Source of the DNA: an uncultured Hormoscilla sp.
Lineage (GTDB): Bacteria; Cyanobacteriota; Cyanobacteriia; Cyanobacteriales; Desertifilaceae
Assembly (NCBI GenBank): GCA_963921275.4
Contig: OZ001293.3
Span: 2,848,001 to 2,912,000, forward strand
DNA: 64,000 nucleotides
Direction of reading: 5' to 3'
Shown: positions 1 to 64,000 of the stretch, in pieces
Layout: every line of letters begins with the position of its first letter
How positions within the stretch are numbered: position 1 is the first letter of the stretch
Position numbers and translations under genes: made by a program
Notes under the pieces: model-generated
Databases searched by the model: none
What the model saw: the letters and a program-made list of their open reading frames with translations, nothing else
Told to the model about the DNA's origin: nothing

Positions 1-271
1 CATCCAGCTTTTCTGCGGGCATCAGGGCCAGGTCCAAGTAAGGATCGAAAGCTGTACCAGCTACATAATCATCAATTTGCATCATCAGCGAGGGCACCAA
101 ATTCACTGTCTGATGTAGTTTTGGGTAATTCTCCAGCAACAGCACCAAATCTAGATAATCTTTTGTACCATGTAAGCGCACCCAGGGTAAACGATAGCGA
201 TCGGCCACCCGGCTTTTGTAGAGGGGCTGATGCTGATGCCAGATAAAAGCGATATAAAGGGGATGAGACAT
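1..271 (-). CDS. Glycoside hydrolase family 57, N-terminus (runs off window start)
   Basis: Manual translation from ATG at 271: MSHPLYIAFIWHQHQPLYKS...YRLPWVRLHGTKDY, the GH57 HxHQP motif; not in ORF track because it is open at the edge. Confidence 0.85.
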   Translation of the reverse strand, partial: MSHPLYIAFIWHQHQPLYKSRVADRYRLPWVRLHGTKDYLDLVLLLENYPKLHQTVNLVPSLMMQIDDYVAGTAFDPYLDLALMPAEKLD

Positions 272-276
272 AAGAT

Positions 277-309
277 AGTTCGCAGTTCGTAGTTCGTAGT
301 TCGTAGTTC
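277..309. repeat. Heptamer tandem repeat (AGTTCGT)n, STRR-type
   Basis: About 4.5 copies read directly. Confidence 0.8.
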
Positions 310-468
310 CTCACAGCGCTGCGTTTAAACGGGTGCATCTGGTATAAAGTCCGCGAACTCTATTGACCAATAACCCATATTAAAACATTAAAAACGTCAA
401 AGGCAAAAGAAACAGAGCCGATTCTTTTGCCTTTGAACTACAGAAGCCGAGAATGGTTTTACCTTAAA

Positions 469-738
469 TTACAGCACTTGCTCCACTTCAGCAATCTCGG
501 GGATGTACTCTCGCAGGCGGCGCTCAATTCCCATTTTCAGAGTCATAGTAGAGCTAGGACAAGAACCACAGGCACCTTGTAGCCGCAGTTTGACAACGGG
601 ACCGTCAATCTCTGTCAACTCTACATTACCGCCGTCAGCCATCAGATAAGGGCGCAGTTCATCCAGAACCGCTTCCACGTTCTCGGGTGTGAGTTCCAAT
701 GGGCCTTCTAATGGGGCTTCTAATGTTGCTTGAGACAT
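469..738 (-). CDS. nfuA: NifU C-terminal-domain Fe-S scaffold (Nfu)
   Basis: [13 protein letters not shown]...[11 protein letters not shown]xxC motif. Confidence 0.9.
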
Positions 739-809
739 AGTTACCTCTAATTACTTTATCCAATTCCGATTCGATCCTAGCTTATTCCCTAGAAATAGAC
801 TGTTAATTT

Positions 810-1460
810 CTAGACCTTAGCTGGTTGGTGAAGCTTCACGTTAGAGTAGTCAAACACCGTGGTTGTCAACTCACCTTGGCGATCAGTGCGGATCTGCTGA
901 TGTGTCATCAGGTAGTAATCGCCAATTTGGGAGTAGGTGTCTTCAAATTCCACTGACTGGATAGTATCACCTGTCTGGGAATTGCGGAAGACAGCATCAT
1001 ACCGAGTTGGCAAATAACCGGCACCCGTATCCAGGCACTCGTGAGTATCAATAACAAAGGTCATCTCACCCATTACCCGATAGACGTAGCAGATCGTGCG
1101 ATCGCGAATTTTGTAATTCGACCCCATCGCCGCGCCGTCAACCATAATTTCTACAGCCCCCGTGCTGTCTGTTGCTCCAGTGGTAAAGATATTTTTCCCG
1201 TGGGCCTGCTCGAAAGGCGTGCGTTTGCGGTGGGTAATGACATCATTGAGCTGGTTCAATATCCCCTTTTGCACCTCTGGGTCAGGGATACCAGAGACCT
1301 CTACAGTCAGGTCGTGGTTGATGCCGATCTTGCCAGTGTAGACTTCGTCACCTTGCTGGACCTGGATATCGGCGCTGTAACCAGGGAAATTATCATCCCA
1401 GGTATAACGGTTTTCGTAAGCGGCGCGAAATAAGTCGCGAGCAGCTTGTGGTTCCCTCAT
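810..1460 (-). CDS. Conserved cyanobacterial protein (DUF3386-like)
   Basis: ARDLFRAAYENRYTWDxxFPGY N-terminal signature. Confidence 0.75.
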   Translation of the reverse strand: MREPQAARDLFRAAYENRYTWDDNFPGYSADIQVQQGDEVYTGKIGINHDLTVEVSGIPDPEVQKGILNQLNDVITHRKRTPFEQAHGKNIFTTGATDSTGAVEIMVDGAAMGSNYKIRDRTICYVYRVMGEMTFVIDTHECLDTGAGYLPTRYDAVFRNSQTGDTIQSVEFEDTYSQIGDYYLMTHQQIRTDRQGELTTTVFDYSNVKLHQPAKV

Positions 1461-1489
1461 CTCTTGCAGGATCTCCTTGGACTTCTATA

Positions 1490-2590
1490 TTATTTATCAG
1501 CCATCGCGAAGTTAGCGAAGCTGAGCTGATTAACCTTATCCCACCCATAAACCTGGGCGCGAAAAGCCTTCCACTGTTCGTAGACTTGTTTAAAGGTAGC
1601 GTCTTTACTGGTATCTTCTTCATATAAGTCAAAAGAGGCCCGTTCGGCTGCTTGCAGAATTTCGCGAGAATAGGGCCGCAGCTGGGTGCCACCAGCAACC
1701 AAGCGTTTCAGGGCCGCACCGTTTTTGGCATCATACTTAGCTAGCATATTCATATTCGCCTCAAAGGCAGCGGTCTGAAAAATTTCCTGATACTCTTTGG
1801 GTAGCTTGGACCAAGCAGTTTTATTCACCTGCACTTCTAAGGTAGGACCTGGCTCCCACCAGCCCGGATAATAGTAAAACTTCGCCGCTTTATGTAAACC
1901 CAGCTTCTCGTCATCGTAGGGCCCAACCCACTCAGCAGCATCAAGAGCCCCTCTTTCCAGGGCCAGAAAAATCTCCCCTCCGGGCAGCACCTGAGCATTC
2001 ACCCCCAAACTGGCCATCACCTTACCCCCTAGTCCGGGGATGCGCATTTTCAGTCCCTTCAGGTCTGCAACTGCTTGAATTTCCCGCTTAAACCAGCCTC
2101 CCATCTGGGTGCCGGTGTTACCAGCGGGAAAATTGATCGCATTGAAGTCAGCCATTATTTTCTGCATGGCCTCCAGTCCGCCGCCGTGGTACAGCCAGGC
2201 ATTTTGCTGCTGGGCCGTCAGACCAAAGGGCACAGCAGTGCCAAAGGCCAGGGCATGATTTTTGCCAATATAATAATAGCTGGCCGTGTGACCGCATTCG
2301 ACAGTCCCTTGTTGGACAGCATCGAGCACTTGTAATCCCGGCACGATCTCGCCACCAGCAAAGGGAGTAATGGTAAAGCGTCCGCCAGTCATGTCAGAGA
2401 CCCGATCGCACACCGTTTGGGCCCCTCTGAAGATCGTATCGAGGGATTTAGGCCAGCTGGTTGCCATTCGCCATCTGAGATTGGGCAGATCGGAGCTAGC
2501 AGTCTCAACCGAAGGACCGCTACAAGCTCCTATTGGTGCTACCGTAGCAGCACCAAGGGCACCGTTGCGAAGAATTGTTCTGCGTTTCAT
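1490..2590 (-). CDS. TRAP transporter substrate-binding protein (DctP family) with twin-arginine leader
   Basis: MKRRTIL leader, [39 protein letters not shown]. Confidence 0.9.
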
Positions 2591-2789
2591 AATGGTCAAG
2601 AGAAGCACGAATAATTAAACTACTAGCAGATTTTGTTATAGTAGCTACATTTAACTGGAAATACGATACTTCACTAGTTAGCGAGTTGTAGAATTACTGG
2701 CTAAAATGAGAACCTACCGGAGAAAAATATTTGCTGGTTAGTGCTTCTCTGGGGGAAAATGACGAGCGATTTGACCAATAGACAATTTC

Positions 2790-3245
2790 ATGCTTAACGT
2801 TCTTGCTGCCCGGTGGGGTCGCCTCTCGGTAGTCACCACGGTTTTACTAGCCATGGGTATGAGTGCGGGGGCAGCTTTGGCGCAACTGCGGATATATAAT
2901 CCCAAACCCCTGCCATTCAGCAATGAGATTACAGATACCCTCTCGGACAATGATATTCCCACTGGCCAGGGTGGGTTTGCCAGAGACTACACGGTGATCT
3001 TAAAGGAGGGAGACCAGATCACCATCGACCTGACTAGCGACCAGTTCGATACGATCGTCACGTTGCTGGATGCCAATGGCTCGACGGTGGCGGAAAATGA
3101 TGATGGTCCCGACGGTAGCACCAACTCTCTGCTGTTTGCCCGGATCGTCGAATCTGGTAGCTATATTGTCCGAGTGCGAGCCTTTGGGGAAAAGCGGGGT
3201 GGCAACTTTAGCCTGAAACTGACCCGCCTCCGCCCAGTTCTCTAG
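2790..3245 (+). CDS. Secreted PPC (pre-peptidase C-terminal) domain protein
   Basis: Signal-peptide-like N-terminus; FDTIVTLLD...ENDDG...GSYIVRVRAF. Confidence 0.75.
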   Translation: MLNVLAARWGRLSVVTTVLLAMGMSAGAALAQLRIYNPKPLPFSNEITDTLSDNDIPTGQGGFARDYTVILKEGDQITIDLTSDQFDTIVTLLDANGSTVAENDDGPDGSTNSLLFARIVESGSYIVRVRAFGEKRGGNFSLKLTRLRPVL

Positions 3246-3250
3246 TTCCT

Positions 3251-3285
3251 GGCACCGGCGCTCCGGTGCCGAAAAAAAATTTTTT
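3251..3285. terminator. GC-rich hairpin followed by A/T tracts, possible intrinsic terminator
   Basis: GGCACCGG-cgct-CCGGTGCC directly after the PPC gene stop. Confidence 0.45.
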
Positions 3286-3305
3286 GGTTAAATGGGAAAA
3301 AAGGG

Positions 3306-3334
3306 TTGTCAACTCAGATCGAGAGTGTTATATT
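3306..3334 (+). promoter_or_regulatory. Sigma70-type promoter of tRNA-Phe
   Basis: TTGTCA, 17 bp spacer, TATATT with extended -10 TG. Confidence 0.6.
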
Positions 3335-3359
3335 AGGTAAAGCACGAAAAAAAGAGTGC

Positions 3360-3432
<73 letters not shown>

Positions 3433-3540
3433 TGTTTATCGGACATCTTCGCCCACCAAGCTTTTCATCGGGCCTGCTCTCTCTACTACCGGTGGCTATC
3501 TGTGCGGAGAGGGGGCGATCGCCCGTTTCTCAACCTGCTG

Positions 3541-4008
3541 CTAAAACTTAATATTTTTCCACTCCCGTGCTTCGGCAAACAGTCTCAAATGTTTGACATT
3601 TTTAGTAGCAACAACAACGTATTGACCTGGATATTCTTCAGTGAGGAGTTTCCAGTGAGCAGAGATAATGATATCTGCATCAATATTTTTATTGTCTGCT
3701 GTCTGCATTCCTTGACTCCGCGCCTCAGCCCAAAGTTGAGCTGCTTCTTTCATTACTTTTTTAGTCAGGGGTAAAAAACAAATAATTTTTTGCAGCGTAT
3801 CTAGCCTATCTATCCCGGCAACATTTGGCTTTGTCATTGATGCTAGAAGTAAACCTCTCCTGACTTCATAATCGCAAATATCTGAAGTTACTACAGATGC
3901 GCTTCTAGCAAGCAAACTCTCAAACCATTTTTGACATTCTTTTGCTTCTCCAGTATTTTGGGGCGACGCCACTAACCCCAGTATTCCCGTGTCTAATAAA
4001 ACAATCAT
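3541..4008 (-). CDS. PIN-domain (VapC-like) ribonuclease toxin
   Basis: VLLDTG, DYEVRRGL, DADIII, VATKNVKHL acidic PIN residues. Confidence 0.85.
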   Translation of the reverse strand: MIVLLDTGILGLVASPQNTGEAKECQKWFESLLARSASVVTSDICDYEVRRGLLLASMTKPNVAGIDRLDTLQKIICFLPLTKKVMKEAAQLWAEARSQGMQTADNKNIDADIIISAHWKLLTEEYPGQYVVVATKNVKHLRLFAEAREWKNIKF

Positions 4009-4682
4009 TATTCTGAGTAAATTTTATGCCCTGGCAGGCGCGTACTATCAACAATTTCCTTAAAATATTCAAAATAGATTTCTCTTTCCTTTGCTTCTTC
4101 TTCTGTGACTTCTTCTTCCAGCCATCCTCTTATTATGGCGATCGCCGCTTGATTTTTTTGCAATTGTTCCTCTGGAGTGCGTCCTTGATGTTTCACAAAT
4201 GGGGTCAACTCATTGTCGAAGCGGTTGACTATCTCCCCTAATACATGAGATTTACTTTTCGATCGCATGTATTGCAAGAGCGATGCAGTACCTCCTTCGT
4301 AAGCAGCAGCCAGTTCGGCATTGAGGGGGTTTTCCTGGAGGTAAAGCAGTTGCAAGTTAGCCAGTTGGACCATTGCCTCTGGCAGGTTGGTTATTTTGTT
4401 TTCCGAGATGTCGAGCACTTGCAAGTTAACGAGTCGTCCGATCGCCTCTGGCAGGCTGGTTATTTTGTTTCCTCTGAGGTTAAGCACTCGCAAGTTAACC
4501 AGTAGTCCGATAGCTTCTGGCAGGTTAGTTATTTGGTTTTCTTTGAGTTCGAGCTTTTGCAAGTTAGGGAGTTGTCCGATCGCCTCTGGCACCTCGGTGA
4601 GACCTAACTTATTGAGGCCTAGTGCTATCCCCTCATCTCGCCGTACTTGTTCGATGCGCTGCTCTGCTGCCTCTATTGCCAT
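4008..4682 (-). CDS. LRR protein with antitoxin-like acidic C-terminal module
   Basis: About four 23-aa LRRs (LPEAIGxLxNLxxLxLxxNxI) and NPL cap, then KNQAAIAIIRGWLEEE...YFEYFKEIVDS; stop overlaps the PIN start (TAATG). Confidence 0.75.
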   Translation of the reverse strand: MAIEAAEQRIEQVRRDEGIALGLNKLGLTEVPEAIGQLPNLQKLELKENQITNLPEAIGLLVNLRVLNLRGNKITSLPEAIGRLVNLQVLDISENKITNLPEAMVQLANLQLLYLQENPLNAELAAAYEGGTASLLQYMRSKSKSHVLGEIVNRFDNELTPFVKHQGRTPEEQLQKNQAAIAIIRGWLEEEVTEEEAKEREIYFEYFKEIVDSTRLPGHKIYSE

Positions 4683-4876
4683 CGCTTTTCCTCCTCACTA
4701 CTCTTCTCAACCGGATGCCATACTTTCTGCTCTTTCGGGAATATCTATCTTCTACTATCCCATTTTAACTAACTCCCTCCGCCGCTGTCAAGGTATTAGG
4801 GTAAGTAGCCCTATCCGTTCCGCTGCCACCCCCATGATAGCATGGTGAGCGATCGCCCCATCCCCAGGTCGGCGAT

Positions 4877-6297
4877 TTAACTGTACTCATCTTCATACTG
4901 AAATTGCGGATGTACCCAAAGAAATTCGCGGCGCTTGTTTTGCACCCGCACTAAGCCCCCAAAGCTTGGGTCTTCTTTCTTTAAAATTGCGTGTAGTTCG
5001 CGCAATATCGCCCCTTCCGCCCGCACTGCGCCATCGAGACCTTCCCATTCCGGTGCATCCTCAGACCCTTCCAGTAGTTTATCACTTCCTTCTATGGTAG
5101 CATCAAGAGTCTCTTGAGAGAGTTCCAGTTCTGCTTCTATGGCAGCATAAGCCGCTTCATCCAGAACCGCTTTAGTAGCAGCGCCTGCTACTAAAGCACT
5201 AAACTTAAGGTTGTTGTCATTATCTTGAGAAATGGCTTTGCCTTCACTAGCCACTTTCGTGGTAAATATAACTCATAGACCCCTTTCTTATTCCCTTCAG
5301 GATTTAAGGCCGGGAGTGGCAGACGGGAGTGTTCGCACCACAGGGTGAGTTTGTATTTGCGGCCCATCCATTTCGGGAAATCGAAAAATCCCGGCTCAAG
5401 GGGCTGGAAACTGAACAGTCGGGGACCGTCTTTCGCTTCATCCAAGAGTATCTGCTGGAACTGAGTAAATTGTAAATCAATTTGACTCAGTATTGCCTGC
5501 TGTTCCCTGCTGAATTGCGGTTGGTCCTCTTGGCTAGCGAGTTGGCGGATGTCTTGCAATTTTTCTGTCTGTTGGGAGTCGAGAGTGACTGGAGGGCTCC
5601 CTGAAGATGGCCCATTCCGTAATAAACTATCAATATTTACCCATCCATCGCATCCCAACAAGTCGCAAAGATATTCATTTTGACCTTTATTTTTGAATTT
5701 AATCAATCTTTCTACTTCAAACAGTCCGTACTCCTATACTCTAGCAAGGCCCGACCATTGTAATCATCATCCAGCAGCAGACCTCGTTTCCAATGTACGC
5801 TATCTTCGTAGTTTGCCCGACCGAGGGAATATTTATGCAGGCGCACGATTAATTAATAAAACAGTCCTTCGGCATTAGCGGAATTTCCGTTTTCATCGAC
5901 AATACGACAAATTTGCTGCTTTTCTTCATGGCTTTTGAGTTTATGGCCCCAGTTTGCTTCTAGTTTCTCCCCGGGGCGCTTATCCGACACCAACTGCGCG
6001 ATCGAGCTAGTCTCCCCGGGTTTTCCACTGGACGGATCTACCACGCGATAGGATAGGTCGAAGCGTTCCCTCAACTTCCGGAATATGGGGTGTAACTCTA
6101 AGGGATAGCGTTCCGTTTCCTCTCGATCGGGGGTTGTGCCACAACAGGTTCAGACGGCTAAAATCAACTAAACCCTGCCTTTCCAGGATTTCCTTATCGT
6201 CCAGGACGAAACTAATTGCTTTTGCCAACCAGTCCAGTTTGAGTATGACGATATTTTTCAGAAGAGGATCCTGATGATAATAAATGAGATTACCCAA
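4877..6297 (-). pseudogene. Fragmented COR-domain / C-terminal part of a Roco (LRR-ROC-COR) protein
   Basis: LIYYHQDPLLKNIVILKLDWLAKAISFVLDD, ERFDLSYR, GPRLFSF, LWCEH and FGGLVRVQNKRREFLWVHP spread over several frames. Confidence 0.7.
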
Positions 6298-6329
6298 GGT
6301 ATGGGAGGAGCAGGAATAAGTCTGCTTCT

Positions 6330-6775
6330 TCCCGGTCCATCTCCTGTTCTGCGCACAGTTCGATTGGCAGAAACAGAATGGCCGAGGGTAAAGGGAGAAT
6401 TATTAACCACTCTGGCAACTCATGATGAATGGAGCGCTGGGAAAGCAAAGATCGAAATTTTCCTCCATGAGGGGATGCTGGATGAGGCGATCGCAATTGT
6501 GGATAATTTCCGTTATTGCGATGACCGAATCATTCACTTGGGTGATGGAAGCTACCGCAGCCCACCGTCCTGATTGGGTGATCGAAAATGCCTGTAGTCG
6601 AGCCATATCTATTATGAACGAGAAAAAGGCAAAATATTACGATGAGGCCGTTGGCTGGTTGAAAAAGGCGAAGGCAGCCTATCTGGCATCGGGACGAACC
6701 AAAGAGTGGTCTACCTATTTAAGTGAGTTAAGGAAGAAACACGCTCGCCAGTACAAGCTGATGGGATTACTCTAA
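6330..6775 (+). pseudogene. C-terminal fragment resembling cyanobacterial SWIM-zinc-finger proteins, frameshifted
   Basis: IFLHEGMLDEAIA...RPDWVI...KAKYYDEAVGWLKKAKAAY...HARQYKLMGLL; no N-terminus. Confidence 0.55.
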
Positions 6776-7183
6776 ATGAACTAAATAGGTAATTTTGTGG
6801 GAGCATCTCTGCACTCAAATCCCCCAATTGGTATGATAATTCCCGCTCTAGGGGACGGGTGAATGGCAATTAGATAACCACAGGCAAAAATTATGGTCGC
6901 CGGTGAAAAAAAGCGCGAATTACACCAGTCCGAGTGAAGATTGGGCCCACAGCAGGTAAAAATTAGGCAAAAAGATAGATATAGAAGCCAAAAGCCAGAA
7001 GAGTTATGCTAAAAGGAAAAATCATTAAACCGCAATAGGCGATCAGGCTCGGTCGATGGCGGTGGTCCCGGCACCAGTCGAGACGAAGGGGATGATTCGG
7101 GAGCTATAACCCACTTTTAACCAACAGGGTCTAGTATGAGAAAGTGCATTGATACTGGTGGCAAACGCTGAGCGGACAGAAAC

Positions 7184-7923
7184 ATGAAAGCACCATTACC
7201 CGATCGCGAATCTCAGAGAATCGCACAGCTTTTGCAGTATGGGATTCTCAATCCAACAGCGGAAGTGGATTTTGAAGATTTCACCCGTTTAGCAGCCCTG
7301 ACTTGTGGCACCCCCATGGCGGCCATCAGCATAGTATGGCGGTACGGGGTTAGGATTGACAATTTGCAAGGAGTTAGTAACTCTTTGGGGAGGGAAAATT
7401 GGCATCAAGTCTCAGCTAAATCAAGGGTCGGAATTTTGGTTGACATTGCCTTGCTCTAAACAAACCACCTCGCGGAATGCGGTGCCAGATGTGAGCTATC
7501 TGACCGATCGGCGGCTGTTAGTGGTGGATGATAATGCTACTAATCGCAAGGTCGTGCATTATCAAGTGGCTCCTTGGGATGGTATGCGATGAGGCGGAAA
7601 ATGCAACTGTTGCTTATGAAATGCTAGAGCAGGCTGCCGAGGAAAATCACCCTTACGATCTGGCTCTGATCGATATGCAAATGCCAGAAACTGATGGCAT
7701 GACTCTCGGAGAACAGATTAAGGCGAATTCAAATCTAGCAGGGGTGCCTTTGGTGATGTTCACTTCCACGGAGCGACGAGACAAAGTGCGGCACGCGCTC
7801 GATATCGGCTTTGCGGCTTATCTAGTCAAACCGATCAAAGCCTCCCGCTTGTTTGATACGTCCGATCGCCAATCATTTTCGCGATACATATTTATTTTTT
7901 TTCAGCGGTTTCCACAAAAATAG
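7184..7923 (+). pseudogene. Collapsed hybrid histidine kinase (GAF start, HATPase end, receiver)
   Basis: MKAPLPDRESQR GAF start; [48 protein letters not shown] in three frames. Confidence 0.8.
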
Positions 7924-7985
7924 AATGCAATGAGTACCGGTCTTCACATCTTATGAATTGGTTTACTCTCTTTAATAGTGAGTTG

Positions 7986-8128
7986 AAGCTGTGATGCTTC
8001 AAATTGCATAATGCAAAATGATCATCAGCTCTGAAATTATTATGGGTAAAGGGTTGCCACGATTTTACCCTTATACCCAGTGCCCGTAGCGCTAGCCCAA
8101 ATATGCAGTGAGCGATGCGCGACAGCTT
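7986..8128. mobile_element. Degenerate MITE / IS remnant with AAGCTGT...ACAGCTT ends
   Basis: Imperfect inverted ends; the right end ATGCGCGACAGCTTA recurs at ~46234-46248. Confidence 0.45.
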
Positions 8129-8209
8129 ATCAACCTGAAAAACGCTGTAATCCTTGTTTTCTTTTCGGTTAACACTCTCAAAATCTGGACTTCATCAAGT
8201 CTACAACTG

Positions 8210-9240
8210 CTATAATATTAAATTATGCTTGCTAAATAGAATGTTAAAAACAAGGGAGCTTTCATAATAGCTTCCAAGAGGTAATTTAACTAACTGCCTA
8301 CTCTTGTCTTCGGTGATTAAATAAGTTTCATATCCTAATGAATTCATGAATTCTCTCAGTTCTGTTTCATTCGTGCCCATTTGTCGCAATCCAAATCTGT
8401 TAATCTCGCAAATAATCTAGCCCACATCATACTTTGAAATTGTATTTACTGCTCCCTTTATCACATCAAGCTCTGCTCCTTCAGTATCAATTTTCATCAT
8501 TTTTATCTGACCGATATTTTCTTGCTGGTTGAGAATATCATCAACTGTATATAGTTGAGAATTCTGCATTATTTGCTTCTCCCTACTTTTTTTATTGAAT
8601 GCATGTTTCCCTACATCCCACAAAGCATGACCGCCATCATTATCTTGATTGTAAAATATTTGTGTTTGCTTCGTTTCCGAACCAATAGCCAGATTAAATA
8701 CACTGACACTGTTGTTTAAGTTATTAAGACTAATATGTTCTAACCTAAGTTGCTACCTATAGAACCTCAACTCCTTGCAAAGCGCCAAAATCAGCCAAAA
8801 TCAGCCAAAATTACCTTGTGATTTACCCCAAAACAGCATTTTGGCGAATAAATTTACCAAAATGGCTGTCTGGGAGGTCGCAATTTTTATAGGTAGCAAC
8901 TTGAGTTATGTTCTAATATTTTTTTATAATTTTCTATTTCTGGCTCAAAAGCAAAAACTTTACCTGCGCTACCCACTATTCTTGCAGCTATAACTGAATA
9001 ATATCCAATATGAGCGCCTATATCTACAAACACGTCACCTTTTTGTAGATATCTGCGAATTAATCTAAAGGTTGATTGCTCATATACTTCACCTTTTTCT
9101 GCCGAGTCAAGCATCATTTTTTGAGTCATTTTATTAGAGTCTAGGAATAGCTTTATTTCTTGATTTTTTTGTCTAATAGAGTTGTCTTCCCACCATTCTA
9201 AGATGATAACTTTTTTATGATTATTTTCTGGATTTTTCAT
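8210..9240 (-). pseudogene. FkbM-family methyltransferase, MITE-disrupted and with an in-frame TAG
   Basis: FVDIGAHIGYY, FAFEP, MKIDTEGAE; removing the insertion restores KILEHISLNNL; TAG at 8417-8419 followed in frame by IICEINRFGL. Confidence 0.9.
8743..8906. mobile_element. 164-bp MITE with 19-bp TIRs and 9-bp target-site duplication
   Basis: TIRs ACCTAAGTTGCTACCTATA and ACTCAAGTTGCTACCTATA (17/19 match); TATGTTCTA duplicated at 8734-8742 and 8907-8915. Confidence 0.9.
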
Positions 9241-9429
9241 TATATTTTTCCCTCTAAATCATTGCCCAATATCTGTTCACCAGTAATCACATTTACCTTA
9301 ATTTTTATATCTTTGGCAACCCAATAGCTCTGTTCGAGGCTCCTTTGCTGTAAGTCGGAGTGGTTATGTCACTTTACCTGTTTCTGATCTAGACTACATC
9401 AAATTATATCGGTATTCCGCAAGATAGTC

Positions 9430-9813
9430 CTATACCCGCGCACCAGCACGTTCCGCCACAAAATTCAGCGCATTCCGACAAGCGTTGTACTCTTGGTTTG
9501 TGGTCGGCAACTCATCACCGGTCTTGAAACTCAGCGATCGCAGCACCGCATTGACACCGGTGGTGGCATTGGAGACAAAGGCCAACTCAGTCTCGTCAGC
9601 ACCGACAAACGCCCCTAACTGACAGCGAGCATCATCCAGCAGCGGTTCCAAATCCCGAACAAAAAAGCCTACAGGATTGCGCTCCAACTGAGATCGCCAA
9701 TATTGCTGCCGTTCTAGTACCGGTAGCGGACAGGCCCCAAAAGATCCATGATTGAGATAGGCCAATGTTGGATCGAGGTACCAGAACTCCCTCCAATCAG
9801 TTTCCTGATACAT
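9430..9813 (-). pseudogene. Class V PLP aminotransferase (isopenicillin-N-epimerase-like), N-terminal third only
   Basis: YLNHGSFGACP, FVSNATTGVNAVLRSL; ends after 127 aa. Confidence 0.8.
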
Positions 9814-9980
9814 AAGTACATAGATAAAATTATTTTGATATTTTTCCCAGCCGTCAATTCCAGAGAAGTTAAATCCCTGAAAGCCTTATGAGATATGGCT
9901 TGATCGCCCTAATCACCCTGCCCGTTCGCGCTTTTCCACAAATCTAAAAATCATTTTGCACAACTCCTTATCTGTTTAAA

Positions 9981-10318
9981 CTCCCCAGGCTGGATTCGAA
10001 CCAGCGACCAATCGGTTACACTTATCCCCACGTTTCCGCAGGGGGCGGACTATCTCATCATCCTGATGGGATGTCGGGCGCTTGTGGGATTTATTGGACA
10101 GGCTCCTCATCCCTAGTCTCTGCACCTTTCTGGCTACCTGTGGAAACCACCGCCTTTCGCCAGACTTGGCTCAGGATTACCGGCATCCTAAATGCTACGG
10201 CTTCCCTGAATTCACCCGATTTTCCACTATTCGTTACCGAATAGCGCTGCTAAGTCATCGATGCAGCACTTGCATCTGTTCCAAACAGCCGATCGCTCTA
10301 CCGCTGAGCTACTGAGGA
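9981..10318 (-). tRNA. trnN: tRNA-Asn(GTT), intron-containing (exons 10318-10285 and 10018-9981)
   Basis: Joined exons give TCCTCAGTAGCTCAGCGGTAGAGCGATCGGCTGT^TAACCGATTGGTCGCTGGTTCGAATCCAGCCTGGGGAG, a 72-nt cloverleaf with GTT anticodon. Confidence 0.93.
10019..10284 (-). ncRNA. Group I self-splicing intron (266 nt) in the tRNA-Asn anticodon
   Basis: 5' exon ends in U, intron ends in G; P/Q/R/S-like AATTCAGGGAA, AATCCTGAGC, GTGCAGAGACTA, GAGATAGTCC; P3 TCGGGTG/CGCCCGA; P7 GACTA/TAGTC; GNRA-capped P2 and P9. Confidence 0.9.
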
Positions 10319-10330
10319 TTGACATTTACT

Positions 10331-10360
10331 AATGTAGCAAGACTCGATCTGATTTGTCAA
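10331..10360 (-). promoter_or_regulatory. Sigma70-type promoter of tRNA-Asn
   Basis: TTGACA, 18 bp spacer, TACATT with TG extension. Confidence 0.6.
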
Positions 10361-10387
10361 CCCTTTTGGAAAAAAAATTTTTTTTTC

Positions 10388-10930
10388 CTATTTCAGACCC
10401 ATCCGCAACTGGGCGAGACGCGCTTGAGTGCTGGGGTCTAGGGATTTTACCATAAATCTGCTAGATGATTTTTTGGCTGGTAACTGGTGCCGGCCCACCT
10501 TACTGGTCATTGATGCCACCTCCGAGGCCAACTGAGTTGCGGAAATGCATTCTGCCCCATATCCCACCACCGTCACTTGCTGAACTTGGTCTGAGGTGAC
10601 CGCGATTATTCGCTGCCGGTACTTCCGCACATCGTCGCGAAACTTGGCACAGGTTATCTCTATATAAGAATCTGCTGTTTAGCCAAACTCAGTGTAATGG
10701 ACCGATAAGTTTTCCGTCACCACCTCGCGAGTCTTGGGGGTGTAATGAGCATCAAACACCAGGATAATCTCAAAACCCTGCCAGGCACTGTAATTAGTTA
10801 ACACCTCAACCAGCTGCTCGCGCGCCGCCTGTAGACCGTGGCGCGCGAGGGTCTTTTGCAGCGAAGTCCATGCTCCGATCACGTTGTAGCCGTCCACCAG
10901 CACAACTGCTTTTGGTAATGCCCGTCCCAT
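10388..10930 (-). pseudogene. NYN-domain (YacP/Rae1-like) ribonuclease with in-frame TAA
   Basis: VLVDGYNVIG, LVFDA, then HYTEFG*TADSYIE...IIAVTSD in the same frame across the stop at 10679-10681. Confidence 0.85.
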
Positions 10931-11449
10931 TGCTTTACATACTTATGGTTTAAATTCCTTTATATTTATTATTGCATTTTTTGTAGCGTTTTGTTAATTA
11001 CTCTTGACAAATTAGCCTACATTTACTTGTCAGTGGTCAGTTGTTAGTTGTCATATCTTCTCCGGGTAATTGCCCACACTTCCCGATCCCCCCAGGGTAA
11101 GCGCAAGAATCATGCTTGGGGCATCTATTATCAACTATCATGATAATGATTGCCTTCTTCTTGCTAATCTGGATCGCACATCGCGAGGACATCTCCACCT
11201 AATTTCAAGCACTGGTAACCGATCGCCTACACCTTACGCTGATACTAGATTGCGTCCAAAGTTGGTTAGGGTTCCACCACCCCCTCTATCTCTGGCATTA
11301 CCCAGTCACACAAGATCGAGGCTGGATGAATAGAGTAGGCCATTTGCAGTCCTTCTTTTCGGCGAACTAGCTCAAATCCCAAGTTTAGCAGCACCCTATC
11401 AATCGTTTTGAAGTTAATAAATCGCCACTTTACTTTAGTCCCCACAATA

Positions 11450-11960
11450 TTATCTTACCACTCCCTTGCCGCTGCTAGCAACTGTAATTATCTTTTTGTT
11501 GGCATTGCGTTTTTGCTCTTTGGACGGCCACTGGAAATGGGGATATAAGGGCGATCGCCATTGTTTTCGGTAATACCGTAATTGTGCCAATACTTCATCA
11601 GGTATATTGATTGTTTTTGCCAGACCAAAATATTTTTCCAGTAAGTGCAAAATCCCGAGCGCCCGTTGCATCGGCACTGGGTTACTCATCACTTTTATCG
11701 TCGAACCACTTTCTGCGCCTTTGATAAGTTTTTTTTCTGTCTTCATAAGATTCTGGATAATCCCAAGTAATATTTCCGATGGGGATCACTTTGCGGACAT
11801 CCAAATCCGATATTCCTCCTACCGCCGCGCCCCATCCCGCCAACTCCGCATGATGGGATTTACATAGAATCAGTCCCGTACCCTGGCGAGGCCCTATTCT
11901 CAGCATCTGTCCCGACTGGAACTGGAGCAACACTGGATTTTTTAATTGGATCTTGTTCAT
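11450..11960 (-). pseudogene. Frameshifted conserved cyanobacterial hypothetical protein
   Basis: Two overlapping ORFs (ILCKSHHAELAGWGAAVGG; PMQRALGILHLLEKYFG...IPDEVLAQL) that look like halves of one gene. Confidence 0.45.
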
Positions 11961-12299
11961 GGTTAATTTTTGATTTTTATTTTTTTTTTAAACAGGTTTT
12001 GCCTGGTCACGTCTTTCGCCATCAACCAGGAAATCTGCCCCGTTTTTTCTGATTACACCCCTTACTTACTCATTTTATCTTGCTCTGAGAGGAGAATCAT
12101 CCCTATTTCTACGCAATATCTTCACTTCTTAACAATTTTTAACTCCAATTCCCGAACAAACTTTCCGTGGCCCGCTTCGGCCTCTGTTGCCGCCAACTGG
12201 CTTCGATAAAAATACTTCCCAAAAAAATCTTTGTCAAGATTCCCCGAAATGATAAAATAAAAAGCTAATTGATTTAGGTATAAATTGGTAATACTGGCA

Positions 12300-12893
12300 G
12301 TGAACACACCTACCCACGCCATTGTCAATCTTAGCCTTCTCGGCAAACTGCCGCTGTCGCAGTTTAATCTACCGATTGTTATCGGCGGAATTATACCTGA
12401 CCTACCCATATTTGTTTTTTACTTCTGGGCCAAATTTGTCGGGAAATTACCAGAAAGTCAAATCTGGTCGAAGGCCTACTACCAACCGCTGTGCCAAAAT
12501 GCAGTAGCTCTATTTCATTCCATTCCCCTGGCTGTCATGGGATGGATAATTGGCTACTATGGGGGTTGGCAGACTATGCAAATCCTGTGCCTGAGTTTAA
12601 TACTACATTCCCTACTCGACTTGCCAGTACATAACTCGGACGCCCACCGGCACTTTTTCCCCTTCAGCAATTATCGCTTCATCAGTCCCCTCTCCTACTG
12701 GGACCGAGAGCATTATGGGAGCATAGTCGCCCTGATAGAATTATTGCTAGTTATAATTGCCACCTGCAATTGCTTCAGCTTTGTCCAGTCGGTGGTGGGG
12801 AAAGGACTAATGCTGGCAGTAAACCTATTTTACTTAATAGGCTATATCTATTTTTACGCCCGTTCCGGCCCGTTCAAGAGCGGCGAATATTAA
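12300..12893 (+). CDS. Membrane protein, putative membrane-bound metal-dependent hydrolase
   Basis: [37 protein letters not shown] with hydrophobic segments; probable GTG start. Confidence 0.65.
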
Positions 12894-13770
12894 AGCAACA
12901 CCATTCTTGGCGACGCCAGAGAGCTGCTACAATCCAGCCATGTTGCTCCAGCGTATCTGCCACAGGTTTAACTTGCTCTAACAGGACGCCACTAATAATG
13001 CCCCAAGTAGTAGGTTTGACTAGAGCCTCTAACTGGGGTACGATGTCAATAATCACTTCTGCGAGGATATTGCAGGTAATCCCATCCACTGGACCGGATG
13101 TAATTTCCAGCAGGCGCGAGATCCCACCGCGCTTGACATCGAGTAACTCATGACCCATCTGATTGAGATGACCATTGCTGCGAGTCGCGCGCACTGCCAT
13201 AGGGTCAATATCAACAGCATAGACCTTACTGGCGCCCAAGAGAATAGCGCCAATGGAGAGAATGCCCGAACCGCAGCCAATATCTGCCACTATCCTAGAA
13301 TCTCCGGTCTCATCTAAACCCAGACGCATTTCTAAAGCTTCTAGACATAGCTGAGTTGTCTCATGACCGCCCGTACCAAAAGCCACTCCTGGGTCCAAGC
13401 GCAATATCAACCGGTCCGATTCTCCTGGCACGGGCAACCAGGCCGGGTAGATTAAAAAGCGATCGCCAATTTTCAGAGGATGCCAATATTGCTTCCAGCT
13501 ACTAGCCCAGTCTTCCTCATCGATCAGATGCCACTGCAGTGCTGGCATTGTACCCGAAACCATCTGGGCATCCTGTTGCTGCCAAAGAGACAGAGCCGCC
13601 AAGTCTAGCAGTTGAGCATCTTCTTGAGGCAAATAAGCTTTCACTAGAGTAGCATTGCCTTTGATTTCACTGCTTGTCCCTTTACAGCCAAACTTTTCCA
13701 GACGCCAGAAGATTAAATCTTCCCAAACTGGTTCACAGAAAATCTGAATTTCCCACCAATGATTTGCCAA
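12874..13770 (-). CDS. prmA: Ribosomal protein L11 methyltransferase
   Basis: [34 protein letters not shown]. Confidence 0.95.
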
Positions 13771-14002
13771 AATCGCGCCAAGCCCTCATCCACCACATAA
13801 GAGTCAATCTTATCCCATTTTCGATGCACTCTCCAGAGATTGCCGCACGGAAGGCGGTTGTTGTGTCTCTTGGGAGCGCTACCGCACAAAAGGGGAGACA
13901 CAGCTCGGTAGTTGCTAGCATTTATCGGAGATGGTATCAATCGAGCGAGCAATTACGATCGTATTTGTCGTATTCGATCGAGAATTCTACCATCGTTTCA
14001 GA

Positions 14003-15583
14003 TTAAAGAGTTACCGTGTAGGCATCACGAATTCCTGGCACCTTTGAGATCTCATCCAAAATTCCTTCTGGTAGGGGGTCATCGAGGCTCAACACCATCA
14101 CCGCATCACCGCGCACAATTTGGCGACCGACCTGCATACTAGCGATATTGACATTAAAACTGCCCAGCAGGGAACCGATCTTACCAATCAGCCCAGGCAT
14201 ATCCCGGTGGCGGGTGAACAGCATATAGTTACTGGGAGGAACATTGATCGGGAAACCATCCACATTTGTGATGCGAATTTCACCATCTCCCAACAAAGCC
14301 CCCGTGACCGTATGATCTCCCAAAGAACCTTTAGCTTCCAGATGCAAGGAGCCAGTGTAATCCTTTTTGGAGGGATCTCGGGTTTCAATCACGTGAATTC
14401 CTCGTTCCTGGGCTTCAATGCTAGCATTGACATAATTAACCCGCTCTCGCAAAGCTTGAGACAGCAGACCCTTCAAGGCCGCTACCACCACTGGCTGACT
14501 TTGATTAGTTGCCAATTCTCCTTGCAGGCGCACATCCAGGAAATCAACCCTACCTCCGGCCAATTGGCCTACTAGCTTACCGAGGGTTTCCGCCAATTGC
14601 AAGTATGGTCTGAGCTGTTCGAGGGCATCGGGGTGCAGTCCGGGAATATTTACTGCCGATCGGGCGGGTAGGCCCAGCAGCAGATCTCGAATTTGCTCGG
14701 CTACATCCACGGCCACATTCTGTTGAGCTTCAGTGGTGGATGCTCCCAGGTGGGGAGTGAGGACAACTCCTTTATCAATGTCGCGCAAGGGCGAGTCACC
14801 CAAAGGTTCCGTTTCATAAACATCTAGGGCAGCACCAGCAATTTTACCTGACTGAAGCGCCTCTGCCAGGGCCGCCTCATCGATTATACCACCCCGAGCA
14901 CAGTTAATAATCCGAGCCGTTGGCTTCATTTTCGCCATTGCTGCGGCATCGATCAGGTGAGTCGTTTCTGGGGTTTTGGGGATATGGAGGGTAATGTAGT
15001 CCGCTTCTTGTAGCAGCACATCCATTTCTACCAGACGGCAGCCTAGCTGATCGGCTCGTTCTCTAGATATAAACGGATCGTAAGCCAACAGTTTCATACC
15101 CATGGCCTTGGCTGCGGTGGCCACATGGGAGCCAATTTTGCCCAAGCCAACTACGCCTAGAATTTTCTTATATACCTCAGTACCGATAAAGCTTTTACGG
15201 TCCCATTGACCGTTTTTGAGGGATTGGTTAGCCTGGGGAACGTGGCGCGAGAGAGACAGCATCAGGGCCAGGGCATGTTCGGCGGCAGCTATAGTATTGC
15301 CTTCCGGGGAGTTGACGACTACAATTCCTTTACGGGTAGCAGCTGGGACATCCACATTATCCACGCCTACACCGGCTCTGCCAATGATTTTCAGCTGTTC
15401 TCCAGCTTCGATCATCTCCTGGGTGACGCAAGTCCCCGATCGGATCATCAGAGCGTCGTAGTCGGGGATAATTTTGACTAATTCCGCCGGTGGCAGACCG
15501 GTTTTAATGTCTACCTGGGCAACTTGGGAGAGGATATCGATTCCAGCTTGGTCAATGGAGTCAGAGACTAGAACTTTAGGCAT
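14003..15583 (-). CDS. serA: D-3-phosphoglycerate dehydrogenase
   Basis: IGRAGVGVDN, GLGKIG, NCARGG, TPHLGAST, C-terminal ACT domain; real start MPKVLVSD at 15583. Confidence 0.96.
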   Translation of the reverse strand: MPKVLVSDSIDQAGIDILSQVAQVDIKTGLPPAELVKIIPDYDALMIRSGTCVTQEMIEAGEQLKIIGRAGVGVDNVDVPAATRKGIVVVNSPEGNTIAAAEHALALMLSLSRHVPQANQSLKNGQWDRKSFIGTEVYKKILGVVGLGKIGSHVATAAKAMGMKLLAYDPFISRERADQLGCRLVEMDVLLQEADYITLHIPKTPETTHLIDAAAMAKMKPTARIINCARGGIIDEAALAEALQSGKIAGAALDVYETEPLGDSPLRDIDKGVVLTPHLGASTTEAQQNVAVDVAEQIRDLLLGLPARSAVNIPGLHPDALEQLRPYLQLAETLGKLVGQLAGGRVDFLDVRLQGELATNQSQPVVVAALKGLLSQALRERVNYVNASIEAQERGIHVIETRDPSKKDYTGSLHLEAKGSLGDHTVTGALLGDGEIRITNVDGFPINVPPSNYMLFTRHRDMPGLIGKIGSLLGSFNVNIASMQVGRQIVRGDAVMVLSLDDPLPEGILDEISKVPGIRDAYTVTL

Positions 15584-15810
15584 GGTCTGGTTTTCGTTCT
15601 GGTAATGGGGATACTTTACTATTTTTAGACCCTGCCGATGTCTCCCGGGAGCGCTAACCGCACTACCCGGGAGACATAGCACGGTAATTGTGCAGATATG
15701 GGGCAGGCAGGGGTCGCAACAGTAGGATATTCTAGCGCTAAAGTGGTCAAGAGGATACCACTAGATTTTTTAGCTTTCGACTTCGTTTCGTCAATTGTGC
15801 AATCTCAATA

Positions 15811-16320
15811 ATGAATTATCTCATTGCAGTGTTAAGCGATCGCCTGCAGGCAGAAGCGGCCTACTCGGCTTTAGAAAAGGAGGGTTTCCCCCTGTCTCAA
15901 GTTACGCTCCTGGGGAGGGGGTACAAGAGTGCCGATGAGTTTGGTCTGATTGACCCCAATCTACAAGCCGTGAAGCGAGCGAGACTGATGTCATACTGGC
16001 TAGTCCCCTTTGGCTTTTTCGCTGGGGCTACATTCAGTCTCATCACTGGCTTAAATACCTTTGCCTGGGCGGGTGAATTCGGCAATCATGTCATTGGGGG
16101 CTTGTTAGGTGCTGGATCTGGGGCTCTGGGTGCTGCTGTTGTCGGTGGCGGGGTGAGCTTAATTACTGGTGGCGATGCTTTACCCTACCGCGATCGCCTG
16201 AATGCTGGCAAGTACCTGATTGTGGTCCAGGGGGCTGCAAGTCTTACCCGCAAGGCGACAAGCATCCTGCGCCAGTTTGAACCGGAGAACATTCAGGACT
16301 ATGTGGATCTTGAGAGTTGA
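15811..16320 (+). CDS. Conserved cyanobacterial membrane protein with glycine-zipper helices
   Basis: MNYLIAVLSDRLQAEAAYSAL..., GGLLGAGSGALGA, YRDRLNAGKYL. Confidence 0.7.
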   Translation: MNYLIAVLSDRLQAEAAYSALEKEGFPLSQVTLLGRGYKSADEFGLIDPNLQAVKRARLMSYWLVPFGFFAGATFSLITGLNTFAWAGEFGNHVIGGLLGAGSGALGAAVVGGGVSLITGGDALPYRDRLNAGKYLIVVQGAASLTRKATSILRQFEPENIQDYVDLES

Positions 16321-16346
16321 CTGGTCGCGTAGGACCGCTCGTTTGC

Positions 16347-16457
16347 CTGTCAGTGGTTAGTGGTTAGTGGTTAGTGGTTAGTGGTAAACTGACAACCGAC
16401 AACTGACAATTAACAACTAACAACCGACAACTGACAACTAACAACTAACAACTGACA
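16347..16457. repeat. Opposed heptamer arrays (GTGGTTA)n and (ACAACTG/ACAACTA)n, STRR-type
   Basis: Read directly; similar arrays at ~18300, 37570-37614 and 45400-45486. Confidence 0.85.
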
Positions 16458-16501
16458 TGGTATATGCTATAATTACCAGCAATTTAGTAGGATAAAAGCT
16501 C

Positions 16502-16870
16502 ATGAGTACAGATAGACTAGACCGGATTGAAGCCATTTTAGAACAGATGGCAGTTCAACGAGAAGCAGATCGCCAGGAGATGAGAGCACAACGAGAAGCA
16601 GATCGGCGGGAAATGGCAGAGTTAAGATCGACGGTCACATCCCTGGTGCAGACAGTTGAGTTACATCAGCGTTACCACGAGACAAGTCAGCGCAACTTTG
16701 AAAAAATTATGATCGAGATCAGAGAAATAAAAGCTGAGATCAGAGAAATTCAAGCTGAGATCAGAGAAATTCAAGCTCTGATCTCAAATATGCAAGCTGA
16801 GATCAGAGGTTTGCAGGTGGAGAACCGTCGGATTTTAGAGCGAGTGTTTGGTCCTGACTTCGATGTCTAA
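16502..16870 (+). CDS. Coiled-coil protein, copy 1
   Basis: TDRLDRIEAILE...ENRRILE; near-identical to 17059-17439. Confidence 0.7.
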   Translation: MSTDRLDRIEAILEQMAVQREADRQEMRAQREADRREMAELRSTVTSLVQTVELHQRYHETSQRNFEKIMIEIREIKAEIREIQAEIREIQALISNMQAEIRGLQVENRRILERVFGPDFDV

Positions 16871-17058
16871 ACAGATAGATAGGGTGGGATGCAGATGTGG
16901 TAGTGAATGAGAAAAGATGTTACCAAGGGAAGAACAGCTCAAAACTGTAGAAAATTGGGAAGGGGTGGCGCGATCGATGTCCAACTGAAAAAAATTGATA
17001 AGGGACAAGGCACATAGGATCTAGTAGAATAATTAGCAAGAAATTAGGAGAAAAGCTC

Positions 17059-17439
17059 ATGAGTACAGACAGACTAGACAGGATTGAAGCCATTCTCGAA
17101 CAGATGGCAGTTCAACGAGAAGCAGATCGGCAGGAGATGAGAGCACAACGAGAAGCAGATCGGCAGGAGATGAGAGCACAACGAGAAGCAGATCGGCGCG
17201 AAATGGCAGAGTTAAGATCGACGGTCACATCCCTGGTGCAGACAGTTGAGTTACATCAGCGTTACCACGAGACAAGTCAGCGTAACTTTGAACAAATAAT
17301 GATCGAGATCAGAGAAATACAAGCTGAGATCAGAGAAATACAAGCTCAGATTTCAAACATGCAAGCTGAGATCAGAGGTTTGCAGGTGGAGAACCGTCGG
17401 ATTTTAGAGCGAGTGTTTGGTCCTGACTTCGATGTCTAA
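17059..17439 (+). CDS. Coiled-coil protein, copy 2
   Basis: Tandem duplicate with different internal repeat counts; AGGAG RBS. Confidence 0.75.
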   Translation: MSTDRLDRIEAILEQMAVQREADRQEMRAQREADRQEMRAQREADRREMAELRSTVTSLVQTVELHQRYHETSQRNFEQIMIEIREIQAEIREIQAQISNMQAEIRGLQVENRRILERVFGPDFDV

Positions 17440-17485
17440 ACAGATATATAGGGTGGGATGCAGATGTTGTAGTGAATAAAAATAG

Positions 17486-18265
17486 ATGTTACCAAGGGAA
17501 GAACTGCTAAAAGCTGTAGAAAATCGAGAAGCGGTGGCGCGATCGATCGATTTGGCGGACCAGGCGATTAAAACCTGGGAGGTGGTGCTGACGGATTTTC
17601 TGAAACCACCGGTATTGGCTGAGTCCCAGCAGGTGTTGGGACAGTTAACGGAGGTGCAGCTAGTAGCTTGGGGTGGCTATCCGCAAGCGGAACGGAAAAG
17701 ATTGGCGATCGCCCGAGAAGAAATTCCTTTAGACTCTACTAACATTGAGGTGATAGCTTTAGAGATTGCGGGCAATTTCCTGTTTGATACGGCCAGTCAT
17801 CGGGATTTTCTGGGTGCGATGCTGGGAATGGGGATTGTGCGGGAAAAAACTGGCGATATTATTGTGCTGGGGGAACGGGGGGCACAGGCGATCGTGGTGC
17901 CGGAGATGGTAGGGTTTCTGGAGATGCATTTGATTAAGGTGCGATCGGTGCCAGTGACAACTAGACGCATTGAGTTGAACGAACTGAGGATTAGAGAACC
18001 GAAGCAGAAGCAGTTAACTACGGTAGAGGCGTCTCTGCGGTTGGATGCGATCGCCTCAGCAGGGTTTGGCATGTCCCGCAGCAAAATGGTAGATATGATT
18101 AATGCTGGAGACGTGCGAGTCAACTGGAAGGAAGTCACCAGCAGTTCTTATCAGGTCAAACCCGGAGATTTAATCGCCATTCGCGGTAAAGGACGCCTGG
18201 AAGTGGGCGAAGTTAGCGTCACCAAAAAGCAACGCTATAGTCTCGGACTGACGCGCTTTATGTAA
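17486..18265 (+). CDS. Photosystem II S4-domain RNA-binding protein (YlmH/Sll1252 family)
   Basis: TDFL, GGYPQAER, HRDFLGA, ASLRLDAIASAGFGMSRSK, IRGKGR. Confidence 0.92.
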   Translation: MLPREELLKAVENREAVARSIDLADQAIKTWEVVLTDFLKPPVLAESQQVLGQLTEVQLVAWGGYPQAERKRLAIAREEIPLDSTNIEVIALEIAGNFLFDTASHRDFLGAMLGMGIVREKTGDIIVLGERGAQAIVVPEMVGFLEMHLIKVRSVPVTTRRIELNELRIREPKQKQLTTVEASLRLDAIASAGFGMSRSKMVDMINAGDVRVNWKEVTSSSYQVKPGDLIAIRGKGRLEVGEVSVTKKQRYSLGLTRFM

Positions 18266-18540
18266 GTTGCGAATGGCTAATTGCTAATTGCCTATTAAAA
18301 ACTGACAACTGACAATTAATCATTAATAAAGGACAAAGCTTTTCCTATTATACAGTTAAGTCGGGTGCATCTCAATATTAGTAGGAACTGCCATATCACC
18401 AGATGCGCAGGCACTGTCCGCTCTTTCTGAGAGGCCCTCCCATGGCTAGCGCCCCCAGCGTAGCGCCATCGGATGCCTGAAGCATCATCCAGCGCATGTT
18501 CCAGGCATCGTGGTCATCGGGTTTGATTTCTATCGTTTTG

Positions 18541-21500
18541 TCATAGGATGCGAGCGTCCCTTTGTTTTGCCCGGTCTCGCGCTCGCATGGCTTCTATCAC
18601 CTCTTCCATCTTCTCGCAGTTCGTCTTGTAGGACTCCAAACGAAATAACAGAGAACTGGCTTTGATTTCTATCGCTTTGTCATAGGATGCGATCGCCTCA
18701 TCATACCTTGACAACTGATACAGCGCATTGCCACGGTTGTTCCAGGCGTTCCAGGCATGGTATAAATCTGGTTTGATTTCTATCGCTTTGTCATAGGATG
18801 CGATCGCCTCATCATACCTTGACAACTGATACAGCGCATTGCCACGGTGGTACCAGGCATAGTGGTCATCTGGTTTGATTTCTATCGCTTTGTCAAAGAA
18901 TGCGATCGCCTCATCATACCTTGACAACTGATACAGCGCATTGCCTCGGCGGATGTACCAGGCATCGTGGTCATCTCGTTTGATTTCTATCGCTTTGTCA
19001 TAGGATGAGATCGCCTTATCATGCCTTGACAACTTCCCCAGCACCTTGCTACGGTTGTTCCAGGCTTCGTGGAGATCTGGTTTGATTTCTATGGCTTTGT
19101 CATAGGATGCGAGCGCCTCATCATGCCTTGACAACTTCCTCAGCGCAATGCCACGGTTGTTCCAGGCTGAGTGGAAATCTGGTTTGATTTCTATCGCTTT
19201 GTCAAAGGATGCGAGCGCCTCATCATGCCTTGACAAGTTCTCCAGCGCATTGCCATGGTTGTACCAGGCTTCGTAGTCATCTGGTTTGATTTTTATCGCT
19301 TTGTCATAGGATGCGATCGCCTCTTCATACCTTGACAACTCATCCAGCGCAATGCCCCGGTTGTTCCAGGCATCGTAGTCATCTGGTTTGATTTTTATCG
19401 CTTTGTCATAGGATGCGATCGCCTCTTCATACCTTGACAACTGAAGCAGCGCATAGCTCCGGTGCCACCAGGCTGAGTGGAAATCTGGTTTGATTTCTAC
19501 CGCTTTGTCATAGGATGCGAACGCCTCATCATACCTTGACAACTCATCCAGCGCCTTGCCACGGTTGTACCAGGCATTGCCCCAGATGTACCAGGCTTCG
19601 TCGTAATCAGGTTTGAATTCTTCCTTAATATCAGGTTTTATTTCTTCCTCAAGCGTATCATAATACCTTGACACCCTCGCCCCATACTGCCTCCGCTGCT
19701 CCTGCTGCCTCCGCTGCTCCCGCTGCTCCCGGACCCGGGCGTTCCAGGCTTTGCGGTCACGTCGCCAGGCTTCGTAGTCATCTGGTTTGATTTCTATCGC
19801 TTTGTCATAGGATGCGATCGCCTCATCATACCTTGACAACTGATACAGCGCCTTGCCCCGGTTGTTTCAGGCTTCGTAGTCATCTGGTTTGATTTCTATC
19901 GCTTTGTCATAGGATGCGATCGCCTCATCATACCTTGACAACTCATCCAGCGCCTTGCCCCGGTGCCACCAGGCTGAGTGGAAATCTGGTTTGATTTCTA
20001 TCGCTTTGTCATAGGATGCGATCGCCTCATCATACCTTGACAACTGATACAGCGCCTTGCCCCGGTTGTTCCAGGCTTCGTAGTCATCTGGTTTGATTTC
20101 TATCGCTTTGTCATAGGATGCGATCGCCTCATCATACCTTGACAACTCATCCAGCGCCTTGCCCCGGTGCCACCAGGCTGAGTGGAAATCTGGTTTGATT
20201 TCTATCGCTTTGTCATAGGATGCGATCGCCTCTTCATACCTTGACAACTGATACAGCGCCTTGCCCCGACGCCACCAAGCTGATTGGTCATCTGGTTTGA
20301 TTTCTATCGCTTTGTCAAAGGATGCGAACGTCTCATCATACCTTGACAAGTTCTCCAGTGCATTACCCCGGTTATACCAGGATGGGTGGTCATCTGGTTT
20401 GATTTCTATCGCTTTGTCATAAGATCCGATCGCCTCTTCATGCCTTGACAACTTCCCCAGCGCATAGCCCCGGCGCCACCAGGCTGGGTGGTCATCTGGT
20501 TTGATTTCTATCGCTTTGTCATAGGATCCGATCGCCTCATCATACCTTAACAACTTCTCCAGCGCATTGCCACTGTGCCACCAGGCTGAGTGGTCATCTC
20601 GTTTGATTTTTATCGCTTTGTCATGGGATGCGAACGCCTCATTATACCTTGACAACTTCTCCATCGCCTTGCCCCGGTTGTCCAGGCATCGTAGTCATCT
20701 GGTTTGATTTCTATCGCTTTGTCAAAGGATGCGATCGCCTCATCATACCTTGACAACTGATACAGCGCCTTGCCACGGTGCCACCAGGCTGAGTGGTCAT
20801 CTGGTTTGATTTCTATCGCTTCGTCAAAGGATTCGATCGCCTCATCATACCTTGACAACTGATACAGCGCATAGCCCCGGTGCCACCAGGCTGAGTGGTC
20901 ATCTGGTTTGATTTCTACCGCTTTGTCAGAGGATGCGAACGCCTCATCATACCTTGACAACTGATACAGCGCATAGCCCCGGTGCCACCAGGCTGAGTGG
21001 TCATCTGGTTTGATTTCTACCGCTTTGTCAAAGGATGCGAGCGCCTCATCATACCTTGACAACTGAAGCAGCGCATTGCCCCGGTTGTACCAGGCATCGT
21101 AGTTATCTCGTTTGATTTTTATCGCTCTGTCATAGGATGCGATCGCCTCATCATACCTTGACAACTGATACAGCGCCTTGCCCCGGTTGTTCCAGGCTTC
21201 GTAGTCATCTGGTTTGATTTTTATCGCTTTGTCATAGGATGCGATCGCCTTATTATACCTTGACAACTGAAGCAGCGCATAGCTCCGGTGCCACCAGGCT
21301 GAGTGGAAATCTGGTTTGATTTCTACCGCTTTGTCATAGGATGTGAACGCCTCATCATACCTTGACAACTCATCCAGCGCCTTGCCACGGTTGTACCAGG
21401 CATTGCCCCAGATGTACCAGGCTTCGTCGTAATCAGGTTTGAATTCTTCCTTATCAGGTTTGATTTCTTCCTTAAACGTATCATACCTTGACACCCTCGC

Positions 21501-22699
21501 CCCATACTGCGTCCACTGCTCCCGCTGCCTCCGCTGCTCCCGCTGCTCCCGGACCCGGGCGTTCCAGGCTTTGCGGTCACGTCGCCAGGCTTCGTAGTCA
21601 TCTGGTTTGATTTCTATCGCTTTGTCATAGGATGCGATCGCCTCATCATACCTTGACAACTGATACAGCGCCTTGCCCCGGTTGTTCCAGGCTTCGTAGT
21701 CATCTGGTTTGATTTCTATCGCTTTGTCATAGGATGCGATCGCCTCTTCATACCTTGACAACTGAAGCAGCGCATAGCCCCGGATGTACCAGGTTCCGTG
21801 GTAATCTGGTTTGATTTCTATCGCTTTGTCATAGGATGCGATCGCCTCATCATATTTTGACAACTGATACAGCGCATTGCCCCGGTTATGCCAGGCTGAC
21901 CAGTCATCTGGTTCGATTTCTATCGCTTTGTCATAGGATGCGATCACCTCATCATACCTTGACAACTGAAGCAGCGCCTTGCCCGGTGCCACCAGGCTGG
22001 GTGGTCATCTGGTTTTATTTCTATCGCTTTGTCAAACGATGCGAACGCCTCTTCATACCTTGACAACTCATACAGCGCCTTGCCCCGGATGTACCAGGCT
22101 TCGTAGTCATCTGGTTTGATTTTTATCGCTTTTTCAAAGGATGCGATCGCCTTATCATACCTTGACAACTCATACAGCGCCTTGCCCCGGTGCCACCAGG
22201 CTGGCTGGTCATCTGGTTTTATTTCTATCGCTTTTTCAAAGGATGCGATCGCCTTATCATACCTTGACAACTCATACAGCGCCTTGCCCCGGTGCCACCA
22301 GGCTGGCTGGTCATCTGGTTTTATTTCTATCGCTTTGTCAAACGATGCGATCGCCTCATCATACCTTGACAACTCATACAGCGCCATGCCCCGGATGTAC
22401 CAGAGATCGTGGTCATCTGGTTTTATTTCTATCGCTTTGTCAAAGGATGCGAACGCCTCATCATGCCTTGACAACTGAAGCAGCGCCATGCCACGGTGGT
22501 TCCAGGCTTCGTGGTAATCTGGTTTTATTTCTATCGCTTTGTCAAACGATGCGATCGCCTCATCATACCTTGACAACTCATACAGCGCCTTGCCACGGTT
22601 GTTCCAGACATCGTGGTCACCTATATCTCGTTTGATTTCTATCGCTTTGTTATCGGATGCGATCTCCTCATCATACCTTGACAAGTTCCTTATGGACAT
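18541..22699 (-). pseudogene. Giant TPR-repeat gene (roughly 35-40 102-bp units) broken by two frameshifts and one TGA
   Basis: AWxxRGxALxxLSRYDEAIASYDKAIEIKPD repeats; 1-bp losses near 21982 and 20680; TGG>TGA at 19867-19869. Confidence 0.9.
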
Positions 22700-23013
22700 A
22701 ATACCTCCAGACTTTGATTTGACATTTTCAAGCTAGGCACTGCTTTGCTGCCCATTTGACTGGGTAGCAACTTTGACAATGCCTCATATTTCATGAACCC
22801 GACAAATAAGACACCTCTATCTTTTTTTTACCAAGACAATCCTGCTTTTGGTTTACGCGGAACAGGCGCGATCGCCGCCCATTGGCAATTAAGTTAGCCC
22901 CTGCGGTACGGAACCGGTGTGGACTGGCGCCGCAACTGGGCAATTAAGTCAGTCATAGGCAAAACCTCCCTTATCTTTCATGATTTCTATATCGTAGGGG
23001 TCAAGTTGAGCGG

Positions 23014-24312
23014 TTAGGCTTTCCTTAAAGTTATCATAACTCCGTTTCTCCCGATCGTACCACCAAGAGTACTTTTTTTTGAGGGCGATCGCCTCTTGGG
23101 GGGTGCTGGCGATCGCCCCCTATCTGGTATAAATAAGTCACCAAGCACCGGCAGCCGGACCGATGCGGGTATCACAGCTACTTTCCCCCAAGCTATTGGC
23201 ATCTGTGTTAAACTTTGTTTTGCTTGACAGGTAAGGCTCCCGATGTGAACGACTCTTCCGTACCCGAGCACGACACTTTCGTGCCACCCGACCACGCGCA
23301 CTGCGCCCACGCTGCCCGACGCATGTTCCTCTAAGGACACTGTCTGCTCTCTCAGAGAGGCCATTATCTCCATCATCCCCATTATCTCCATCATCTCCAT
23401 CATCTCCTCGGATGCCTGAAGCTGTGCTTCCAGGGAGGCGATCTCCTCTAATGACGACTCCTGCAATGACTGATATTCCTCTATCCGATACGACAATTCC
23501 TCAAGCAACTCCTCTATCAGAGTTGCTTGCGCTTCCAAATCCTGCTGCAATGGCTCATAATCAAATAAGATTTGACAATTTAATATTGCTACCTCTGCTC
23601 TTAATGAGGATAATTCTCGGTTTCGCTCTTGTAACCTCCGATCGCCCCTCAGTTTGTCTGTAAATAGTGTTGCGGCACTGGGGCCTAAGTTAGTCATAGG
23701 CAAAACCTTCCTTACCTTCCATGTCATCTCCATTATTCCCATCATCTCCATCATCTCCATCATCTCCATCATCTCCTCGGATGCCTGAAGCTGTGCTTCC
23801 AGGGAGGCGATCTCCTCTGATGACGACTCCTGCAATGACTGATATTCCTCTACCCGATACGACAATTCCTTTTGCAACTCCTCTATCAGAGTTGCTTGTG
23901 CTGCCGAATGCTGCTGCAATGACTCATATTCTGATTTTTCCGGAACGGTGCGCAGTACCCGAGACGACAATTCCTCTATCCTGGAGTGCAACTCTTCTAG
24001 AAGAGTTGCTTGCGCTTCCAAATCCTGCTGCAATGGCTCATAATAAAATAAGATTTGACGATTTAATTCTGCTACTTCTGCTCTTAATGAGGATAATTCT
24101 CGGTTTTGCTTTTGTAACCTCCGATCGCCCCTCAGTTTGTCTCTAAACAGTATCTCTATCGGGGATAATTCTGCCCCGGAGTTCTATATAGATCGTAACA
24201 GTTGGGCTGCTTGGCTGGTGTTACCTTGCTCTAGGGCGGTGTCGAACTGGCACCGCAACTCGGCAATTACATTCTCGATCCTTGTTACGGCACTGGGGCC
24301 TAAGTTAGTCAT
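23014..24312 (-). pseudogene. Coiled-coil protein with internal duplication and in-frame TAG
   Basis: ATG at 24312 overlaps the radical SAM stop; MTNLGPSA..QLLRSI*NSG; ~300-bp block repeated; (ATGGAGATG)n microsatellites. Confidence 0.55.
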
Positions 24313-25233
24313 AGGCAAAACCTTCCTTACCTTCCATAATTTCTACATCGTATGCGTCAAGTTGAGCGATTAATCTTTTTTTAAAGTTATTATAGCTCTG
24401 TCGGGAGCGATCGTACCACCAAGAGTACTTTTGCTTGAGGGCGGCTACTTCTTGTGGAGTACTGGCTATCAGAGAACCGCGATAGGTAGGGTGAAATTCC
24501 TGAATCACCACCCGGTCTACAACCTCCAGTTTATTAATGAAACAAGACTCGTCCGCTGGTAAGGTGGGCAATAATGGCGTGATGGTAACAGAGAATTTGA
24601 TTTCATGACCCTGCTTATAAAGAATATTATAGCGGAGATTGCTGATGGCTTTGAGTCGGGCCGTGATGCTGGGCGATCGGCCTTCAAAATCCTGCTTCAC
24701 CTCTTCGCTGCCAGTGGAATACTCATATTAATTCGCAGTCGCTGAAACTGACAGAGAAGATCGATATCTCTGGTAATGAGGGGACTGCGAGTTTGGATGA
24801 CCAGTGTAGGTTGATAGGCCACCATTACTTCTAGCAACTGGCGAGTCAGTTTTTCTCGGCTTTCAATGGGTTGATAGGGGTCGGTGACCGTACTCATGTA
24901 AATGCTAGGGGGGCGATCGGCCCGCAGACGGTCTGAAAAATCGGGATTTTTCTTTTTTCAGCGGTTCTTGTTTCAGCGATCGAGTTCCTTCTTTAAGAGT
25001 TCAACAGCATTTTGCTTAACAATCACCTAATTACCCCAATCTTGCTGCATTTGAGGGTTGCGGCCTTCAGCCGCAGCATAGCAATAGCTACAGCCATATT
25101 GGCAACCCCGGTAAGGATTGAGGGTAAAATCGTAAGCCTTGATGAATCCTGTGGGTTTATTGAGTAGTGTTGTCGAATTACAGATAGAGACCTTAGCGTT
25201 ACCAAACGCTTGAGACTGTTGTGAATGAACCAT
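24305..25233 (-). pseudogene. Radical SAM protein (spore-photoproduct-lyase-like), frameshifted
   Basis: LNPYRGCQYGCSYCY, MSTVTDPYQPIE, IQTRSPLITRDIDLL in separate frames. Confidence 0.85.
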
Positions 25234-25302
25234 AGGTTTGTTAGGTTTGTTAGGTTTGTAGTAAGGACTAAAGTCCTTACCTGACGATCGGCCAAGATGA
25301 TA

Positions 25303-26826
25303 TTAAAGTGAGTAGAGTTCCCCGTATTTCTGCTGGATGTAGCTGATAAAGGGGGAGATGGTCACGTCGCTGCCGGTGACGCAGTTAATTAATTCAGTTG
25401 GGGTCCATTTGCAACCATGTTGGTAGATGTGCTCTTTTAACCAATTATGCAGCATTCTGTAGTCACCATTGTTAATTTTTGCGGAAATTTCTGGTTGTGC
25501 TTTGAGTGCGGCTTGATAAAACTGGGCGCTCATGAGGTTGCCGAGGGTGTATCCTTGGAATAAGCCCCCGATCGTGTCACCGTACCAATGGACATCTTGC
25601 ATCACTCCTTCGCTGTCAGAGTCAGGAACGATGCCGAGGTCGGACCTGTAACGTTCATTCCAGGCTTCGGGAAGGTCGCGCACTGCTAAAGTGCCTTCTA
25701 GTAACTGTAATTCTAGATCGAAGCGAATCATTACATGGAGGTTGTAGGTGACTTCGTCGGCGTCGGTGCGGATAAGCGATCGCTCCACTTTATTAATGGC
25801 CCGATAGAATGTCTCCAGAGAAACATTTCCTAATTGACTGGGGAAAAATGCTTGCAGTTGGGGATAGAAGTGGGTCCAGAACTGACGACTGCGTCCCACC
25901 AGATTTTCCCACAGTCGCGACTGACTTTCATGGACGCCAGTGGAAGCGCCATTAGCGAGGGGCGTAGCTTCAAAGGCGGGGTGGATACCTTGTCCGTACA
26001 AAGCATGACCCATTTCGTGAATAGTGCTGAAGAATGCTTCCGCCAAATCATTTTCGTTGACGCGGAGGGTGATGCGCACGTCCCCAAGACCGAAAAAGGT
26101 GGTAAAAGGATGAGGGGTTTTGTCTAGACGCCCCCGCCCGAAGTCATAGCCCAATTTTTCTATTACCTGATGGCAAAAGGCTAGCTGCTGGGTTTCGGGG
26201 AAATGTTGGTGCAAGCAAGCGTCGTCAGCAAATGGTTGGGAAGTGATTTTTTCCACGATCGGGACTAGCTGCTGGCGCAACTCGGCAAATAGCGATCGCA
26301 CTGTTGCTGCTTTCATACCATAATCCGCCCGATCGATCAGCGGGTCGGCGATATGATCATAACCACCGAAGAAGTTAGCATATTCGCGGCTAAATTCCAG
26401 GGTTTTTTCCAGGTAAGGCTGTACGGCGGCAAAGTTATTTTCCGGTCGTGCTTTCGCCCAAGCATTGTAGGAGGCGGCGCCATGGCTGGAGAATTTGGCC
26501 ATGAAGTCGGAGGGGACTCGCACCGCTTGATCGTAGTTGCGGCGGGTGATCCGGATCAAGCCAGCTTCAGCAGTTTCGTAGGGGAGGCTTTCTTCATAGG
26601 GGCGCAAGTTTTCTAGGAGTTGATCGATCGCTTCTGAGGTAAACTTTTCGTGAGCAATTTGGTGGAGGGTGGCCATTTGGCGTCCTCGTGCGGCTGCGCC
26701 TCCTGGGGGCATATAAGTAGCCTGGTCCCAGTCTAGCACGGACGCTGCGGCATTGATATCATGGATTTCGGTAAGGCGAGATTTCAGGTCTGCCAATTTC
26801 GGTTCAGTTTTAGCCAGAGTTTGCAT
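25303..26826 (-). CDS. M32 carboxypeptidase (Taq-type)
   Basis: WDQATYMP, HPF, HEMGHALY, HESQSR, IRTDADE, QDVHW. Confidence 0.95.
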   Translation of the reverse strand: MQTLAKTEPKLADLKSRLTEIHDINAAASVLDWDQATYMPPGGAAARGRQMATLHQIAHEKFTSEAIDQLLENLRPYEESLPYETAEAGLIRITRRNYDQAVRVPSDFMAKFSSHGAASYNAWAKARPENNFAAVQPYLEKTLEFSREYANFFGGYDHIADPLIDRADYGMKAATVRSLFAELRQQLVPIVEKITSQPFADDACLHQHFPETQQLAFCHQVIEKLGYDFGRGRLDKTPHPFTTFFGLGDVRITLRVNENDLAEAFFSTIHEMGHALYGQGIHPAFEATPLANGASTGVHESQSRLWENLVGRSRQFWTHFYPQLQAFFPSQLGNVSLETFYRAINKVERSLIRTDADEVTYNLHVMIRFDLELQLLEGTLAVRDLPEAWNERYRSDLGIVPDSDSEGVMQDVHWYGDTIGGLFQGYTLGNLMSAQFYQAALKAQPEISAKINNGDYRMLHNWLKEHIYQHGCKWTPTELINCVTGSDVTISPFISYIQQKYGELYSL

Positions 26827-27079
26827 TTTGGTTTTAAGTTCGACAATCTTTATTATAGCAGTTACCGGAGATTAGGGATGACGCAAGAACTGATTTATTT
26901 AAAGAATTTCATCATGGCCGGACGCTACTGTATAAGCTTTTTTTGAGAATTCTGGAAATGCAACCGACCGCTTCTACTGCTATGCTAAATATATTAGCGC
27001 AGACCATTGAGCAAAAGCAAGCGGTCCGTGATGCTGCCTGTACAAGTGTTGAAGAAGTAAAAAGGAGTTGGAACCTACC

Positions 27080-27274
27080 ATGAATGTGGAACAAAAAATC
27101 CCTGATGCAGAGACGAGAAGACGAAATGTTGAGCGGTTACGGGAAAGCAACCGACAGTTGGATCTTTTCGGTCTGGCACTGGATGAATTGATTGCGATGG
27201 CAGAAGTGGAACTCTGTCGCCAACGTCGTCAACGTATGGAACGCAAGTACAATGGTGCAAAACAAGAGGAATAA
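27080..27274 (+). CDS. Small hypothetical protein
   Basis: AAGGAG RBS upstream; helical 64-aa ORF. Confidence 0.4.
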   Translation: MNVEQKIPDAETRRRNVERLRESNRQLDLFGLALDELIAMAEVELCRQRRQRMERKYNGAKQEE

Positions 27275-27393
27275 AGTGGTGTTGTCAGAAGGCGATCGCC
27301 CACTAAAAAGGCGATCGGCCTGTAGTCAAAACGGTTTTTGTGTTATCATCAGATAGAGGCCGATCGGCCATTAGCAAAAGAAGCAGTAGATTT

Positions 27394-27720
27394 ATGGAAT
27401 CAGTAATTAAGGAACATATCGAAATCACGCCGGGAGTGTGCGGGGGTAAGCCCCGCATTGCCGGACATCGAATTCGCGTGGAAGATATTGTGATCTGGCA
27501 CGAACGGATGGGTCTTTGCCCTGACGAGATCGTGTATCAATACCCAACCATTAATCTAGCTGATGTGTATGCAGCTTTAGCGTATTATCACGACCATATG
27601 GATGAGATTCTGCAACAGATAGAAGAGGAAAAAGCTTTTGCAAATTCAATGAAAGAGAAAACTCCAATTCCTTCTCTAGTTCAACAAAAGTTAAAGGTTC
27701 TCAATGGCAAGAACGATTAG
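27394..27720 (+). CDS. DUF433 antitoxin
   Basis: IEITPGVCGGKPRIAGHRIRV...ADVYAALAYY. Confidence 0.9.
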   Translation: MESVIKEHIEITPGVCGGKPRIAGHRIRVEDIVIWHERMGLCPDEIVYQYPTINLADVYAALAYYHDHMDEILQQIEEEKAFANSMKEKTPIPSLVQQKLKVLNGKND

Positions 27721-28039
27721 ATTCCACTTGGATTAAAATGTCAACAATTTTGTCGCTGATGGCTTGCGACGGCGCGGAGTTGATGTTACAACAACCCCAG
27801 AAGCTGGACTAATTGGTGCCTCATCTGAGGTGCAACTTGCGTTTGCATTCTCTCAAAATAGAGTAATTTTTACTCAGGATAATGACTTTATGCGCCTGCA
27901 TTATGCGGGAGTAAACCATGCTGGCATTGCTTACTGTATCAAGGAAAGTCGAACGATTGGAAAAATTATTCGAGGATTATCTATAATTTGGGAGGTGCTC
28001 GAACCCGAAGAAATGCTGGGACGGGTTGAATACCTGTAA
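27704..28039 (+). pseudogene. DUF5615 PIN-like toxin with in-frame TAA
   Basis: MARTIRFHLD*NV...LRRRGVDV...VIFTQDNDF...HAGI; the stop at 27734 replaces the E of LDEN. Confidence 0.85.
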
Positions 28040-28321
28040 TTGGCATAGGCGATCGCCCACGAAAAAGGCGATCGGGGGTCAACACTGCCGTTAGTTTGGA
28101 AGCCCCCCTCGCTCCGGACAGGTTGTTAACCGAGAAGTATTGTGACCACACCCGTTTCTCCAACCTTTGCCTGGTGGTAACTCTTGCGCAATAGTTTCTC
28201 CAACCAAGGCCGGGTTGGCCTGGTGGTAACTCTTGCGTAATAGTTTCCCTAACCTTGTGGGCGGGCGATCGGAATTATCGCTCTCCGCGCATACTTTTCT
28301 TTCGCTAACCGGTTTTAACCA

Positions 28322-28543
28322 CTAGGAGGACGAGAAACCTAAGCAGATCCCTCTTCTCCCAGGGTAGGGAGGACGAGAAACCTGAGCAGATCCCTCTTCT
28401 CCCAGGGTAGGGAGGACGAGAAACCTGAGCAGATCCCTCTCCTCCTAGGGTAGGCTGAAGATAAACCTGAGCAGATCCCTCTCCTCCCAGGGTAGGCTGA
28501 AGATAAACCTGGGCAGATTCCTCTCCTCCCAGGGTAGTGAGGA
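28322..28543. repeat. Five tandem ~44-45-bp units (AAACCTGAGCAGATCCCTCTYCTCCCAGGGTAGG core)
   Basis: Read directly; contiguous, with two gradually changing variants. Confidence 0.85.
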
Positions 28544-28684
28544 CAATGCGGGGATAGGAAATTCTCAATTTGCCATTCTCAATTTGCCATTCTCAATTCC
28601 TCAATGTCTAGCGTCGGAACCGAGGCTAACGCCTGCTAGAAGAGTACAAGCAAAAGCAGGCGGCTTGCAAGACATCCGTATAAT

Positions 28685-29032
28685 TTACATAGGCTGGCTC
28701 TCGAGGGCGGTATGCTTTAGAAGCCTGCCTTGCAACTCACTCATATATAAAACCTCGTACTCATTGACAAGTTCTGCTTGCAGTTGCTGCCACAAACTAA
28801 TCCCCTCTTGCTCAAAAGCTAGACGTTCCTCTTCACTAGCGAAATCGGACGATCGGGGGTCATCCCAATTCATAATCCTATCATAAATATTTTGCCACTG
28901 GATTAACCGTTCGATAGTTGCAGCACTCAAAGGTAACTCAGCGGGATGAGGATTATCAATTAAATCATTATCTTCATATTCCCACAGGGGATAGCAGTCG
29001 TACTCAGCCATCAATTTAATCTGTTTAACCAT
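28685..29032 (-). CDS. Acidic conserved hypothetical protein
   Basis: IKLMAEYDCYPLW...LPLSAATIERLIQWQNIYD...FEQEGISLWQQLQAEL. Confidence 0.7.
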   Translation of the reverse strand: MVKQIKLMAEYDCYPLWEYEDNDLIDNPHPAELPLSAATIERLIQWQNIYDRIMNWDDPRSSDFASEEERLAFEQEGISLWQQLQAELVNEYEVLYMSELQGRLLKHTALESQPM

Positions 29033-29379
29033 CACTATCTCGGCAATTAGGGTGTCTCTATCCAATTATTATCCCTTTGGACTAATATCTCACTCCCGTA
29101 ATCATCCGCCGTAGCTATTTGTTCGGTTTCGTACTCTTGCACGGCAAATCTATTGTAACATCTCTGGCAGTGTAAATCTTACACCCGAGGCAGAGCCTCT
29201 AGAGTCCGTTCCCTGCCAGAGTCAGGGAACAAGATAAACTAACATCTTACACCGAATCTTACACCGGAGGCGGAGCCTCATTCGCCCGTTCCCTGCCAGA
29301 GTCAGGGAACGGGCGAATTGCGCGATCCGAAGTGCGCGACGCCGGAAATTCTCAATTTGCCATTCTCAATTTGCCATTC

Positions 29380-30516
29380 TCAATTCTCAATTTGCCATTT
29401 GCCATCAAGAAATGCCTGAAAGCGCTTATTCTTGCGCAGTCTTTCTAAATCTGGGTCTGTTTTTGCTGCTGGCAAATATTTCCCAGAATTCCGCTTGATT
29501 ACCTCTGATATATGCTCCACTGCCAATTTAATCTTCCCCATGAAAGCATAGCAGTAACCCGTGTTGTAAATCCCATTCACGTGATCGGGTTTTATTTCCA
29601 AAGCCTTCTGAACGCTTGCTAAAGCATCTTTATACTTCCCCAGCTTCGTCAAGGCATAACCGCGATTGTCCCAGGCTTCGTAATTATTTGGATCGCATTC
29701 GATCGCCTTATCGTAACTAGCGATCGCCTCTTTTACCCGATTCATTTTCCGCAGGGCCAAGCCTCTATTATTCCAAGCGTGAGTTTCTTGGGGATTTATT
29801 TCGATTGCACGATTATAACAATCTAGTTCTTCTTGATGCTGTTCCAGCTTAGAAAACACTATCCCCTTGTTAATCAAGCTTGACAGGTGCTGGGGGTTAA
29901 TTTCTAGAGCCTTGTAAAAAGTCGCGATCGCCTCTTCGTTGTTGTCCATTGCCATCAAGCAGCAGCCGTAATTAAACCACAATTCCGGGTCATTCTGATT
30001 AATCTTCAATGCTTTTTTATAACTTTTCACGGCCGGCTGGAAATTGCCTAAATTCACGAAAGCATTGCCCCTGTTCCCCCAGGCTTTGTAGTCCTCGGGG
30101 TTAATTGTTCCCGCTTGGTAATAACTCTCTATCGCCTCTTTATTCCGCCCCAACATGACTTCGCAATTCCCTTTTTCCGCCCACGCTTCGTAGGACTTAT
30201 CCTTAATTTTTATTGCTCTTTCAAAGCTGAAAAGCGCCTTTTCCACCTTTCCCCAATCCCGCAGGACAATACCTCTGTTAAACCAGATCCTCTCGTCATC
30301 TGGATTAAACTCCAGCGCCCGATCGAAGCTATCAAGAGATTCCGAGTAACGCTGTAAATGTCCCAGGGCCAAAGCCCGACAAGCCCAGACATCAGGAACA
30401 AAGGGCCAGTCCTTGACCAGACTATCAAAATGGGCATACGCTGCTTCAAATTATCCCGATCTTAAACAACGTAATCCTTCTTTGTAACTTAGATCGGCTT
30501 CAAAAGGATTTGGCAT
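29380..30516 (-). pseudogene. TPR protein with early in-frame TAA (a downstream restart is possible)
   Basis: About 9 divergent TPRs; ATG at 30516 in frame, TAA at 30451-30453. Confidence 0.75.
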
Positions 30517-30713
30517 TTTTTTATTTCCAATTACGATTTATTCAGGTTCAACAGACAGTAAACTCTTAAACATCTTTCGCTTTTTGGTGAAAGGCGTTGC
30601 ACAATTACGGGATAATGAGCATAGTTGCAGAAGTCTTAAACCTAAACTACAAGCCAGTTTCAGTTATGTGCAAAAAAGGGCATCATCCCCAAAATGTGCA
30701 ACGCCTGGTGAAA

Positions 30714-31741
30714 TTATTCTCGGTCAATTACCTGTTGCAAGTAGGCCAGCGACTGCTGAATCGCAATACCCCGGACCCACCAGGCTTCGTGGTCATCTGG
30801 TTTGATTTCTATCGCTTTGTCATAGGATGCGAGCGCCTCTTCATACCTTGACAACCCATACAGCGCAATGCCCCGGTTATACCAGGCATCGTAGTTATCT
30901 GGTTTGATTTCTACCGCTTTGTCATAGGATGCGATCGCCTCTTCATACCTTGACAACCCATACAGCGCAATGCCTCGGTTATACCAGGCATCGTAGTTAT
31001 CTGGTTTGATTTCTACCGCTTTGTCATAAGATGCGATCGCCTCTTCATACCTTGACAAGTCCTTCAGCGCACAGCCCCGGTTGTTCCAGGCTTCGTCGTA
31101 ATCTGGTTGATTTCTATCGCTTTGTCATAGGATGCGAGCGCCTCATCATACCTTGACAACTCATCCAGCGCAATGCCCCGGCTGTACCAGGCTTTGTGGT
31201 AATCTGGATTGATTTCTATCTCTTTGTCATAGGATGCGAGCGCCTCATCATACCTTGACAAATTCCTCAGCGCAATGCCCCGCATGTACCAGGCTTTGTG
31301 GTAATCTGGTTTGATTTCTATCGCTTTGTCAAAGGATGCGATCCCCTCTTCATACCTTGACAAGTCCTTCAGCGCACAGCCCCGGTTGTTCCAGGCTGAG
31401 CAGTCATCTGGTTTGATTTCTATAGCTTTGTCATAGGATGCGAGCGCCTCATCATACCTTAACAACTCCTCCAGCGCAATGCCACGGCCGTTCCAGGCGA
31501 AGTGGAAATCTGGTTTGATTTCTATAGCTTTGTCATAGGATGCGAGCGCCTCATCATACCTTGACAACTCACACAGCGCATTGCCCCGGTTGTTCCAAGC
31601 TGAGCAGTCATCTGGTTTGATTTCTATCGCTTTGTCAAAGGATGCGAGCGCCTCATCATACCTTGACAACTCACACAGCGCATAGCCCCGTTGGCAAAAG
31701 TCAAAAGCAATGTCATCCAGTAATTCTGAGTCACCAGCCAT
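30714..31741 (-). pseudogene. Second locus of the homogeneous 102-bp TPR family, frameshifted
   Basis: Same DNA unit as 18541-22699; 1-bp loss near 31107. Confidence 0.85.
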
Positions 31742-31829
31742 AAATCAACAATCCCCTAAGTTTGTGCAGTCTCGATATCATCATAGCACATGCAGTCAAA
31801 ATGTCAAGCCCTCTATTTTATCGAGTTCC

Positions 31830-32451
31830 CGGTTACCATCCTGACGTTACCCAGCATAACACATCTGCCAAGCCGTTGAGTGGTGTGCAGCGCCACCCAA
31901 CCTACGACAGTATGTTACCCAGCATCTACCAGTCGGTCCGTAACCCCGGTCGCGCTATATCGTACCATACCCAACTGCCCAAACTGGGGAAATGCCACTG
32001 CTGCCAATCAGGTTGCCGGTCGATCGCCCGGGTCAAAGCTAGCTCCTCATCTGTCCCAACTCACTCAACACCACCGCCCGCTGATACCAGGCCCAGTAAT
32101 TCTCGGGTTCCAACTCGAGGGAGCGGTCGTAGTCGGACAGAGGTAATGCCAGGCCCTTCCCAGGCGGTACCAGGCCCAGTAATCATCTGGTCTTAACTCC
32201 AAAGCTTGTTTATAAGACGCGACCGCCTCCGAGTACCGTCCTAAGCTCAACAGGGCACTGCCTCGGTTATACCAGGCCCAGTAGTCCGACGGTTGAGACT
32301 CCAATACCTTGTCGTAATGGGCGAGGGCCTCCGAGTAGTTAGTCTCCGCATCTAAGTCTCGCCCCCGATCGGACCAACTCCAGTAATTCTCCGGTCTAGT
32401 CTCCTGTGAAGCCCGATTTTTCTGAAGTTCGCCTGGCCTGTCAGAATTCAT
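31830..32451 (-). pseudogene. Degraded TPR protein (DYWAWY repeats)
   Basis: PSDYWAWYNRGSALLSLGRY, PDDYWAWYRLG, then frame breakdown. Confidence 0.65.
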
Positions 32452-32606
32452 CAGCAACCCCTCCCTACAACAGTTTTCCGCCGCTCGTTTATCTGCACCT
32501 GGCACCGCCATCCTTCGACTACCCGAGGGATCTGGGGAGGGCAGATGAAATCGGGCCTGCAAATATAGTATACTTTTAGCGATAGCTTTTCACAAAGGAG
32601 TCAAGC

Positions 32607-33173
32607 ATGGCAGACCTCAAGGCTAAGGTCACTCTCCAGAAAAAGGGCGACGAAGCATACATTTCCGTCAAGCAACTGATGGTGACCTTGAAATGGACCA
32701 AAGATGTCGATCTGGATTTGATGGCTTTCTATAAAGCCAAGGACTCACGGACTGGCGGTGTCTTCTCCGACAACTACCCAGGCGGTTCCATGGGAAGCCT
32801 CAACGAGTTTCCCTTCATTCAACTGAGCGGCGATGCCGGAGTTGGAGCTAAGGGCGGCGACAACGAGGAGATTTTGAGAATCACCAAGCTGGACGACTTG
32901 GCGGAACTCTACATTTGCACCTTAAACTACACGGACGCTAGTGAGAAGAAAGACGCCTCCTTCGGCAATTATGATGGTGGCATTGTCGTCATCGATGATA
33001 AAGGCGAGTCTGTTGCCGTTCCTTTGGACTCCACGGAATCGGGTCACGTGGCTGTTATTGCCAAGATTGACAATACAGGTCCCATGGGTGCCAAGTTGAT
33101 CAACGAAAACCGGATTGTCACATTGGAGACTTTCTTCAGCGATATTCCCGGCGCTAATAAACTCGCGGGTTAA
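32607..33173 (+). CDS. Divergent TerD-like stress protein, paralogue 1
   Basis: LKW..VDLDLMAFY...PFIQLSGDAGVG...NEEILRI...AVIAKID; AAGGAG RBS. Confidence 0.8.
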   Translation: MADLKAKVTLQKKGDEAYISVKQLMVTLKWTKDVDLDLMAFYKAKDSRTGGVFSDNYPGGSMGSLNEFPFIQLSGDAGVGAKGGDNEEILRITKLDDLAELYICTLNYTDASEKKDASFGNYDGGIVVIDDKGESVAVPLDSTESGHVAVIAKIDNTGPMGAKLINENRIVTLETFFSDIPGANKLAG

Positions 33174-33248
33174 AGCTAGTCCCCGTTCCTGTTGCCCTTC
33201 CCCTGCTCTCACGGGGAGGGCAAGATCGCGTTAAAGTTAAGGTGCCTA

Positions 33249-34277
33249 ATGAGCTCTCAAATCACTACCTATCATCTGCAACGAGAAAATAATCCCCGTC
33301 GCCAAACAGCTCTCAGCTTTCCTTTCCTGGGCCAGTTAGGATTAACTTCCGAACCCGATTTGCTCGCCTGTAGAAAACACTTACAAGTGCTGCTGCGGTC
33401 AGCGGCATGCCAAAAGCCGATATCGGGAGAGCCTTTAATTATTGGCTTAGCTGAATCGGGAATTATCCCCTCTGGTCTGATGCATCAAGTGGTCAGAGAA
33501 CGGCAGATCTCCGCAGGCTGGATCTGTTCTACCCGCAGGCGGGCTTCTGGGATTCGCTTTATGGAAAGCCATTCCCACAGTCCCTATCATATCCTACCTC
33601 TGCCCCAATTTCAACCCACTCAATTATGGTTCGTAGAAGATGAAATTACTACAGGTCGGACTATCTTAAATTTAGCCCTGCATCTGTGCTCCCTGCTACA
33701 AGTTCGCCAGATGAGATTCTTCACCATCGCCGATAGCCGCAGCCCTGCCCAAATTGCCCAGTTTGAGTCCATTCTTGCCGAGCGCGACATCCAGTTCTCT
33801 ACCCATACTTTAATTCGTTTACCTCCCGATCGCCAATATCTCGCCCAAGACTTACTGCCTCAAGATATTATCATTAGTGAGGATCTGATTGTCAAAGAGC
33901 GAGATAAAATTCAGAGCCAATGGCACTTGTCTGGGCAACGAGCAGCCCGGCAAACACAATGGCATATAGTGCCGGATTTACCAAACAATCTGGAAGGTTC
34001 CCTTTTGGCGATCGGGGAGGCGATCGATTTAGCCTGGAGAATGGTGCGGGGGAATCCCAAATTATCCTTTCAGCATATCACCCTCAATCCCTGGCGCGTT
34101 GATGGCATCAATATTCAGCATCGCTTAGATATTTGTGATAAATATTATCTCTATAACTACAAGCACCTGAAGTCCCCCATCTACCTCCTCTATGACCCCC
34201 AGGACCGGGCGATCGCCTCAGGGGCTAAAAAAAAATTATCCCAAGCAGGATTTACCGTCAATAATTTGATCTTCTAG
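33249..34277 (+). CDS. Ter-cluster phosphoribosyltransferase (PRTase plus TRSP-like region)
   Basis: IIGLAES, CSTRR, FMESHSHSPYH, FVEDEITTGRT PRPP-binding loop. Confidence 0.8.
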   Translation: MSSQITTYHLQRENNPRRQTALSFPFLGQLGLTSEPDLLACRKHLQVLLRSAACQKPISGEPLIIGLAESGIIPSGLMHQVVRERQISAGWICSTRRRASGIRFMESHSHSPYHILPLPQFQPTQLWFVEDEITTGRTILNLALHLCSLLQVRQMRFFTIADSRSPAQIAQFESILAERDIQFSTHTLIRLPPDRQYLAQDLLPQDIIISEDLIVKERDKIQSQWHLSGQRAARQTQWHIVPDLPNNLEGSLLAIGEAIDLAWRMVRGNPKLSFQHITLNPWRVDGINIQHRLDICDKYYLYNYKHLKSPIYLLYDPQDRAIASGAKKKLSQAGFTVNNLIF

Positions 34278-34283
34278 AAAAAC

Positions 34284-35276
34284 ATGGAATTTCTAACAAA
34301 TTTGGACAGAAAAAATCTTTGGAATCAACCGGTATACGCCCAGTTTCTGGCGGAAATTGACCCCTTTAGAGACTTTCAATATTTTCGGAAATATTTTGCT
34401 TATGATGGCCAGAATACCTTTTGGTCAAAACCTTGCCCAGAACCAAACCTGGAGGACGAGTTTTGGCAATTGGTACTCTCAAAACTAGCAGATGAAAAAT
34501 TGCAACTGGCTGCTACTCGCCTCGCTGCTGCTATTATCGCTACAGCCCCCGATCCTAGCAAGTTACTCTTTGTAGCTATTTTAAGAGGCGGTGTCCCGAT
34601 CGCAGATTGGCTTTGTCGCCTACTACCGGGATCGGTGGCGGTGGCCTTATCTCTATTTGTGGGCATAGGCATCGATCGAGTGGCTTTGCAAAACGTGCGA
34701 TCGCATTATCCCGATCGGCAAATCATCTTTGTTGACGGTTGGACTGGTAAAGGTGGCGTAGCCAGAGAATTATCAAAACTGGGACATTGTTCCGGAAAAA
34801 TCGGACCCCTAGCAGTTTTAATTGACCCTTGGGGCTGGGCAGATTTTTCTGGTGCAGTTGACGATCTATTCTGTCCCACAGCTTGTTTCACTGGCGTCGC
34901 TACTCTCGGCTTTTCTAGTGGCTTCTATGTAGACGATCGCCGTTTATTTGCCTCGTACCTATTTCCCGAAGCCTATTGTCGCCCCCAATTAGTTACAACC
35001 TGGCAGAACTCTTGCCCTCAATTGCCATCAACAACGCCACCAGAGAAGCAACGCTTTTGGTTAGAAACAGACTTGAGAATACATAGCAATGAAGTTTGCC
35101 GTGGCTTAATGAATGCCAATCCGGATACCCTCTATTTTGCCGACGATCGCATCTACGTTCGAGAACATTATAGCCTGATATTGGCTTTAGCCGAGCGGCG
35201 GCGTGTAAACATTGTCTATAATGCCAAGCATTTAGCAGATTACCGAACCCGCGTTGCCTGCTCCTTTCAGAAATGA
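34284..35276 (+). CDS. StiP-like / PRTase-fold Ter-cluster protein
   Basis: AILRGGVP, IIFVDGWTGKG, LAVLIDP, DDLFCP. Confidence 0.8.
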   Translation: MEFLTNLDRKNLWNQPVYAQFLAEIDPFRDFQYFRKYFAYDGQNTFWSKPCPEPNLEDEFWQLVLSKLADEKLQLAATRLAAAIIATAPDPSKLLFVAILRGGVPIADWLCRLLPGSVAVALSLFVGIGIDRVALQNVRSHYPDRQIIFVDGWTGKGGVARELSKLGHCSGKIGPLAVLIDPWGWADFSGAVDDLFCPTACFTGVATLGFSSGFYVDDRRLFASYLFPEAYCRPQLVTTWQNSCPQLPSTTPPEKQRFWLETDLRIHSNEVCRGLMNANPDTLYFADDRIYVREHYSLILALAERRRVNIVYNAKHLADYRTRVACSFQK

Positions 35277-35372
35277 CTGGTATTGGGGAAGGGTCGCCTC
35301 AAAAGGTTGCAATTAACCATCAAGCATCTTAAGTTATGCTATAATCGAGTCAGTAGCGTAGGAAAAAGAGAT

Positions 35373-36152
35373 ATGTCTCAGTCAGTAGCGCCTGCGAAAA
35401 CCATGACATTTGAGGAATATCGGTTCTACCAGGGAGAACCGAATGTTCTGTACGAGCTATTCCGAGGACATTTGATACCAATGGCAACGCCAACATCTCT
35501 GCATACCAGAATCTGCAATTTTCTCGCCTATATCTTCTGGCGTCATTTTGCCAGTCAAAATCTAGCATTAATTGCCACAGATTTTACTGGAGTCAGAACA
35601 GAAGCGGATTCATCTCGCATTCCAGATGTGGTAGTTTGCTCTGCCGAACTCTGGGAGCAATGCTGTGCCAGACCGGGTGCTGGTATTCTGGACTTTGGGG
35701 AAGTGCCAACTCTAGTAGTTGAAGTCACTAGCGAAAATTGGCGGGAAGATTATGTCCGCAAACGGGCTGAATATGCCTCGCTCGATATTCTCGAATATTG
35801 GATAGTAGACCCGAACAAGGAGCAAGTATGGATTTTGAGTAATCCTGAAGGTCAGCGTGGTTACGATCGGGTAGAATATACAAGAGGGCAATCCTTCAGG
35901 TCTGTGCAGTTTTCCCAACTGGTTTTATCAGTTAATACAGTCCTTGCTCCTCCAGTGGTGGAGGATTTAATCAGGGAAGAGCAAGCACAACTGCGACAGG
36001 TTGAACAACAGAGAGATGAAGAGCGACAACGGGTCGATCGGGAGCGACAACGGGCAGATCGGGAGCGACAACGGGCAGATCGGGAGCGACAACGAGCAGA
36101 ACAATTGGCTGCTAAATTAAAGGAAATGGGATTAGACCCAGATACGATCTAG
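35373..36152 (+). CDS. Uma2 (DUF820) endonuclease-fold protein, copy 1
   Basis: RIPDVVV, LVVEVTS, DYVRKRAEYA, EYWIVDP; ERQRADR coiled tail; TGCTATAAT upstream. Confidence 0.9.
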   Translation: MSQSVAPAKTMTFEEYRFYQGEPNVLYELFRGHLIPMATPTSLHTRICNFLAYIFWRHFASQNLALIATDFTGVRTEADSSRIPDVVVCSAELWEQCCARPGAGILDFGEVPTLVVEVTSENWREDYVRKRAEYASLDILEYWIVDPNKEQVWILSNPEGQRGYDRVEYTRGQSFRSVQFSQLVLSVNTVLAPPVVEDLIREEQAQLRQVEQQRDEERQRVDRERQRADRERQRADRERQRAEQLAAKLKEMGLDPDTI

Positions 36153-36453
36153 AACCTAAGGGAAGGAGTGGGGTGCATCTCAATGCAAGAATCAAGAAAC
36201 CCGGTAATTCCGGCAAAACCTGATTTCTGGGCAAAAGAGTGAATATACCCGCCGCAAAAGTGAGATACTCCCGAAGGAGTTCTCTGTAGCGCTGCGCATA
36301 ATACGGAGTTCGGAGTTATATCCGAACCCGCATTACTCGATTCTTTCAGAAATGACTGATAATTAAGTAAACGATCGCCTCAAAAGGTTGCAATTAACCA
36401 TCAAGCATCTTAAGTTATGCTATAATCGAGTCAGTAGCGTAAAAAAAAGAGAT

Positions 36454-37338
36454 ATGTCTCAGTCAGTAGCGCCTGCGAAAACCATGACATTTGAGGAATA
36501 TCAGTTCTACCAGGGAGAACCGAATGTTCTGTACGAGCTATTCCGAGGACATTTGATACCAATGGCAACGCCAACATCTCTGCATGCCAGAATCTGCAAT
36601 TTTCTCGCCTATATCTTCTGGCGTCATTTTGCCAGTCAAAATCTAGCATTAATTGCCACAGATTTTACTGGAGTCAGAACAGAAGCGGATTCATCTCGTA
36701 TTCCAGATGTGGTAGTTTGCTCTGCCGAACTCTGGGAGCAATGCTGTGCCAGACCGGGTGCTGGTATTCTGGACTTTGGGGAAGTGCCAACTCTAGTAGT
36801 TGAAGTCACTAGCGAAAATTGGCGGGAAGATTATGTCCGCAAACGAGCTGAATATGCCTCGGTCGATATTCCCGAATATTGGATAGTAGACCCGAACAAG
36901 GAGCAAGTATGGATTTTGAGTAATCCTGAAGGTCAGCGTGGTTACGATCGGGTAGAATATACAAGAGGGCAATCCTTCAAGTCTGTGCAGTTTCCCCAAC
37001 TGGTTTTATCAGTTAATACAGTGCTTGCGCCTCCAGTGGTGGAGGATTTAATCAGGGAAGAACAAGCACAACTGCAACAGGTTGAACAAGAGAGAGAGCA
37101 AGAGCGACAACGGGCCGAGCAGGAGCGACAACGGGCAGAAGAAAAGCAACAACTCGCCGAGCAGGAGCGACAACGGGCCGAACAGGAGCGACAACGGGCA
37201 GATCGGGAGCGACAACGGGCAGATCGGGAGCGACAACGGGCAGAAGAAAAGCAACAACTCGCCGAGCAGGAGCGACAACGGGCCGAACAATTGGCTGCTA
37301 AATTACAGGAAATGGGATTAGACCCAGATACAATCTAG
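36454..37338 (+). CDS. Uma2 (DUF820) protein, copy 2 with expanded coiled tail
   Basis: Near-identical to copy 1. Confidence 0.9.
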   Translation: MSQSVAPAKTMTFEEYQFYQGEPNVLYELFRGHLIPMATPTSLHARICNFLAYIFWRHFASQNLALIATDFTGVRTEADSSRIPDVVVCSAELWEQCCARPGAGILDFGEVPTLVVEVTSENWREDYVRKRAEYASVDIPEYWIVDPNKEQVWILSNPEGQRGYDRVEYTRGQSFKSVQFPQLVLSVNTVLAPPVVEDLIREEQAQLQQVEQEREQERQRAEQERQRAEEKQQLAEQERQRAEQERQRADRERQRADRERQRAEEKQQLAEQERQRAEQLAAKLQEMGLDPDTI

Positions 37339-37614
37339 AATAGTCACCTTTCATGTCGCGAGTGCAAAACGAACGCCAGATGCCAGATGCGGGCAGATCG
37401 CCATAGCCCAGAAACCAGGTTTTTGCAAAAAACCCGGTTTCTTTATACGCAGTGCGCGACACCAGGAGCGCTATTGATTCTTGAGATGCTCCCAGGTTTT
37501 CGCCAAATGACTCGGCTGTCCCAAAAACGGATAATTTTATTTCAAAACCCTGCGTTTGAGTTCCTTCTGACAACCAACAACTGACAACCAACAACTGACA
37601 ACCAACAACTGACA

Positions 37615-38298
37615 ATGGAAAAAGTTTTAGCTGTAGATTTGGATGGGACCCTGCTGCATCCCGAACCAGAGGTGATCGCAGTCTGGGGTCGTTCCCGTTA
37701 CCAGTATATGAGTTCAATGGCAGCCCAGCTACTAGAGGAAATTAGTCACCAGATGCCAGTGGCGATCGCCAGCGCCCGGAATGCCCAAAGCGTCAAAATA
37801 CTGGTGGACCAACTGCCGCAGGTAAACTTTTGTGGCTTTGTCACCGAAAATGGTCTGGTAGCCAGAAGGCACCTGCACCCAGTTGCCAATGGATCTGAGT
37901 GGGACATAGTAGCCAATTTACTCCCAGATTGGCTGCGCATCACCGGTTACGAACAATGTCTCGGTCTGATTCCGCCCACATCTGTGGACAACCCGGAAGC
38001 CATGTTGCGGTCCGTTCTCTGCCAAACAGGCAAGCATGGATATATTTACTTAGACCAACATAAAATATTTGTCTATCCAGCCCGGAGCAGCAAACTATCC
38101 GGACTGGGGCAGTTGGGCCTCGAACCCCGGATGGCCCTGGGCAACGACCTGAATGACTTGGACATGCTGGGACATTCCCTGCACCCAGCTACTCTGGCTA
38201 ATGGGCATCAAAAATTCAAAGATGTGGTTAAATTAAAGCCAGGGGGTTACTGCTCCCCCGCCGTGTCTCATGCTGGGACAGGAGATATATTATTATGA
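37615..38298 (+). CDS. HAD-superfamily phosphatase
   Basis: DLDGTLL, ASAR, GNDLNDLDML. Confidence 0.85.
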   Translation: MEKVLAVDLDGTLLHPEPEVIAVWGRSRYQYMSSMAAQLLEEISHQMPVAIASARNAQSVKILVDQLPQVNFCGFVTENGLVARRHLHPVANGSEWDIVANLLPDWLRITGYEQCLGLIPPTSVDNPEAMLRSVLCQTGKHGYIYLDQHKIFVYPARSSKLSGLGQLGLEPRMALGNDLNDLDMLGHSLHPATLANGHQKFKDVVKLKPGGYCSPAVSHAGTGDILL

Positions 38299-38421
38299 AT
38301 TAAGATCCTTTGCGCCAGCAGATATAGTACCGTGGGGATTTAGTTCCCTTCATTACGTTACGGAAAATTGCGTCTGGTTGATTGTTAAGTTACAATCAGC
38401 AATTCAGATAAAGGATAAAAC

Positions 38422-38988
38422 ATGGCAGAACTGAAAGCAAAATTAACCCTAGGAAAAAAAGGCGATGAAGCCTACATTCCCATCCACAAACTGATAGTTA
38501 CCCTGCATTGGACTGCAAATGTAGATTTGGACCTGATGGCATTCTACAAAACTAAGTCCGATCGCACCGGTGCAGTATTGTCCGCAAATTACCCAGGCGG
38601 GAACCAGGGCAGTCTCAGTAGTTTCCCTTATATTCAACTCAGTCAGGATGCTGGTGTAGGGGCGAGAGGCGGGGATAATCAGGAAGAGTTAGGGATCTCC
38701 AAATTGGATGAAATGGCAGAAGTATACATCTGCACCATCAACTATACTGATGCCAGCGCCAGGAAAGATAGCTCGTTCAGCGACTATGATGGTGGTGTGG
38801 TGGTGCGAGACGACAGAGGTGAGTCGGTAGCGATTCCTTTGGATGCAACGGAAAAAGGTCACATTGCCATTATCGCGAAAATTGATAATACTAGCCCCAT
38901 CGGTGCGAAACTGATTAACGAAAACCGGATCGTCAGTTTAGGCAAATTCGCTAGTAGCATTCCCGGTGCGGAAAATCTTTTGGGCTAA
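38422..38988 (+). CDS. Divergent TerD-like protein, paralogue 2
   Basis: Collinear with 32607 over its full 188 aa. Confidence 0.8.
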   Translation: MAELKAKLTLGKKGDEAYIPIHKLIVTLHWTANVDLDLMAFYKTKSDRTGAVLSANYPGGNQGSLSSFPYIQLSQDAGVGARGGDNQEELGISKLDEMAEVYICTINYTDASARKDSSFSDYDGGVVVRDDRGESVAIPLDATEKGHIAIIAKIDNTSPIGAKLINENRIVSLGKFASSIPGAENLLG

Positions 38989-39012
38989 CAGGAGATTCAT
39001 TGGAGTCAAAAT

Positions 39013-39579
39013 ATGGCGGAACTAAAATCGAAAGTCACTCTCCAAACTAAGGGAGAGGAAGCATATATACCGATCAAGCAGTTAATGGTCACCCTCAGCT
39101 GGACTGCCGACGTAGATTTGGACTTGATGGCATTCTATCAAACTAAGGATGGTCGCACTGGGGGAGTGGTGTCTGATAACTATCCCGGTGGGGACATGGG
39201 TTCCTTAAATAGCTTTCCTTTTATTCAACTGAGTGGCGATGCTGGTGTGGGTGCAGTCGGTGGCGAGAATGAAGAAGTGTTACGCATCACTCGCCTCGAT
39301 GATATGGCCTTCGTCTATATCTGCACTATTAACTATACCGACGCGATCGAGAAAAAAGAATCCTCTTTCAGCGCCTATGATGGTAATATCAGAGTGGTAG
39401 ACCACCAGGGTGAATCGGTAGAAGTGCCGTTGAATTCGCCGGAAACAGGAGCAGTGGCTGTGGTGGCCAAAATCGACAATACTAGCCCGATCGGTGCTAA
39501 GTTGATTAACGAAAACCGGATTATTAGTTTAGATACTTTCGAGACGGACATTCCTGGCTCTCACGTAATTTTAGCTTAG
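39013..39579 (+). CDS. Divergent TerD-like protein, paralogue 3
   Basis: Collinear with 32607 over its full 188 aa. Confidence 0.8.
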   Translation: MAELKSKVTLQTKGEEAYIPIKQLMVTLSWTADVDLDLMAFYQTKDGRTGGVVSDNYPGGDMGSLNSFPFIQLSGDAGVGAVGGENEEVLRITRLDDMAFVYICTINYTDAIEKKESSFSAYDGNIRVVDHQGESVEVPLNSPETGAVAVVAKIDNTSPIGAKLINENRIISLDTFETDIPGSHVILA

Positions 39580-39596
39580 CATAGGAGGTACAGCTG

Positions 39597-40040
39597 ATGA
39601 GTTTTATGGATTGGCTCAACACCCAGAGAAAAAATCTGCAAGAGGCGGTTGGCCGCTTTAAAAACAAAGACTTTCTGGAAGCAGTTGTGGCAGGGTGCGC
39701 CTTGGTGGCGGCGGCGGACGGACATATCGATCCTTCCGAAAAGCAAAAGATGACGGGTTTCATCGAACGCAGTCCCGAACTCCGTGTTTTTGAGATGAGG
39801 GAGGTGCTGGAGAAGTTTAACAAGTATGCATCGGATTTTGAATTCAATTTTGAAATCGGCAAGCGACAAGCATTAAACGCTGTGGTCAAAATTAGGGAGA
39901 ATGAAGAAGCAGCCAAATTGTTGGTGACGGTTTGTTGCGCGATCGGGGCTGCGGACGGCTATTTTGATGATGATGAGAAGAACATTATCAGAGAAATGTG
40001 CAGAGAATTAACCTTAAGTCCAGCGGAATTTAAGTTGTAA
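39597..40040 (+). CDS. terB: Tellurite-resistance TerB family protein
   Basis: FKNKDFLEAVVAGCALVAAADGHIDPSEK...AIGAADGYFDDDEK. Confidence 0.88.
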   Translation: MSFMDWLNTQRKNLQEAVGRFKNKDFLEAVVAGCALVAAADGHIDPSEKQKMTGFIERSPELRVFEMREVLEKFNKYASDFEFNFEIGKRQALNAVVKIRENEEAAKLLVTVCCAIGAADGYFDDDEKNIIREMCRELTLSPAEFKL

Positions 40041-40113
40041 AAAATGTTGGCTTCGGGTGGGCATTGCCCACCTAAATCAAAAAAATATTGTTCCCAAAAA
40101 CTCAGGTATAATT

Positions 40114-41499
40114 ATGGCAGAAATTAAAGCAAAAGTAACGCTGACCAAAAAGGGAGAAGAAGCTTACGTCTCAGTTAAGCAGTTGATAGCAAAGCTGAAA
40201 TGGACAGCAGCAGTGGACTTAGATTTGATGGCTTTTTATCAAGCCAAGAATGGTCGAGTAGGGGCTGTGTTTTCAGAGCATTATAGCGGCGGCTCAATGG
40301 GGAGTCTGAATTCATTTCCGTTCATGCAATTGAGTGAAGATGCCGGTACTGATGCTACGGAGGACAAAGATGAAGAAGTCTTGCGCATTACAAAATTAGA
40401 TGATTTGGCAGCAGTTTATATCTGCACGATAAACTTCACGGAGGCGATGGAAAATCGACAGACTTCCTTCAGCAATTACGATGTTCATGTATTGCTGATT
40501 GATGACAAAAACGAATCTGTAGCAGTACCTCTAGATTCTCCCCAGTCTGGCACTGTCGCAGTCATTGCTAAAATTGACAACACTGGCTTTATGGGCGCTA
40601 AGTTGGTGAATGAAAACCAGATTATGGATCTGGGGACATTTCAAGCAACTATTCCCGGTGCCAGCAGCTTGCAATTGTTATCTAAAGCCGCTTTACTAGA
40701 GAAAAAGCTGGAACAGCAAGCGCCCCAAATTTGGCAGCTGGCTAAGAAGGCAACTCTGGCAATTAAAAAAGCCAACCTGACGGATCACCGAGCTAAGGTG
40801 GCTCTTTGCCTTGATATATCGGCGTCCATGAGTTCTCTGTATAGGTCAGGGAAAATTCAACAGTTTGCCGAGAAGATTCTGGCCTTGGGATGTCGCTTTG
40901 ACGATAATGGGTCGATCGACATCTTCCTGTTTGGGGCTAATTCCCATAGCGTCGGGGAAATGAATATTGATAATTTCGCCAACTTTATTCCGCAGATCCT
41001 GAAGAAGTACCCCCTGGAAGGTTCTACTTACTATGGCAAGGCGATGCAGACGATCAGAAACTTCTATTACCCCGACGGTAAGGGAAAAGTGAGAAAGTCA
41101 CCATTGGCCTCAAATATCCCAGTTTACGTGATGTTTGTAACCGATGGAGCCACCTTTGACGAGCAGATTACCGAACAACAGCTGAAGTGGTCCTCCTATG
41201 AGCCGATTTTCTGGCAATATATGGCGATCGGAAAGTCCCGCCGGGACATCAAAAAAGGGGGGTTAGGGGGTTTTGTAGCCAAAGCATTTGCTAGTGATTT
41301 TAAGTTTCTGGAACGCCTGGACGAAATGAGGGGTAGATACCTGGACAATGCCAATTTCTTCAGCGTGGAAGATCCCGAAAGCATCTCGGATGATGAACTA
41401 TACGAACTGCTGATGAGTGAATATCCTACCTGGGTGAAATTAGCGCAGAACAAAGATCTATTACGCTCAATAGTGTGGGCACCACCGTCCACTAGATAA
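40114..41499 (+). CDS. TerD-like module fused to a vWA (TerF-associated) domain
   Basis: Same N-terminal module; AKVALCLDISASM MIDAS, FDDNG, FVTDG, PIFWQY, LDNANFF. Confidence 0.85.
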   Translation: MAEIKAKVTLTKKGEEAYVSVKQLIAKLKWTAAVDLDLMAFYQAKNGRVGAVFSEHYSGGSMGSLNSFPFMQLSEDAGTDATEDKDEEVLRITKLDDLAAVYICTINFTEAMENRQTSFSNYDVHVLLIDDKNESVAVPLDSPQSGTVAVIAKIDNTGFMGAKLVNENQIMDLGTFQATIPGASSLQLLSKAALLEKKLEQQAPQIWQLAKKATLAIKKANLTDHRAKVALCLDISASMSSLYRSGKIQQFAEKILALGCRFDDNGSIDIFLFGANSHSVGEMNIDNFANFIPQILKKYPLEGSTYYGKAMQTIRNFYYPDGKGKVRKSPLASNIPVYVMFVTDGATFDEQITEQQLKWSSYEPIFWQYMAIGKSRRDIKKGGLGGFVAKAFASDFKFLERLDEMRGRYLDNANFFSVEDPESISDDELYELLMSEYPTWVKLAQNKDLLRSIVWAPPSTR

Positions 41500-41657
41500 G
41501 TAGTGGGCACCACCCAATACCTCAAGGGATAGCAGGGAGCAGGGAGCAGTGATAAGATAAGTAGGGTGGGCACCGCCCACCAAGTGAAATGAGTGATAAG
41601 ATAAGTAGGGTGGGCACCGCCCACCAGCTGGATTAAATTAGATAAGAGGAGAAGAAA

Positions 41658-42845
41658 ATGGCAGAACTGAAAGCAAAAAGAATTCTGAAGGCAAAGGGTG
41701 AAGAAGCATATGTTTCACTCAAGCAACTGATGACATCTCTGAAATGGACGGCGGCAGTTGACTTGGATTTGATGGCATTTTACAAGGCCAAAGACGGTCG
41801 CGTGGGTGGGATTTTCTCAGATAATTACGCTGGGGGTTCGATGGGTAGCCTCAACTCATTTCCTTTCATCCAGCTGAGTGGAGATGCTGGGGTAGGGGCC
41901 ACGGGGGGCGAGAATGAAGAAACTCTCCGCATTACGAAACTGGATGATTTGGCAGAACTCTATATCTGCACGATTAATTTTACTGATGCGGTGCAGAACC
42001 GCGATCGCGCCTTTAGCAGTTATGATGCTTACGTAGTGGTTGTCGATGACAAGGGCGAATCAGTGGCAGTACCTCTGGATTCTACGGAACCGGGAACAGT
42101 GGCAGCGATCGCCAAAATTGATAACACCGGATTCATGGGAGCTAAAATGATTAATGAAAACCGGGTGATGGATATGGCAACCTTCCAAAAAACTATTCCC
42201 GGGGCCAATACCCTGAAACTTTCTTCCAAAGTGGTGCTGCAACGCAAGGGAGATTCGGCACGACTGAAGGCGAAATCTGGTGGCGGACTGGGGGAAATTT
42301 TGATCAATCTTAACTGGAATCAGGGACAACCGCAGCCGCAAAAAAAAGGTTTATTGGGAACATTGCTGGGGGGAGGACAAAGCGGCGGCATTGACCTGGA
42401 CCTGGGTTGCTTGTTTGAAATGACTTCCGGAGAAAAGGGCGCGATCCAACCCTTGGGAAATGCCTTTGGTGCTTTCGATCGCCCTCCATTTATTCTCCAT
42501 TGCGGGGACGATCGCACGGGTGCATGGTCATCAGGGGAAAATATGCGAATAAATGGGGACAAAATTCGGGAAATCAAACGGGTTTTGATCTATGCTTATA
42601 TCTACGAAGGTGTTGCCAATTGGTTAGAAGCAGATGGCATTGTCACCATTATCCAGTCCGGTACCCCCGATATCGTCGTGGCCTTGGACGAGGCACGAAA
42701 CAAAATGGTGATGTGCGCGATCGCCTTATTTGAGAATATCGGCGATACCTTCAGGGTCAAGAAAGTCGTGCAATATTTCTCTGGACAACCAGAAATGGAT
42801 CGGGCCTTCAACTGGGGACTGCAATGGGTCGCTGGATCTAAATAA
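41658..42845 (+). CDS. TerD-like module fused to a TerA-type domain
   Basis: INLNW...IDLDLGCLFE...IQPLGNAFG...GDDRTG...GENMRIN...MDRAFNWGLQWVAGSK. Confidence 0.85.
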   Translation: MAELKAKRILKAKGEEAYVSLKQLMTSLKWTAAVDLDLMAFYKAKDGRVGGIFSDNYAGGSMGSLNSFPFIQLSGDAGVGATGGENEETLRITKLDDLAELYICTINFTDAVQNRDRAFSSYDAYVVVVDDKGESVAVPLDSTEPGTVAAIAKIDNTGFMGAKMINENRVMDMATFQKTIPGANTLKLSSKVVLQRKGDSARLKAKSGGGLGEILINLNWNQGQPQPQKKGLLGTLLGGGQSGGIDLDLGCLFEMTSGEKGAIQPLGNAFGAFDRPPFILHCGDDRTGAWSSGENMRINGDKIREIKRVLIYAYIYEGVANWLEADGIVTIIQSGTPDIVVALDEARNKMVMCAIALFENIGDTFRVKKVVQYFSGQPEMDRAFNWGLQWVAGSK

Positions 42846-42924
42846 TTCTGATGTCTCGTAGGACGGGCAGATGGCCTGTCCGTTCTCAATTTGCAATTCT
42901 CAATTTAAAATTGCGAGGCGAAAA

Positions 42925-44134
42925 ATGCTGCCTGATATCAACAACCTGAGATTCCCCTATGAAAGGAAGCTATTCATGGAAGTGCAGATGAACCCTGACA
43001 TTTCCAGGGTGCTAGAGGAAGTCTCAGGTGACTTGAATTACACAAAACTCTATCTGTTAGGAACAGCTGTAAAAATTACTGAGACATTGATTCCGGAACT
43101 TTACCAACTCTACCAAACCTGTTTAGAACGGGTGGGAAAAGGATTGGAAGGTCATCTTTACGTCTAACAGTCAAGTGATTATAACGCCTTGGTATATGCT
43201 GTGGGTTCTCGGTTCGATATCGTCCTGTGTTCGGCCATTGTTAAGGATTTTCAGCCCCAATAAATTGCCTTTGCGAGCGGGCACGAATTGGGTCACGTTC
43301 TGTTCGAACATAACCAGATTCCGGTAAAGCAAATTTTAGCAGCAGAGGAACATCTGTCTTACCAAGTTGCCAGTCTGCTATTTCAGTGGTCCCGGGCGGC
43401 GGAAATCTCAGCCGATCGGATCGGGTTGTTATGTAGTGGCAGTCTCGCGAGTGCGGCAAATGCCTTCTTCAAAACATCCAGCGGTTTATGTTTAGATAGA
43501 GAAGAGGAAATTATCCGTTCTCTGCGCAGTCAGTATGATGAACTTGCCCCCTTATCAACCGCGATGATCAGATGAAACTTTCTGCACCCATCCTCTAATT
43601 CCCATCAGGTTTAAGAGTTTAGAAATGATTTGTCTAGACATTATGGCCTGGCGAAACCAAAACTCGAAGTTCAAGATTTCCTGGGCTCAAATAGATGCCG
43701 AAATTGAGGAAGTATTGCTCAAAACTGAACCCCTGGGAAAGAGAAATTTACAGATTTCTCAAGCTGCTGTGGCCCTCATGATGTTAAGCTTGCTTTATAT
43801 AGCAGTCAACGATGGAGAACTAAATAAACATGAAGAGGATTTTATCGGCGAGATCCAGCAACGAGTTGCCCCTGAGTTAAATATCCAAGAAGTGCTGGCT
43901 CTATGCAAGGGCGATCGGTGCAAGTTTAGCCAACAAGTTGTCGGCGATCTGAGCAACAATCGGGTGTCCAGACAAGAAGCAGAGAAAATCTTGCAGCTGG
44001 GTTACGCGATCCCGATCTGTGATCGTCCCCTCAGTCCTGCCGAAACTCAGGCAATGGAGGCGATCTGCGAGTCCTTAGGTTGTGAAGTTGTGTTGGTCCA
44101 TGCCGTGATTAGCCAACATCAGGCGATCGCCTAA
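42925..44134 (+). pseudogene. M48 metallopeptidase fused to a TerB-like domain; two TAA and a frameshift
   Basis: YNA, GHELGH, WSRAAEISADRIG, THP..R; C-terminal IAVNDGELNKHEE; stops at 43165 and 43261. Confidence 0.8.
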
Positions 44135-44263
44135 TCTGACGCTATAATGGAAGTGTTATAGTAGGGTGGGCACCGCCCACCAGAGAGGACCGGGCATCGC
44201 CCACCAGAGAGGACCGGGCACCGCCCACCAGAGAGGGTCGGGCCCACCAGGAGGGAGAAAAAA

Positions 44264-45400
44264 ATGGCAGAACTGAAAGCAAAAGTAACTTTGAAGCAAA
44301 AGGGCGAAGCAGCTTACATCTCAGTCAAGCAACTGCTAGTTACCCTGAAATGGACAGCAGCAGTTGATTTAGATTTGATGGCCTTTTACAAAGCCAAAGA
44401 CGGTCGAGTTGGTGCAGTATTTTCCGAAAACTATGCCGGAGGTTCCCTGGGTAGCCTCAACTCATTTCCTTTTATCCAGCTGAGTGGGGATGCAGGGGTG
44501 GGAGCTGTGGGGGGAAATAATGAAGAAACTCTGCGCATCACCAAATTGGATGACTTGGAGCAGTTGTATATATGCACGCTCAATTTTACTGATGCCGTAT
44601 ATAACCGGGATGTATACTTTGGCAATTATGACGCTTATGTCGTGGTTGTGGATGAAAAGAGCGAATCAATAGGGGTTTTTCTCGATTCTCAAGAGCCTGG
44701 TGTAGTGGCAGTTATTGCTAAGATTGATAATACTGACTTCATGGGACCAAAGCTAGTGAATGAAAACTGCGTCATGTCCCTGGCCACGTTTAAGGCAACT
44801 ATTCCTGGGGCAAATCTGTTGCAGCTGACTTCTAAAATTGTCTTAAAGCAAAAAGGCGATCGGGCCCCCATACCAGTGAAAAATCTGCGCGTGACCATGA
44901 AATGGAAGGCGGCAGTTGATTTGGATTTACATGCCTACTTTCAGACCAAACTTACTGCCCCTGCCGGCGGTAATTTATTCTCTAAATTCCTGGGTGGCGG
45001 CAGTGGCAAGCCCGGAGATGAAGGTCACGTCTATTACGCCAACCGGGGCAGTAAAAAATCTTTTCCCTGGATCTATCTGGATCGAGATGCGGGTATTGGC
45101 GATCGGGGTGGCGATAATGAAGAAAATCTTTATTTCACGGATCTGCAATATTTGGAGCATATCCTGATCGTGGCGAACATCTATAATAAACCGAAAGCCA
45201 ACTTTGCCAGTTATGATGGCAAAGTCATAGTCAAGGCAAACAGTCGCAGTTTCGAGGTGCCCCTGACAGCGACAACAGGTGGCAACAACTGCATCATTGC
45301 TCATGTTGATAATTCCGGTCCTGCTGGTCCGGTTTTGGTGAACGCAAATAAAGTGCTCGGACATGCGCCCACAGTAGCGGAGTTTCTCTATCTTCCATAG
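44264..45400 (+). CDS. Tandem two-module TerD-like protein
   Basis: VDLDLMAFY module followed by a second VDLDLHAYF...LDRDAGIG...NEE module. Confidence 0.85.
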   Translation: MAELKAKVTLKQKGEAAYISVKQLLVTLKWTAAVDLDLMAFYKAKDGRVGAVFSENYAGGSLGSLNSFPFIQLSGDAGVGAVGGNNEETLRITKLDDLEQLYICTLNFTDAVYNRDVYFGNYDAYVVVVDEKSESIGVFLDSQEPGVVAVIAKIDNTDFMGPKLVNENCVMSLATFKATIPGANLLQLTSKIVLKQKGDRAPIPVKNLRVTMKWKAAVDLDLHAYFQTKLTAPAGGNLFSKFLGGGSGKPGDEGHVYYANRGSKKSFPWIYLDRDAGIGDRGGDNEENLYFTDLQYLEHILIVANIYNKPKANFASYDGKVIVKANSRSFEVPLTATTGGNNCIIAHVDNSGPAGPVLVNANKVLGHAPTVAEFLYLP

Positions 45401-45539
45401 TTGGTCAGTTGTCAGTTGTGGGTTGCCAGTTGTGGGTTGTCAGTTGTCCACTAACCACTAACTACTAACCACTAACTACTAACTACAAGCAACCCATCAC
45501 ATATAATCAGATAGTAGCGACAAATAAGAAGAGCAGAAG

Positions 45540-46148
45540 ATGACAGAAATTACAGACAAAGTAACTGAGAATCAAAACAAGGAATAAATAGATATCTTGG
45601 CAAAGTATCTGATGGCAACCCTGAAGTGGACGGCAGCAGTAGACTTGGATTTGATGGCGTTTTATCAAGCCAAAAACGATCGCGCTGGCGGGATATTTTC
45701 AGATAATTATGCCGAGGTGGTGACCGGTAGCCTGAATGAGTTCCCTTTCATCGAACTGAGTGGGGATGCTGGCGTGGATGCCACAAGCGGAGAACATGAG
45801 GAAGTCCTGCATATTACTAAACTGGATGAATTGGCAGAACTGTATATTTGCGCTGTCAATTTCACTGATGCCGTGCAGAACCGCAATCAGTCCTTTAGCA
45901 ATTATGATGCTCAGGTGGCAGTTGTCGATAACAAGGGGAAATTAGCGGAAGTGCCTCTGGACTCTCAAGAACCTGGTGTAGTGGCAGTCATCCCTAAGAT
46001 TGATAACACAAATGCCACAGGAGTTAAGCTAGTGAATGAAAACCGCGTCATGGATGTGGCGACCTTCCCAAAAAAGCAGCAACAGTCAGTCGGAGAACAA
46101 AACAAAAGTATCGACATCTTGACCCAGCATCAGAAGTTCAAGCCCTAA
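45540..46148 (+). pseudogene. TerD-like paralogue 7 with in-frame TAA and altered C-terminus
   Basis: ATG at 45540 MTEITDKV, TAA at 45585, frame resumes LKWTAAVDLDLMAFY. Confidence 0.75.
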
Positions 46149-46248
46149 GCAATTCAAAATTCTTTCTTCAAAATTATAAATTGGGAAACCCTTTGAGAAC
46201 AAAAGTCCCAGCTTTTATCTGTCTGCAATTTAAATGCGCGACAGCTTA

Positions 46249-46830
46249 GCAGCAGAAATAGACCTGGATTTCCTCAGACTTGCCCAAAATCCTCGAATCG
46301 ATGAAAATGGGAGCAGAACGCAAATGAAAGCGTTGATATCCATGAACGCATCGACAGCACCCTGGTAATCTGGCAACATAGGTTGCAGATAGAATCGGAT
46401 GTTCGGGGATTAAGGGCACTCTGGGAGCGTCTAATTAAAAGGATCGCCTGAAACCCTCACCCAGTAAGAGATATAGCCCTTTGATACCTAAAGGAACCGA
46501 AACACCTGTAAGGGTTTCAGCAGTTTGATTAATCAAACTGAACCAGTGCCGGATTAAGCTAGTTAAGGAATATGGGAAATTGCCCCTATTCGAGTGCTAT
46601 GCAGCTGGGCTGAATCAGGTGTTTATGAATATCCTCAGTAATGCGATCGACGCTTGAGAGGAAAACTCAGGGGATAACCCGAAAATTCTGATTCATACAG
46701 AACAGGTTGATGACTTCGTTGTGATTCACGTTGCTGATAATGGTCCGAGAATACCAGAAAAAGTGCGCTCGTAGATATTTAACCCCTTCTTTACCACCAA
46801 GCCTGTAGGCAAGGGAACGGGTTTCGGAAA
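46249..46830 (+). pseudogene. Histidine kinase C-terminal remnant
   Basis: [49 protein letters not shown] with stops. Confidence 0.75.
46415..46550. mobile_element. 136-bp MITE with GGCACT termini and 8-bp target-site duplication
   Basis: GGATTAAG at 46407-46414 and 46551-46558; inverted GGCACT ends and subterminal CTGAAACCCT. Confidence 0.8.
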
Positions 46831-46951
46831 TCAATACCTCAAGGTTTTGCCAAGACTTATAGCAGTCAAGGGGCTGAAATGCTTGAAATACCGTTTTTAC
46901 AGCCGTGTCTCCTGGTCGGGAGATGTCCCCCGATCGCTCGATGTCTGGCGG

Positions 46952-49444
46952 AGATGGCAGAACGCGATAAGGCAAGTCAACGACAGAAAACTCTAGCCGC
47001 GATTGGGGAGAAAATTCGCCAGTCCCTGGACCTGGACGCTATTTTCCAGACAGCCACTCGAGAAGTAAGGCAACTGCTGCAAGCCGATCGGGTGGCAATT
47101 TATCGCTTTAATCCCGACTGGAGTGGGGAGTTCATTGAGGAGTCAATAGCTTCTGGCTGGACGCCGCTAGTGGGAGTCCAGCCCGTAATTGAAGATACCT
47201 TCTTGCAAGAAACCCAAGGAGGCAGGTATGCCAACCATGAAACCTTTGCCGTTGACGATATCTACCAGGTAGGACATACGGACTGTCACATTCAGCTATT
47301 GGAGCAACTTGAAGCTAAAGCCTACGCGATCGCGCCCATCTTCCTGGGAGAAACACTCTGGGGCTTACTGGCAGCTTATCAAAACTCCGGTCCCCGTCAT
47401 TGGCAAGCCGATGAGGTGGACTTGCTGGCTCATATTGGCACGCAACTGGGGGTTGCCATCCAGCAAGCAGAGTATCTCAAGCAAGTTGAGGCCCAAGCCG
47501 CCGCACTGGCTAAAGCCGCCGAACGTCAGCGGGCCTTGGCGATTACAGTGGATAAAATTCGCCAGTCCCTCGATATCGATACGATCTTTGAGACAACCAC
47601 TCAAGAAGTACGGCGACTGCTGGAAGTGGAACGAGTGGCGATCTATCGCTTCTACTCGGATGGGAGTGGCGAGTTCGTAGCAGATTCTATTGTCGATGAT
47701 TGGACTCCCTTGGTCAAGAAACAGTCCGCGATCGACCAGACTTTACTCAAAGAAGCCAAGGGAGGGAAATATCCGCGCCATGAAACTTTTGTGCCGATTT
47801 TACAGGGGACTCAACTCTGGGGCTTGCTAGTAGCATATCAAAATTCCCAGCCCCGTTATTGGGAAGATGAGGAGATTAACTTGCTGGCCCAGGTGGGAGT
47901 ACAATTGGGAGTGGCACTCCAACAAGCGGAGTTACTCGACCAGACTCGACAGCAAGCTCAAGAACTCGTCCATGCACTCTCAGATTTGCAGCAAACCCAA
48001 GCCCAGATGATTCAGAATGAAAAAATGGCTTCTTTGGGGCAGTTGGTTGCAGGTGTCGCCATGAAATTAATAACCCGGTCAGCTTTATCTACGGCAACCT
48101 CATCCATGTAAGCGAGTACACTCAAGATTTACTCTCTTTCGTGCAACTATGCCAGAAACATTATCCTGACCCAGCAGCAGAAATTATTGAACGTGCTGAA
48201 GCGATCGACCTTGACTTTATGATTGAAGACTTGCCCAAAACTATCACCTCGATGAAAACTTATACAACTTATTGCAATTGCTGTTGGATAAAAATCATAA
48301 AGAAAAGGTGGAAGAACACAAAATACGTCGTGGGGGCGAAACCTAAATTATTAGTAGAAGAGCAAATAATTTTAAATTTGATGTGTCAAGGATTAACATT
48401 CCAAGTATTAGGTATACTTTTTGGGTGAAAGCTAATGATATTTTTAATTATTGGCAAGATATTTTCCGCTCCGCTTTGCCGTTTACTTGAACAAAAAAAT
48501 GGAGAAGATGAAGAATATTTATCCAAACACAGAATATGAGTTGATAGTCGATGAGCAAGCCATACCAAGACCTAAAGACTATGAAGAGCAGAAAAAGTTT
48601 TACTCAGGTAAGAAGAAATACTTTGAAAAATCAATTAATTGTTTTACCTGGTAGCGTGCAGATCTTGTCGATGTTGTATCTGGAGAAAGAGGCCTAGCAA
48701 GCGATATAAATCTTGCGAGCGTCGTTTTCGATCCAGATCAAATTTTTGCAGAAGATAAAGCCTATATTGGAGAACCTCAAATAAAAACAACCGAAAAAAC
48801 AGGAATTAACAGCTAAACAAAAAGAATAAAATAGAGATTTTTATTCCCGTTTTCGTTGAACACGTCATTGGTAAAATTTTTCCGGGTTGCCAGCGAGCGA
48901 TTTCGGTTAATATTGATAAATATGAATCGGTAATTTCGACAAAAGTTGGGTTGGTTAGATTGCGCGAATTTTAGAAGTATTAGAATCTGTTGATAGCTCT
49001 GAAAAACTTGAGATTAACCAGTACCACCTTTGGAGTTCTTTATTAACAGGAAATCTATCAAACCCAGATTCTGCCGTTTGAGTAACATATGTGAGCATGG
49101 GAGGTAGAGCTTAAAACCCAGAGCTGACAAGGGTTTTATTTTTGGAGATGTCTAATAACCCGAAAATTATGATTCGCACCGAAGTTACGACCGATACTGT
49201 GGGCCAGTCCCTACGCCAACGAGCGATAATTCGCATTGCTGACAATGGTCCGGGTATGCCCAAAGAAGTGCGATCGCGCATTTTCGACCCCTTTTTCACC
49301 ACTAAGCCTGTCGGTAAGGGAACGGGTTTAGGGCTTTCCATCAGCTACAAAATTGTGGTCGAAAAGCATAGGGGCAAGCTTAAGTGTACTTCCCAACCCG
49401 GTGATGGGACTGTGTTCTCGATCGAGATTCCCATCAAACAATGA
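46952..49444 (+). pseudogene. GAF-GAF-histidine kinase (first GAF cyanobacteriochrome-like), truncated, frameshifted and IS-interrupted
   Basis: DRVAIYRFNPDWSGEF, EDTFLQETQGGRY, HTDCH; EKMASLGQLVAGVA; HATPase resumes at ~49155. Confidence 0.8.
48258..49154 (+). mobile_element. Heavily eroded IS5-family (ISL2-like) transposase remnant
   Basis: GAKPKL, TFQVLGILFG, LIVDEQAIPRPKDYEEQKKFYSGKKK, DKAYIG, VEHVIG pieces; end GGAGATGTCTA; low GC. Confidence 0.7.
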
Positions 49445-50326
49445 AAATATTTAGCAATTATCAATTAGTTATGAAAGTTATTCTCGTTTGGCCCTCTCCC
49501 TCTCTGGACCTAGGCCCAGTGAATCACTTTACCTAAGATCCGTCTACAGCGACCAAGTTCTAGTGACCAGGGAGACCCTGGTCACTAGGTTGAGGCTCTT
49601 CCGATGTCTCCTGGGAGACACGGCACTGCGACGGGAATAGTTTTCAGCCCCAACATGAGTCTCTTTATTTGGTTCTCGGCGATGCTGGGCAATAACAAGA
49701 GCTTCGATCGCTCTAGCACACCGTTCAGAAGGGGGATGGGAACAGAAGAAGGCATCAATTAAATCAGAGACTCGATAATGTGAAACTTATAGGCGATCGC
49801 CGGACGTTTCACCTGACGGGCCAGCTGGCTACCAACCTTATTGAGATCAGCAACATCTCGCCGATTTCGATTTAGTTTGCCAGCCATTTGGCCAGCGAGT
49901 TGCTGATAGAAGATATCGCCTATTTTCATTTCCTATTCTGGCGTAATTGTCACCCGATCTAGAAGGTATCCTATTGCGTGGGAATTGCCTGTTGACTAAG
50001 GGGTATCGCCTCGGATTTAGATCGAGTAACAAGTCAAAATTCTTTGATCAAGTAAAATCTCGCTTTCCTCTTTTCAAAATTGACCATTGACCATTGACAA
50101 CTGACAATTGAACCCCTCTCTAGTAGCATAAAATGCATCCAGGCGATCGCCGTGTGGCGTTAGCCATGCAAGTCTCAGTCAAAAGTAAGGAAAATACTGA
50201 CTTTAGCCGTTACCAATGGTTTCAACTCCTGGCCGTGATAAAGTCTGGTCATACCTGGGACAGGTATTCTGCCAAAGATTAAGATATATGTCAATTTGTA
50301 AAGAATGTAAACTGTATGAACTAAAG

Positions 50327-51526
50327 ATGAGAATACTCGTACTTGCCTGGGAATTCCCACCTCGGATTATCGGCGGCATCGCCCGCCATGTGGCAGAATT
50401 ATATCCTGAAATAGTCAAACAAAGACATGTAATTCATTTACTGACAGTAGAGTTTGACTCAGCACCGCTCTATGAGATAGTAGAGGGGATAAAAGTACAT
50501 CGAGTAGCGGTCGGTGAAGGTCACGACTTCTTTCATTGGGTAGTAAAAATGAATGAAAGTATGGGTACAGAAGGGGGCAAGCTGATATTGGCAGAAGGGC
50601 CTTTCGACCTGATCCATGCTCATGACTGGGTAGTCGGGGATGCGGCGATCGCCCTGAAGCACCACTTCCAAGTGCCCCTCGTCGCCACCATCCATGCCAC
50701 GGAGTATGGGCGCTACAACGGTCTGCACAACCACACTCATTACTACATCAACGGCAAAGAAAAGCACCTAGCTCGCGAAGCGCGGCGGATAATTGTCTGT
50801 AGCAAATATATGCAAGGGGAAGTAGAAGAGACCCTAGAGAGTCCTGCGGACAAAATAGATGTAATTTACAACGGCATCCGACCAGAAAAGAAACGACCCA
50901 TCCCCCCTAATGAGGCATGGGAGTTCCGCCGCAAGTTTGCCAGGGATGAAGAAAAAATAGTCTATTATCTGGGTCGCATGAGCTATGAAAAAGGCGTGGA
51001 CCTGTTGTTGGGTGCAGCACCCAAGCTATTGCGGGAGATGGGAGGCCAGGTCAAATTTGTGATTATCGGCGGCGGTAGGACCGACCATCTCCAGCGCCTG
51101 GCCTGGGATTTAGGGATTTGGCATCAGTGCTGCTTTACTGGTTTCATGTCCGAAGCAGACTTGGATAAATTCCAAACCATTGCTGACTGTGCAGTTTTCC
51201 CCAGTCTATACGAACCCTTTGGCATTGTTGCCCTAGAAAGCTTTGCCGCGCGAGTGCCCGTGGTGGTTTCGGATGCGGGTGGACTCAAGGAAGTGGTCCA
51301 TCATGGCGAGACGGGAATTGTCACTTGGAGAAATAACATTGATTCCTTGGCCTCGGGGATTCTGGAGGTATTGTATAATCCCGATTACGCTCGGTTTTTG
51401 GTTGAGAATGCCTATCAGGATTTACAACGCCGGTTCTCCTGGTCCCAGTTGGCCCGGCAGACTGAGGTGGTTTACCAGCAGGTATTCTCCCCTCGGGAGC
51501 AGTCAGTGGTCGGCGGTGAGTTGTAA
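50327..51526 (+). CDS. Glycosyltransferase family 4
   Basis: WEFPPRIIGGIARHV, IHAHDW, TIHATE, PSLYEPFGIVALE. Confidence 0.92.
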   Translation: MRILVLAWEFPPRIIGGIARHVAELYPEIVKQRHVIHLLTVEFDSAPLYEIVEGIKVHRVAVGEGHDFFHWVVKMNESMGTEGGKLILAEGPFDLIHAHDWVVGDAAIALKHHFQVPLVATIHATEYGRYNGLHNHTHYYINGKEKHLAREARRIIVCSKYMQGEVEETLESPADKIDVIYNGIRPEKKRPIPPNEAWEFRRKFARDEEKIVYYLGRMSYEKGVDLLLGAAPKLLREMGGQVKFVIIGGGRTDHLQRLAWDLGIWHQCCFTGFMSEADLDKFQTIADCAVFPSLYEPFGIVALESFAARVPVVVSDAGGLKEVVHHGETGIVTWRNNIDSLASGILEVLYNPDYARFLVENAYQDLQRRFSWSQLARQTEVVYQQVFSPREQSVVGGEL

Positions 51527-51700
51527 GTCGATTCTGTCACTGGAGATGCCATTTATATTTGCTGGCGTGACGACTGAACTTTCGGCCCCGAGCGTGCCGT
51601 CTGGTACGATCTGTCCAGTGGCCTCTGAAGGCAAAGATAACTCCAGACTGCCACAGAGGGGGGCATAGGTGAAAGGATTCGTTAGTTTTCGATCTTTGAT
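51527..51700 (-). pseudogene. Relic of a filamentous-haemagglutinin (TPS) N-terminus
   Basis: Manual translation ...ATGQIVPDGTLGAESSVVTPANINGISSDRID, cut off at the GT4 stop. Confidence 0.55.
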
Positions 51701-52361
51701 TTTTTCAGAGCGCGATCTTATGTTTTACTTTTTGGTGGGCGGTGCTCTATATTGAATGTCACTGATTTAAGGTTGGTGGGCGGTGCCCACCCTACACGTA
51801 CAACCGGAATTCCCCGGGCTATGCCGACCGCAACCGCGAATACTGGTAATATGCTATCTTTTGCCCAGAAACCTGGTTTTGCCAAAAAACCAGGTTTCTT
51901 CATTTTTGCATCTCAAGCTCTCTTCTAGCGCCTTTATGCTGGTGGGTACGTATGGTGAGACCTGCCCGGAGGCGTGAGCCAAGGTTATGTAGGGGCACGG
52001 CCGATTCCAGATTTCGGTTTATCTGAGATCTTGCACTATTGTCAACAAACCCGAAGGCCCGTTGTGGGTTCAAACCCACGGCTAACAGCTAAAGTCGGTT
52101 GAAAACCGATCTTATTGCCTTATAGAGAAAGCGTTTTACTCTCGTTCCCACCGCGAAGCCTCTTAACGAGCTATCGAGGCTCCGCCTTGCACCATTCTCG
52201 ATAAGCCTCATGGCCCGCCTTCGGGGTCTCGTGGTCGCTCGATGTTCCCCGGGAGTTCGATGTCTCGCGAAGGCTGCTCGATGCATCCTGATAGCGAAGG
52301 CGGGCCGTGAGACTCTTCACAGGGAACGATGAACGGTTGCCAACGGGCGCAAGACCACACC

Positions 52362-52464
52362 GGTTTAAAACCCCAACCGAGAGGTTTAAAACCCCAACCG
52401 AGAGGTTTAAAACCCCAACCGAGAGGTTTAAAACCCCAACCGAGAGGTTTAAAACCCCAACCGA
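52362..52464. repeat. Five tandem copies of 21-bp GGTTTAAAACCCCAACCGAGA (last copy 19 bp)
   Basis: Copies start at 52362, 52383, 52404, 52425 and 52446. Confidence 0.95.
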
Positions 52465-52668
52465 AATGAGTTATGTAACTGAGATGGGGTTGAAATTATT
52501 ATCGGGCGGTGAGATTGCGCTTTGGCTGCGCAGCCGCTGCGCTAACGGGGGATACTTACGGGGAGCATTAAAATGCTGGTTGGGATCGCCCCTCGCAATG
52601 ACAAATTATAGTTTTTGAGTACCCACTCCCAAATTTTTGCACAAATGTAGAGGACGCACTATTGAGGC

Positions 52669-52893
52669 TCAGCCTCGATAACTCGTTCCCAGGGGTCGCC
52701 AGGGAACGAGGGTATTACGCTGAATGCCTGCGATAGTTTCGAGTTTGTCTATCAGTTGGCCCAGTTTAGCAGGATCTATCTTACTTGGTTCTAAAAATGT
52801 TACTAGAACCTGAGCCCGATCGCTCACATCTTGCGGGAACTCAGCCAGTTCTATTTTACCGTTTTGATAAATGCCTTCGACCGTTTTTAGCAT
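52669..52893 (-). CDS. Small antitoxin-like protein, C-terminus probably truncated
   Basis: MLKTVEGIYQNGKIEL...QVLVTFLE. Confidence 0.55.
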   Translation of the reverse strand: MLKTVEGIYQNGKIELAEFPQDVSDRAQVLVTFLEPSKIDPAKLGQLIDKLETIAGIQRNTLVPWRPLGTSYRG

Positions 52894-52897
52894 AATT

Positions 52898-53164
52898 TTA
52901 AATTTCGATTCCTTCCACTTGTCTGATTCTCTTCCAATCAATGGCAGCTACCCATATGTCTTCTTCTTCCGAGTATTCGACAATTCCATCAACTTCTAAC
53001 TCCTCACTGTATAGCCTCAGTGATTGACCAGACTGTAACTCAATATGTTGACAGGCCAACTCCTCCATCGTGCCGATACAGTTGAGACGCAAACCAATGT
53101 CAGCATTGTGAAAATCGGCAAATACTCTGGCATTCTTCCTTCGTTCATCAAACATAATTCCCAT
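52898..53164 (-). CDS. Orphan paralogue of 55611-55883 (putative immunity protein)
   Basis: VFADFHNAD...LRLNCIGT...LEVDGIVEYS...WVAAIDW. Confidence 0.65.
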   Translation of the reverse strand: MGIMFDERRKNARVFADFHNADIGLRLNCIGTMEELACQHIELQSGQSLRLYSEELEVDGIVEYSEEEDIWVAAIDWKRIRQVEGIEI

Positions 53165-53189
53165 AATCAGTCAGCATTTGCCAATTATG

Positions 53190-54047
53190 GGGTATCGTTC
53201 GGCATTACGCATCGTTATCCTCCGTGTTTTGTAACGCTTCTAACATGGCGTTTGCTGCTGCAAACGCATCCTATGGAGACCATATAGGGTAAGACTGACC
53301 TGGTTGGATGATGTCAGTTTCTTCTCGGGCAAATTCTGAGATTAAAACCTGCATATGTAAATTTTGTCTACAGGTAAGTTCTGCCGATACCATTGCTAAC
53401 AACTCCTCTTTTCTCTCTTAAGTCTAGTTTCTACTCGCCGCTCAATTCGGTCAGATCACCCCTTGTTCGGTAGTCACAGGGCGGGCAGCGCCCTACTACA
53501 GCACCTGAGCAGCCATCATTTCTTTTTTTCATGAACTCCCAACTTCGATCGCTTCTCCGGGAGAAATACTACCTAGGACGTTGCGAACATCAGGTATCAG
53601 TGGAACTAAATCGGGAAGTCGATTGCTGGGTGCTACAATAACAACGACTGCAACTCCTGCTTTTTGCAAGTTTTGCTGATATCGTAAATTCCGATCTGTG
53701 GTCAGTAAAATTGGCAAACTCTCTGCAAGCATAAGTTGCAGTAGCTCGTTGTTTTTCTTTCCTGACCATCCCATCTCCGTAACTGTTCTTACCTCATGTG
53801 AGTTCGCGTTTTAGAAGTCGTGGCACGCATTCATCAAACAGAATTCGCACAGTCAGCATTTCTTTTGCTAATTCCAGAGTGGCGATCGCCTGTTCTCGCG
53901 TGACACATGGTCTAAAAACTCATCCAGTGAATCACCCGCTTCGAGATAATCAAGCAATATTTTCATTGGTACCCGCGTGCCAACAAAAACTGGTGTTCCT
54001 CCCATTATATCTGGGTCGCTATGGACGATAGGTGATGTATGCTTCAT
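53190..54047 (-). pseudogene. Decayed duplicate of the DUF433-PIN-small gene-protease-start block
   Basis: Collinear with ~54605-55557 but with deletions and frameshifts. Confidence 0.8.
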
Positions 54048-54228
54048 AATAGTCTATCTTATCGGAATGGAAATTGCAATCGTTCGCTATAACAGCCTTT
54101 TCTGGAGCCCAGGCCGAGCAGCCTCTTTTGATCTACATTGTACCGATTTTTGTCCGGAACAAAATGGAGTAGTTTTATAGATGTCCGTTAGCATTGTTTT
54201 GCTCTAAATTTGTTGATTTTGGACTGAC

Positions 54229-54627
54229 TTAGAAGTATAACTGCGATCTATAAAAGCAAACATTAAACTCCATGAAAAAATTCACTTGCCCCAGAATTAG
54301 TGGAACGTCAGTTGCTTGAGTCCAGGCGAAAGCAACTCTAACGGGGTTGAACTGACCTACTGTTGCCTGTACAACTAAGATACGGGCTTCGTACTTAGCT
54401 AAATTACCTGTCAAATTAAGAACTTTCGTCTGATTCTCCCATAAATACCCAAGGGAGATCCCAAGTTGATAGGGAAGTACATTAATTGTTGCTCCTGTAT
54501 CCACCAAACCGGATACTGTTACCGCCTGCTGTTTATGAAAGAGAGAGAGTGGTAGATAGGGACGAAAGCTAGATTCACCCAAAGCAACTTCGGAAGCTGT
54601 AAAGGGGTATCGTTCGGCATTACGCAT
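54229..54627 (-). CDS. Retropepsin-like aspartyl protease
   Basis: RPYLP, GLVDTGA, PLILGQVNFF. Confidence 0.8.
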   Translation of the reverse strand: MRNAERYPFTASEVALGESSFRPYLPLSLFHKQQAVTVSGLVDTGATINVLPYQLGISLGYLWENQTKVLNLTGNLAKYEARILVVQATVGQFNPVRVAFAWTQATDVPLILGQVNFFMEFNVCFYRSQLYF

Positions 54628-54832
54628 CGTTATCCTCCGTGTTTTGTAACGCTTTTAACATGGCGTTTGCTGCTTCAAACGCATCGTATGGAGACCATAT
54701 AGGGTAAGACTGACCTGGTTGGATGATGTCAGTTTCTTCTCGGGCAAATTCTGAGATTAACACCTGCATGATGTAAAGTTTGTCTACACGAGTTAAATTT
54801 TGGATTCTGTTCATAAGTTCTGCCGATACCAT
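54620..54832 (-). CDS. Small partner protein overlapping the protease start
   Basis: MVSAEL..LTRVDKLYIMQVLISE..YPIWSPYDAFEAA; GAGGAG RBS; 8-bp overlap. Confidence 0.65.
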   Translation of the reverse strand: MVSAELMNRIQNLTRVDKLYIMQVLISEFAREETDIIQPGQSYPIWSPYDAFEAANAMLKALQNTEDNDA

Positions 54833-54977
54833 TGCTAACAACTCCTCTTTTTTCTATTCAGTCTAGTTTCTACTCGCTGCTCAATTCGGTCAGCCTCGAT
54901 CGCCCCTTGTTCGGTAGTCACAGGGCGGGCAGCGCCCACCCTACTACAGCACCTGAGCAGCCATCATTTCTTTTTTT

Positions 54978-55304
54978 TCATGAACTCCCAACTTCGAGCG
55001 CTTCTCCGGGAGAAATACTACCTAGGACGTTGCGAACATCAGGTATCAGTGGAACTAAATCGGGAAGTCGATTGCTGGGTGCTACAATAACAACGACTGC
55101 AACTCCTGCTTTTTGCAAGTTTTGCTGATATCGTAAATTCCGATCTGTGGTCAGTAAAATTGGCAAACTCTCTTCAAGCATAAGTTGCAGTAGCTCGCCG
55201 TTTTTCTTTCCTCACCATCCCATCTCCGCAACAGTTCTTACTTCATAATCGGTGAGTTCGCGTTTTAGAGGTCGTGGCACCCATTCATCAAACAGAATTC
55301 GTAT
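54978..55304 (-). pseudogene. DUF5615 PIN-like toxin with lost start and in-frame TGA
   Basis: RILFDE..P, EMGW*GKKNGELL, LLTTDRNLRYQQN. Confidence 0.8.
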
Positions 55305-55329
55305 AAGCAGTCAGCATTTCCTTTGCTAA

Positions 55330-55557
55330 TTATGGCGATCGCCTGTTCGCGCTTAACACACTGAGGTTTGTAGTGAGGACGGAAGTCCTCACTACAAACC
55401 TCAGAAAAATCGGAAAATGGTCTAAAAACTCATCCAGTGAATCACCCCCTTCGAGATAATCAAGCAATATTTTCATTGGTACCCGCGTGCCAACAAAAAC
55501 TGGTGTTCCTCCCATTATATCTGGGTCGCTATGGACGATAGGTGATGTATGCTTCAT
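55330..55557 (-). pseudogene. DUF433 antitoxin interrupted by a 44-bp palindrome
   Basis: SDPDIMGGTPVFVGTRVP...FLDHFP; the original tail VKREQAIA is now out of frame. Confidence 0.8.
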
Positions 55558-55610
55558 AATCTTCTACATGCTCCACGAATGAGTTCTTGGTTATTATACC
55601 CATAATACAC

Positions 55611-55883
55611 TTAAAACTGCGCTTGATAAGCCAACTCTTCCACTTGTCTGATTTTATTCCAATCTATGGCAGCTACCCACAAGTCTTCTTTTTCCGAGTA
55701 TTCGACAATTCCATCAACTTCTAACTCCTCACTGTATAGCGTCAGTGATTGACCGGACTGTAACTCAATATGTTGACAGGCCAAGTCCTCGATCGTGCCG
55801 ATACAGTTGAGACGCAAACGCCCTTGAATGTCAGCATTGTGAAAATCTGCAAAGACTCTGGTCTTCTGCGTTCGTTCTCCCAT
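55611..55883 (-). CDS. Hypothetical acidic protein, putative immunity/antitoxin
   Basis: 4 bp downstream of 55888-56208 with GAGG RBS. Confidence 0.7.
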   Translation of the reverse strand: MGERTQKTRVFADFHNADIQGRLRLNCIGTIEDLACQHIELQSGQSLTLYSEELEVDGIVEYSEKEDLWVAAIDWNKIRQVEELAYQAQF

Positions 55884-55887
55884 GTTC

Positions 55888-56208
55888 TTACCTCGCTGGA
55901 TTAGTAATAGTGGGTGTTAAAAGACTGCTAATAATATCTGGACTTAAGCCAGTCATCGTTGCATGATTTGGACTCCTACCTGATGTTCTGATTACCTCTC
56001 CACCGACTTGGCGCACTTCGCCTACTGTTGTTACACCAACTTGCCCGTGAGGAATTGCTGATGCCAATTCTGCTACGGACAATCCTACTGCACATTCGAC
56101 AGAAATTCCTGTTACCCCACTGGGATGGGTTCCCGTTCCACGTTGAATGTCTTCTGGACGATTGCGCCCTCCACGAACCACTAGCGCCCCGTTTGGTATT
56201 ATCTCCAC
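55888..56208 (-). CDS. Small protein resembling polymorphic-toxin C-terminal domains
   Basis: LVVRGG...GISV...IPHGQVGVTTVGEVRQVGGEV...PNHATMTG. Confidence 0.6.
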   Translation of the reverse strand: MEIIPNGALVVRGGRNRPEDIQRGTGTHPSGVTGISVECAVGLSVAELASAIPHGQVGVTTVGEVRQVGGEVIRTSGRSPNHATMTGLSPDIISSLLTPTITNPAR

Positions 56209-56355
56209 AAATCTTAGCTTTTTGACTCAAGTTCACGTCAGCTAGTAATTTTACCATACTGGTTTACCAATGCTATGGGTAGATGTCAACCCTTGACAAG
56301 AGTTCTTCTAGTTCCGTAGTTGCAGGGCGGGCAGCGCCCACCCTACTATTGTACA

Positions 56356-57849
<1,494 letters not shown>

Positions 57850-58065
57850 ATTTGATTATTCTATCATCCTGGGCGAACTGAGGGCAAGAAAGTAGTTTGT
57901 AGTTCCTACGAACGTGCCTGAAATTCCCACATATCAAGGGTTTTAGTCTATACTGCCCCAATTTTTACTTGACAATATTTTACATAGTGGCGAAAACTGA
58001 TGTCAGAGCAACGGGCCAGATCGCATGCTATACTATAGAGGTAGTTTCCATATCCAAGCTGACTG

Positions 58066-58248
58066 ATGACAATCCTGTTAGAAATCGAAGCGGCCATCAA
58101 ACAGTTGCCCGAACCGTTCCGGAAAAATCGGGATGTTCGCCAGTTGGCAGCATGGTTACAGACCTATTTAGACGAGCGGTGGGATCTGCAGATGCAGGAC
58201 GACGCCGAAGTAGACATCGCCGCTAACCAAGTGAGAGAGTTGCCTTAA
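58066..58248 (+). pseudogene. Small antitoxin-like remnant
   Basis: LEIEAAIKQLP...VRQLAAWL...WDLQMQDD; no cognate partner seen. Confidence 0.45.
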
Positions 58249-58257
58249 AATAAGTAG

Positions 58258-58560
58258 ATGAAGTTTGAGATTGATTTTACCCCAACAGCAGCTAACCATA
58301 TTCGCTCCTACAGGAAGTTTGAGCAAATGATTATCCTTGATGCGATAGAGTCCCTGTGCGAAAATGAACCTCTAAGTGAAACTAGAAACAGAAAGCGGTT
58401 GGGAGAAAACGAACTATCTGATTGGGAAATCAGAGTTCAAAAATATCGGGTATTTTACGATGTCATCCTTGCGGAAGACTCTGGAATTGTCAAAATCAAA
58501 GCTGTCGGACATAAGGAACATAATACGCTGTACATTGGTGGCAAAGAGGTTCAACTATGA
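58258..58560 (+). CDS. RelE/ParE-family toxin
   Basis: FEIDFTPTA...WEIRVQKYRVFYDV...IKAVGHK. Confidence 0.85.
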   Translation: MKFEIDFTPTAANHIRSYRKFEQMIILDAIESLCENEPLSETRNRKRLGENELSDWEIRVQKYRVFYDVILAEDSGIVKIKAVGHKEHNTLYIGGKEVQL

Positions 58561-58799
58561 AAATTATTCAATTAGAAGAAAAACAAGTAACAGTAGATGA
58601 GCTAATGGAATTAGCAAGGAATGAAGCTGTGGTTTTGCGTCAAGCAGATGGAGCAATGTTTGCTTTAGCACCAGTTGATAATTTTGATGTAGAAGTGGAA
58701 CTACTCAAAAATAATGCTGAATTTATGGCTTTTCTCAAGGAACTATCCGAAGAGGAGGCGACCATTTCATTACAGTCCTTACGGGAGGAACTAGCATAG
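58557..58799 (+). CDS. Antitoxin downstream of RelE (ATGA overlap)
   Basis: Acidic 80 aa, Phd-like, ending ISLQSLREEL. Confidence 0.7.
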   Translation: MKIIQLEEKQVTVDELMELARNEAVVLRQADGAMFALAPVDNFDVEVELLKNNAEFMAFLKELSEEEATISLQSLREELA

Positions 58800-58824
58800 T
58801 GATGATTTGCTGTAGAAAAGAAAC

Positions 58825-59088
58825 ATGAAGCATGTGTCAATAGAAAAAGTTGAAACTGATTTATTAGGTTATTTGCAGCAGGCCGAGAAGGATTATGTAA
58901 TAATCACTCGTCAAGGCGCCGCTGTGGGAATTCTAATTGGTTTAGAAGATCCTGAAGACTGGTGGGAAGAATTGCTTTTACATAACCCCAAATTTCTTGA
59001 GAGGATAGCACGGGCTCGAAAGCATCTGCAAGAGGGTAAGGGTGTTAGCATAGAGGAGATTAGAGCCAAGTATGAACATCACCCTTGA
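58825..59088 (+). CDS. Phd/YefM-family antitoxin with no toxin downstream
   Basis: LLGYLQQAEKDYVIITRQGAAVGILIG. Confidence 0.8.
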   Translation: MKHVSIEKVETDLLGYLQQAEKDYVIITRQGAAVGILIGLEDPEDWWEELLLHNPKFLERIARARKHLQEGKGVSIEEIRAKYEHHP

Positions 59089-59427
59089 CTGCACAACCGC
59101 TGGTGCGCAGTAGTTCGACCTTCGTATTTCCTACGATCGTGCCTGAAATTCCCACAGCTCAAGGGTTTTAGCCTATACTGCCCCAATCGCTCCTTGACAA
59201 TTTTACATAGTGGCGAATATTTCTGTCCGACTACTCAGTCTCTCTGTCAGAACAGTTCGTCCGGGCCTAGCCTCATCATACCCTGGTTAGGCTATGCCGC
59301 GCAGCGCTTCTCCTACTTTCTCTTTTGAGGATCGGTTTGGAGTAAAATTGGGATGTGCTCGCTCGGATCTCCTCCCCGCAAGTGCTATATTATCTATGAT
59401 AACCCCGACCTAGGCAAAACTACCACG

Positions 59428-60552
59428 ATGAGTACATTTGACCGAATGGAACCCCCATCTACCCCCGATTATCCAGCGGATGAAGAACCGGTTACTCAAA
59501 TTGCCGAGAACTTGGAAGATGATTCCGGAGATGATGATGACATCATTCCCTCCAAGTTCTCCATCGCCGTTTCTCGGAGTGATTTTGATGTTGCTGGTTT
59601 AGTCAGACGCATGAGGGACGGGGACATATACATTCCCGACTTTCAAGGTTCCTATGTCTGGAAAATCAAACAAGCTTCGCGTTTTATAGAATCCCTATTG
59701 CTGGGTTTGCCAGTTCCGGGTATATTCTTAGCCAAAGAACCAGACAACAGACACATAGTGATTGACGGACAGCAAAGATTGCGGAGTCTTCGCTATTTCT
59801 GCGATGGGAAGTTTTTAGAAGGTCGCCCAGCGTTTGCTCTTCTTGGAGTTCATAAGGAATTTGAGGGAAAAACATATGAGTCGCTGAATGCCAAGGATCG
59901 ACGCAAATTAGACGACTCTGTTTTATCTGCTACTGTAGTCGATCTACATGGCGATCAAAGCATTATTTACTACATTTTTGAAAGGCTGAATACAGGAGGA
60001 ACTCTGCTCAAACCCCAGGAAATTAGAGATTGCATTTATCACGGCGAATTAAACGAGCTGTTGCAGAAATTAAACTAAAATGAATCTTGGCGTAACATCT
60101 ATGGTAAAATGGATAATAATAAGAAAGACCAAGAACTGATTCTCCGCTTTCTAGTATTTTACTTTGAAGGAGAGAACTACAAACGCAATATGAAAGATTT
60201 GATCAATCAATATATGAGCAAAAACCGCAACCTGCAAAAGCAGTCGGAAGGGGAAATCAGGAAAGCATTTATCCCGACAATTGAAATAATTTATAAATCA
60301 CTCGGGAACAAAGCTTTCCAACTTGAGAAGAGATTTGTTCCAACGATATTTGAGTCGGTTATGATTGCGATCGCGCGCAGGTTGGCGCAAAGTGAGATTA
60401 AGAACCTTGAGGAATTGAAAAGTTGGTATGAATTACTGGTGGAAGCTCGAGAATTTAGGAGTGTATCGATGAAAATCCGCAATTTAACTAGCAAAGAGAA
60501 TTTCCAAAAGCGGATAGAAATTGCTAGCAAGTTATTAGCAGAAGTGGAATAG
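59428..60552 (+). pseudogene. DUF262 (ParB/Srx-like, GmrSD N-terminal type) protein with in-frame TAA
   Basis: PDFQ..YVW, FIESLLLGLPVP, IDGQQRL, IFERLNTGG; TAA at 60076, same frame resumes. Confidence 0.85.
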
Positions 60553-60685
60553 ATACATCGTCGAGATCGTCATCTCGCCGCCGTCACCCTAAAGGGTGCG
60601 GCTACTCGAACTAAGCCCGCCTGCGCGGGCTAGAATATTTTATCGGGTACGGGTAGAATGGGAGAAAGATACCTCCCAACTGCTT

Positions 60686-61069
60686 ATGGACTGGACTACT
60701 CCTCTGCGATCACTCCAAGCTGATTTTATCGCCCGCCTGCATTCCGATGCTGCTGTCTTGCATCACTTGACTAATCCTCTACTCAAAGGCTATTTTAGCG
60801 AAATGACGATCGTCTCTGGGGCGGAGTTGGCCCAAGTCCGCCAAAATTGCTGGTCAGTTGCTGACAGGTTGAAGCATCTTTCTGGCCAGCCTATTTATGA
60901 TGTCTTTATCTCTCATTTTTATGCGACAATGGGTGAGTTTGTCGCTAGGAAATATTTGGATGGTTTGGTTGTCAATGTTGATAAATCTGGATTAGGAAGC
61001 GATCGACTGATGGTAGTAAAGACAAAACCATTAATATTTGGCATCTGGAAACAGGGTCTCTATGGCTGA
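60686..61069 (+). CDS. Hypothetical protein, possibly truncated
   Basis: MDWTTPLRSLQADFIARL ORF. Confidence 0.45.
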   Translation: MDWTTPLRSLQADFIARLHSDAAVLHHLTNPLLKGYFSEMTIVSGAELAQVRQNCWSVADRLKHLSGQPIYDVFISHFYATMGEFVARKYLDGLVVNVDKSGLGSDRLMVVKTKPLIFGIWKQGLYG

Positions 61070-61134
61070 TGATAAGTTGTTCGATCGTCAGCCAAGCAGC
61101 TATAATAGGAACAGCAAGTAGGAGTCAGCGGACC

Positions 61135-61887
61135 ATGTCTGTAATCAAAGAATTAGAAGCAAGCGTCGAGTCACCGGAAGAGATATTCTTTCCATCAGGG
61201 GAATTCCTCAGCGACGAACCTGTATTTGATAATTATCAGCACTTGCAGCAAATAATGCTGTTAATCAAATGTCTGGACTGGTGGTGGAGAGAACGCCAGG
61301 ATTTCTTCTGCGCCAGCAACCTCACCATTTACTATAGTCGCAATCAGCCCAAATCGAAAGACTTCCGAGGACCAGACTTTTTCGTGGTCCTGGGAGTCGA
61401 TCGCCAAAAACCCCGCAATAGTTGGGTAGTATGGCAAGAAGATGGCAAGTATCCCAATCTAATAGTAGAAATCATGTCGGAAATAACAGCGGACAAGGAT
61501 AGGAGGTTGAAGAAACGAGTATATCAAGACATCTTCCGGATCCCAGATTATTTCTGGTTTGACCCAGAAACACTGGAATTTGCAGGATTTGTGCTAGTTA
61601 GCGGCAAGTATGAAGCCCTGAAACCAAATTTCCAAGGACATTTGTGGAGTCAGCAACTAGAAATGTATCTGGGTATCCATTCCAAGCAACTGCGCTTCTT
61701 TACCCCCGAAGGGATAATAGTACCCACACCAGACGAAGCAGCTGAGTCAGCTAAACAAGAGGCTGAGTTGGCTAAACAAGAGGCTGAGTTGGCTAAACAA
61801 CGCTCACAGTTGGAATTAACTCAACAACGGGTCTATAAGTTAGCGGCAAAACTGCGGGAGTTGGGCATAGATCCAAATAGCCTGTAA
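61135..61887 (+). CDS. Uma2 (DUF820) protein
   Basis: FRGPDFFVV, SWVVWQEDGKYPNLIVEI, DYFWFDP, coiled tail. Confidence 0.9.
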   Translation: MSVIKELEASVESPEEIFFPSGEFLSDEPVFDNYQHLQQIMLLIKCLDWWWRERQDFFCASNLTIYYSRNQPKSKDFRGPDFFVVLGVDRQKPRNSWVVWQEDGKYPNLIVEIMSEITADKDRRLKKRVYQDIFRIPDYFWFDPETLEFAGFVLVSGKYEALKPNFQGHLWSQQLEMYLGIHSKQLRFFTPEGIIVPTPDEAAESAKQEAELAKQEAELAKQRSQLELTQQRVYKLAAKLRELGIDPNSL

Positions 61888-61945
61888 GATGAGTGATATA
61901 CGTTCGCATCGGATGAAATAATATAAGTAGGCAACTTTTGTCAAT

Positions 61946-62323
61946 ATGCCACCAAAAATAACTGATATGGTTGCATGGCAGCAAGCAGAACTGCTGATGC
62001 AACCCGCCTTACTCCGCGTCGTCGATAACATCCGCAAGCAGTTGGAAAACTCTGACTGGACTGGCACCTATGAAGATGTCCAGACTCCCATACCGGGTTA
62101 TAATCTATGTTTGCAGCATCAAGACCAGCAGATCGATGTGGATGTCTGGGAACTCTGCTATGAAGTCTGTTTTCGCGACTACAAAGCTCATTCGCAACTA
62201 GAAAGTCAGGAAGTGGCGATCGACAGTAGTTTGCTCGATATCACCGGTGATGTGGACTGGCAGCGTTTGGAGGCAAAAACTCAGGCGATAATCAGTGCCT
62301 TGTTCGCGTCTTTGCCCACATAA
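61946..62323 (+). CDS. Conserved cyanobacterial hypothetical protein
   Basis: AWQQAELLMQPALLRVVDNIRKQLE...WELCYEVCF. Confidence 0.75.
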   Translation: MPPKITDMVAWQQAELLMQPALLRVVDNIRKQLENSDWTGTYEDVQTPIPGYNLCLQHQDQQIDVDVWELCYEVCFRDYKAHSQLESQEVAIDSSLLDITGDVDWQRLEAKTQAIISALFASLPT

Positions 62324-62427
62324 GCACCTGAAAATAGTTCGATCGTGGCGGACTTTAGTCCTTATCTCGCGAAGTCGCAGGTGAGGACTTTAGTCCTCAC
62401 TACAAACCTCAGAAAAACATGAAGGGG

Positions 62428-62730
62428 ATGATGACAGCATTACAGGATATCCAAGCAGCAGCAGGCGCAACCTTTGTAGATGGAGTTGCAGTTAGTTTCG
62501 GGAATGAACCGGCGGCAATAGCAACTGCCCGCGTGGCGCTGTGCGATCGCACCCACTGGGGGCGCATCCAGCTAACAGGGGCAGATCGGGTGCGCTTTTT
62601 ACACAACCAGACTACCAACGATTTTCAAATCCGCAAACCCGGACAGGGATGTGATACAGTATTCGTGACATCAACTGCCCGCACCATTGACCTAGCAACA
62701 GCTTACATCGCGGAAGATGCCATCCTATTG
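62428..62730 (+). pseudogene. YgfZ/GcvT-like folate-binding protein, N-terminal fragment
   Basis: DRTHWGRIQLTGADRVRFLHNQTTND...FVTSTARTIDL, then an abrupt switch of sequence. Confidence 0.8.
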
Positions 62731-63306
62731 CTATCTCCAAAGTCAATACATCGAGCAATTGTTGCAGTATTTTGATCGCAAACGCTATCAGTTCTGTGGT
62801 GGACGCATTTTGCTATGGGACAAAACGGATGCGATGGTGAGTGTCAATTACCATAATGAGTTCTTTCTGATACCGGCGGGCAGCTTTATTCCAGCAGGCA
62901 TGATTCAGGGAGCTAATATGGTGATTCACAGGGAAGTGATCGAAAAGGTGGGTGGCTTTCATCCAAAGATGGGAGCAGGCATGAAATTGTGTTGTGAAGA
63001 CATCGAAATGATGGGACGAGCCTGCATGAACGGTTTCACTGGTGCCCATCTTCCGCAATTGGTGGTTTATCATCATCATGGGCGCAAACCCGGAAGCCTG
63101 GAGTTGAAGGAATTAGGGTATACATATGACACCGGGCGCGGTGCTTATTATGCCTGTATGAGCGATCGCGGCTTTCTCGACTACTGGAAAGAAGGCATGA
63201 AAAGGTCACTCACCTTCTGCTCAAGATCTGGGCGAAAATCCTCTTATAGTATGCTCGTCAATGAACTTAAGGGTGCGCAAATCTACTTTGAAATGAAAGC
63301 GAAAGG
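62728..63306 (+). pseudogene. GT2 glycosyltransferase C-terminal fragment
   Basis: CGGRI, IQGANM..HREVIEKVGGF, CEDIEM, VYHHHGR; lacks N-terminus and DxD. Confidence 0.7.
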
Positions 63307-63990
63307 AGTAATCGACCTGCCCTCTGCTTTCGGTTCCCCCGTCTTCACATAACTATACAGCCCACTGCCCATCGGGTCTGCCAAGACATTTTGAACTATA
63401 GCATTCTTTTCTTTCAAATACATCGCCACCCCTGCAAAGGTGCCACCCGTACCCGTTGAGGCGACCCAGGCATCAACTTTACCATCAGTTTGGGTCCAAA
63501 TTTCCGGACCAGTAGTTTCATAATGAGCCCGTCGATTAGCTAAATTGTCAAACTGATTGGCCCAGATCGCATTTTCCATCTCAGCGGCGATTCTGCCAGA
63601 CAGCTTGACATAATTGTTAGGGTCTTTGTATGGTACAGTCGAGACCGTTTGCACGTCGGCACCCAAGGTGCGCAAGGCATCTATCTTCTCTTGAGATTGG
63701 GTTTCCGGAATGATAATCTTGCACTTATAGCCTTTAGCATTGCAAATATGGGCTAAACCAATCCCCGTATTGCCAGCAGTGCCCTCAACTACCGTGCCAC
63801 TGGGTTTAAGTAAGCCTTTTTCTTCAGCATCTTGAATAATGTAAAGTGCTGCCCGGTCCTTCACGGAACCGCCGGGATTGAGAAACTCAGCCTTTCCCAG
63901 GATTTCGCAACCCGTTTCCTCGCTGAAGCTGTTGATCCGGATTAAGGGCGTGTTGCCCACGGTGCCGACGAAGCCTGCTTTTATATCCAT
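63283..63990 (-). pseudogene. cysK: Cysteine synthase, C-terminally truncated (235 aa)
   Basis: [35 protein letters not shown]; ends just before the expected EGIG motif. Confidence 0.85.
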
Positions 63991-64000
63991 GTGTTCCCCA

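Follow-up and report, generated by a model that had tools for sequence, protein, structure and literature searches.

On the minus strand of the window (the whole 64-kb stretch of DNA from an uncultured Hormoscilla sp. that was analysed), positions 10318-9981 read as a gene for tRNA-Asn(GUU) that is interrupted between anticodon positions 35 and 36. An earlier note, made from the letters alone, had placed a group I intron at exactly this point; its coordinates were confirmed, and the covariance-model score and the covariation described below agree with it (Table 1). When the two exons were joined in silico, ARAGORN called tRNA-Asn(gtt) with a perfect cloverleaf, and the same call was obtained in 93/93 cases, that is, for the window and the 92 loci of its family. 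The tRNA of the window starts with U1 and has G as its discriminator base, as do 92/92 homologous loci; CCA is not encoded at the end of the 3' exon. In an excerpt of a study of cyanobacterial tRNAs (PMC5733544), U1 is given as conserved in tRNA-Asn and tRNA-Gln, while almost every other tRNA has G1. The terminal base of the intron together with the 3' exon (39 bases) shows no differences between the window and a second Hormoscilla locus (L004). A promoter-like site lies just upstream of the gene and matches 10/12 consensus positions; as a scan of 1 kb gave 3 such sites versus 1.0 expected, its role as the promoter of the tRNA-Asn gene is suggestive only.

Table 1. Features of the interrupted tRNA-Asn gene (positions in the window; 24 sequences, the aligned homologues).
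Feature	Positions	Strand	Details
Promoter-like site	10331..10360	-	TTGACA - 18 nt - TACATT (with TG); ends 13 nt upstream of the tRNA
tRNA-Asn 5' exon	10285..10318	-	34 nt, ends ...CUGU; acceptor 5' strand, D arm, anticodon stem 5' strand, C32 U33, G34 U35
Group I intron	10019..10284	-	266 nt, ORF-less, last base G at 10019
P1-loop hairpin	10260..10276	-	GAUGCA / UGCAUC, 5-nt loop; seen in the minimum-energy fold
Internal guide sequence	10246..10253	-	UUAGCAGC; P1 strand, UUA possible P10 strand
P2	10227..10244	-	7 bp, GUAA tetraloop; 7/7 pairs change on both sides (24 sequences)
P3 5' strand	10213..10219	-	UCGGGUG; partner 10080-10074
P4-P5 domain	10171..10209	-	4/5 P4 pairs covary; P5 base conserved
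P6 / P6a domain	10124..10170	-	7/9 pairs change on both sides
P7 5' strand	10114..10120	-	G-A-GACUA; partner 10052-10047
Extra stem-loop between P7 and P3'	10086..10113	-	outer GGGAU (10113-10109) / AUCCC (10090-10086), inner GGA/UCC
P3 3' strand	10074..10080	-	CGCCCGA
P8	10060..10072	-	AUCC / GGAU, 5-nt loop; 97.9% of cells pair; 2 pairs with double changes
P7 3' strand	10047..10052	-	UAGUCC; J8/7 GAUGAGA precedes
P9	10026..10043	-	7 bp, GAAA tetraloop; 7/7 pairs change on both sides
tRNA-Asn 3' exon	9981..10018	-	38 nt, starts UAACCGAU, runs to discriminator G73; U36, A37 A38, anticodon stem 3' strand, variable loop, T arm, acceptor 3' strand, G73

The covariance-model check suggested in the earlier note gave a clear answer, as Rfam RF00028 matched positions 10273-10026 with 84.9 bits versus a gathering score of 50 (E 3.5e-20), over its full length (model 1-253 of 253), and this was the sole RF00028 match in the window. 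We also aligned 24 homologous sequences, the window among them, under a hand-built P1-P9 structure of 64 pairs. Results showed that 93.7% of cells pair, versus 79.5% in shuffles and 32-43% when the partners were slid, and that 37/64 pairs carry double changes versus 25.6 expected; 0/500 shuffles reached any of these measures. The pre-tRNA has a folding energy of -125 kcal/mol (z -3.36), equalled by 0/100 shuffles, and its minimum-energy fold independently yields P1 (the exon with the guide), P2, P4/P5, the extra stem and P9. The presence of a group I intron inside the tRNA-Asn gene is therefore confirmed far beyond chance, and its fold, boundaries and homology are shown, as is the intact tRNA. 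We also looked for coding capacity in the insert (10019-10284), where no sense-strand ORF of at least 50 aa was found, in line with the earlier statement that no homing endonuclease ORF is present, and where two antisense ORFs (57 and 77 aa) gave no Pfam match. A guanosine stands at the 3' end of the intron; this base is universal in the family by construction, and its family count is not independent evidence because the search pattern demands a terminal G.

Covariation in the 24-sequence alignment reaches P2, P3, P4, P6, P6a, P8 and P9, and P2, P3, P8 and P9 had all been paired by eye before. P3 pairs in 100% of cells, with double changes in 2 pairs, while the distal part of P5 was fitted by eye only. 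P7, also paired by eye before, forms its pairs in 100% of cells; yet neither P7 nor the G-site region varies among the 24 sequences, which puts both beyond the reach of covariation. The additional stem between P7 and P3', another proposal of the earlier note, was upheld: 5/5 of its outer pairs change on both sides, alternative pairings are visible in the alignment, the motif UGAGGA...CCAAUAA is conserved and the stem also forms in the minimum-energy fold. An insert of at least 29 nt between P7 and P3' occurs in 60 of the 74 parsable family members (of 93), and the patescibacterial members have two hairpins there. As for the subgroup, the core is otherwise aligned by the general Rfam model and is presumably IC3-like. 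It has no P5abc-like extension, and a 28-nt covarying stem-loop separates P7 from P3'. One may speculate that this stem stands in for a tetraloop receptor in P8; minimal introns account for only 4/74 of the parsed members.

The first helix is formed by the guide bases GCAGC and the preceding A with the exon sequence GCUGU and the first intron U, which brings the U.G pair to the last exon base. This P1 helix is short, with 5 pairs to the exon and 1 within the intron, and is the same in the minimum-energy fold. Its C-G, U-A, G-C and U.G pairs are invariant in 24/24 sequences, so that the guide sequence and the wobble at the splice site, as first proposed, hold throughout the homologues. The earlier suggestion that a single guide provides both P1 and P10 fared less evenly. 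P10 can be paired in the window (guide UUA with exon UAA, 3 bp), but the family does not conserve it, as contiguous P10 pairs number three in 2 sequences, two in 7, one in 1 and none in 14, the three contiguous pairs (UAA/UUA) being confined to the window and its closest relative. In addition, the guide has a possible 8-bp partner inside the intron, AGUGCUGC at 10270-10263; Rfam's own alignment took this pairing as P1, and therefore a competing fold exists. The hairpin in the P1 loop occupies the position of the endonuclease ORF in relatives, and the cyanobacterial relatives have different, longer hairpins.

A scan with the junction pattern found the identical junction in at least 118 species genomes from more than 25 phyla, including at least 13 cyanobacterial species genomes. 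A matching 5' half lies 184-590 nt upstream in 92 of the 118 junction matches listed. RF00028 scored above its gathering threshold at the site in 37 of the 40 loci tested, and the remaining three gave 49.9 bits, 47.5 bits and no RF00028 match. By BLAST, the closest of the matches listed is the Hormoscilla locus L004, with 95.9% identity over the pre-tRNA, and the best-matching loci of other phyla among them (Nitrospiraceae and others) show a core similarity of about 67-73%. The intron of the window shares the insertion point, the homologous core and the intact exons of this tRNA-Asn(GUU) 35/36 family. A search of the pre-tRNA against a phage collection and a plasmid collection gave no match in either. 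The case is thus real but ordinary in kind, because an equivalent intron occupies the same site in many other bacteria. The independent acquisition postulated in the earlier note does not hold as something private to this genome, since at least 13 cyanobacterial species genomes and many phyla have the intron.

Among the 92 introns of the family, 14 are long (519-590 nt), and 12 of these 14 contain an intact ORF of 101-173 aa that starts 16-68 nt into the intron, within the P1 loop. Across phyla, the encoded proteins reach 56-74% identity to the sequence that stands first in their alignment and share the motifs CxxC...HH...CANCH. Similarity was also seen to a group II maturase, in its endonuclease domain (6me0_C, E 6.7e-5), and to McrA (E 2e-3). 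Pfam HNH gave 17.5-20.5 bits for 5 of the 6 proteins tested, below the curated cut-off of 21.4, and no match for the sixth; NCBIfam gave nothing for the 3/3 proteins tested. An HNH-like endonuclease is the likely agent of the spread into intron-less tRNA-Asn genes. The copy in the window, with no sense ORF of at least 50 aa, is not endonuclease-bearing.

We also looked at the surroundings of the gene. The flanks of the window and of the Hormoscilla locus L004 are 94.6% identical over 2250 bp, and YacP-like and aminotransferase genes flank the window, Phormidium and Floridaenema loci alike, a neighbourhood conserved in three cyanobacterial genomes with the intron. On the intron tree, the cyanobacterial introns need one change of label, with weak support for cyanobacterial monophyly (56). 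The intron looks inherited, not newly acquired, in Hormoscilla, Phormidium, Floridaenema, Microcoleus and Tychonema. In the window genome both neighbouring genes look broken, as the YacP-like gene has an in-frame stop and the aminotransferase is a 127-aa fragment versus 402 aa in Phormidium.

The expression of the gene can be pictured as follows, its chemistry and its splicing in vivo being what we infer from the standard group I pathway. A single precursor transcript of 338 nt would be made, probably from the promoter-like site just upstream, and its intron would fold into a compact P1-P9 core with a P3/P7 pseudoknot, GNRA loops on P2 and P9 and the extra stem-loop. Pairing of the guide GCAGC with the exon end GCUGU would mark the 5' splice site by the U.G wobble, and there free guanosine would cut after U35. 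The terminal G (10019) would then enter the G site, and ligation of the exons would give the mature tRNA-Asn(GUU).

A different tRNA is suggested by one of the gene finders. Default ARAGORN and the Rfam tRNA model did not report the tRNA-Asn gene of the window, as had been anticipated of annotation tools. With introns enabled, as the earlier note had advised, ARAGORN did detect the gene with a 266-nt intron but miscalled it as tRNA-Thr (tgt) i(33,266), with the intron shifted two bases. Taken literally, this call means a tRNA-Thr(UGU) with an intron of the same length two bases upstream, the 5' exon ending in CU, the intron in ...AAG and the 3' exon starting with UGUAA...; the same call is made in 28/93 family members, and the shifted intron likewise ends in G in the window. 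Placed there, however, the last exon base, U33, faces an A of the guide and not a G, while the U.G pair sits at U35 in 24/24 sequences, and after the shift only 51/93 family members keep a terminal G. Bacterial tRNA-Thr generally has G1 and A/U73. The family loci instead have U1 and G73 (92/92), and U1 is the base given as conserved in cyanobacterial tRNA-Asn and tRNA-Gln (PMC5733544, in excerpt). We therefore give the threonine call practically no credence.

The locus might instead be decaying, with an intron that has stopped splicing or a tRNA that is out of use, while another trnN serves the cell; the broken look of both neighbouring genes and the 8-bp internal competitor for the guide sequence would fit with this. 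We consider such decay very improbable, as the exons give a perfect cloverleaf, the true P1 is preferred by the minimum-energy fold and a copy in a separate species genome is 95.9% identical. The window also has the family's residue at every invariant column of the 24-sequence alignment (among them P7, J8/7, the U.G pair and the terminal G), an agreement that is automatic, since the window is itself a row of this alignment. Cyanobacteria usually have just one tRNA-Asn gene. The excerpted study (PMC5733544) describes tRNA-Asn genes as infrequent, which likewise speaks against a relic. It is also conceivable, if rather unlikely, that the intron is real and splices in vivo only with a host protein, a chaperone or a maturase-like factor. 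Such assistance is described for several group I introns in the excerpt of a review (PMC3984707), P1 and P10 are short, and no intron-encoded protein is found in the window. Nevertheless, the core is complete and stabilised by the GNRA loops on P2 and P9 and by the extra stem, no dedicated factor is indicated within the window, and the related compact pre-tRNA intron of Azoarcus is reported in an excerpt (PMC13168695) to self-splice efficiently in vitro. The reading that we prefer, and regard as very probable, is a genuine asparagine tRNA gene whose anticodon loop is interrupted between U35 and U36 by a group I ribozyme intron.

According to PMC5733544, earlier work knew cyanobacterial tRNA introns only in Leu and fMet; the paper itself adds short 'introns' in Arg, Gly and Lys. 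Excerpts of other papers mention fMet and Ile2 introns overlooked by tRNAscan-SE (PMC8450103) and group I introns in some CPR tRNAs (PMC8172020), and Asn is not mentioned in the excerpted part of a group I intron review (PMC3984707). A full-text search of open-access papers and preprints returned no paper naming a bacterial tRNA-Asn group I intron. Nakagawa et al. 2025 is reportedly a preprint on tRNA introns of Patescibacteria and may cover the tRNA-Asn site. Taking all its parts together, we can only tentatively propose, as a possibility that does not reach an even chance, that the tRNA-Asn 35/36 intron is a so far undescribed pan-bacterial mobile group I lineage (at least 25 named phyla). 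This lineage would encode a small HNH-type homing endonuclease of its own, with the guide sequence falling within the enzyme's C-terminal codons, and would have a compact tRNA-type core with a gained P7.1-like domain. In filamentous cyanobacteria it would add a third tRNA intron site to those in Leu(UAA) and fMet, passed down vertically within a clade. Annotation would consistently misname or overlook the gene there, and those genomes would therefore appear to be without tRNA-Asn.

These observations matter for annotation, as intron-bearing genomes seem to be without tRNA-Asn or are credited with a false tRNA-Thr(UGU), and checks of tRNA complement and of completeness are distorted accordingly. 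Use of a junction pattern or of a purpose-built model would repair the annotation of well over a hundred species. They also extend the cyanobacterial tRNA intron story, so far Leu and fMet, to a third tRNA, and tie the cyanobacterial copies to a family with an HNH-like endonuclease across very distant phyla, which is well suited to studies of how introns are gained, lose their ORFs and are retained vertically. If the copy in the window were the only trnN, every asparagine codon would depend on ribozyme splicing. Moreover, a covarying P7-P3' domain on an otherwise minimal core is a natural experiment on the peripheral stabilisation of small group I ribozymes.

Among known systems, the cyanobacterial tRNA-Leu(UAA) intron resembles that of the window in being an ORF-less group I intron of about 250 nt in an anticodon loop, with P1 drawn from the 5' side of the anticodon stem-loop, and both are missed by standard tRNA finders. 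The host gene differs, however, tRNA-Asn(GUU) at positions 35/36 in the window versus tRNA-Leu(UAA), whose intron has another insertion site, and by its host gene the window's intron falls outside the Leu family. The window's intron has the covarying stem-loop between P7 and P3' and the P1-loop hairpin; according to the earlier note the Leu intron is without the extra stem. The tRNA-fMet intron of Synechocystis is, like the tRNA-Asn family, an anticodon-loop group I intron with an endonuclease gene in some members, and its homing endonuclease is reportedly aimed at the anticodon region (Bonocora and Shub 2001). It differs in its host tRNA and in its enzyme, which has a nuclease fold other than HNH, whereas the ORFs of the tRNA-Asn family are HNH-like and the copy in the window is ORF-less.

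The IC3 intron in tRNA-Ile(CAU) of Azoarcus sp. BH72 is similarly compact, lies in the anticodon loop without a P5abc-type extension and has GNRA tetraloops on P2 and P9, as in the window. Its P7-P3' joining segment is short and its P8 contains a tetraloop receptor, whereas in the window 28 nt form a stem-loop at the former place and P8 is a plain helix of 4 bp. The Azoarcus intron measures 205 nt versus 266 nt in the window (PMC13168695, in excerpt). Additional helices between P7 and P3', namely P7.1/P7.2, are found in subgroup IA (phage td, Twort), and P7.1 and P7.2 are counted among the class-defining peripheral elements in the excerpted review (PMC3984707). Subgroup IA introns, however, are mostly hosted by phage protein genes, whereas the intron of the window sits in a tRNA gene.

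The earlier note described a complete tRNA-Asn split as GU^U by 266 nt ending in G, and the gene was found at exactly the coordinates claimed (see the table of features). ARAGORN, run on the exons joined at GU^U, returned tRNA-Asn(gtt) for the window as well as for the 92 loci with both tRNA halves among the matches listed (93/93). The 3' exon sequence does not encode a CCA at the tRNA 3' end. The tRNA is preceded by a promoter-like TTGACA-18-TACATT whose end lies 13 nt upstream; a terminator-like site was not detected at the tRNA-Asn locus.

Features of the split tRNA-Asn gene and of the surrounding DNA (window coordinates)
Feature	Position	Strand	Remarks
Whole split tRNA gene	10318-9981	minus	complete tRNA, interruption in anticodon loop
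5' exon	10318-10285	minus	acceptor strand UCCUCAG, D arm, anticodon-stem strand AUCGG, then CUGU
Intron	10284-10019	minus	266 nt, last base G
3' exon	10018-9981	minus	UAA, CCGAU, variable loop UGGUC, T arm, acceptor CUGGGGA, discriminator G
P1-loop hairpin	10276-10260	minus	17 nt, at the place of the relatives' ORF
Rfam Intron_gpI match	10273-10026	minus	full model length
Exon-like stretch AGUGCUGC	10270-10263	minus	intron-internal
Guide sequence UUAGCAGC	10253-10246	minus	
P5	10180-10200		
YacP-like NYN-domain gene	10388-10930	minus	in-frame stop (...YTEFG*TADSY...)
Class-V aminotransferase match	9430-9813	minus	127-aa ORF only; profile positions 41-116 of 371
tRNA-Phe(GAA) gene	3360-3432	plus	ordinary
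TPP riboswitch	57755-57853	minus	70 bits; ordinary

The group I nature of the insert was borne out by a covariance-model search, in which Rfam Intron_gpI (RF00028) matched this place alone in the whole 64-kb window, with 84.9 bits against a gathering score of 50 bits (E 3.5e-20). The folding energy of the whole precursor is -125 kcal/mol (z -3.36; 0/100 shuffles equally stable), and the precursor's unguided fold contains the exon-guide helix, the P1-loop hairpin, P2, P4/P5, the extra stem and P9. A model of P1-P9 was drawn manually on the window sequence and evaluated on A2, an alignment of 24 of the 93 available introns, consisting of the window, 9 cyanobacterial sequences and 14 others with an extra stem of the window type, chosen because MAFFT aligned them well; introns above 315 nt (including the long ORF-bearing ones) and other structural types were excluded. 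For 64 pairs in 13 helices, standard pairs were formed in 93.7% of alignment cells (shuffle mean 79.5%; 32-43% with partners slid by 1-3 columns), 37 pairs showed changes on both sides (shuffle mean 25.6) and the covariation score was 0.435 (shuffle mean 0.162; slid 0.06-0.09), with 0/500 shuffles matching the observed value on any of the three measures. Taking the structure from one aligned sequence, that of the window, biases the comparison in its favour relative to the slid versions, which is immaterial given the size of the gap. Most double changes fall in P2 (7/7 pairs), P9 (7/7), P6a (5/6), P4 (4/5) and the extra stem (5/5). P7, paired in all A2 sequences, is uninformative because it is invariant. 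We consider the group I intron in this tRNA-Asn to be real and well supported.

The guide sequence had been correctly placed, with its G-U wobble at the splice site: exon C-U-G-U pairs with guide G-C-A-G in 24/24 A2 sequences, with U.G at the final exon base. The guide had been credited with both P1 and P10; P1 stood, but P10 (UAA/UUA) is not a family feature, because three contiguous pairs are formed in just 2/24 A2 sequences, two in 7/24, one in 1/24 and none in 14/24. Zaug et al., going by the title of their 1993 work, are said to have found that the Anabaena pre-tRNA intron requires exon pairing in the anticodon stem. The Rfam alignment takes as the P1 5' strand not the exon but the intron-internal AGUGCUGC, a stretch that resembles the 5' exon, overlaps the P1-loop hairpin and could form 8 bp with the guide region GCAGCGCU. 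This pairing is possible in the window and in Hormoscilla sp. SP12CHS1 (L004) only and is not the conserved P1, for which the exon-guide pairing is retained; it could compete during folding or have arisen by chance.

The earlier note had warned that annotation tools could miss the gene, and indeed both default ARAGORN and the Rfam tRNA model reported only the tRNA-Phe gene in the 64 kb. Default ARAGORN detects 0/93 family members (among the matches listed). With introns enabled, ARAGORN did detect the gene with its 266-nt intron but called it tRNA-Thr(tgt), i(33,266), displacing the intron by two bases; among the 93 members (matches listed), 43 were called Asn and 50 received a wrong anticodon, 28 of these being Thr(tgt), including the window. 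We rejected this tRNA-Thr(UGU) reading because the U.G wobble sits at U35, not U33, because the shifted intron would carry a terminal G in just 51/93 members (among the matches listed), and because the tRNA body has U1 and G73 in 92/92 loci (among the matches listed). A passage of PMC5733544 describes U1 as conserved in cyanobacterial tRNA-Asn and tRNA-Gln, with G1 in nearly all other tRNAs. The finding of the split tRNA-Asn gene is useful for genome annotation.

A scan of species genomes for the junction pattern (G, then UAA, then the tRNA-Asn 3' half) gave at least 118 loci, and by script 92 of the 118 matches listed have a tRNA-Asn 5' half ending in YUGU 184-590 nt upstream. The remaining 26 comprise 24 with no more than 300 nt of upstream DNA available, L019, which has a spurious 5'-exon call yet carries a group I match, and L060 (Isoptericola variabilis, Actinomycetota), in which the junction matches and no tRNA-Asn 5' half lies within 1500 nt upstream; in L060 the insert could be very long, the 5' exon could end differently, or the match could be due to chance. 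RF00028 scored above gathering beside the 3' exon in 18/20 and 19/20 loci tested (among the matches listed), two of the three misses reaching 49.9 and 47.5 bits and the third, L015 (Clostridium), giving no match at E 0.01. Going by record titles, the 118 matches listed span more than 25 named phyla, with 13 Cyanobacteriota, 12 Saccharimonadota, 10 Omnitrophota, 7 Pseudomonadota, 5 each of Bacillota, Nitrospirota and Planctomycetota, many other Patescibacteria groups and 29 without phylum. The cyanobacterial ones are Microcoleus (5), Floridaenema (2), Tychonema, Hormoscilla, Phormidium, an Oscillatoriaceae MAG and 2 further MAGs. Some near-identical or tightly clustered introns bear different phylum labels, namely L092/L105 (Chloroflexota and Gemmatimonadota), L066/L107 (Collierbacteria and Pseudomonadales) and L052/L086 (Methylomirabilota and Rokubacteria); these introns could have been transferred recently, or the labels could stem from differences in naming or from errors in binning.

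The window pre-tRNA is closest, among the matches listed, to that of L004 (95.9% identity; flanks 94.6% over 2250 bp), followed by Phormidium sp. R1S1 (83%), Floridaenema (~82%) and Microcoleus/Tychonema (~75%), while core identity to the most similar other-phylum loci listed, e.g. Nitrospiraceae, is ~67-73%. The window, Phormidium and Floridaenema have neighbouring genes in common, on the upstream side a YacP-like NYN gene and on the downstream side a class-V aminotransferase. In a quick maximum-likelihood tree of the 93 intron cores, exon columns omitted, the 9 labelled cyanobacterial rows require a single label change (0/500 shuffles as low), with a branch support of just 56, and nest in a starred clade of 36 rows that also contains Omnitrophota, Nitrospirota, Planctomycetota and delta-proteobacteria. 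From these sequence comparisons, we read the intron as one old presence in a filamentous cyanobacterial group and not as a private acquisition of this genome. The locus sits among decaying genes, as the YacP-like gene has an in-frame stop and the aminotransferase, 402 aa in the syntenic Phormidium locus (L033), is probably a pseudogene; in Phormidium, the ORF of the YacP-like orthologue (L033 558-1106) is uninterrupted, with 182 aa. Together, the two broken genes hint at genome erosion. At all invariant columns of A2 (A2 including the window), the window intron nevertheless has the residue of the family.

As previously stated, the window intron has no homing endonuclease ORF, HNH-like or other, and carries the 17-nt hairpin instead. 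Among the matches listed, 14/92 introns are 519-590 nt long, with extra DNA upstream of P3, and 12 of these (L008, L011, L014, L022, L026, L027, L037, L039, L040, L042, L043, L063) have an intact 101-173 aa ORF starting 16-68 nt past the 5' splice site; in L009 and L064 the ORFs look degenerate. The ORF lies in the P1 loop (intron positions about 16-540) in hosts of very different phyla, including Parcubacteria, Nitrospirota, Planctomycetota and Myxococcota; several extend into P2 and beyond, and in at least some, e.g. L014 and L026, the guide GCAGC lies inside the last codons. Protein identity to the first alignment sequence is 56-74%, and the CxxCGY, HH and CANCH motifs are invariant throughout. 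Pfam HNH stayed below threshold in 5/6 proteins (17.5-20.5 bits vs a 21.4 cut-off; the sixth without match) and NCBIfam gave no match for any of 3 proteins. A profile of the 12 proteins matched a group II intron maturase in its endonuclease domain (6me0_C, E 6.7e-5) and also McrA (6ghc_A, E 2e-3). We call the ORF HNH-like, and it would function in homing.

The extra GGGAU/AUCCC stem, which had been noticed between P7 and P3' and is upheld by its double changes, covaries among cyanobacteria alone (CGGAU/GUCCG, GGAAU/GUUCC, GAGAU/AUCUC) and encloses a conserved UGAGGA...CCAAUAA internal loop plus a small GG(A)/(U)CC helix. In the 74/93 introns parsed by script (among the matches listed), the P7-P3' spacing is at least 29 nt in 60, 9-28 nt in 10 and at most 8 nt in 4; an insert here is the majority state of the tRNA-Asn intron family. 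The window-type stem occurs in cyanobacteria, Nitrospirota, delta-proteobacteria, Margulisiibacteriota and some Saccharimonadota, a two-hairpin type in most Patescibacteria, and the third form is minimal. The stem would serve as a buttress of the ribozyme core. In P5 (A2), non-cyanobacterial window-type introns have CCUAAG...(U/G)A(U/A)GG, which we take to resemble the 11-nt GAAA-tetraloop receptor; in its place, the cyanobacterial ones carry CCGCAG...GGCGG or CCGUAG...GCCGG, and their P9 loop is still GAAA.

The literature check on novelty proposed by the earlier note found no mention of a group I intron at this host tRNA and site in open-access full texts. Of cyanobacterial tRNA introns, earlier work knew those of Leu and fMet only, according to a passage of PMC5733544; fMet and Ile2 introns are mentioned in a passage of PMC8450103, and group I introns are described as frequent in CPR tRNAs in a passage of PMC8172020, which credits a private communication. 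Public genomes that contain the sequence itself number well over a hundred. The intron is known in kind, a textbook bacterial tRNA anticodon-loop group I intron. Its extra stem corresponds by position to P7.1/P7.2 of subgroup IA introns, as named in a passage of PMC3984707.
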